Shown piece after piece: positions 1 through 20,000 of a DNA stretch of 20,000 nucleotides. The first letter of the stretch is position 1; each line of letters begins with the position of its first letter. The notes beneath the pieces were generated by a model. It saw only the letters and a list, made by a program, of their open reading frames with translations. It was not told the DNA's origin and did not search any database. Where the stretch lies: IMG/VR virus record IMGVR_UViG_3300042453_004632; one strand, written 5' to 3'. The stretch comes from an uncultured virus (IMG/VR IMGVR_UViG_3300042453_004632). Its lineage: Duplodnaviria > Heunggongvirae > Uroviricota > Caudoviricetes. The position numbers and the translations under genes were made by a program.

Positions 1-405
1 CAAGACGATACGAAGAGCCACATACCAAACCAGTATGAATTTCTGAAGAAGGTACTGACGATTTCCGCGTCTGGAACGCCGTGGTTTCATCAGTTTCCAT
101 GCACTTGGCGGGCCGGTAGTCAGATTTACAAGAGAAGGGTTGAGAAAGGCATTTGTCATTTTGAGACCTTGGGCGAACCGGACAGCATCAAAAGGGCTGC
201 CGAACGACTTGGAATTGACCTGCCCGAGGAGTACACTACCGAAACCTGTGCCTTTTTTATCGTGAAAAATAAGGCCATATGGAGGAATTCCTTGGATTTT
301 TACCGTGAGGCACTAAGTTGGGTGCTGGAACGGGACACGCACGAATTCGTCCTTGAGCACATGTGGAAAATCATCTTCGAAAAATCAAACCGCCGGATTC
401 CATAA
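1..405 (+). CDS. 5'-truncated DUF3431-like protein (C-terminal part)
   Basis: Frame 1 is open from base 1 to TAA at 403-405. It contains QDD..H, CAFFIVKNKAIWRNSLDFY and VLEHMWKIIF, resembling the DUF3431 C-terminal pattern (CxxFxV..I...FY...LExxWxxIF). Confidence 0.6.
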   Translation, partial: QDDTKSHIPNQYEFLKKVLTISASGTPWFHQFPCTWRAGSQIYKRRVEKGICHFETLGEPDSIKRAAERLGIDLPEEYTTETCAFFIVKNKAIWRNSLDFYREALSWVLERDTHEFVLEHMWKIIFEKSNRRIP

Positions 406-422
406 GTGGCGAGGAACCACAC

Positions 423-1157
423 ATGCCGGAATTCAGAGTTATCTGCGTGGACGGTCACAAGGGAAGGAACAAGCCCGAGGTGCGGCCGTTTCTCGTCTCT
501 TCTCCCGAGGGAATAACGCCCCGGGATCAGACGATGATCAAAAATTGGGCAATGAAGCTCCAGTGGTCCGAGGACGGAATCCGCCGCTGGAGCAACACCC
601 AGATGTATTTCACGGAAAAGGACGCCGAGGAGCAGCCGCTCGTCGGGGCTATGTTCAATGCGTTGGATTGGAGGGGAGTTCCTCCCTTGTGGTTCAAGGA
701 GCCTTCCTGCCCGGAAGAGGCACTTGAGTGCGCGAGAACCGTGGGCCAGCCCATTCCCAAATACGAACACATCATTGCTCTGGACCCCGAGGCGTCGTTT
801 TCTTACTCATGCGAGATCGGGCAGACTTTCCCGCTCGGAGAAAGACTGATGGCCGAAGACGAGAACCTTTCCATAAGGTACGCCGATGTCCACGGAGTCC
901 GTGTGTTGGATGCCGAAGACAGAATATCAAAAGACGACCTGCTTGCCGAGAAGTACGGCAAAGTGATGAGTTCCTTCTGTCTTTGGGGCAAGTGGAAAGA
1001 TGCAGAACTCGTCCGCAGTCCCGTTTGGATTTGTATGTTCGCGACGAACAAAGGTCGCGTCTCGGAAAATCTGCATTCGGCGATGACCATGTTCAGTTTC
1101 AGGGACGCCGGAAGCAAGTGGGTCAAAAAGTATTTCAAGAAAAAGCTTCATAAATAA
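423..1157 (+). CDS. Hypothetical protein with C-terminal SPxW...LHxxM...SF...YF module (family B)
   Basis: Long ORF; ATG 423 follows GAGGAA. The C-terminus SPVWICMFA...LHSAMTMFSFRDAGSKWVKKYF is shared with three other ORFs in the window. Confidence 0.75.
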   Translation: MPEFRVICVDGHKGRNKPEVRPFLVSSPEGITPRDQTMIKNWAMKLQWSEDGIRRWSNTQMYFTEKDAEEQPLVGAMFNALDWRGVPPLWFKEPSCPEEALECARTVGQPIPKYEHIIALDPEASFSYSCEIGQTFPLGERLMAEDENLSIRYADVHGVRVLDAEDRISKDDLLAEKYGKVMSSFCLWGKWKDAELVRSPVWICMFATNKGRVSENLHSAMTMFSFRDAGSKWVKKYFKKKLHK

Positions 1158-1161
1158 ACCC

Positions 1162-1347
1162 ATGAGAACAATCATCTTTTTCATGCTTTGTCTCGTCGTA
1201 GGCTGCGGAGAAAAACCGTGCACGTGCGGCAATCCCAAATGCGGGATAGAATGCCGCAACAGGTGCGAAGGAACCAGATGCCTGATCGGCGATCCGTGCT
1301 GCGAGAAATGCTCATGCGGTTCCAAGCCGCCTTTGAAGTTGAAGTAG
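1162..1347 (+). CDS. Small Cys-rich putative lipoprotein
   Basis: Signal peptide MRTIIFFMLCLVVG-C followed by a Cys-dense mature region (CTC, CC, CSC); TAAATA motif 5 nt before ATG. Confidence 0.65.
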   Translation: MRTIIFFMLCLVVGCGEKPCTCGNPKCGIECRNRCEGTRCLIGDPCCEKCSCGSKPPLKLK

Positions 1348-1384
1348 GACCTCGAAAAAACCAAGGGTCGGAAAGCATACTGGC

Positions 1385-1756
1385 ATGGGATACCTCACGA
1401 CACTGACGATCTACAACGACGGCATACACATCATCAAAGACAAGGCTCAAGACTTTGCGGACAGGGTCTATGACGCCGCCGTGACACCGAGTCGTGCGAC
1501 AGACATTGAACTTGGATCGTTTGGAAACCTCATCAGGGTCCAGAAGCCCCGCCACGCGGACGACCACACCGTATATGTTCACATGGGCAACGCCGTTTGC
1601 GAGATGAACGTATACAGCGACGACACGCTGAAAACCATGGCTCAATCTCCCAAGTTCTTCAAAAAAATGCTCGCCGAGATGAAGAAACAAGTCAAAATGC
1701 TTTCCAAGCAACTCAAGGAATACGAGGACGACCATGGGTCTGACGTTGATCGGTGA
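1385..1756 (+). CDS. Hypothetical phage protein
   Basis: 123-aa ORF filling the space between neighbouring genes; overlaps the next gene start. Confidence 0.75.
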   Translation: MGYLTTLTIYNDGIHIIKDKAQDFADRVYDAAVTPSRATDIELGSFGNLIRVQKPRHADDHTVYVHMGNAVCEMNVYSDDTLKTMAQSPKFFKKMLAEMKKQVKMLSKQLKEYEDDHGSDVDR

Positions 1757-2324
1757 CGCACACGGCAAATACGATAGATACGTCAAAATAGCAAGAAAAA
1801 GAGACTTCACTATCCAACTCGGAGATTTAGGATTCAGATACGCTTGTCTGAATAATCTTGATCCCGAGTGCCACAAGGTTCTCGGAGGAAATCACGACAA
1901 CTACAGTGCGATAGTTGAATATCCTCATTATCTCGGAGACTACGGCAACGGATCGCTCGGCGGTGTTGATTTCTTCTTCTATCGCGGTGCGTACAGCATA
2001 GACAGGCAGTACAGGACCATCGGGATTGACTGGTGGCCCGAGGAGCAGTTGAGGATAGAGGACTTCATGAGGGCTAGGGAGTTGTACAGGGAGACGAAGC
2101 CGGATGTCGTGTTGACCCACGATTGCCCGGAGACCATATCCCCTATGCTTCTGCCTCCCGGGAGTCAGATGTACCAGAACACCACGGGATGGGCCTTACA
2201 AGAATTCTTGAGCATTCACAGCCCGAGATTGTGGATTTTTGGTCACTATCACCAGAGCACATCCATCCAGTCGGGCGACACCAAATTCGTTTGTCTTGAC
2301 GAACTTGAGACCCTTGATCTTTGA
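1734..2324 (+). CDS. Calcineurin-like metallophosphoesterase
   Basis: All five motifs present: GDAHG, QLGDLG, GGNHD, THD, GHYH. Confidence 0.92.
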   Translation: MGLTLIGDAHGKYDRYVKIARKRDFTIQLGDLGFRYACLNNLDPECHKVLGGNHDNYSAIVEYPHYLGDYGNGSLGGVDFFFYRGAYSIDRQYRTIGIDWWPEEQLRIEDFMRARELYRETKPDVVLTHDCPETISPMLLPPGSQMYQNTTGWALQEFLSIHSPRLWIFGHYHQSTSIQSGDTKFVCLDELETLDL

Positions 2325-2330
2325 AAGGAC

Positions 2331-2561
2331 ATGACCTTGAGCGGACTTGTTGGTGTTACTTTGGAGTTTGAGGAGGGAACCCAAGTCTCCAAGAACGTGG
2401 AAAATATTTACATGGCGGCCCCTGACATGTACAAACTTTTGAAGGACATGGCATTCCTCGCCGATGAGGGGGATTTGGACCTGCCGGCGGGTTTGCTCAG
2501 AAGGATCAAGCAGGTTCTTCCCATGAGTGAGCCTGTGATAATTCAAGGAGTGTTCAAATGA
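2331..2561 (+). CDS. Hypothetical protein
   Basis: AAGGA RBS before ATG; stop overlaps the next start (ATGA). Confidence 0.65.
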   Translation: MTLSGLVGVTLEFEEGTQVSKNVENIYMAAPDMYKLLKDMAFLADEGDLDLPAGLLRRIKQVLPMSEPVIIQGVFK

Positions 2562-2884
2562 AATTGAATCAAGTCGGAGATCACATCGAGTCGGAATGCG
2601 TTGGTTGTGGCGAGCCTTTGCTCATCGGAAGCGGGGATTCTCTCAATTTCAGGATGGGAATCAAGGACGGGATGCCATTCCCGGAGGGCTTCCTCTGCTC
2701 GCTTTGCAACAAGAACGAAAACAAAGAAGATCAACTCTTTGTCAAGTTGCAACGCATGTGCTGCATGGAATGCGGCATAGACTTGGACGTTACGAGTCCT
2801 TGCCGATTCGTTTTGGATGAAGATGGCGAGCCGAAGGGAATGGTTTGTGAAGATTGCGAGGAGGGAGAATCATGGAAAGTATAG
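2558..2884 (+). CDS. Putative zinc-binding protein (4 CxxC pairs)
   Basis: CVGC, CSLC, CMEC, CEDC; AAGGAG RBS; ATGA coupling with the upstream gene. Confidence 0.7.
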   Translation: MKLNQVGDHIESECVGCGEPLLIGSGDSLNFRMGIKDGMPFPEGFLCSLCNKNENKEDQLFVKLQRMCCMECGIDLDVTSPCRFVLDEDGEPKGMVCEDCEEGESWKV

Positions 2885-2915
2885 AAGAACGGCGAAATAA
2901 TTCATCATTATTAAG

Positions 2916-2944
2916 TTGACAGCAGCGATTAATTTCATTAGATT
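2916..2944 (+). promoter_or_regulatory. Sigma70-type promoter
   Basis: TTGACA (2916-2921), 17 nt, TAGATT (2939-2944), with an AT-rich upstream tract; ATG at 2955 has no SD. Confidence 0.7.
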
Positions 2945-2954
2945 GAGCATCAAC

Positions 2955-3365
2955 ATGAGCAAGCCATGGATTCACGCTCGGTCCTCCGCCAAGAAGTTCG
3001 GCGGCAAGCCCGAGGACTACATAAAAATCCACAATCTCATGGACAGCAGCAAGGGCTGCATAGGTGACAATCGACATCGAGCCTTGACACACAACAGCTG
3101 GTTCATATCGGCTGGAGGGCCGCTTGAGATGATGTTCGGCGTGGTCATCATAAACAGCCTCGGCAAGGAAGTGAGCGTCAGGGACATAGGGGAACAACAC
3201 ATTTTGGAAGACTTCGGAATGAGATTCATACCCACTCCTCAGGACTACCTGCAGGAGATGGAGCCGAAGTCGTGGATGAACAACAGCCTTGATGACGCAC
3301 CTCCGAGTTGCAGGAAGATCGGCCGAAAGAGCAGCAAACGAAAAAGAACCATAACCCTAGATTGA
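2955..3365 (+). CDS. DUF6915-like His-rich protein
   Basis: Motifs PWIHARSSAKKFGG.PEDY..IH..MDSSK, RHRALTHN, VRDIGEQHILED..FIPT.QDYL. Confidence 0.75.
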   Translation: MSKPWIHARSSAKKFGGKPEDYIKIHNLMDSSKGCIGDNRHRALTHNSWFISAGGPLEMMFGVVIINSLGKEVSVRDIGEQHILEDFGMRFIPTPQDYLQEMEPKSWMNNSLDDAPPSCRKIGRKSSKRKRTITLD

Positions 3366-3375
3366 GGAGATTAAA

Positions 3376-3954
3376 ATGGCAAAGAAGACCGCGAAGAAGG
3401 CTTCAAAGAAGTCCAGCCTCTCCATGCGCATAGCGGAAGCAAAGAGTAACAACGAAAACTTCAAGAACACTGTCGCCAAGCGGGGCGAAAAGTTTTTCAA
3501 GGAGGCGGTCAAGGAAATCTTCAAGAAATTCAAGGACCTTGAATCCTTTTCTTGGTCTCAGTACACGCCCCATTTCAATGACGGAGACGAATGCCTCTTC
3601 TCTTGTCATTTTGATTCGCTTGCGATTAACGGCGAGGAAGACCCGGAATGCGTCTATCATCTTGAACACATCTGCGAACTGCTTTCCCAAAAACAAAAGG
3701 AGGAGACCAGAATAATCATGGAACTCTCCAACAAGACGGGCAAGCAGGATTGGGATATCATCCAACTCAAGCAAGACCTTGAGATCATCAAGACCCGTGA
3801 TCTTGAGGAGGTTTCAAATAAACTTGAAACCAAGAGATACATTCTTGATTTGGTTGAAAACATTGACGAGACCGCCTACGAGAACATGTTCGGAGAGGGA
3901 ACCGTGGTAGTGTCCAGAGATGGCATCACGGTGGAGGAATGCGAACATGACTGA
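3376..3954 (+). CDS. Conserved hypothetical phage protein (W.QYTP.FNDGD.C motif)
   Basis: Strong GAGGAG RBS; motif SWSQYTPHFNDGDECLF; directly downstream of the DUF6915-like gene. Confidence 0.75.
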   Translation: MAKKTAKKASKKSSLSMRIAEAKSNNENFKNTVAKRGEKFFKEAVKEIFKKFKDLESFSWSQYTPHFNDGDECLFSCHFDSLAINGEEDPECVYHLEHICELLSQKQKEETRIIMELSNKTGKQDWDIIQLKQDLEIIKTRDLEEVSNKLETKRYILDLVENIDETAYENMFGEGTVVVSRDGITVEECEHD

Positions 3955-4396
3955 ATCGCCGTCCGTGGAATATAAACTTTTTCGGAGAGCAGCCACCCCA
4001 GAAAGGTCATATTTCGTCATATCGTTCCAAAGGCCCGAGGGATATTCCATGTACGATTTCGTTAAGATTTCGTGCACGGCATTCGGCGACATCATGTCGC
4101 AGAACAAACTTGAATATTTTGCCTTGGGAGACCCTCATCTTGAATGCAATTCAGGAAATGAATTCTCCACAGACGACTCATTCTGGAGAACGAAGTTTGA
4201 CGACACGTTCGTGCCGGGAAAGACGCTCGCCGACCTTGTGATCGGCAGCATCGGAGAAGGAGAAAAGAACGAGATTTCATTCTGCTTCTACTCCCCCAGG
4301 AGCGAGACGGAGAAGTTTTTTGACCCCGAAGGCGACTACAGCCATCCGGAACCCGATCCCGAGTGGTACTGCGAGGGAAGGTACGTGGAAGAGTGA
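3947..4396 (+). CDS. Hypothetical acidic protein
   Basis: GGAGG RBS upstream of ATG 3947, which overlaps the previous stop; GTGA coupling with the next gene. Confidence 0.7.
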   Translation: MTESPSVEYKLFRRAATPERSYFVISFQRPEGYSMYDFVKISCTAFGDIMSQNKLEYFALGDPHLECNSGNEFSTDDSFWRTKFDDTFVPGKTLADLVIGSIGEGEKNEISFCFYSPRSETEKFFDPEGDYSHPEPDPEWYCEGRYVEE

Positions 4397-5040
4397 AAGA
4401 CTTTTTCTGCAGGGCAGTCAAGATAACTGACAAGGAAGACAACATCTTCTTCTGGTCCGACATGCACCTCGGTCAGGAGTGCAAGAGCTGGGATGAACCT
4501 CTCTTTGTGAAGCGCGGCTTCGGATCGCTTGAGGAGCACGATTCCGCCCTTGTCAAAAGATGGAATGAAAAGATTTCCCACGAGTCGGTGGTTTTCAACC
4601 TCGGCGACATGCTTTTCGGTTACGACGGCGAACGCAGGCTCATCAACTACTTTGAGATGCTAAATTTCAGGACGATGTATCTTCTCTTCGGAAACCACAC
4701 CGCCGGAACCAAACAAGTCTTTGAAAAACTTGAGGGAAATGTCTACGAGGTCAACTCGGAGAAGCGGGTCGTGTTCTGCCCTAATTACATGGAAGCCCAC
4801 ATAAACGGCTATCTTTGTGTGTTGAGCCACTACGCAATCGCGTCATTCAACGGTCAGGGAAAGGGAGCGTACATGATCCACGGTCACTCCCATGGAAATC
4901 TATATGGCTCCGAGATGGGGAAGGTCCTCTACAAAGCGAGAGTGATAGATGTGGGCGTGGAGAACTGTCCGGTGCCTCAATCGTTCGGGGAGATAAGAAG
5001 AAGATTCAAGGAAAACCCCGTATCATTTGATCATCACTGA
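4393..5040 (+). CDS. Calcineurin-like metallophosphoesterase (second, distinct subfamily)
   Basis: Motifs SDMHLG, LGDM, GNH, SHY, HGHSHG, DVGVE; GTG start overlaps the upstream TGA. Confidence 0.9.
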   Translation: MKDFFCRAVKITDKEDNIFFWSDMHLGQECKSWDEPLFVKRGFGSLEEHDSALVKRWNEKISHESVVFNLGDMLFGYDGERRLINYFEMLNFRTMYLLFGNHTAGTKQVFEKLEGNVYEVNSEKRVVFCPNYMEAHINGYLCVLSHYAIASFNGQGKGAYMIHGHSHGNLYGSEMGKVLYKARVIDVGVENCPVPQSFGEIRRRFKENPVSFDHH

Positions 5041-5237
5041 TCTTCCAAAAGATTGAATCCTGATTCCGTCGTGATCGGCTGCCCGGATTCAGTCATTATG
5101 AACCCAGAATCGGCCTCTTTTACTATTACTATGGAAGGAATTATGACCACAGAAAGACTTGATTTGGGCTTCCACAGCCTTTTGAAAAGCCCCTTGGTTA
5201 TCTCATAGTGTCCGGCTCCGAGCCACTTTTTAGTCAT
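5034..5237 (-). CDS. Small protein with tandem xTESG repeats (possible virion protein)
   Basis: C-terminus FIMTESGQPITTESGFNLLED; TATATA immediately upstream; fills the gap between plus-strand genes. Confidence 0.6.
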   Translation of the reverse strand: MTKKWLGAGHYEITKGLFKRLWKPKSSLSVVIIPSIVIVKEADSGFIMTESGQPITTESGFNLLEDQ

Positions 5238-5240
5238 ACC

Positions 5241-5250
5241 TTATATATAA
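5241..5250. promoter_or_regulatory. Palindromic TTATATATAA between divergent start codons (putative bidirectional late-type promoter)
   Basis: Perfect 10-bp palindrome within the 17-bp gap between CAT 5235-5237 and ATG 5255. Confidence 0.5.
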
Positions 5251-5254
5251 AAAG

Positions 5255-5521
5255 ATGAGCAAGAAAAAAACAACAGAAGAAACGCCCAAGCAGGAACCCG
5301 CCGAGGTCCACGAAGAGGACAGGAGCACGATCAAATCCCTCCTTTTCGCCCAAGTGGAAAGACCCAGAAATCTCACGGATGTAAGGATAGTGAATGTATT
5401 TGAAGACAGATACAGAATAAATCTCTGGGTGAAGATTGAGGAAGACGGTCTAGAAAAGAAAAAGATCGCATCCAGTTATTTCGTCCGCTACGACGGAGAA
5501 AGCTTGGCAATCAGGGCGTGA
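5255..5521 (+). CDS. Hypothetical protein (RYRINLW...SYFV motif)
   Basis: 88-aa ORF that fills the region; TATATA 5 nt before ATG. Confidence 0.7.
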   Translation: MSKKKTTEETPKQEPAEVHEEDRSTIKSLLFAQVERPRNLTDVRIVNVFEDRYRINLWVKIEEDGLEKKKIASSYFVRYDGESLAIRA

Positions 5522-5540
5522 AAAATTTTCTGATGCCCCC

Positions 5541-5569
5541 TTTGCAGTCCTGCCGAATCGGACTACAAT
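5541..5569 (+). promoter_or_regulatory. Sigma70-type promoter for the tRNA gene
   Basis: TTTGCA/TTGCAG (5541-5547), 16-17 nt, TACAAT (5564-5569), 17 nt upstream of the tRNA 5' end. Confidence 0.6.
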
Positions 5570-5586
5570 GAATTTGGATCAATGAA

Positions 5587-5856
5587 GGGTCATTAGCTCA
5601 ATGGTAGAGCAACCGGCTTCAAATAGGAGTGCCTAAGAGGAAACTTTTAGAGTAGAACCGCTCAAATTCGGCGAACGCTTTGAAATGCCAACGCCGAGCC
5701 AAGCCCGCAAGGGAAGGTGTAGAGACTTGACGGGCGGCACCTAAAGCCGAAAGGTCATGGTGAAGGCAAAGTCCAAAGCCACAGTCGGAAGACGTAGTGA
5801 AAACTATAGTGACTTTGTTAACCGGTTGGTTGTAGGTTCGACCCCTACATGACCCA
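5587..5856 (+). tRNA. trnK: tRNA-Lys(UUU), intron-containing (exons 5587-5619 and 5818-5856); CCA not encoded
   Basis: Acceptor GGGTCAT/ATGACCC plus discriminator A; D arm GCTC-AATGGTA-GAGC; anticodon stem ACCGG/CCGGT with spliced loop CT-TTT-AA; T arm GTAGG-TTCGACC-CCTAC. Confidence 0.93.
5620..5817 (+). ncRNA. Group I self-splicing intron (IC3, Azoarcus tRNA-Ile intron-like), 198 nt, no internal ORF
   Basis: P1 GCUU^C/GGAGU with U.G at the splice site; P2 with GAAA loop; P3 CCGCTC/GGGCGG; core TCAAATTCGGCGAA...CAACGCCGAGCCAAG...GAAGGTGTAGAGACT; P7 GAGACTT/AAGTCC; P8 CCTAA..ATGG receptor-like motif; terminal omega-G at 5817. Confidence 0.93.
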
Positions 5857-5865
5857 CTAAATATC

Positions 5866-6045
5866 ATGAGTTTCAAAAAACTTGAACAATTGGCGAGGGA
5901 AAGAGGATACACAGTCGCCCGCAAGGGACGAGTGGTGTTCTGGAAGTGCAACTCTAATCCGGGCCACAATGGAACTTGCTACTCTCTAGAAGACACCGCC
6001 AGCGAGATAAACGTCCACTATGAATACAAACTCCTCCACGCTTGA
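5866..6045 (+). CDS. 59-aa hypothetical protein missing from the ORF track; paralog of 19297..19494
   Basis: Manual translation MSFKKLEQLARERGYTVARKGRVVFWKCNSNPGHNGTCYSLEDTASEINVHYEYKLLHA*, which aligns by eye with the 19297 ORF. Confidence 0.65.
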   Translation: MSFKKLEQLARERGYTVARKGRVVFWKCNSNPGHNGTCYSLEDTASEINVHYEYKLLHA

Positions 6046-6349
6046 ACAGAAGCTATACGACATCATGAATGAAAAACTCCAAAAGATGGAGGAAGAATTC
6101 ATGGTGATGGGCACGGAGAGTTCTAGGCTGAACCGATTGAACTATAAGTGGATGAACTATAAGTGGAACGAATATCTGGAGTCCGTGCCCGGAATAAAAA
6201 GAATGAGCAAGATGATGAGCCTGATTCTGGAGAAGGGCGAGCACGAAATCCGAATCAAAGACCCGCTTGACTTCTCGGGAAATCAAGGTTCAATTTCAAT
6301 GCACTTGGAGACTGCCGTGAAAATCGCAACCCTAGGATATTTGCCATGA
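6020..6349 (+). CDS. Hypothetical protein, family A (WxxYL...DP...ExAxKxxxLGxxP C-terminus)
   Basis: KWNEYLESVPG, IKDPL, ETAVKIATLGYLP; ATGA coupling with the next gene. Confidence 0.75.
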   Translation: MNTNSSTLEQKLYDIMNEKLQKMEEEFMVMGTESSRLNRLNYKWMNYKWNEYLESVPGIKRMSKMMSLILEKGEHEIRIKDPLDFSGNQGSISMHLETAVKIATLGYLP

Positions 6350-6585
6350 AGAGAATTATTTTTGCTGCCTTGTTGCTCGCCGGATGCAATTCTTCTTTTG
6401 ACTCCGATGTGGACAAAATCCTCAAGGCCAAGCGGATCGTACTTGGCGGCCTCAATCACCCCGACACCGCAGACTTCCACGACATGAGCACGGAAGTCCG
6501 AGGCAACAACGTGAAGTTGATCGTGACGGCCAAGAACGCCTTCGGCGTTCCAAGCACCCACACCTTCAACATCAATGTCCCATGA
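6346..6585 (+). CDS. Putative lipoprotein
   Basis: MKRIIFAALLLAG-C lipobox; ATGA couplings at both ends. Confidence 0.75.
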   Translation: MKRIIFAALLLAGCNSSFDSDVDKILKAKRIVLGGLNHPDTADFHDMSTEVRGNNVKLIVTAKNAFGVPSTHTFNINVP

Positions 6586-6836
6586 ACACAGCCGAGAAGG
6601 ACAGGCAGACCCAGGTTCTCGCCGTCTTCGCCCTCATCAACGTGCTCATGGAGCCGGGATGGAAGGACATGGAACAAGTCATCCGCTCCATGAAATCCAA
6701 GGGTTTTGACAGGTGCGAGAAGACCATCAGACGCTTGATGAAGGTGCTCAAAAAGGTCGGAGTCAATATTCTGGTGGACAGGAAGTCGTCGCCGTATACA
6801 TACAGGGTGAGTAGGGCGAGACCTTTCTTGAAATGA
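6582..6836 (+). CDS. Winged helix-turn-helix DNA-binding protein (HTH_11-like)
   Basis: CEKTIRRLMKVLKKVGVNI...YTYRV resembles the recognition helix and wing of HTH_11/WYL-regulator N-terminal domains. Confidence 0.6.
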   Translation: MNTAEKDRQTQVLAVFALINVLMEPGWKDMEQVIRSMKSKGFDRCEKTIRRLMKVLKKVGVNILVDRKSSPYTYRVSRARPFLK

Positions 6837-7138
6837 ACAAAACGTCAAAGACCAAACTGGCCCACATATTCGGCATCAAGTATTTCAATCTCATCGGGGT
6901 TGCCACGAATTCGCCCGTCCTGTACGCCTCCATGTACGAGGCCATTTCCGAAGCAATATCACCAAACTTTCCAAAATGGATGAAATACCTCGAGGATTTG
7001 GGATGCAGGGTGGTCCCAAAGAACACGAAGGCCAAGCGCGGCTTCGTGCTTGTGGAAGACCCCTGCCACTTCCAGAATAAGATACAGATTCCGGAGGAAT
7101 TTGCCCACAAGACTCTTGTGTTGGGCGGATTGCCGTGA
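6833..7138 (+). CDS. Hypothetical protein, family A
   Basis: KWMKYLEDLG, VEDPC, IPEEFAHKTLVLGGLP. Confidence 0.75.
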   Translation: MNKTSKTKLAHIFGIKYFNLIGVATNSPVLYASMYEAISEAISPNFPKWMKYLEDLGCRVVPKNTKAKRGFVLVEDPCHFQNKIQIPEEFAHKTLVLGGLP

Positions 7139-7431
7139 CCGAAGAATACAGAATCAAGATTTTCCTCGGCGAACTTACCCTTGGGGACCTTTGGAAGATG
7201 GGCCTCCTTGAAGGGATGATGACGATGGGTGAAGAGGAAAGAATCACTGCGGGCCAACGGGACGAAACGATAGAATTCTGCGGCCCGGATGGACTCCGGA
7301 GGCAGTTTTCCTCGTCCACTAAGGTGAAGTTGAACACGAGCCTTCTTCCTGTTTGGGCCGTTGATTTCAATGAAAAGACTCTTGTTCTATCAAGAGGCAT
7401 TGATCCTTTTTTGAAGGATGAAAAAAACTGA
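7135..7431 (+). CDS. Hypothetical protein
   Basis: GTGA coupling with the upstream stop; fills the region. Confidence 0.6.
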   Translation: MTEEYRIKIFLGELTLGDLWKMGLLEGMMTMGEEERITAGQRDETIEFCGPDGLRRQFSSSTKVKLNTSLLPVWAVDFNEKTLVLSRGIDPFLKDEKN

Positions 7432-7463
7432 ATTATATCTCGCTCATTTGATAGATAAATCAA

Positions 7464-9554
7464 ATGGCGACGACAGTAAACAAGGGATATTGCATTTGCG
7501 GCTGTGGGTCCTGCGCGGTTCCTGGAACTTGGAGAATCGTGGACCAAGATTCAATTATTTATGCCGAGGGACCTGTAACGGTCGTCTTGGGAGAGAATCC
7601 CTACCTGCAGTTGGTGCCGGAACCTTTCACTCCGACTTTCTATTACACCAGTGCTGGCAATAAAAATTTCAGGCTTGAGGTGGATTCTTGCGGGGGAGAC
7701 TGGTCCACGCTGGAAGAGTGGTCCGGAGACATCACACTGTGTTCCACGATATCGGATCGGTATCCTCAACACGCCTTTTCGACCCCATTTTCGCCGCCAG
7801 CCGGCACTCCGTGCGAATGTTGGAATTTCGTAAAGGTTCAGGCCGGATTGGAACAGTGCGATCCTTGTTTGCCATTCCAGATAGGCTCCAACGGAACGGG
7901 TCAAGAATGGAGGGACCCTCAACCCGGCCCCGCTGTTACATTTGGAAGTTTCGTAGATGGTGAATGGACAAACTTGGCGAACTGGGAGGATGCGGATGGA
8001 AACACACCGGCTGGCTCACTGCCCGATGCGGCAAGCGAAGTTTTTCTTGAAGCAAGTGTCACTTCGTCGTCAGTAGAAATATCAGTCAAGAAAATGACAA
8101 TAGAGGCCAGCGGAGAGTTCCACGTTGCCGCAACCGTGGATAGCCTGGTCTGCCATGGGGCGGTCGGACGCAGTTCAATATGCGACGGTGTGTATGGAAG
8201 CGTTACTGTGACGGTGGATTGCGAGTTTGATGGCGGCACGCTAGAGGGCGAAGTAACGGCAACCGGTTTGGCGGCGACGTTTATCAACGGCGGAAACGTA
8301 ACAGCCGCTGGTGTTGTGAACGGAAACGCTGTGTTTGACGGCATGCCTGGGACTGATAACTGGGGCGTCGTCACGGGCAACGGAACCTTCCTCACAGCGT
8401 CCACCAATTACGGCACCGTTGAAGGCGACGGCATATTTGGCACCGCTGGGGGCGATGATTATGCCAACAATGTCGGCACCGTGGAGGGCAACGCAATATT
8501 CCGTGGTCACGCATTCAACGTCGGCACTGTTGATGGAAATGCAGAGTTTGAAGACGACGCCACTAACAGCGATGCGACTGGCTATCCGGCCGTGGTGGGT
8601 GGCAATGCGGAGTTCAGCGACCGCGCAAAGAACCTAGGAGACGGTTCGGTCAACGGAAACGCGACTTTCAACGACGATTCCGAAAACATCGGCACCGTCA
8701 ACGGCAACGCGACCTTCAATGGTCTTTCCATCAACACCACAGATGGATTCATATCCGGCAACGCCACCTTCAACGGCACGGCCTTTGATGGAACGAGAAA
8801 CGAAGGTCAGGTCGAAGGAGATGCGACTTTCAATGGCGAATCCTACAATGCTGGTGGCTATGTTGGTGGCAATGCCACCTTCAACGACACTTCGCAGAAC
8901 ATTTACTTCGCCGGAGGTTGGAACTCGCAAGGATACGTCGAGGGCGATGCCACCTTCAACGAATCGTCCGTTAATGACGCCACCGTTCAGGGCTTCGGAA
9001 CATTCAATGGCGATTCAAGCATGTTGTCCGGAGAGGTGCAGGGCGGCGCCGAATTCAATGGCAATTCGTTCAACAACATGGGGAGCGTCGGAATTGCCGG
9101 TAGCGGCGTTGGTGACGCCACATTCAATGACGATTCTAAGAACAAGAGTCTCGGAAGGGTGGAGGGAACCGCCACATTCAACGACAACTCCGAAAACGAC
9201 GGCGGCATAGTGTACGGCGATGCCACATTCAATAATGACGCAATAAATAAACAAGGAAACGTGTACGGCGATGCGACTTTCAACAACAACTCAAGCAACG
9301 CGACAGCAAGCGCCGTGTTTGAAAACGCAGTGTTTAACAATGACGCGACAAATTACGGCGACATTGAAGGGAATGCCGAATTCAATGGCGGTTCAACAAA
9401 TGAAGCGAGTGGAACCGTCTCTGAAAACGCCACATTCAACGGAACCTCGCGCAACATAGGTTCGGTGGTTGGCACGGCAACATTCAACGACGGCTCGTGC
9501 AACAGCGGCACCGCAGGAACCTTCATACCCGATCCTCCGAACCCCTGTAATTAA
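7464..9554 (+). CDS. 696-aa Gly/Asn-rich beta-solenoid repeat protein (fiber/adhesin-like, putative virion protein)
   Basis: About 22 imperfect repeats xG[ND]ATFNxxSxNxGxV; DGEWTNLANW motif; Cys-rich N-terminal region; no obvious signal peptide. Confidence 0.8.
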   Translation: MATTVNKGYCICGCGSCAVPGTWRIVDQDSIIYAEGPVTVVLGENPYLQLVPEPFTPTFYYTSAGNKNFRLEVDSCGGDWSTLEEWSGDITLCSTISDRYPQHAFSTPFSPPAGTPCECWNFVKVQAGLEQCDPCLPFQIGSNGTGQEWRDPQPGPAVTFGSFVDGEWTNLANWEDADGNTPAGSLPDAASEVFLEASVTSSSVEISVKKMTIEASGEFHVAATVDSLVCHGAVGRSSICDGVYGSVTVTVDCEFDGGTLEGEVTATGLAATFINGGNVTAAGVVNGNAVFDGMPGTDNWGVVTGNGTFLTASTNYGTVEGDGIFGTAGGDDYANNVGTVEGNAIFRGHAFNVGTVDGNAEFEDDATNSDATGYPAVVGGNAEFSDRAKNLGDGSVNGNATFNDDSENIGTVNGNATFNGLSINTTDGFISGNATFNGTAFDGTRNEGQVEGDATFNGESYNAGGYVGGNATFNDTSQNIYFAGGWNSQGYVEGDATFNESSVNDATVQGFGTFNGDSSMLSGEVQGGAEFNGNSFNNMGSVGIAGSGVGDATFNDDSKNKSLGRVEGTATFNDNSENDGGIVYGDATFNNDAINKQGNVYGDATFNNNSSNATASAVFENAVFNNDATNYGDIEGNAEFNGGSTNEASGTVSENATFNGTSRNIGSVVGTATFNDGSCNSGTAGTFIPDPPNPCN

Positions 9555-9597
9555 TACATTTCAGGCAAAACTGATTCAAAAAATACTAGATATTGAC

Positions 9598-10008
9598 ATG
9601 AAATTCAGTGAATGGCTTGAGTTGAGGGAAGTTAAGGACGCGTGTTACCGCAAGGTCAAGGCACGTTTCAATGTGTTCCCCAGTGCCTACGCGAGTGGTG
9701 CGCTCGTCCAGTGCAGGAAGAAGGGAGCTAAGAACTGGGGCAACAAGAAAGAATCAAACGAGAATCTGGACGAGTCAAAATTTGCACTAGAGAAGGAGCG
9801 CGGCCTCCGGGGCTGGTTCGACAGGAACAAAGGGAAGGGCTGGATTGACTGCAAGGCCAGCAAGAAGGGCAGTCTGGTGCCTTGTGGAAGGAAGAAGGCG
9901 GGCAAGGGAGCAGAACGAGAATACCCGGCCTGCCGTCCCAATCTCTCCGCCTGCAACAAGAAGGGCAAGAAGAGAAAGAAGGGCAAGAAAAGAATTTCTT
10001 GGGAATGA
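9598..10008 (+). CDS. Basic protein with PSAYASG and GLRGWF...CGR...YPACRP motifs (DUF5872-like), capsid-targeting-like N-terminus
   Basis: Start reassigned to MKFSEWLELRE (ATG 9598, TAGATA upstream); Lys-rich tail; motifs recalled from conserved viral hypotheticals. Confidence 0.7.
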   Translation: MKFSEWLELREVKDACYRKVKARFNVFPSAYASGALVQCRKKGAKNWGNKKESNENLDESKFALEKERGLRGWFDRNKGKGWIDCKASKKGSLVPCGRKKAGKGAEREYPACRPNLSACNKKGKKRKKGKKRISWE

Positions 10009-10235
10009 CTCATTTCAACATAGTGAAATTTGAACCCACCCACGAATTGACAATGGAAAACGGCGAGACCATAATGGTGAGGCTCGTGGACACGGCGGCC
10101 TACCAGGCCTACGAATGGAGCGAGTCCATGGCCGCAGAAATCACCTACGACGGATCATGGAAGAAGAACGAAAAGAACATTTCGGTCGCCGTCAAGGAAG
10201 CCGTCAACAATAGAGAGCCTGACGACTTCCGCTAG
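10005..10235 (+). CDS. Hypothetical protein
   Basis: ATGA overlap with the previous stop; in frame with track ORF 9882..10235. Confidence 0.65.
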   Translation: MTHFNIVKFEPTHELTMENGETIMVRLVDTAAYQAYEWSESMAAEITYDGSWKKNEKNISVAVKEAVNNREPDDFR

Positions 10236-10254
10236 TCCCAGAAAGGAAAAAACC

Positions 10255-10512
10255 ATGTCGGTTTTTGATCTCATTGAAGGTTACCTCGTTGGCTTGCCTT
10301 ACCGCGATCTTGACTCCCTAGACGGATTTGACCCCAGCCGCACCAAAGGGTTCCGCACTTGGGATCGTTTGCAGGCGCACCACATTCGCGCCGTGGATCG
10401 GGGGTGTCTCAATAATTGCCCTCCGAGCGTCGTTCGGAGCGTCGTGGCTCAGATCTTGTATGCTGGCTCAAGGCAGGATGTGGTGACGATTCTTGGCAGC
10501 GTCGTTCAATAG
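10255..10512 (+). CDS. Hypothetical protein
   Basis: AAGGA RBS; convergent with the next gene. Confidence 0.65.
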   Translation: MSVFDLIEGYLVGLPYRDLDSLDGFDPSRTKGFRTWDRLQAHHIRAVDRGCLNNCPPSVVRSVVAQILYAGSRQDVVTILGSVVQ

Positions 10513-10514
10513 GT

Positions 10515-10850
10515 TCATATTTTGACGTTGTTCCTCTCCAATTCGGTGAGGAATTCGTCGTAGGCTTTGATGATTCCATCATTCCCGTAATAACCAGAAA
10601 GAGCCTCAATGCACACCAGCATGTCGCCCCTCGTCAACTGGCCGATCTTTTCCAAGTATTGAGAAGCTTTCGCCTCGTTGGGCTTGAACGGATATCTGTC
10701 AAAGTTCTTGGGCTTGTACTCGCCGTGAGGCACGTTTGATGCCTTGAAGCCCGCCCGACTCATCGGAGCCCCGACCAGACGCATTTGAGGCTCGCCCAGT
10801 TTTTGGGCCGCCTCGCCTTCCCTTAAAGAAATCCATTCGTTAAAATTCAT
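10515..10850 (-). CDS. Hypothetical protein with capsid-targeting-like N-terminus
   Basis: Start MNFNEWISLRE at 10850; TATATA 5 nt upstream on the minus strand. Confidence 0.7.
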   Translation of the reverse strand: MNFNEWISLREGEAAQKLGEPQMRLVGAPMSRAGFKASNVPHGEYKPKNFDRYPFKPNEAKASQYLEKIGQLTRGDMLVCIEALSGYYGNDGIIKAYDEFLTELERNNVKI

Positions 10851-10880
10851 AGTCATATATAGCGCCAAAAGGAAAGAATC

Positions 10881-11225
10881 ATGGATGAATTCAGCAAGGA
10901 ACGCATCATTTCAGAAGGCATAATTGAAAGAAAAGACTGGCCCCGGCTCAAGCCCGAACACATGGAACTCGCCAAATTGATCCTGACCATGCTGGACTTG
11001 CAGAAAACCGACCCGGAAGCCGACATCTTGTCGGACCTTTCCTTCAAGAGCGATGAGCAGCACGCCGAAGAACTTGCCCAAGGAATCGGCGAACTTAACG
11101 ACGATGTGGAGTTGGAGAATGTGGACAAGGTAGAGCCGGAAAAGACCTTTGAGAAGGGGGTTCCGATGGGAATACCCACGAGCCTCGTGCCCTTCTTCAA
11201 TAATTTGCTTCAAAATGAGAATTGA
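10881..11225 (+). CDS. Hypothetical acidic protein
   Basis: AAGGA RBS; 114-aa ORF overlapping the next start. Confidence 0.7.
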   Translation: MDEFSKERIISEGIIERKDWPRLKPEHMELAKLILTMLDLQKTDPEADILSDLSFKSDEQHAEELAQGIGELNDDVELENVDKVEPEKTFEKGVPMGIPTSLVPFFNNLLQNEN

Positions 11226-11673
11226 TCCATTCAAACTCGGGATCGACGGCCGGGTCGCCCTCTCAATCGCCGAAAAGACCTTCGGCAGACCCAGCGACAT
11301 TTCTTTCGGCCATGACTTCGCCGGATTGACTTGGTTTCTTTACGAAGATGGACTTGAAATCAAGTTGGAAATAGCCCACGTGGACGGAAATGATACTTTG
11401 AAGATCAATTTTTTGAAGACCCTCATCAATGAAGACATGACTATATGTGCCAAGAATTCCACGGACACATTGATGAAACTGAAGAACTTCATAGATGAAG
11501 TGAAAAAGCCATGGATTGAATGGGAGGAAGGCGATATACTTTCTAGTCCAATATGGGTCTGCCTCTACAAGGAGGAAGGCAATGAACCGACGCCCGCCAT
11601 GGAATCTAAGATGGTCATGGAAAGTTACGGCAATCCGAAGAGTCAGTGGATCAGGAGGTATTTTGACGCATGA
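11215..11673 (+). CDS. Hypothetical protein, family B
   Basis: C-terminus SPIWVCLYK...MESKMVMESYGNPKSQWIRRYF. Confidence 0.7.
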   Translation: MRIDPFKLGIDGRVALSIAEKTFGRPSDISFGHDFAGLTWFLYEDGLEIKLEIAHVDGNDTLKINFLKTLINEDMTICAKNSTDTLMKLKNFIDEVKKPWIEWEEGDILSSPIWVCLYKEEGNEPTPAMESKMVMESYGNPKSQWIRRYFDA

Positions 11674-11841
11674 ACAAACAACTACAAGTTGTGGGTGACC
11701 ATGTACAAAATTCTTTGAGGGAACTCGGAAAAGTTCCGAACCAAGCTTTCGCATCGTTCGCCAAAGAACGAAGGAACCTCGGGAGCCCTGCCTGGAAGTT
11801 TCCCGCTTCCCGTTTTCAAATAAATATCAGACGAGTTTTTT

Positions 11842-12597
11842 TCAAAACCCTTTCCAAGGACCCACGAGCGAATCAAGAAACGAAGAAAATTTGTCCAAGT
11901 CCTTTTCTACTGTGGAGCCTTGCACGAACAACCTCCAGCGATTCTCCCTCAACGTCTTATTCCACTTTCGGACGAATGCGATACGACGCGCCGCAGCACC
12001 CACATCCACCCATTCGGGAATCAACGCACTCAACTTGCTCGTAAGTTCCGACTCGGAAAATTCCATAAGATCGGAATAGAATAGCACCGGGCATGGGGCG
12101 GACCACACCTGAAGTCGCCACATCGCCTCGTGTATCAACACTTGTTTTACTTTTTCGTCTGCGACGTTCATAAGGCTCAAATAACGACTCGCCTCGTGCC
12201 AGACCGTGCCTGAATTAAATGAACTTGAAACAAAGGCATCAAAAATCGGCAATATGAAATCTGGCCTGGAAGAGGGGAACGTATGCTCCCTGTCCCTGAA
12301 AAGGTACACGACCCACGAACGAGACATGAACAAATCGCTCTTGAAGAACGAGAAATTCTCCTTGTTCATGTTGAATTGCCCTCTCCATTTGGCAAACATT
12401 TGTGCAAACGTCTCTTCGTCCGGCCTCAAGAATATATTTCTGGGACTACGCTCACATCCGAACCACCTGCGGACATCCGGATCGGGATTCACGCACGGAT
12501 TGAAGTATTCACGCTTGTACCGTTGCCCGTGGACGAGGCACTTGGCGAAGAAGTCCGTCCCTTGACGGGGAAATCCCAATAGGGTGAAGTTTTCCAT
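11842..12597 (-). CDS. Sulfotransferase-like P-loop protein
   Basis: N-terminal LLGFPRQGTDFF matches the GxPRSGT PAPS-binding loop; downstream E.FN and late FYSDL patterns are consistent with the fold. Confidence 0.6.
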   Translation of the reverse strand: MENFTLLGFPRQGTDFFAKCLVHGQRYKREYFNPCVNPDPDVRRWFGCERSPRNIFLRPDEETFAQMFAKWRGQFNMNKENFSFFKSDLFMSRSWVVYLFRDREHTFPSSRPDFILPIFDAFVSSSFNSGTVWHEASRYLSLMNVADEKVKQVLIHEAMWRLQVWSAPCPVLFYSDLMEFSESELTSKLSALIPEWVDVGAAARRIAFVRKWNKTLRENRWRLFVQGSTVEKDLDKFSSFLDSLVGPWKGF

Positions 12598-12710
12598 GGA
12601 GATTATCTACGGAACCACGCCCCCATGCCCGAAGGACATAGGAAAAAATCTTCTCGAAAAACACCCGGCCCGGATACCATGCAGTGGTCGGCAACCCAAG
12701 GAGAAAAACC

Positions 12711-13754
12711 ATGCAAGCCATCAGTCGTGCGGATTTGTACTTCAAAGAAGGCTCAAGCGACAAGGTCTACCACGCGACCGTGGAGCCCAAGGACGATAAG
12801 TTCGTCGTCAACTTCAGCTACGGACGAAGGGGATCAACCCTCGTCGCCGGGACAAAGACCAACCAGCCCGTCACCCTCGCGGAAGCGACGAAGGCATTTG
12901 AAAGGCTCGTGAACAGCAAGTTGGTCAAGGGATACCGCCGGATGGAATCCGGAGACGAAACCATCCCCCAGGCCGAACCGGCAGACACTCCGACCGAAAT
13001 CCAGTGCGTCCTGCTCAACCCCGTTGACGAGGACGAGGCCATGATCCTCATCAACGACAAGCAATGGACCGCCCAACCGAAGTTCGACGGCGTCAGGTTC
13101 ATGCTCGGAAGGAAGAACGGGAAGGTCTACGCCCTTAACCGCAAGGGCAAGCAGTCCAGTGTGCCAAACCGGATTCAAGAGGACGCCCCCGAACCGGACT
13201 TCCTCTTGGACGGCGAACTGGTGGGCGAGAACTTTTACGCCTTTGATATTCTGGAACTGGACGGAAACTGCTTGAGGAAAATGCCGCTAGAGGAAAGATC
13301 CAAGATTCTTGAGGAGATCGTACCCGATTCGGAAAACATCAAGTTCGTCCCTCTAGCCACCGGAAAACAGAAGAAGGAACTCCACGAATCGCTCAAGGAA
13401 CAGAACGCGGAAGGAATCGTCTTCAAGAAACTCAAGTCCCCGTACAACACGGGACGCCCCGCCAGCGGCGGCAACTACCTCAAGTTCAAGTTCTACAGCA
13501 CAGCCTCCTGCCGCGTCTCCAAGGTCAACCAGAAAAGAAGCGTGAGCCTCGTCATGGAGTGCGGCACCCAAGTGGGGAACGTGACCATCCCGGCCAACCA
13601 CGAAATCCCAAGCAAGGACGATGTCGTGGAAGTCAGATACCTCTACGCCTACAAGGGAGGCTCACTTTACCAGCCAACCTACCTCGGCAAAAGGAGCGAC
13701 GTTGACCCCGACCACGCCCACACGCTCAAGTTCAAGAACGAGGAAGAAGAATGA
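12711..13754 (+). CDS. WGR-domain / ATP-dependent DNA ligase fusion
   Basis: N-terminal WGR (SSDKVY, YGRRG, KLVKGY); ligase motifs I QPKFDGVR, III LLDGEL, IIIa FYAFDIL, IV EGIVFK, V LKFK; short OB domain (VVEVRY...P.YLG.RSD); AAGGAG RBS before ATG 12711. Confidence 0.9.
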   Translation: MQAISRADLYFKEGSSDKVYHATVEPKDDKFVVNFSYGRRGSTLVAGTKTNQPVTLAEATKAFERLVNSKLVKGYRRMESGDETIPQAEPADTPTEIQCVLLNPVDEDEAMILINDKQWTAQPKFDGVRFMLGRKNGKVYALNRKGKQSSVPNRIQEDAPEPDFLLDGELVGENFYAFDILELDGNCLRKMPLEERSKILEEIVPDSENIKFVPLATGKQKKELHESLKEQNAEGIVFKKLKSPYNTGRPASGGNYLKFKFYSTASCRVSKVNQKRSVSLVMECGTQVGNVTIPANHEIPSKDDVVEVRYLYAYKGGSLYQPTYLGKRSDVDPDHAHTLKFKNEEEE

Positions 13755-14305
13755 CCCCCAAGGAGGCCTACGACCACGCCAAGAAACTCGGACACCGATG
13801 CCCAGATGCGGAAAGCGTCGTCGTCAGGCCATACAACAGACAACTCAAGAAGTTCGTGACCAGGGAAGAACATAAATCACCCCAGATGTTCATGCTCGCC
13901 TTCGCGTACTACAGGAGGTTCGTGAAACTCAGCCCCGAGATCGTCAGGGAAGAATTCAAGTCGGAACTGGAAAAGAACCTCCTCAAGCACTTCCTGCCCT
14001 ACACGTGCTTCGTATACGCCAATCTCACGGGAGCAAAACTTTCAGAGTCCCTACACAATAGGATGATATTGGAAAGTTTCACTTCCGATAACCCATGGAT
14101 AAGGGAATACGTGGAAAACTACGGGGAAGAAAAGCAAGTCAAATTTTCGGGCGCATTTCTTTCCAAGCCCCAAGAAGCCCACAACTGCATACTTGACAAT
14201 CCTGGGGCTTCAAACGAAGATGTTGCGAAGATTCTCAGGAAAAAGGGAGTAGAGATTGCAATCTTTACAATCGTCAGAGCAAGAAAGAAGATTGGTACAA
14301 CATGA
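13751..14305 (+). CDS. Hypothetical protein, family B module followed by possible C-terminal HTH
   Basis: Internal LHNRMILESFTSDNPWIREYV; tail NPGASNEDVAKILRKKGVEIAIFTIVRARKKIG is HTH-like. Confidence 0.7.
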   Translation: MTPKEAYDHAKKLGHRCPDAESVVVRPYNRQLKKFVTREEHKSPQMFMLAFAYYRRFVKLSPEIVREEFKSELEKNLLKHFLPYTCFVYANLTGAKLSESLHNRMILESFTSDNPWIREYVENYGEEKQVKFSGAFLSKPQEAHNCILDNPGASNEDVAKILRKKGVEIAIFTIVRARKKIGTT

Positions 14306-14874
14306 ACTTCACGGAAGAACTGCTCATTGAATTCATGCTTGAGATGAACCCGAGCATGATCCTCAATCGGTGCGCCGACAAAAGGCCTCCCGAGGTGGAG
14401 AGGATCATCGCTACGAGGCCCAAGGAGGCCCTTTGGTACGCCGAGAACGTCATCAAGGGAAGATGGCCCGAGGCGGAAGAGGCAATCGCAAGCAATCATG
14501 AGACCGCACTCGCCTACGCGAGGATCGTCCTCAAGGGCAGGTTCCCAGAATACGAGAAAAGAATCGTCAAGGACCCGAACGTCAGTTTCCAATACTGCCG
14601 AGCTATAGGAAGAAGATTCCCAGAGGCCGAACCGAGGATCGCAAAGTCAACCGCCCGACTCGCAATAAACTACGCTGCCCTTGTCATCGGAGGAAGATTT
14701 GAACTCGCCGAAGCCAAGATCGCCAAGAAACCCAAGTGGGTTCTGGAATACCACGAGAAGGCACTCAAAGGAAATGTTCTTCCCGACGAACTCCACAACG
14801 CCATGACCCTCCACAGTTTCGAAAATCCCGAAGACAAGAGCGTCAAGAGATACTTCCAGACACGAAAACCATGA
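14302..14874 (+). CDS. Helical-repeat protein (YAxxVxxGR[WF]PEAExxI repeats) with family B C-terminal module
   Basis: Four repeats of about 26 aa, then LHNAMTLHSFENPEDKSVKRYF. Confidence 0.8.
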   Translation: MNFTEELLIEFMLEMNPSMILNRCADKRPPEVERIIATRPKEALWYAENVIKGRWPEAEEAIASNHETALAYARIVLKGRFPEYEKRIVKDPNVSFQYCRAIGRRFPEAEPRIAKSTARLAINYAALVIGGRFELAEAKIAKKPKWVLEYHEKALKGNVLPDELHNAMTLHSFENPEDKSVKRYFQTRKP

Positions 14875-15116
14875 TCACCGCCGCCAGCCTCAAGGATTTC
14901 GTCCACAGCCTCGACGAACCCGTCGTCCAACTGGATCCGCCGTTCCGAACCATGGACCTGAGAATCCTCGTCAAGGACGCCGGAAACGAACCCCTTGACA
15001 AATGGTGGCAAGGAAAGAACATGACGCCCACGCTCAAGAAGATCGTCGCAGGAGCCCTGTTGTCCACCAACCCGCCCGAAGAAATCAAAAACTTCATTAT
15101 ACTGCTCATGCTCTAA
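14871..15116 (+). CDS. Hypothetical protein
   Basis: ATGA coupling at 14871; in frame with track ORF 14736..15116. Confidence 0.65.
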   Translation: MITAASLKDFVHSLDEPVVQLDPPFRTMDLRILVKDAGNEPLDKWWQGKNMTPTLKKIVAGALLSTNPPEEIKNFIILLML

Positions 15117-15161
15117 TCAAAAACACACACAAGGAAGCACTTCCATGAATTTAAATAAGGC

Positions 15162-15695
15162 ATGGAAGAACTCGTCTGGAAACCAAGATTCAAGAACCAA
15201 ACCCCCAAGAACGAGACCAACACCACCCGTCTGGCCGCCCAAGCACTCAATGACATCAGAAAAATGGAAAGGATGAGGTCCAACGGAACACTGGATCAGT
15301 ACCTCCAAGAAATGAAACCCAAGAAACAAACGAAGAAATTCAACAAAAAATTGCTCTTCCTACTCCCGCTCCCCCTGCTCGTCCTGCCGTTCCTGCCGTT
15401 CCTGTACGACCACACACACCAAGTCTCGGGCAGACTCAGGAACGAGAAGTCGGCCCTCCACGAAGCCCGAATCACACTCCACGGCGAACAGACCAAGGAA
15501 ACCAACAGCGACCAGGAAGGAAAGTTCACCGTCAAAGGAGTTGAACCCGGCAACTACAAAATCACCGTCCAACACCAGAACTCAGACCCAAAATACGCCG
15601 ACCCCAACACCACGCCCTTCAATATCAGCGTCCAAAAAGACATAGAAAATTTGAACGTCTTCGCCCGAATCAAGATGCCCGCTCAGAAAAAGTGA
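15162..15695 (+). CDS. Membrane-anchored carboxypeptidase-regulatory-like (prealbumin/Ig-like fold) protein, planctomycete type
   Basis: Hydrophobic segment LLFLLPLPLLVLPFLPFL, then VSGRL...SDQEGKFTVKGVEPGNYKITV...PKYADPNTTPFNISV. Confidence 0.75.
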   Translation: MEELVWKPRFKNQTPKNETNTTRLAAQALNDIRKMERMRSNGTLDQYLQEMKPKKQTKKFNKKLLFLLPLPLLVLPFLPFLYDHTHQVSGRLRNEKSALHEARITLHGEQTKETNSDQEGKFTVKGVEPGNYKITVQHQNSDPKYADPNTTPFNISVQKDIENLNVFARIKMPAQKK

Positions 15696-15696
15696 A

Positions 15697-15975
15697 ATGG
15701 ACCTGTCCCTCCTCGAGAACGTGATCCGCGTGGGCCAAATGCTGGACACAAGGGCCAGAGACTTCCGAAACGAAAGGGAATGGGAGGAATACCTCCTCGG
15801 AAACGGCATCGCCCCCGAAAACGACCTTTCATACAAACCCATCAATAGACCGCCCGATACCATGCAGGTCTGGGACACCGGAGGATCCCGATTCAGAGAG
15901 AAATACGTCAGGAAATACCTAGTCATACCACGCGAATTCGCCGAAAAAGCCCTCATCCTCAAAGGAATCCCATGA
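15697..15975 (+). CDS. Hypothetical protein, family A
   Basis: EWEEYLLGNG, VWDTG, IPREFAEKALILKGIP. Confidence 0.75.
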   Translation: MDLSLLENVIRVGQMLDTRARDFRNEREWEEYLLGNGIAPENDLSYKPINRPPDTMQVWDTGGSRFREKYVRKYLVIPREFAEKALILKGIP

Positions 15976-16100
15976 AAGAACTCGCCCTCAAAATACTCGA
16001 AATCATGGAACAACACGGACTCAAGGTCTACGACCTGGAACTCATCGAGGAACTCCTGGAAAAAACAATCATCAGGAACGAGAAGGAATGCTCCCACTGA
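15972..16100 (+). CDS. 42-aa hypothetical protein missing from the ORF track
   Basis: AAGGA RBS and ATGA coupling; MKELALKILEIMEQHGLKVYDLELIEELLEKTIIRNEKECSH*. Confidence 0.55.
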   Translation: MKELALKILEIMEQHGLKVYDLELIEELLEKTIIRNEKECSH

Positions 16101-16122
16101 AACCCCCCACCACCCTTTACGA

Positions 16123-16470
16123 ATGGATGAGGGACAGATACCTCGAAAGACGGCAATGGATACAAAAAAACTCGCAAAAGCCCTCAGGGACAAAAGAGCG
16201 GCCCAAAAAAGACAGAACTCCGCCCTCGACGGCTGGAGCTGGACAAAATACCTCAAGGGAAACGGAATAAGGAAGGTCGGAATCGTCACCCTCACAAAGA
16301 TGGCGAACAAGGGGGAACTCCAGGACAAAACCGTCCTCCAGACAGACTTCGACCTCACAGACCCCGCAAAGAACACCGACGAACTGGAAGGTCTCCAGGC
16401 CGCGGACGTATATTTCTACGTCATGGACAGGGAGACCGCCGAAAAGATCCTCGTGCTGGGACTTCCGTGA
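16123..16470 (+). CDS. Hypothetical protein, family A (start may be 16156)
   Basis: SWTKYLKGNG, LTDPA, MDRETAEKILVLGLP. Confidence 0.75.
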   Translation: MDEGQIPRKTAMDTKKLAKALRDKRAAQKRQNSALDGWSWTKYLKGNGIRKVGIVTLTKMANKGELQDKTVLQTDFDLTDPAKNTDELEGLQAADVYFYVMDRETAEKILVLGLP

Positions 16471-16691
16471 CACAAATGAAAAAGAACTTCAACCTGAGCC
16501 TGACGCCCGAACAGATGGAAACCCTCGGAGTAATCCTGCAGGAGGAGCGCCAAAGGGAGGTGAACATGATCCGGTCCATGGACGGAACCCCCGACGAAAA
16601 GAACCTCCGCTTCTGGGAGGCGGAACTCGACGACCTCCAATCCCTCATGAATGCGGTCCAGGAATACTCATGTGATGGAGAATTGAAATGA
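16467..16691 (+). CDS. Hypothetical protein
   Basis: GTGA and ATGA couplings at the two ends. Confidence 0.65.
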   Translation: MTQMKKNFNLSLTPEQMETLGVILQEERQREVNMIRSMDGTPDEKNLRFWEAELDDLQSLMNAVQEYSCDGELK

Positions 16692-16951
16692 AAAAAGGAT
16701 TTACATTTGTAGAGGCTTTGGTTTGTTTGTTTATTGTTTTAACTCTTATTGGGCTATTAGTCCCAGCAATTCAAGCCGCCAAAAGAAACAATAAGCCCAC
16801 AGAAAATGGCGAGAAGTCTATACCAGATGGTTGGATGTACGACTTTGTTACTGTGAAGCACGACAACCATCTTTTTATCAAGTCAGGGGATGGCGGCATT
16901 ATTCATCATCCTGATTGTCCTTGTTTCACACGAACTGCCGAAAATCAGTAA
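16688..16951 (+). CDS. Short protein with prepilin-type N-terminal cleavage/methylation signal
   Basis: MKKG^FTFVEALVCLFIVLTLIGLLVPAIQAAK; C-terminal HHPDCPC. Confidence 0.8.
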   Translation: MKKGFTFVEALVCLFIVLTLIGLLVPAIQAAKRNNKPTENGEKSIPDGWMYDFVTVKHDNHLFIKSGDGGIIHHPDCPCFTRTAENQ

Positions 16952-17004
16952 TGCCAACCCAGCTTTTATTGAAAATCAAATGACAACCAAGGAGACTTAT
17001 TAAC

Positions 17005-17385
17005 ATGAAGAACAACGTGGCAAGAAGATGGGCCAACGCCCTCCGAAGCGGGAAATACAGGAAGACCACCGGATCCCTCAAGAGGACAGACGGCTCATAC
17101 TGCGCCCTCGGAGTCCTGTGCGACCTCTACAAGAAGCAGGGCGGACCCCTCGGGGAAAAGCCAATTCCTCACAAGGACATATGGTGGGTGGTGGGTGGTG
17201 GGTCCACCCTTGATGAAGAAGGGGCAATCCTACTCGGAGGCGAATCTCAGATCCCCCCCAAGAAGGTCCTCAACTGGGCCGGACTCGGGATCATCCAGGC
17301 CGAAGAGATCGCCGGAATGAACGACGACGGCCACTCCTTCAGGAAAATCGCCACCCACATCGACAAGAACAAGGAAATCCTCTGA
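17005..17385 (+). CDS. Conserved hypothetical phage protein (WxxALRSGxY...CxLGVLC...NDxGxxFxxIA)
   Basis: AAGGAG RBS; motif pattern recalled from widespread phage hypotheticals. Confidence 0.8.
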   Translation: MKNNVARRWANALRSGKYRKTTGSLKRTDGSYCALGVLCDLYKKQGGPLGEKPIPHKDIWWVVGGGSTLDEEGAILLGGESQIPPKKVLNWAGLGIIQAEEIAGMNDDGHSFRKIATHIDKNKEIL

Positions 17386-17403
17386 CCAAACGGCAAGGAT
17401 AAA

Positions 17404-17781
17404 ATGGAAGAGCGAGAACTCCACCTTCTGTCGCGGATTTTCTTCCGAAACTGCGCGGAAAACGTGAAAGCATGGAGGGAAACGGGAATAGGACCGGAGG
17501 ACGACGAAGACCTCACCAAGACAAAGGGATACGCGGCCTTCAGAAGGACCAACTTTAAACTCGGACTAGGAAAGTACGAGTCCAACCGAAGCCTCATCGG
17601 GTCAGCCGAAACCCACCTCAACAGCATGGGATATCACACCACCAGTATCAGAAGCGCACCCCCCGGAACCGTCAGCGTCAGAATCGCAAACGCCGGATCA
17701 TGGAGACTGTGCGTCAGAGTACCCAAGGAAATCGCAATCAGAATCATCGTCCTCGGATTCGTGCCGAAACAAGACACATAG
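17404..17781 (+). CDS. Hypothetical protein, divergent family A
   Basis: AAGGA RBS; C-terminus VPKEIAIRIIVLGFVP. Confidence 0.7.
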   Translation: MEERELHLLSRIFFRNCAENVKAWRETGIGPEDDEDLTKTKGYAAFRRTNFKLGLGKYESNRSLIGSAETHLNSMGYHTTSIRSAPPGTVSVRIANAGSWRLCVRVPKEIAIRIIVLGFVPKQDT

Positions 17782-17911
17782 AGTTAATAACCAACGAACC
17801 CGAAGACAAGAACTTCATAATGGAAATCCTTATGAACGAACCTTGGATTCACGCCGAGTGCCCGCATTGGAATGATGAGGATTTGAAGCACATAACATCC
17901 AAGGACGGATC

Positions 17912-18160
17912 GTGAAATACGGAAATTGCCTGATAGGCGCCTTGATCCTGCTATGGGCCAAACGCCGCGAAAATCCCAAGTTTTTGTTCAAAAACCGCAT
18001 CGGTTCAATAGTGCCGCACTTCATGGTGCGGACCAGAAGCCAAATCCACCACTACAAAACAGACAAAGACCTGTTGCCCTGGCCTTTGTGCTACGTGCTG
18101 TTCCAAGGATCATTCCAGTCAATCCCGCTAGACCAAGAAGACCAATACAGAAAGAATTAA
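17912..18160 (+). CDS. Hypothetical protein
   Basis: GTG start after AAGGA; 82-aa ORF. Confidence 0.6.
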   Translation: MKYGNCLIGALILLWAKRRENPKFLFKNRIGSIVPHFMVRTRSQIHHYKTDKDLLPWPLCYVLFQGSFQSIPLDQEDQYRKN

Positions 18161-18337
18161 CCCATGCGGCACGCAGATATAAACAAAAAGTTCGTTAGTA
18201 ACGGACGAAATGCTAAATAAGGCAAAAAGATTCCTCAAGAAAACTTTCAAACCAGCAAAATCCTGAATTATTAACCCATGTAAAACACATGAAATTCTAA
18301 TCTCATTCCGCCCGATCAAAAGCATCCATAAGGGCAA

Positions 18338-19243
18338 ATGAGAAAAGCATTCACACTGATAGAAGTCCTCGTCGTCATCTTCATAATCTCGTCCATCATC
18401 GGACTACTGCTCCCCGCCGTCAACGCCGCAAGAGAAGCAGCACGCTCCACCGCCTGCCAAAATAACCTCAAACAAATAGGAATCGCCTTCCAACTCCACG
18501 AACAAAGCATGGGACACCTCCCCAGCGCAGGATGGGGATCCGCATGGACAGGAGACGCCGACAGAGGAACAGGCTCCGGACAACCCGGAAGCTGGATATT
18601 CTCCCTGCTGCCGTACATGGATATGCAAAACCTCCACAATATCCCCGCCGACGGAAACCCCCTCGAAATCACAACCCAACAAAAGGAAAAAGCCGCACAA
18701 GCAGCCGAAATCCCAATACCCATCCTCATATGCCCCTCCAGAAGGTCCGAAACCACCGGACCACTCAAACCACAAACACTCTGGAACATGAACCACGCCG
18801 AAAAAGTCTCCAAAACAGACTACGCCGTCAACGCCGGAGACAACGAAGTAGCTTGGGGACAAGGACCAGAACCAGATTCCCAACAATTCGAGGACATGAC
18901 CCTCTCCACCGGAATCGCACACCAAGCAAGCCAGATCAAATTCAGCCACCTCACAGACGGACTATCGAACACCTACATGGCCGGAGAAAAAAGAATCTCG
19001 GCCCCAGAACACGACGAACAAGGAGCACTCTTCGGCTCAGACTCCAATACCGCGAGATGGACCCAAGAACCACCAGCACAAGACTCGGGAATCATAGGAA
19101 ACAACTTCGGCTCCAAACACACCAACTACTGCATCATGCTCGTCTGCGACGGCTCCGTAAGACAAATATCATACGAAATAGACCCCACCACACACAGCAG
19201 ACTCGGAAACCGAAAGGACGGGCAAATAGCGATAATGCCATGA
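18338..19243 (+). CDS. DUF1559 (SBP_bac_10) prepilin-type N-terminal cleavage/methylation protein with H-X9-DG motif
   Basis: AFTLIEVLVVI...LLLPAVNAAREAARSTACQNNLKQIGIA, SW..SLLPYMD, CPSRR, DGLSNTYM.GEK, FGSKH-X9-DGSVR...LGNRKDG: the complete planctomycete DUF1559 signature. Confidence 0.95.
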   Translation: MRKAFTLIEVLVVIFIISSIIGLLLPAVNAAREAARSTACQNNLKQIGIAFQLHEQSMGHLPSAGWGSAWTGDADRGTGSGQPGSWIFSLLPYMDMQNLHNIPADGNPLEITTQQKEKAAQAAEIPIPILICPSRRSETTGPLKPQTLWNMNHAEKVSKTDYAVNAGDNEVAWGQGPEPDSQQFEDMTLSTGIAHQASQIKFSHLTDGLSNTYMAGEKRISAPEHDEQGALFGSDSNTARWTQEPPAQDSGIIGNNFGSKHTNYCIMLVCDGSVRQISYEIDPTTHSRLGNRKDGQIAIMP

Positions 19244-19296
19244 CGAATGTCTGGTCCTCGGCCCCACAACCCTCCCAATCAAGAATTGCTTGAAAC

Positions 19297-19494
19297 ATGA
19301 CTTGGAACGAAATATCCAAATGGGCCAAAAGCCACGGCTACAAGATCAGCCGGAAACAAGGAAACGTCCACTGGCAGAAAGACCAGCACCAAGGAACAGA
19401 ACCAAACCTGGAATCCGCCGCCAAAAGCATCTACAACCACCTGACCGACAACAAATGGCTGGAATACCAAAATAACTACCAGCCAAAATCCTAA
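19297..19494 (+). CDS. Hypothetical protein, paralog of 5866..6045
   Basis: MTWNEISKWAKSHGYKISRKQGNVHW...HQGTEPNLESAAKSI. Confidence 0.65.
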   Translation: MTWNEISKWAKSHGYKISRKQGNVHWQKDQHQGTEPNLESAAKSIYNHLTDNKWLEYQNNYQPKS

Positions 19495-19517
19495 AAGGAT
19501 TATTAAACCGCCCGTTA

Positions 19518-19568
19518 TTGACATATGCGTAATCCCAGACATATGGTAAATTCCTCCACAAGGAGGAA
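19518..19568 (+). promoter_or_regulatory. Sigma70-type promoter overlapped by two degenerate 17-bp repeats, followed by an SD-sequestering hairpin
   Basis: TTGACA 19518-19523, 18 nt, TATGGT 19542-19547; hairpin TTCCTCC-ACAA-GGAGGAA at 19551-19568. Confidence 0.6.
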
Positions 19569-19571
19569 CAT

Positions 19572-19787
19572 ATGGACGCGAGCCTGATCGGAAAGAAAGT
19601 CAAAATCACCATGAAAAGAACCGGAACTCCATTCCCAGGAATGGACATCCGGCCATACTCGTTCAACGCCACACTGGAACATATGGAGGGAAATACCATC
19701 AAAATCAAAAAGGAAACCGGCATGACCTTCCAACTGAACCTCAAAGACCAGTACATGACCGTGCTGGATATCAAACCAGCCCAATGA
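19572..19787 (+). CDS. Small beta-rich protein, possible Sm-like/SH3 fold
   Basis: Perfect AAGGAGG RBS; LIGKKVKITM...FNATLEHMEGNTIKIK pattern resembles Sm/LSm and RimP C-terminal domains (fold is inference). Confidence 0.7.
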   Translation: MDASLIGKKVKITMKRTGTPFPGMDIRPYSFNATLEHMEGNTIKIKKETGMTFQLNLKDQYMTVLDIKPAQ

Positions 19788-19885
19788 GGCCAAGGAAGCC
19801 CCCAGAAGCCCCTAATACAAAATAGCCCCCCCGCTCCACCGCCCGACTACCAAAAACCCTTCACGGGTCAAATGAGGGCCTCATA

Positions 19886-20000
19886 AGACATATGGGAAAC
19901 CCAGACATATGGGAAACCCAGACATATGGGAAACCCAGACATATGGGAAACCCAGACATATGGGAAACCCAGACATATGGGAAACCCAGACATATGGGAA
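19886..20000. repeat. Perfect 17-bp tandem repeat (AGACATATGGGAAACCC)n, running off the window end
   Basis: Six identical full units (19886-19987) plus a 13-nt partial unit; no spacers. Confidence 0.98.

Follow-up and report, generated by a model that had tools for sequence, protein, structure and literature searches.

The 20,000-nucleotide stretch of phage-like lake-water DNA that we analysed (hereafter the window) carries, at positions 5587-5856, a tRNA-Lys(UUU) gene with a canonical cloverleaf whose anticodon is split between U34 and U35 by an ORF-less group I intron of 198 nt. The intron belongs to a family that occupies anticodon loops and is most likely a near-neutral selfish element, a reading to which we assign a probability of about 85%. 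That a complete group I intron divides the tRNA-Lys anticodon is confirmed by the results below; its splicing we infer from the sequence. All features described here lie on the plus strand unless stated otherwise. An earlier note on this DNA had placed the gene at 5587-5856, the 5′ splice site after 5619 and the terminal intron guanosine (omega-G) at 5817, all correct to the base.

Run on the window with default settings, ARAGORN reported no tRNA gene. When allowed to consider introns, it identified a single cloverleaf, which spans 5587-5857 and contains an insert of 198 nt; without the insert the tRNA is 73 bases long, its acceptor stem pairs perfectly over 7 bp, and its D, anticodon and T arms are canonical. 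This split gene is the only tRNA gene found in the window by either mode. The intron mode labels it SeC(tca), wrongly, because the insert is forced to the tool's built-in 37/38 position; the expectation that standard callers would miss the gene was thus borne out. Based on the ARAGORN cloverleaf, the sequence and a comparison with E. coli lysT and asnT, the 5′ exon (5587-5619) comprises the 5′ strand of the acceptor stem, the D-arm, the 5′ strand of the anticodon stem (5612-5616) and C32, U33 and U34. The 3′ exon (5818-5856), assigned from the sequence, ARAGORN and the lysT comparison, begins with U35, U36, A37 and A38, followed by the 3′ strand of the anticodon stem (5822-5826), a variable loop of 5 nt, the T-arm, the 3′ strand of the acceptor stem and the discriminator A5856, after which no CCA is encoded.

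To locate the splice sites we applied a rule anchored on the ARAGORN cloverleaf: a 7-nt loop, U as the base preceding the intron and G as the last intron base. Only one of the eight possible cut positions in the loop satisfies it, that after U5619 and G5817. Joining the exons there gives the loop C-U-UUU-A-A, with all 7 bases identical to those of E. coli lysT and the anticodon UUU, and this loop together with the discriminator A, both as the earlier note had read them, identifies the product as tRNA-Lys(UUU). The identity elements of tRNA-Lys are the anticodon UUU and the discriminator A73, and the mature tRNA would presumably be charged with lysine. The isotype rests chiefly on these two elements, since the tRNA body is nearly as close to valT (50 matching positions) as to lysT (51), with asnT at 44.

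A different mature anticodon, either GUU (Asn, with both cuts one base earlier) or UCA (a UGA reader, with the insert at 37/38), would agree, for UCA, with the label tRNA-SeC(tca) printed by ARAGORN and, for GUU, with four lake contigs. These contigs, one from run X5 and three from run X7, came from a search for joined exons among the DNA contigs of four sequencing runs; they align to both exon halves, joining 5617 to 5816, and are uninterrupted tRNAs of the Asn(GUU) type from other organisms, so the 3′ half by itself cannot separate Lys from Asn. On the side of tRNA-Lys, a contig from another lake-water run carries an uninterrupted Lys-type gene spanning 5610 to 5818. The GUU reading requires U5816 as the last base of the intron and the UCA reading A5821; in the related Lys introns the base in the corresponding place is C, A or U under these readings and always G under UUU. 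The P1 register common to the family also puts the wobble pair at U5619. Against GUU in particular, discriminator A5856 agrees with lysT while asnT has G; against UCA, the long uninterrupted ORFs under translation table 11 give no sign of UGA being read as sense. We consider either alternative hardly credible. The GUU junction, which the earlier note had held out as the competing outcome, is disfavoured by the terminal G, the wobble register and A73, all of which point to UUU.

The Rfam group I model RF00028, the check that the earlier note had proposed, matched at 5610-5797. Its score of 58 bits exceeds the gathering score, which is 50 (E 1.3e-12); the match covers model positions 1-253 of 253 and is the only one in the 20 kb. 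Together with the ORF scan and the covariation described below, it defines a group I intron at 5620-5817 without a credible ORF. The P1 hairpin (5616-5630) contains the 5′ splice site, and its register follows from a GAG guide opposite the C-U-U end of the exon that is common to 60 unique family members. Its pairs are C5617-G5629, U5618-A5628, the wobble U5619.G5627 and C5620-G5626, with G5616.U5630 optional. The internal guide is formed by 5624-5630, and 5624-5626 are complementary to the start of the 3′ exon (5818-5820), predicting a 3-bp P10 after the first step. An alternative P1 register drawn by Rfam also has U5619 in the wobble but conflicts with the covariation-supported P2, and we discarded it.

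P2 (5630-5639/5644-5654) is closed by a GAAA loop and shows compensatory changes in 10 of its 10 pairs in the family, and P3 (5658-5663/5732-5737) does so in 4 of 6 with 100% of the cells paired; every pair of both helices forms in the window. The P4-P5-P6 domain (5668-5713), drawn from the family alignment and pairing in the window, consists of P4 (5668-5673/5692-5697), a P5 of only 2 bp (5677-5678/5687-5688) and P6 with a GCAA loop (5704-5706/5711-5713), and the P5abc extension is absent. The segment 5714-5737 holds J6/7, the 5′ strand of P7 (G5722 and 5724-5727) and the 3′ strand of P3 (5732-5737), and within it lies a 21-nt core that recurs letter for letter in the other loci compared. P7, a pseudoknot, pairs G5722 and 5724-5727 with 5770-5774; its five pairs are 99.5% paired in the family, which is evidence of complementarity only. 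P8 (5738-5741/5759-5762, within 5738-5762) bears a GAAA-capped extension (5746-5748/5753-5755). P9.0 (5775-5778/5813-5816) and P9 (5780-5782/5809-5811), within helices 10-12 of the family, are accompanied by two hairpins with GGAA (5784-5786/5791-5793) and GAAA (5795-5798/5803-5806) loops. The intron ends with G5817, which falls in the same alignment column as the terminal G of every member of the family alignment; no other G satisfies the 198-nt length rule, so the U.G pair at the 5′ splice site and the omega-G of the earlier note both stand. The complete pre-tRNA has a folding energy of -93.2 kcal/mol (z = -4.17), a stability that none of 200 shuffled sequences reaches.

To evaluate the fold independently of the window, we aligned 41 family introns (alignment A2), collected by exact match to a 21-nt J6/7-P7 core, and scored 54 pairs in 12 helices. 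Pairing was found in 97.2% of the cells, against 25-42% in controls with slid partners, and 35 of the 54 pairs show changes on both sides. The covariation score was 0.478, compared with at most 0.106 for slid partners, and none of 500 shuffles reached it. Being invariant through the exact-match selection of the family, P7 and the 21-nt core carry no covariation evidence. In the row of the window itself 46 of 53 checked pairs are standard. The remaining 7 belong to P6 and P9, for which the row contains gaps or alignment errors; read by eye, these helices do pair. The outer stems of the P9 region were likewise read by eye, as MAFFT misaligned that stretch. The Rfam score, the pairs formed in the window and the covariation across the 41 introns uphold the earlier description of a group I intron with P1 to P9.

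The intron encodes no credible protein, as the earlier note had also stated. Its single plus-strand ORF of at least 20 aa is 31 aa long and continues into the exon, and a 116-aa ORF on the minus strand over the intron has no match in Pfam. Neither the intron nor the flanking ORFs contain a homing-endonuclease domain: ORFs 5255-5521, 5866-6045 and 5619-5969 (minus strand) gave no Pfam match with E ≤ 5, and 6020-6349 gave only chance-level ones. The intron therefore lacks the ORF, inside it or beside it, that characterizes a mobile group I intron with a homing endonuclease.

The lack of a homing endonuclease to maintain the intron would also agree with a ribozyme that no longer splices, in a gene that is a dead tRNA-Lys pseudogene carried by the phage. 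No RNA runs appear among the sequencing runs listed for window positions 5300-6200, P5 is minimal and the Rfam score exceeds the cut-off by just 8 bits. Yet the conserved helices, the U.G pair, the omega-G, the P7 core and all five GNRA loops are intact, and in the exons the 7-bp acceptor stem is still perfect and the D and T arms are canonical. Moreover, although the intron of the related locus L102 has diverged by 20%, all the pairings persist in it, as does a 4-bp P10 of its own, a pattern that suggests purifying selection on splicing. A dead intron is accordingly a very improbable explanation.

Following the established group I mechanism, the intact intron would act on a 270-nt precursor in which the exons make up the four tRNA stems (acceptor, D, anticodon and T) and the intron adopts its P1-P9 fold. 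Free guanosine would attack after U5619, held in its wobble with guide base G5627. The guide would then hold the 3′ exon through the 3-bp P10 while omega-G5817 enters the G-site in P7, and ligation of the exons would yield the ordinary C-U-UUU-A-A anticodon loop.

We next compared the intron with known systems. The bacterial, plastid and phage introns of tRNA-Leu(UAA) share its insertion after U34, preceded by C-U-U, the GAG guide, the helix set without P5abc and the exact 21-nt core, and those of phage tRNA-Leu genes are 75-79% identical to it in DNA. They differ in the host, which here is Lys(UUU), and in the P10 guide, which is U-A-G in the window (fitting the exon start U-U-A) and U-U-U in Leu(UAA) (fitting A-A-A). 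The accessible text of a preprint names the tRNA-Leu(UAA) intron class 'Leu.3Ug' and places it in subgroup IC3 (Williams, 2020, bioRxiv 10.1101/2020.01.27.920355). From its insertion site, its relatedness and the missing P5abc, the window intron appears to belong to this 34/35 Leu.3Ug-type class; the label IC3 would be carried over from that preprint's text on the classical classes only.

The intron had been called Azoarcus-like. The pre-tRNA-Ile(CAU) intron of Azoarcus sp. BH72, which is about 200 nt long and makes tetraloop contacts, is indeed small and ORF-less, lies in the anticodon loop and has a short P1 and GNRA loops as in the window. Its class, 'Ile2.5Ug', inserts after position 36 according to the same accessible text (Williams, 2020), and introns after position 36 of CAU tRNAs form a separate class in the bacterial loci sampled. 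The window intron, in contrast, follows position 34 of a UUU tRNA, and both its site and its nearest relatives match the tRNA-Leu(UAA) class instead. Small group I introns that interrupt capsid genes, in Pelagibacter phage HTVC120P and in the uncultured phage Deep1-GF2-KM23-C739, also contain the 21-nt core and are 77-82% identical to the window intron over about 75 nt; they differ in lying in protein-coding genes, in a shorter P8 and in their exon context. Two further candidates were set aside: the 'enigmatic' tRNA introns of Lak megaphages, which at about 93 nt are not of group I size (Table S6 of PMC6784885), and the 'group I introns' of cyanobacterial tRNA-Lys(CUU), which in the accessible text of their source measure 22-49 nt, too short for ribozymes (PMC5733544).

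The 21-nt core, which is invariant in the first four relatives, has exact matches in at least 120 viral and at least 120 bacterial loci, and the window intron adds to what is already a large family of phage tRNA introns. Among the 120 viral loci listed, at least 70 have a tRNA gene as the host. Lys(UUU) hosts number at least six to seven among these 120 (L102, L108, L023, L048, L093/L096 and L112) and at least four among the 120 bacterial loci listed (L197 at 34/35, and L155, L170 and L192 at 35/36). The earlier note was right that Lys(UUU) is outside the four classical host classes, but the list of bacterial tRNA intron classes has since been raised from 4 to 21, in the text accessible of the preprint (Williams, 2020, bioRxiv 10.1101/2020.01.27.920355), and Lys(UUU) hosts recur; an intron in a phage Lys tRNA is thus less unusual than had been supposed. 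Nor is this one exceptionally compact: four introns of 183-185 nt, without the P8 extension, occupy tRNA-Lys(UUU) genes and form a separate clade (98/99).

Among the loci listed, the nearest DNA relatives are introns of phage tRNA-Lys and tRNA-Leu(UAA), at 79% identity, the latter (L078 and L055) over 186 nt. The viral Lys(UUU) introns share tRNA and insertion site with the window, and the closest are only 79-81% identical. Locus L102, on a 188-kb viral contig, is homologous over the whole gene, with 30/33 positions conserved in the 5′ exon, 160/200 in the intron and 31/40 in the 3′ exon, and groups with the window in the intron tree (support 91/93). This tree needs three to four label changes for the Lys hosts. 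Independent origins of the Lys introns were not supported, since a single clade is not rejected by the AU test (p = 0.156 with seven introns, p = 0.377 with the six viral ones).

We then asked how the guide fits each 3′ exon. Each of the seven Lys(UUU) introns, that of the window included, has a P10 of 3-4 bp with its own exon (mean 3.14) but of 0 bp with that of Leu. For Leu introns the figures are 2.28 bp against their own exon and 0.13 against that of Lys. The contrast is biased towards 'own', as the guide was placed in each intron where it paired best with the exons of that intron. The guide of the Lys introns is compatible with the 3′ exon of Arg-UCU, too (mean 2.57 bp). That the guide tracks the 3′ exon across the family gives circumstantial support for transposition of the intron between tRNA genes. 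The lineage would have moved between phage tRNA genes with C32-U33-U34, its guide being re-tuned to each 3′ exon; the route of this spread is our inference. Among the loci listed, all phage host tRNAs of the family have U34, and those with C32-U33-U34 are Leu-UAA, Lys-UUU, Arg-UCU, Thr-UGU and Ser-UGA, with Gln-UUG also present in one 188-kb phage. A bolder version, which we regard as speculative and unlikely, is that one lineage colonised many U34 phage tRNA genes at the same bond by reverse splicing into C32-U33-U34 loops with re-tuning of P10, and that the split form may be kept as a nuclease- or endonuclease-proof tRNA reservoir, given that the occupied U34 tRNAs are also targets of anticodon nucleases.

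The intron could, in a related proposal, be kept because it is useful, either as an uncleavable or delayed tRNA-Lys(UUU) precursor that evades PrrC-like nucleases or by breaking the DNA target of endonucleases that attack tRNA genes. U33 and U34 are predicted to be buried in P1 of the precursor, so the loop cut by PrrC-type enzymes would be absent until splicing. In addition, nucleases are known to target tRNA-Lys(UUU), and a counter-defence role has been proposed for phage tRNAs, in the accessible text of PMC10264068; the split Lys gene is the sole tRNA gene of the window, and the consistent U34 of the phage hosts listed would fit the same idea. However, the spliced loop is the standard one, with the 7 bases of E. 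coli lysT, which implies no lasting protection from nucleases, and the requirement for a U.G pair at a splice site after C-U-U accounts fully for the U34 bias. The same core occurs in capsid genes and many bacterial tRNAs, as would be expected of a selfish element, and no nuclease or defence genes were identified near the locus. A useful intron is distinctly improbable on this evidence, and the protective or timing role that the earlier note had suggested finds no support in an ordinary spliced anticodon loop. We therefore retain the near-neutral selfish element.

The window probably derives from a phage, considering its PHROG hits, its gene layout and the viral-contig relatives of one gene, although the 20 kb contain no capsid or terminase gene. 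The gene with these relatives, a phosphoesterase at 4363-5040, has 12 viral ones with 47-91% identity among a total of 17 related loci. No tRNA lies within 3 kb of any of these 17 and no other window gene adjoins it there, so the loci show no synteny with the window. The DUF1559 gene hints that the host of the phage may belong to the Planctomycetota. No viral relative of ORF 6020-6349 was found, and a megablast comparison of all 20 kb with 50,697 phage records gave no match. The survey of related phages that the earlier note had suggested turned up no intron-less allele of the same phage, either among the lake contigs or among the loci of related phage genes examined. As a redundancy check on Lys against Asn, we also scanned 80 kb from the 188-kb phage related to the window; no uninterrupted tRNA of either kind occurs there, which favours neither reading. 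Positions 5541-5569 resemble a promoter; the two such sites found compare with 0.9 ± 1.0 expected, which is not significant.

In the accessible text of a 2014 review, all phage introns then known were in protein genes (PMC3984707), and the literature we searched yielded no later paper describing group I introns in phage tRNA genes. A single locus opens no new mechanism; what the window contributes is one clean case of an ORF-less intron in tRNA-Lys(UUU). This split tRNA gene is invisible to default finders and was mislabelled as a UGA reader by the intron-aware one; when such genes are missed or mislabelled, phage tRNA inventories, and the arguments on codon usage and recoding built on them, can be wrong.

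The tRNA-Lys(UUU) gene lies on the + strand as two tRNA parts separated by a 198-nt insert. The 5′ part (5587–5619) holds the 7-nt acceptor strand, the D-arm and the anticodon-stem strand (5612–5616), followed by C-U-U; the 3′ part (5818–5856) opens with U-U-A-A and the complementary stem strand (5822–5826); a variable loop of 5 nt and a canonical T-arm follow, and the acceptor strand leads to the discriminator A5856, with no 3′ CCA encoded. As the earlier note had anticipated, the gene escapes a standard tRNA caller: ARAGORN with default settings found no tRNA in the entire 20-kb window, and when introns were allowed it recovered the same cloverleaf with its 198-nt insert, printed as ‘tRNA-SeC(tca)’ because the program assumes a fixed 37/38 insertion point. 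Compared outside the loop with the E. coli K-12 genes lysT, valT and asnT, the exons agree at 51, 50 and 44 positions, respectively; the discriminator A is shared with lysT, while asnT has G. We ran the proposed check with RF00028, the Rfam group I model, which supports a group I intron: it matches 5610–5797 over the full model length with 58 bits (gathering score 50; E = 1.3e-12) and is the sole Rfam match in the 20-kb window. The predicted fold of the precursor, in which the exon stems close across the intron, has an energy of −93.2 kcal/mol (z-score −4.17), a value that none of 200 shuffles equaled.

The fold is also backed by covariation. We aligned the window intron with 40 unique relatives, each at most 215 nt long and inserted at the same position, using MAFFT; RNAalifold predicted 53 pairs on this alignment, with compensatory changes in 35. 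For a recount, one spurious invariant helix was swapped for the P7 pseudoknot, which gave 54 pairs in 12 helices; the cells of these pairs are paired in 97.2% of cases versus 25–42% in slid controls, and the covariation score is 0.478 against 0.106 or less for the best slid control, a score reached by none of 500 shuffles. Covarying pairs make up 10 of 10 in P2, 4 of 6 in P3, 2 of 2 in P5, 3 of 4 in P6, 4 of 6 in P8 with its extension and all 6 in the P9 hairpins. P4 is mostly invariant, and P7 is invariant by construction, as the relatives were collected by a 21-nt core that includes its 5′ strand. Every helix is formed in the window, where the P9.0/P9 pairs were set by eye (MAFFT had misaligned the window row there), and GNRA tetraloops close L2, L6, L8 and both P9 hairpins. 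The window intron has no P5abc extension and no credible ORF. The RF00028 score, the intron-aware cloverleaf and the covariation-backed helices thus confirm the cloverleaf with a group I intron that the note had described: the intron is genuine, has a complete set of structural elements, lacks a credible ORF and sits at 34/35 of a tRNA-Lys(UUU) carried by a likely phage.

The stems set the insert at 198 nt and therefore leave eight possible cut positions, only one of which has a U at the 5′ cut and a G at the 3′ cut, namely after U5619 and after G5817. Joining U5619 to U5818 gives the predicted loop C-U-UUU-A-A. The 60 unique relatives that share this insertion site all have C-U-U at the end of the 5′ exon and a G-A-G guide, and we took the register of P1 (+ strand) from this family: U5619·G5627, U5618-A5628, C5617-G5629, C5620-G5626 and, optionally, G5616·U5630. 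In the Rfam alignment the register differs (U5619·G5629); the wobble falls on U5619 in both, and we prefer the family register because that of Rfam uses up bases of P2, which is strongly supported by covariation. After the first step, 5818–5820 of the 3′ exon would pair with 5624–5626 in a 3-bp P10. Two other anticodons were tried and rejected: GUU (Asn), with cuts one base earlier, and UCA, from the ARAGORN placement, would each require an intron that does not end in G, whereas the UUU reading gives a terminal G in every related Lys intron. The U·G pair after 5619, the omega-G at 5817 and the anticodon UUU of the note consequently hold, being the sole compatible cut, with a discriminator A as in lysT. 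Most likely, the intron self-splices in the usual two steps, yielding a normal tRNA, and behaves as a passenger with no regulatory role. The suggestion that it protects the tRNA from PrrC or times its supply found no support, because the predicted spliced loop is ordinary.

The window DNA was found in lake-water metagenome runs, and contigs of four other such runs were aligned to the tRNA region at 80% likeness. In run X4, one contig connects 5610 with 5818 through nine other letters and has a Lys-type loop, and four contigs (one in X5, three in X7) link 5617 to 5816 with loops of the Asn(GUU) type. Contigs with either joint are uninterrupted tRNAs from other organisms, so the exon halves are tRNA halves; they also show that the 3′ half by itself cannot separate Lys from Asn. 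In one contig from another run, the 3′ part of the intron and the downstream gene are both unchanged.

A distant BLAST search of phage records placed the intron core in tRNA-Leu(UAA) genes of two huge uncultured phages, split by inserts of 205 and 700 nt. The 700-nt insert, at 34/35 in a 595-kb uncultured phage (LR756511.1, 408861–410280), has room for a homing-endonuclease ORF, and RF00028 stays below its cut-off there. The core also lies within capsid genes of Pelagibacter phage HTVC120P (MH598807.1, 19253–20130) and an uncultured deep-sea phage (KT997847.1, 21730–22603). Each of these genes is annotated as two ‘capsid protein’ CDSs, and the gap between them contains a small intron of group I that shares the 21-nt core (78 bits with RF00028 in KT997847.1). 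This 21-nt stretch, J6/7 and the P7 5′ strand, is identical in all four of these first relatives, and scanning IMG/VR and GTDB (one genome per species) with it returned at least 120 loci each. Among the matches listed, the nearest introns are that of L102, a viral tRNA-Lys(UUU) locus (79% over 194 nt), and those of two phage tRNA-Leu(UAA) genes (79% over 186 nt). Homology with L102 spans the whole gene (5′ exon 30/33, intron 160/200, 3′ exon 31/40), making it the closest homologue of the window gene among the matches listed. Its 188-kb viral contig carries group I introns in at least four tRNA genes (L265–L269, about 102.9–148.3 kb), Gln-UUG (206 nt), Lys-UUU (200 nt), Leu-UAA (200 nt) and Met-CAU (222 nt), adjoined by uninterrupted Thr-UGU and Arg-UCU genes.

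We counted host tRNAs in the 120 viral and 120 bacterial loci listed, calling splice sites where U ends the 5′ exon and G ends the intron; identical copies are included and the counts are not prevalences. With three loop bases in the 5′ exon there were Leu-UAA (at least 44 viral, 18 bacterial), Arg-UCU (at least 7 viral), Lys-UUU (at least 6 viral, or at least 7 under a stricter rule, and at least 1 bacterial), Thr-UGU (at least 2 viral) and Ser-UGA (at least 1 viral); with two, CAU (at least 28 bacterial) and Arg-UCU (at least 3 viral); with four, Lys-UUU (at least 3 bacterial); and with five, CAU (at least 3 viral, 20 bacterial) and Arg-CCU (at least 15 bacterial). No tRNA was detected in 42 viral and 18 bacterial loci, a further 5 and 1 had a tRNA for which no splice sites were called, and 7 and 16 gave other calls. 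Among the matches listed, viral hosts are mainly U34 tRNAs cut at 34/35 (Leu-UAA, Arg-UCU, Lys-UUU), and bacterial hosts are mainly Arg-CCU and CAU tRNAs, the latter cut after position 2 or 5 of the loop; apart from a few Lys-UUU cases, the bacterial classes correspond to the classical ones. Three MAGs (Gemmatimonadaceae, Alphaproteobacteria, Sphingomonas) have a tRNA-Lys(UUU) intron between U35 and U36, one base on from 34/35. By position, the window intron is of the tRNA-Leu(UAA) 34/35 type and not ‘Azoarcus-like’, as the Azoarcus type is inserted after position 36; nor is it very compact, 198 nt being ordinary in a family whose listed Lys copies measure 183 to 213 nt.

The window intron is one member of a large intron family in phage tRNAs, of which we found no published description, and our literature search returned no paper on phage tRNA genes with group I introns. 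According to Hausner et al. (2014; PMC3984707), all phage introns known then interrupted protein-coding genes, although phage tRNA genes are numerous, and Devoto et al. (2019; PMC6784885, Table S6) reported ‘enigmatic’ introns of about 93 nt in Lak megaphage tRNAs. Bacterial tRNA classes were raised from four (Leu.3Ug, Arg.5Ug, fMet.2Ug, Ile2.5Ug) to 21 (Williams, 2020; bioRxiv 10.1101/2020.01.27.920355), in a paper whose running text contains neither ‘Lys’ nor ‘phage’ and whose table names the 21 classes. A 2026 study of gut jumbo phages (PMC12880540) reports that protein genes contain many introns of around 206 nt, 37 of 76 being backed by metatranscriptome reads.

With the guide position fixed, P10 averages 2.37 bp with an intron's own 3′ exon (n = 60) versus 0.71 bp with exons of other classes (n = 300), at a position picked to maximize pairing with the own exons. 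The seven Lys introns pair 3.14 bp with their own 3′ exon and 0 bp with the Leu exon, Leu introns 2.28 bp with their own and 0.13 bp with the Lys exon; the Lys guide fits the Arg-UCU exon as well (mean 2.57 bp). In a tree of intron cores, guide and terminal bases excluded, the window intron groups with L102 and L020 (91/93 support), the four short Lys introns branch off as a clade of their own (98/99) beside a Thr-UGU intron, and one bacterial Lys intron stands beside an Arg-UCU intron. The Lys label needs three to four changes on this tree. A single origin for the Lys introns was not rejected by an AU test, whether all seven were included (p = 0.156) or the six viral ones (p = 0.377), so the tree does not fix the number of Lys invasions. 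L020 (also L263; a 98-kb IMG/VR contig, about 50.9–51.2 kb), among the closest relatives listed, has a spliced anticodon UCA by the U/G rule; judged from its sequence, this tRNA may be a UGA reader.

The window DNA is likely phage, short of proven, since no capsid or terminase gene lies within the 20 kb. Its plausible genes are all on the + strand and mostly small, with 146 AAA and 231 AAG lysine codons in the ORFs. Neither the ORFs flanking the intron nor an antisense ORF has an endonuclease domain. A sigma-70-like site (5541–5569, +) matches at 9 of 12 positions with a 17-nt spacer, and 18 nt separate its end from the downstream start of the tRNA; such sites are not above chance (2 found versus 0.9 expected). 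PHROG, Pfam and NCBIfam named few genes: two metallophosphoesterases (1734–2324 and 4363–5040, +), a protein with WGR and ATP-dependent ligase domains (12684–13754, +; Pfam matches including DNA-ligase, RNA-ligase and capping-enzyme), a DUF6915 protein, an Ig-like protein and a 301-aa DUF1559/prepilin-type protein (18338–19243, +). The phosphoesterase at 4363–5040 is a mosaic gene, with 47–91% identity in 12 viral contigs of 17–459 kb that do not share its neighbors; the contig of L102 also encodes a relative (49% identity). Phosphoesterase and ligase genes flank the tRNA-Lys gene on either side, an arrangement of putative end-healing and sealing enzymes that, by analogy, would be reminiscent of tRNA repair. 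The DUF1559 protein has a prepilin-type N-terminal methylation motif and a DUF1559 domain (SBP_bac_10, E = 7.6e-41). DUF1559 is typical of Planctomycetota and hugely expanded there; its presence in a phage-like window hints at the host, and the gene may be an auxiliary one.

Follow-up and report, generated by a model that had tools for sequence, protein, structure and literature searches.

The sequence analyzed here, hereafter the window, is a stretch of 20,000 nucleotides from an uncultured virus. The 40 open reading frames (ORFs) chosen in the window all lie on the + strand, and the window is phage-like: the PHROG matches include phosphoesterases, an ATP-dependent DNA ligase, and several unknown phage families, and the Pfam matches include a WGR-ligase, DUF6915, and two pilin-like proteins with an N-terminal methylation motif, one of which matches DUF1559 (E-value 7.6e-41). 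Pilin-like genes of the DUF1559 family are typical of Planctomycetota, which hints at a host from this group, for which we know of almost no described phage biology. Among the same 40 ORFs, the PHROG and Pfam searches detected no Rep, Par, terminase, integrase, recombinase, repressor, or other DNA-binding family. The long one-strand gene block ends, at the right edge of the window, with two small genes, P0002 (65 aa; 19297..19494, + strand) and P0001 (71 aa; 19572..19787, + strand), and with a cluster of short direct repeats located in non-coding DNA.

The most conspicuous part of the cluster is a perfect 17-bp tandem array (19886..20000, + strand), for which Tandem Repeats Finder reports a period of 17, 6.8 copies, 100% matches, a score of 230, and the unit AGACATATGGGAAACCC. 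A periodicity script delimits the same perfectly periodic stretch of 115 bases, or 6.76 units, with a sharp left edge at 19886 and no leftward extension; the claim of the initial annotation that at least 6.8 perfect copies start at 19886 is thus borne out. All three frames of the + strand are open across the array, with an ATG in each unit. The conserved core of the repeat is (A)CATATGGGAAA, which includes the palindrome CATATG. Repeat-related words are far more frequent in the window than expected by chance: 17-mers with up to 3 mismatches to the unit occur 7 times compared with 0.06 expected (7 or more in 0 of 200 shuffles), GACATATGG occurs 9 times compared with 0.10 expected, and ACATATG occurs 12 times compared with 0.99 expected, a count that was reached in 0 of 200 shuffles. 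The seventh of the 17-mer matches, at 19537-19553, is the sole one outside the array. The ACATATG sites are located at 17177, 19521, 19539, 19568, and 19679, in addition to 7 inside the array, with four falling within 19521-19685, and all 11 copies of ACATATGG are on the + strand. Two other interpretations of the array were rejected, namely, a CRISPR array, because there are no spacers between the units, and a tandem array of sigma-70 promoters, because the promoter scan marks no site within the array.

The array is separated from P0001 by a C-rich spacer (19788..19885, + strand) that contains the dyad ATGAGG-G-CCTCAT (19872-19884); this dyad, previously noticed in front of the array, is indeed present in the sequence, and the corresponding hairpin is retained in the DNA centroid fold. 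No intrinsic terminator was found on the + strand, all 6 terminator-like sites in 17000-20000 being on the - strand. The RNA fold has a z-score of -2.4, and Rfam yielded 0 matches at E≤1. An exact two-unit pattern retrieved 0 loci from the viral, metagenome, and genome collections, and a degenerate scan for three spaced copies of GACATATG retrieved 7 viral and 118 metagenome loci, with all 125 listed loci being unrelated minisatellites. Comparisons by blastn of positions 12001-20000 with phages and of positions 19250-20000 with plasmids produced no match, and a literature search for a 17-bp tandem repeat in a phage turned up no paper.

Additional copies of the repeat are found ahead of P0001 and within it. 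The 77-bp gap in front of the strong start of this gene (AAGGAGG-N5-ATG) contains a promoter-like site, TTGACA and TATGGT separated by an 18-nt spacer (19518..19547, + strand; 10/12 in the consensus scan). There are 2 promoter-like sites in 17000-20000 compared with 1.9 in shuffles, that is, no excess, so that the promoter assignment relies on the position of the site before a strong start rather than on statistics. The -35 hexamer is overlain by an 18-bp diverged unit, A (19519..19536, + strand), which matches the array unit in 14 of 17 positions with 1 inserted base, and the -10 hexamer by a second such unit, B (19537..19554, + strand; 18 bp), with 15 of 17 positions matching and, again, 1 inserted base. 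The junction between the two (19531-19550) is 90% identical to the junction of array units over 20 nt. Because the match extends over the full unit and the junction, A and B are diverged whole units rather than chance occurrences of the core, in agreement with the original description of two degenerate copies over the -35 and -10 boxes; judged by position, the putative promoter of P0001, the gene flanked by the repeats, carries copies of the unit. Further downstream, an exact 12-nt repeat, GGAACATATGGA (repeat family D6), holds the P0001 start codon (19565..19576, + strand) and recurs in frame at codons 36-39 of the gene (19676..19687, + strand). The copies of ACATATGG reported earlier at the start codon and at 19679 both proved to lie within this repeat. 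The second copy is adjoined by a 28-nt repeat of 71%, and the two together suggest an internal pseudo-duplication in P0001.

On the available sequence evidence, P0001 is a real gene. A phmmer search against 1.84 billion representatives identified 7 relatives at E≤0.001, the best one with 56% identity (E-value 2e-17); six of these are small proteins of 72-89 aa, and the seventh, of 1056 aa, is matched via a repeated segment. A word-based search recovered P0001 alone. In the alignment of the six small relatives (A1), the residues L, G, V, L, GM, D, and Y are invariant. The N-terminal helix of these relatives is mostly missing from P0001, and there is no earlier in-frame start after the stop codon at 19530. 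The structure prediction proposed in the initial annotation was performed and produced a Sm-like barrel: the single-sequence AF2 model (pLDDT 85.2, pTM 0.68) consists of a 3-residue N-terminal helical turn (3-5) followed by strands 9-16, 29-39, 42-46, 52-56, and 62-69. When this model was compared with 48,161 chains using VIA-align, Hfq and archaeal Hfq-like/SmAP proteins came out on top (Z 7.6, rmsd 1.4-1.5 over 53-55 residues), followed by many Sm/LSm chains, with no match reaching Z 8, the level above which the note accompanying the tool sees more than a common arrangement. Foldseek gave no match at E≤0.001, the best matches by TM-score being Hfq chains (TMq 0.66, TMt 0.71), and the Atlas model of P0001 resembled SH3-like barrels and the C-terminal barrel of RimP (TM 0.64-0.75, below the bar set by the tool). 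Neither P0001 nor P0002 showed ESM Atlas features at ≥0.9.

At the sequence level, a Pfam search with P0001 at E≤10 produced no Sm or Hfq match and a single unrelated one (0.069), and a search of the PDB with a profile of 7 members of the P0001 family found no Sm chain. Because such Sm/Hfq sequence matches are absent, the Sm-like (SH3-like) alpha-beta5 barrel fold of P0001 is supported as a prediction, whereas membership in the Sm/Hfq family is without sequence support; the original description of the adjacent 71-aa protein as Sm-like accordingly stands for the predicted fold but not for family membership. Searches for P0001, P0003, and P0010 in viral contigs, and for P0003 in genome contigs, confirmed no locus; one candidate, L130, found via P0007, was a false lead, with the match located within a 192-aa ORF beside a 497-aa ORF. 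Isolated phages searched by tblastn with P0001, P0009, and P0004 yielded no match, and PADLOC assigned 0 families among the 7 proteins scanned.

The gene directly upstream, P0002, has a predicted alpha-beta3-alpha fold (AF2 pLDDT 78.7) that resembles those of double-stranded RNA-binding domains (dsRBDs) and HicA. Among the VIA matches, dsRBDs appear at Z 4.6 and rmsd 1.7-1.8, and HicA chains occupy ranks 2-5 in Foldseek, with weak scores (E 0.18-0.45). Pfam, including HicA, gave no match for P0002, and a word search found no relative. A genomic context for comparison is provided by P0009, a protein 36% identical to P0001 (alignment A1) that is encoded in a 181-kb viral contig (locus L129). The nearest same-strand upstream ORF of at least 60 aa in this locus (5506-5805) matches the Pfam family HicA_toxin (E 2.8e-4, 21.4 bits compared with a cutoff of 27) and a PHROG "toxin" family (E 2.9e-4); a short open frame lies between this ORF and P0009. 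Thus, the HicA-like assignment comes from the fold in the case of P0002 and from the Pfam and PHROG matches in the case of the neighbor of P0009, with both HicA matches falling below the curated thresholds. The two upstream proteins gave no BLASTP alignment with each other. The pairing of a HicA-like gene with a gene for a Sm-like barrel in 2 of 2 loci with context is a lead, and, as far as the models go, P0002 may be a partner of P0001.

The relative locus contains no comparable array within 6 kb on either side of P0009, only short, low-score repeats, so that, as judged from a single locus at a great distance, the array does not accompany the P0001 family in a conserved manner. Just past a promoter-like sequence upstream of P0009, there is a 12-bp repeat present in 2.3 copies.

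The repeat itself recurs in other samples. Altogether, 17 lake-water runs share words with the stretch, and in the contigs of 4 of the 4 runs that were examined, the repeat assembles into a 47-bp unitig of its own, a k-mer cycle of 17 + 30, with elevated depth; 2 of these 4 repeat-carrying runs are neither a possible source nor at very low depth. The recurrence of the repeat as a k-mer cycle of its own in all 4 runs rejects an assembly artefact, and the array is real, as the initial annotation had assumed. In run X1, the flanking unitig ends at 19915, exactly 30 bases inside the array, because a k=31 graph must break there. The depth of the repeat cycle compared with that of the flank was 64.7 and 13.7 in X1 (a possible source), 46.4 and 14.5 in X3, 35.1 and ~3-5 in X4, and 3.8 and ~2-4 in X5. 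With the array size estimated as L = 30 + 17 × depth ratio, a rough measure that is biased for low-depth runs, these values correspond to approximately 110 bp (~6.5 units) in X1, 84 bp (5 units) in X3, 160-190 bp (9-11 units) in X4, and ~55 bp (3 units) in X5. The array is thus short, with some 5-10 units, rather than a long satellite, and the number of units perhaps varies between runs. No alternative letters in the array flanks were seen in the contigs from the four runs, and these contigs showed no pile-up of ends or joints, bearing in mind that contigs cannot reveal the ends of molecules.

The continuation of the cluster beyond position 20000 can be read from a protein, P0012, that was found by searching a protein collection with the translation of 19826-19999 among longer proteins. 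P0012 is a 137-aa "hypothetical protein" that forms a single-member cluster and contains no Pfam domain; it occurs on 2 contigs, the longest of 79,690 bp, the same figure as for P0001 and P0002. P0012 opens with 23 residues whose codons correspond to 69 nt of the perfect array. To agree with these 69 nt as well as with the window, the ORF has to begin at an ATG no earlier than 19943, the most straightforward choice being 19943 itself (frame 1). Given that the P0012 ORF starts within the array and runs on, we infer that the window end does not coincide with the contig end and that, counted from an ATG within the array, the contig extends for 411 nt or more. The terminal array envisaged in the initial annotation, and with it a terminus of the contig or the genome, is rejected on these grounds. 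The perfect array would then end at ~20011-20012, that is, after 7.4-7.5 units, not far from the X1 estimate of 110 bp.

Past the perfect part, P0012 contains the signatures HMG, [DH]IW, and [TA]YG, which are the three frames of CATATGG, at nucleotide offsets 107, 135, 167, 183, 216, 244, 276, and 292 from its start, along with partial cores at offsets of approximately 65, 152, 200, and 259; the spacings between the motifs are mostly 16-17 nt, or 28-33 nt, the length of two units. Because one DNA motif recurs in three frames of P0012, it appears to be kept as DNA and not as protein, and P0012 is most likely a spurious gene call. We compared the bases allowed by the codons of P0012 with the unit, choosing non-overlapping units with at most 5 incompatible positions of 17 by total mismatches only, and obtained 11 degenerate units after the perfect part. 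In these, 10 of the 121 cells at core positions 4-14 (CATATGGGAAA) are incompatible compared with 31 of the 66 cells at the six flank positions (Fisher p = 3e-9), and positions 4-8 (CATAT) are incompatible in none of the 11 units; as "compatible" here means codon-allowed in a translation, third codon positions mask changes, and, the comparison being ungapped, some of the flank mismatches may reflect small indels. Such uneven decay would fit the pattern expected of a binding core with free spacers. The degenerate units probably extend to ~20250, so that the cluster would consist of ~7.5 perfect and ~11 decayed units, about 19 in total over ~0.4 kb, and, together with the 2 promoter units, the whole object would include about 21 units over ~0.75 kb, all in one orientation. 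The original count of at least 6.8 units therefore holds within the window, and overall these units would be the perfect head of a cluster of ~19 units.

The explanation that we tentatively prefer, at somewhat less than an even chance, is that the locus is an iteron-type cluster of DNA-binding sites with operator copies at the P0001 promoter. Under this scenario, the 17-bp array would be the recently homogenized head of a cluster of same-orientation direct repeats that is bound by a sequence-specific, probably dimeric, protein. Because the -35 and -10 boxes of the putative P0001 promoter are covered by the two older copies, the same binder would shut this promoter, and the ~19 copies farther downstream would collect or titrate this protein, with the cluster serving as an origin, a copy-control or partition-type site, or a regulatory sink. 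We infer the binding of a protein, the choice of DNA over RNA as the target, and the role of the complex; if the P0001 promoter is used, the two copies located on it lie upstream of the transcript start, and recognition as DNA is therefore favored. A similar arrangement is described in a review for RctB (PMC6090056), the binding sites of which double as an autoregulatory operator in the initiator promoter and as titration or handcuffing sites. Several observations speak against the iteron interpretation: the upstream spacer is C-rich and not an AT-rich unwinding region, the 40 ORFs include no Rep, Par, or terminase while P0001 and P0002 belong to no family, and a related array is absent from the collections searched as well as from L129. 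Moreover, repeats with a 17-bp period are not in phase with the helix, and perfectly identical head-to-tail units are more typical of slippage than of classic iterons.

The identity of the binder is a separate question. P0001 is a candidate by position only, and the Sm-like fold is better known for RNA binding. In a specific version of this idea, which we consider quite improbable, a ring or barrel of P0001 reads the 17-nt unit as DNA or RNA, with approximately one unit per subunit, and shuts its own promoter or start codon via the outlying copies, while the ~19 copies act as a buffer and the HicA-like protein is a partner; the ~7.5 perfect units would suit a hexamer or a heptamer.

Other explanations of the cluster have to be weighed against the binding-site interpretation. 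It could be a neutral minisatellite, in which a short sequence, derived from the promoter or of other origin, was amplified by replication slippage and the old copies decay while a few are re-homogenized, with no binder and no function. This appears unlikely, yet it has a sizable chance of being correct: the 6.76 units are 100% identical throughout, even in the spacer positions; the depth ratios vary between runs, which hints at a variable copy number, although these ratios are rough and low-depth runs are biased; and tandem arrays containing GACATATG that are unrelated to this one, as all 125 listed loci are, are common in metagenomes. However, neutrality does not account for the uneven decay of the degenerate units, with incompatibilities in 10 of 121 core cells but 31 of 66 flank cells, or for two old copies placed exactly on the -35 and -10 boxes of a gene. 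That the repeat is instead recognized as RNA is, in our estimate, improbable. The array would then form the 3' region of the P0001 transcript and present ACAUAUGG(GAAA) for binding by the Sm-like protein, the copy at the start codon providing for translational autoregulation and the 3' copies for a sponge. Consistent with such a module, there is no + strand intrinsic terminator between P0001 and the array, 11 of the 11 ACATATGG copies are on the + strand, one of them across the start codon, and the best structural matches of P0001 are Hfq and Sm proteins (Z 7.6, rmsd 1.4-1.5); furthermore, phage LSm-like early proteins have been linked to RNA stability (PMC12152347). Nevertheless, the two best-preserved outlying copies precede the expected transcript start, being located within the promoter, the structural matches remain at Z <8 for a protein that has no Sm/Hfq sequence signature, the RNA fold z-score is only -2.4 with no Rfam match, and the relative locus carries no such array.

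The remaining two alternatives have much less to commend them. Repeated recognition elements for a terminase small subunit or a recombinase, that is, a packaging or processing site, would be compatible with many short sites in the same orientation, in non-coding DNA at the end of a one-strand gene block, and repeated short elements are known in pac and cos sites. We regard this as very unlikely, given that the window encodes no terminase or recombinase family, that there is no pile-up of contig ends or joints (even though contigs cannot show molecule ends), and that the promoter copies are left unexplained. Finally, the array could be a real coding repeat, P0012 being a genuine protein with 17-residue repeats or the repeats switching the phase of a downstream gene by frameshifts at its 5' end. 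Three open frames, an ATG per unit, and a 137-aa ORF actually called speak for this view, but the motif runs through three frames of P0012 (HMG, xIW, xYG) instead of being kept as a peptide, and the protein is the single member of its cluster and has no Pfam domain, which makes the coding interpretation extremely improbable.

If the cluster is a binding array as we prefer to think, it would mark a control point of an uncultured freshwater phage, be it an origin, a copy-control or partition site, or a regulatory sink, and the 12-bp core together with the two tiny neighboring proteins offers a clean test pair for the question of whether Sm-like barrels are capable of recognizing a repeated sequence. 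Should it be a minisatellite and nothing else, the array would still be a useful strain marker and a known trap for gene callers, as illustrated by the 137-aa ORF called on it.

Among the known systems with comparable layouts, type III toxin-antitoxin modules of the ToxIN kind consist of tandem repeats of ~34-45 nt followed by a ToxN-type gene. Unlike in these modules, the unit here is 17 nt, what follows is a degenerate repeat and not a ToxN-like protein, and there is no Rfam match. The resemblance to HicA-HicB modules is that, in each of the 2 loci with context, a small HicA-like gene directly precedes the same-strand gene for the Sm-like protein; in contrast to HicB, however, P0001 has no match to the HicB family and is modeled as a barrel, and it has a promoter-like site of its own between the two genes. 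The resemblance of P0001 to Hfq/SmAP and to phage LSm-like proteins consists in the small size and, in the model, an N-terminal helix and five strands, whereas sequence similarity is lacking and the N-terminal helix is nearly gone compared with the relatives of P0001 itself. Phage proteins with the LSm-like fold include GoF, MotB.1, and Frd.2 of T4 (PMC12152347).

Plasmid and phage partition centromeres of the parC and tubC types are made of tandem direct repeats to which small proteins bind. In these systems, as here, a short tandem array adjoins a gene whose product is ~70-100 aa long, and the repeats also serve, putatively so in the present locus, as the operator of that gene, but there is no ParA, ParM, or TubZ among the 40 window ORFs. 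The known centromere binders are ribbon-helix-helix or winged-helix proteins and not Sm-like barrels. The order of parts in the incC-repA-incA region of P1 and in mini-F is the same as here. In common with iteron replicons such as RctB/ori2 of Vibrio cholerae (PMC6090056), the locus contains direct repeats in the ~17-22 bp range that share one orientation and flank a small regulatory gene on either side; the copies in the promoter fit autoregulation, and the larger array fits titration, handcuffing, or an origin. Unlike in these replicons, there is no Rep-type (winged-helix) initiator among the 40 window ORFs, the flanked gene encodes a predicted 71-aa all-beta barrel, the units are perfect and arranged head to tail, and no AT-rich region or DnaA boxes were seen up to position 20000. 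The iteron resemblance pointed out in the initial annotation thus covers the way in which the putative operator copies, the gene, and the array follow one another, but not a Rep protein.

In both loci for which gene context was available, namely, the window and the locus L129 of a 181-kb viral contig that encodes a relative of the 71-aa predicted Sm-like barrel protein P0001, a HicA-like gene lies upstream of the Sm-like gene. In the window, this neighbor is P0002 (19297–19494), located directly upstream of P0001 and HicA-like by predicted fold; in L129, the upstream neighbor (5506–5805) matches the Pfam HicA_toxin family and a PHROG annotated as 'toxin', both below the threshold. The HicA-like and Sm-like genes may constitute a conserved two-gene module.

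A different connection of the P0001 barrel comes from P0006, a 1056-aa relative detected with phmmer, which contains a C-terminal F5/8 type C domain and a segment of about 45 aa that is repeated at least 8 times. Every copy aligns weakly with residues 28–70 of P0001 (23–33% identity). Judging from sequence, the barrel and a repeat module belonging to a structural or adhesin-like protein may be related. P0001 itself contains internal repetition: the exact 12-nt repeat GGAACATATGGA occurs at the start codon (19565–19576) and at codons 36–39 (19676–19687), and a 28-nt repeat with 71% identity adjoins these copies (region 19590–19716). At the sequence level, this arrangement suggests either an internal pseudo-duplication of P0001 or two further motif sites. 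The sole distant copy of GACATATGG in the window runs directly into a perfect 7-bp repeat (TGGTGGG, 3.1 copies), and both (together 17176–17203) lie inside the ORF 17005–17385 (phrog_18067).

The 137-aa P0012 (approximately 19943–20356), which would start inside the 17-bp tandem array and extend beyond the window and which is a 'hypothetical protein' in a public annotation, most likely is a mere translation of the repeat cluster. Strand asymmetry is strong in the 13000–20000 region, where an AT skew of 0.27–0.45 and a GC skew down to −0.24 make the plus strand rich in A and C. The tail of P0012 abounds in F, C, S, I, and L, that is, residues with T-rich codons, which may reflect a shift of composition just beyond the repeat cluster.

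Elsewhere in the window, genes for two pilin-like proteins that bear an N-terminal methylation motif (18338–19243 and 16688–16951) lie on this phage-like contig. One of these contains DUF1559 (E = 7.6e-41), a family typical of Planctomycetota, so this protein is a possible clue to the host or, alternatively, a mimic of the host surface. An ATP-dependent DNA ligase (12684–13754; Pfam DNA_ligase_A_M, 3.5e-20) carries an N-terminal WGR domain (3.8e-7), a domain combination more familiar from PARP-type proteins.

Upstream of the Sm-like gene in L129 (5831–5899), a promoter-like site recognized by reading of the sequence (TTGACA-17-TATAAA) is immediately followed by a 12-bp direct repeat (2.3 copies). 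Although weakened by the frequent occurrence of such small repeats in this AT-rich contig, there is a loose parallel between this arrangement and the two diverged repeat units at the promoter-like site of P0001.
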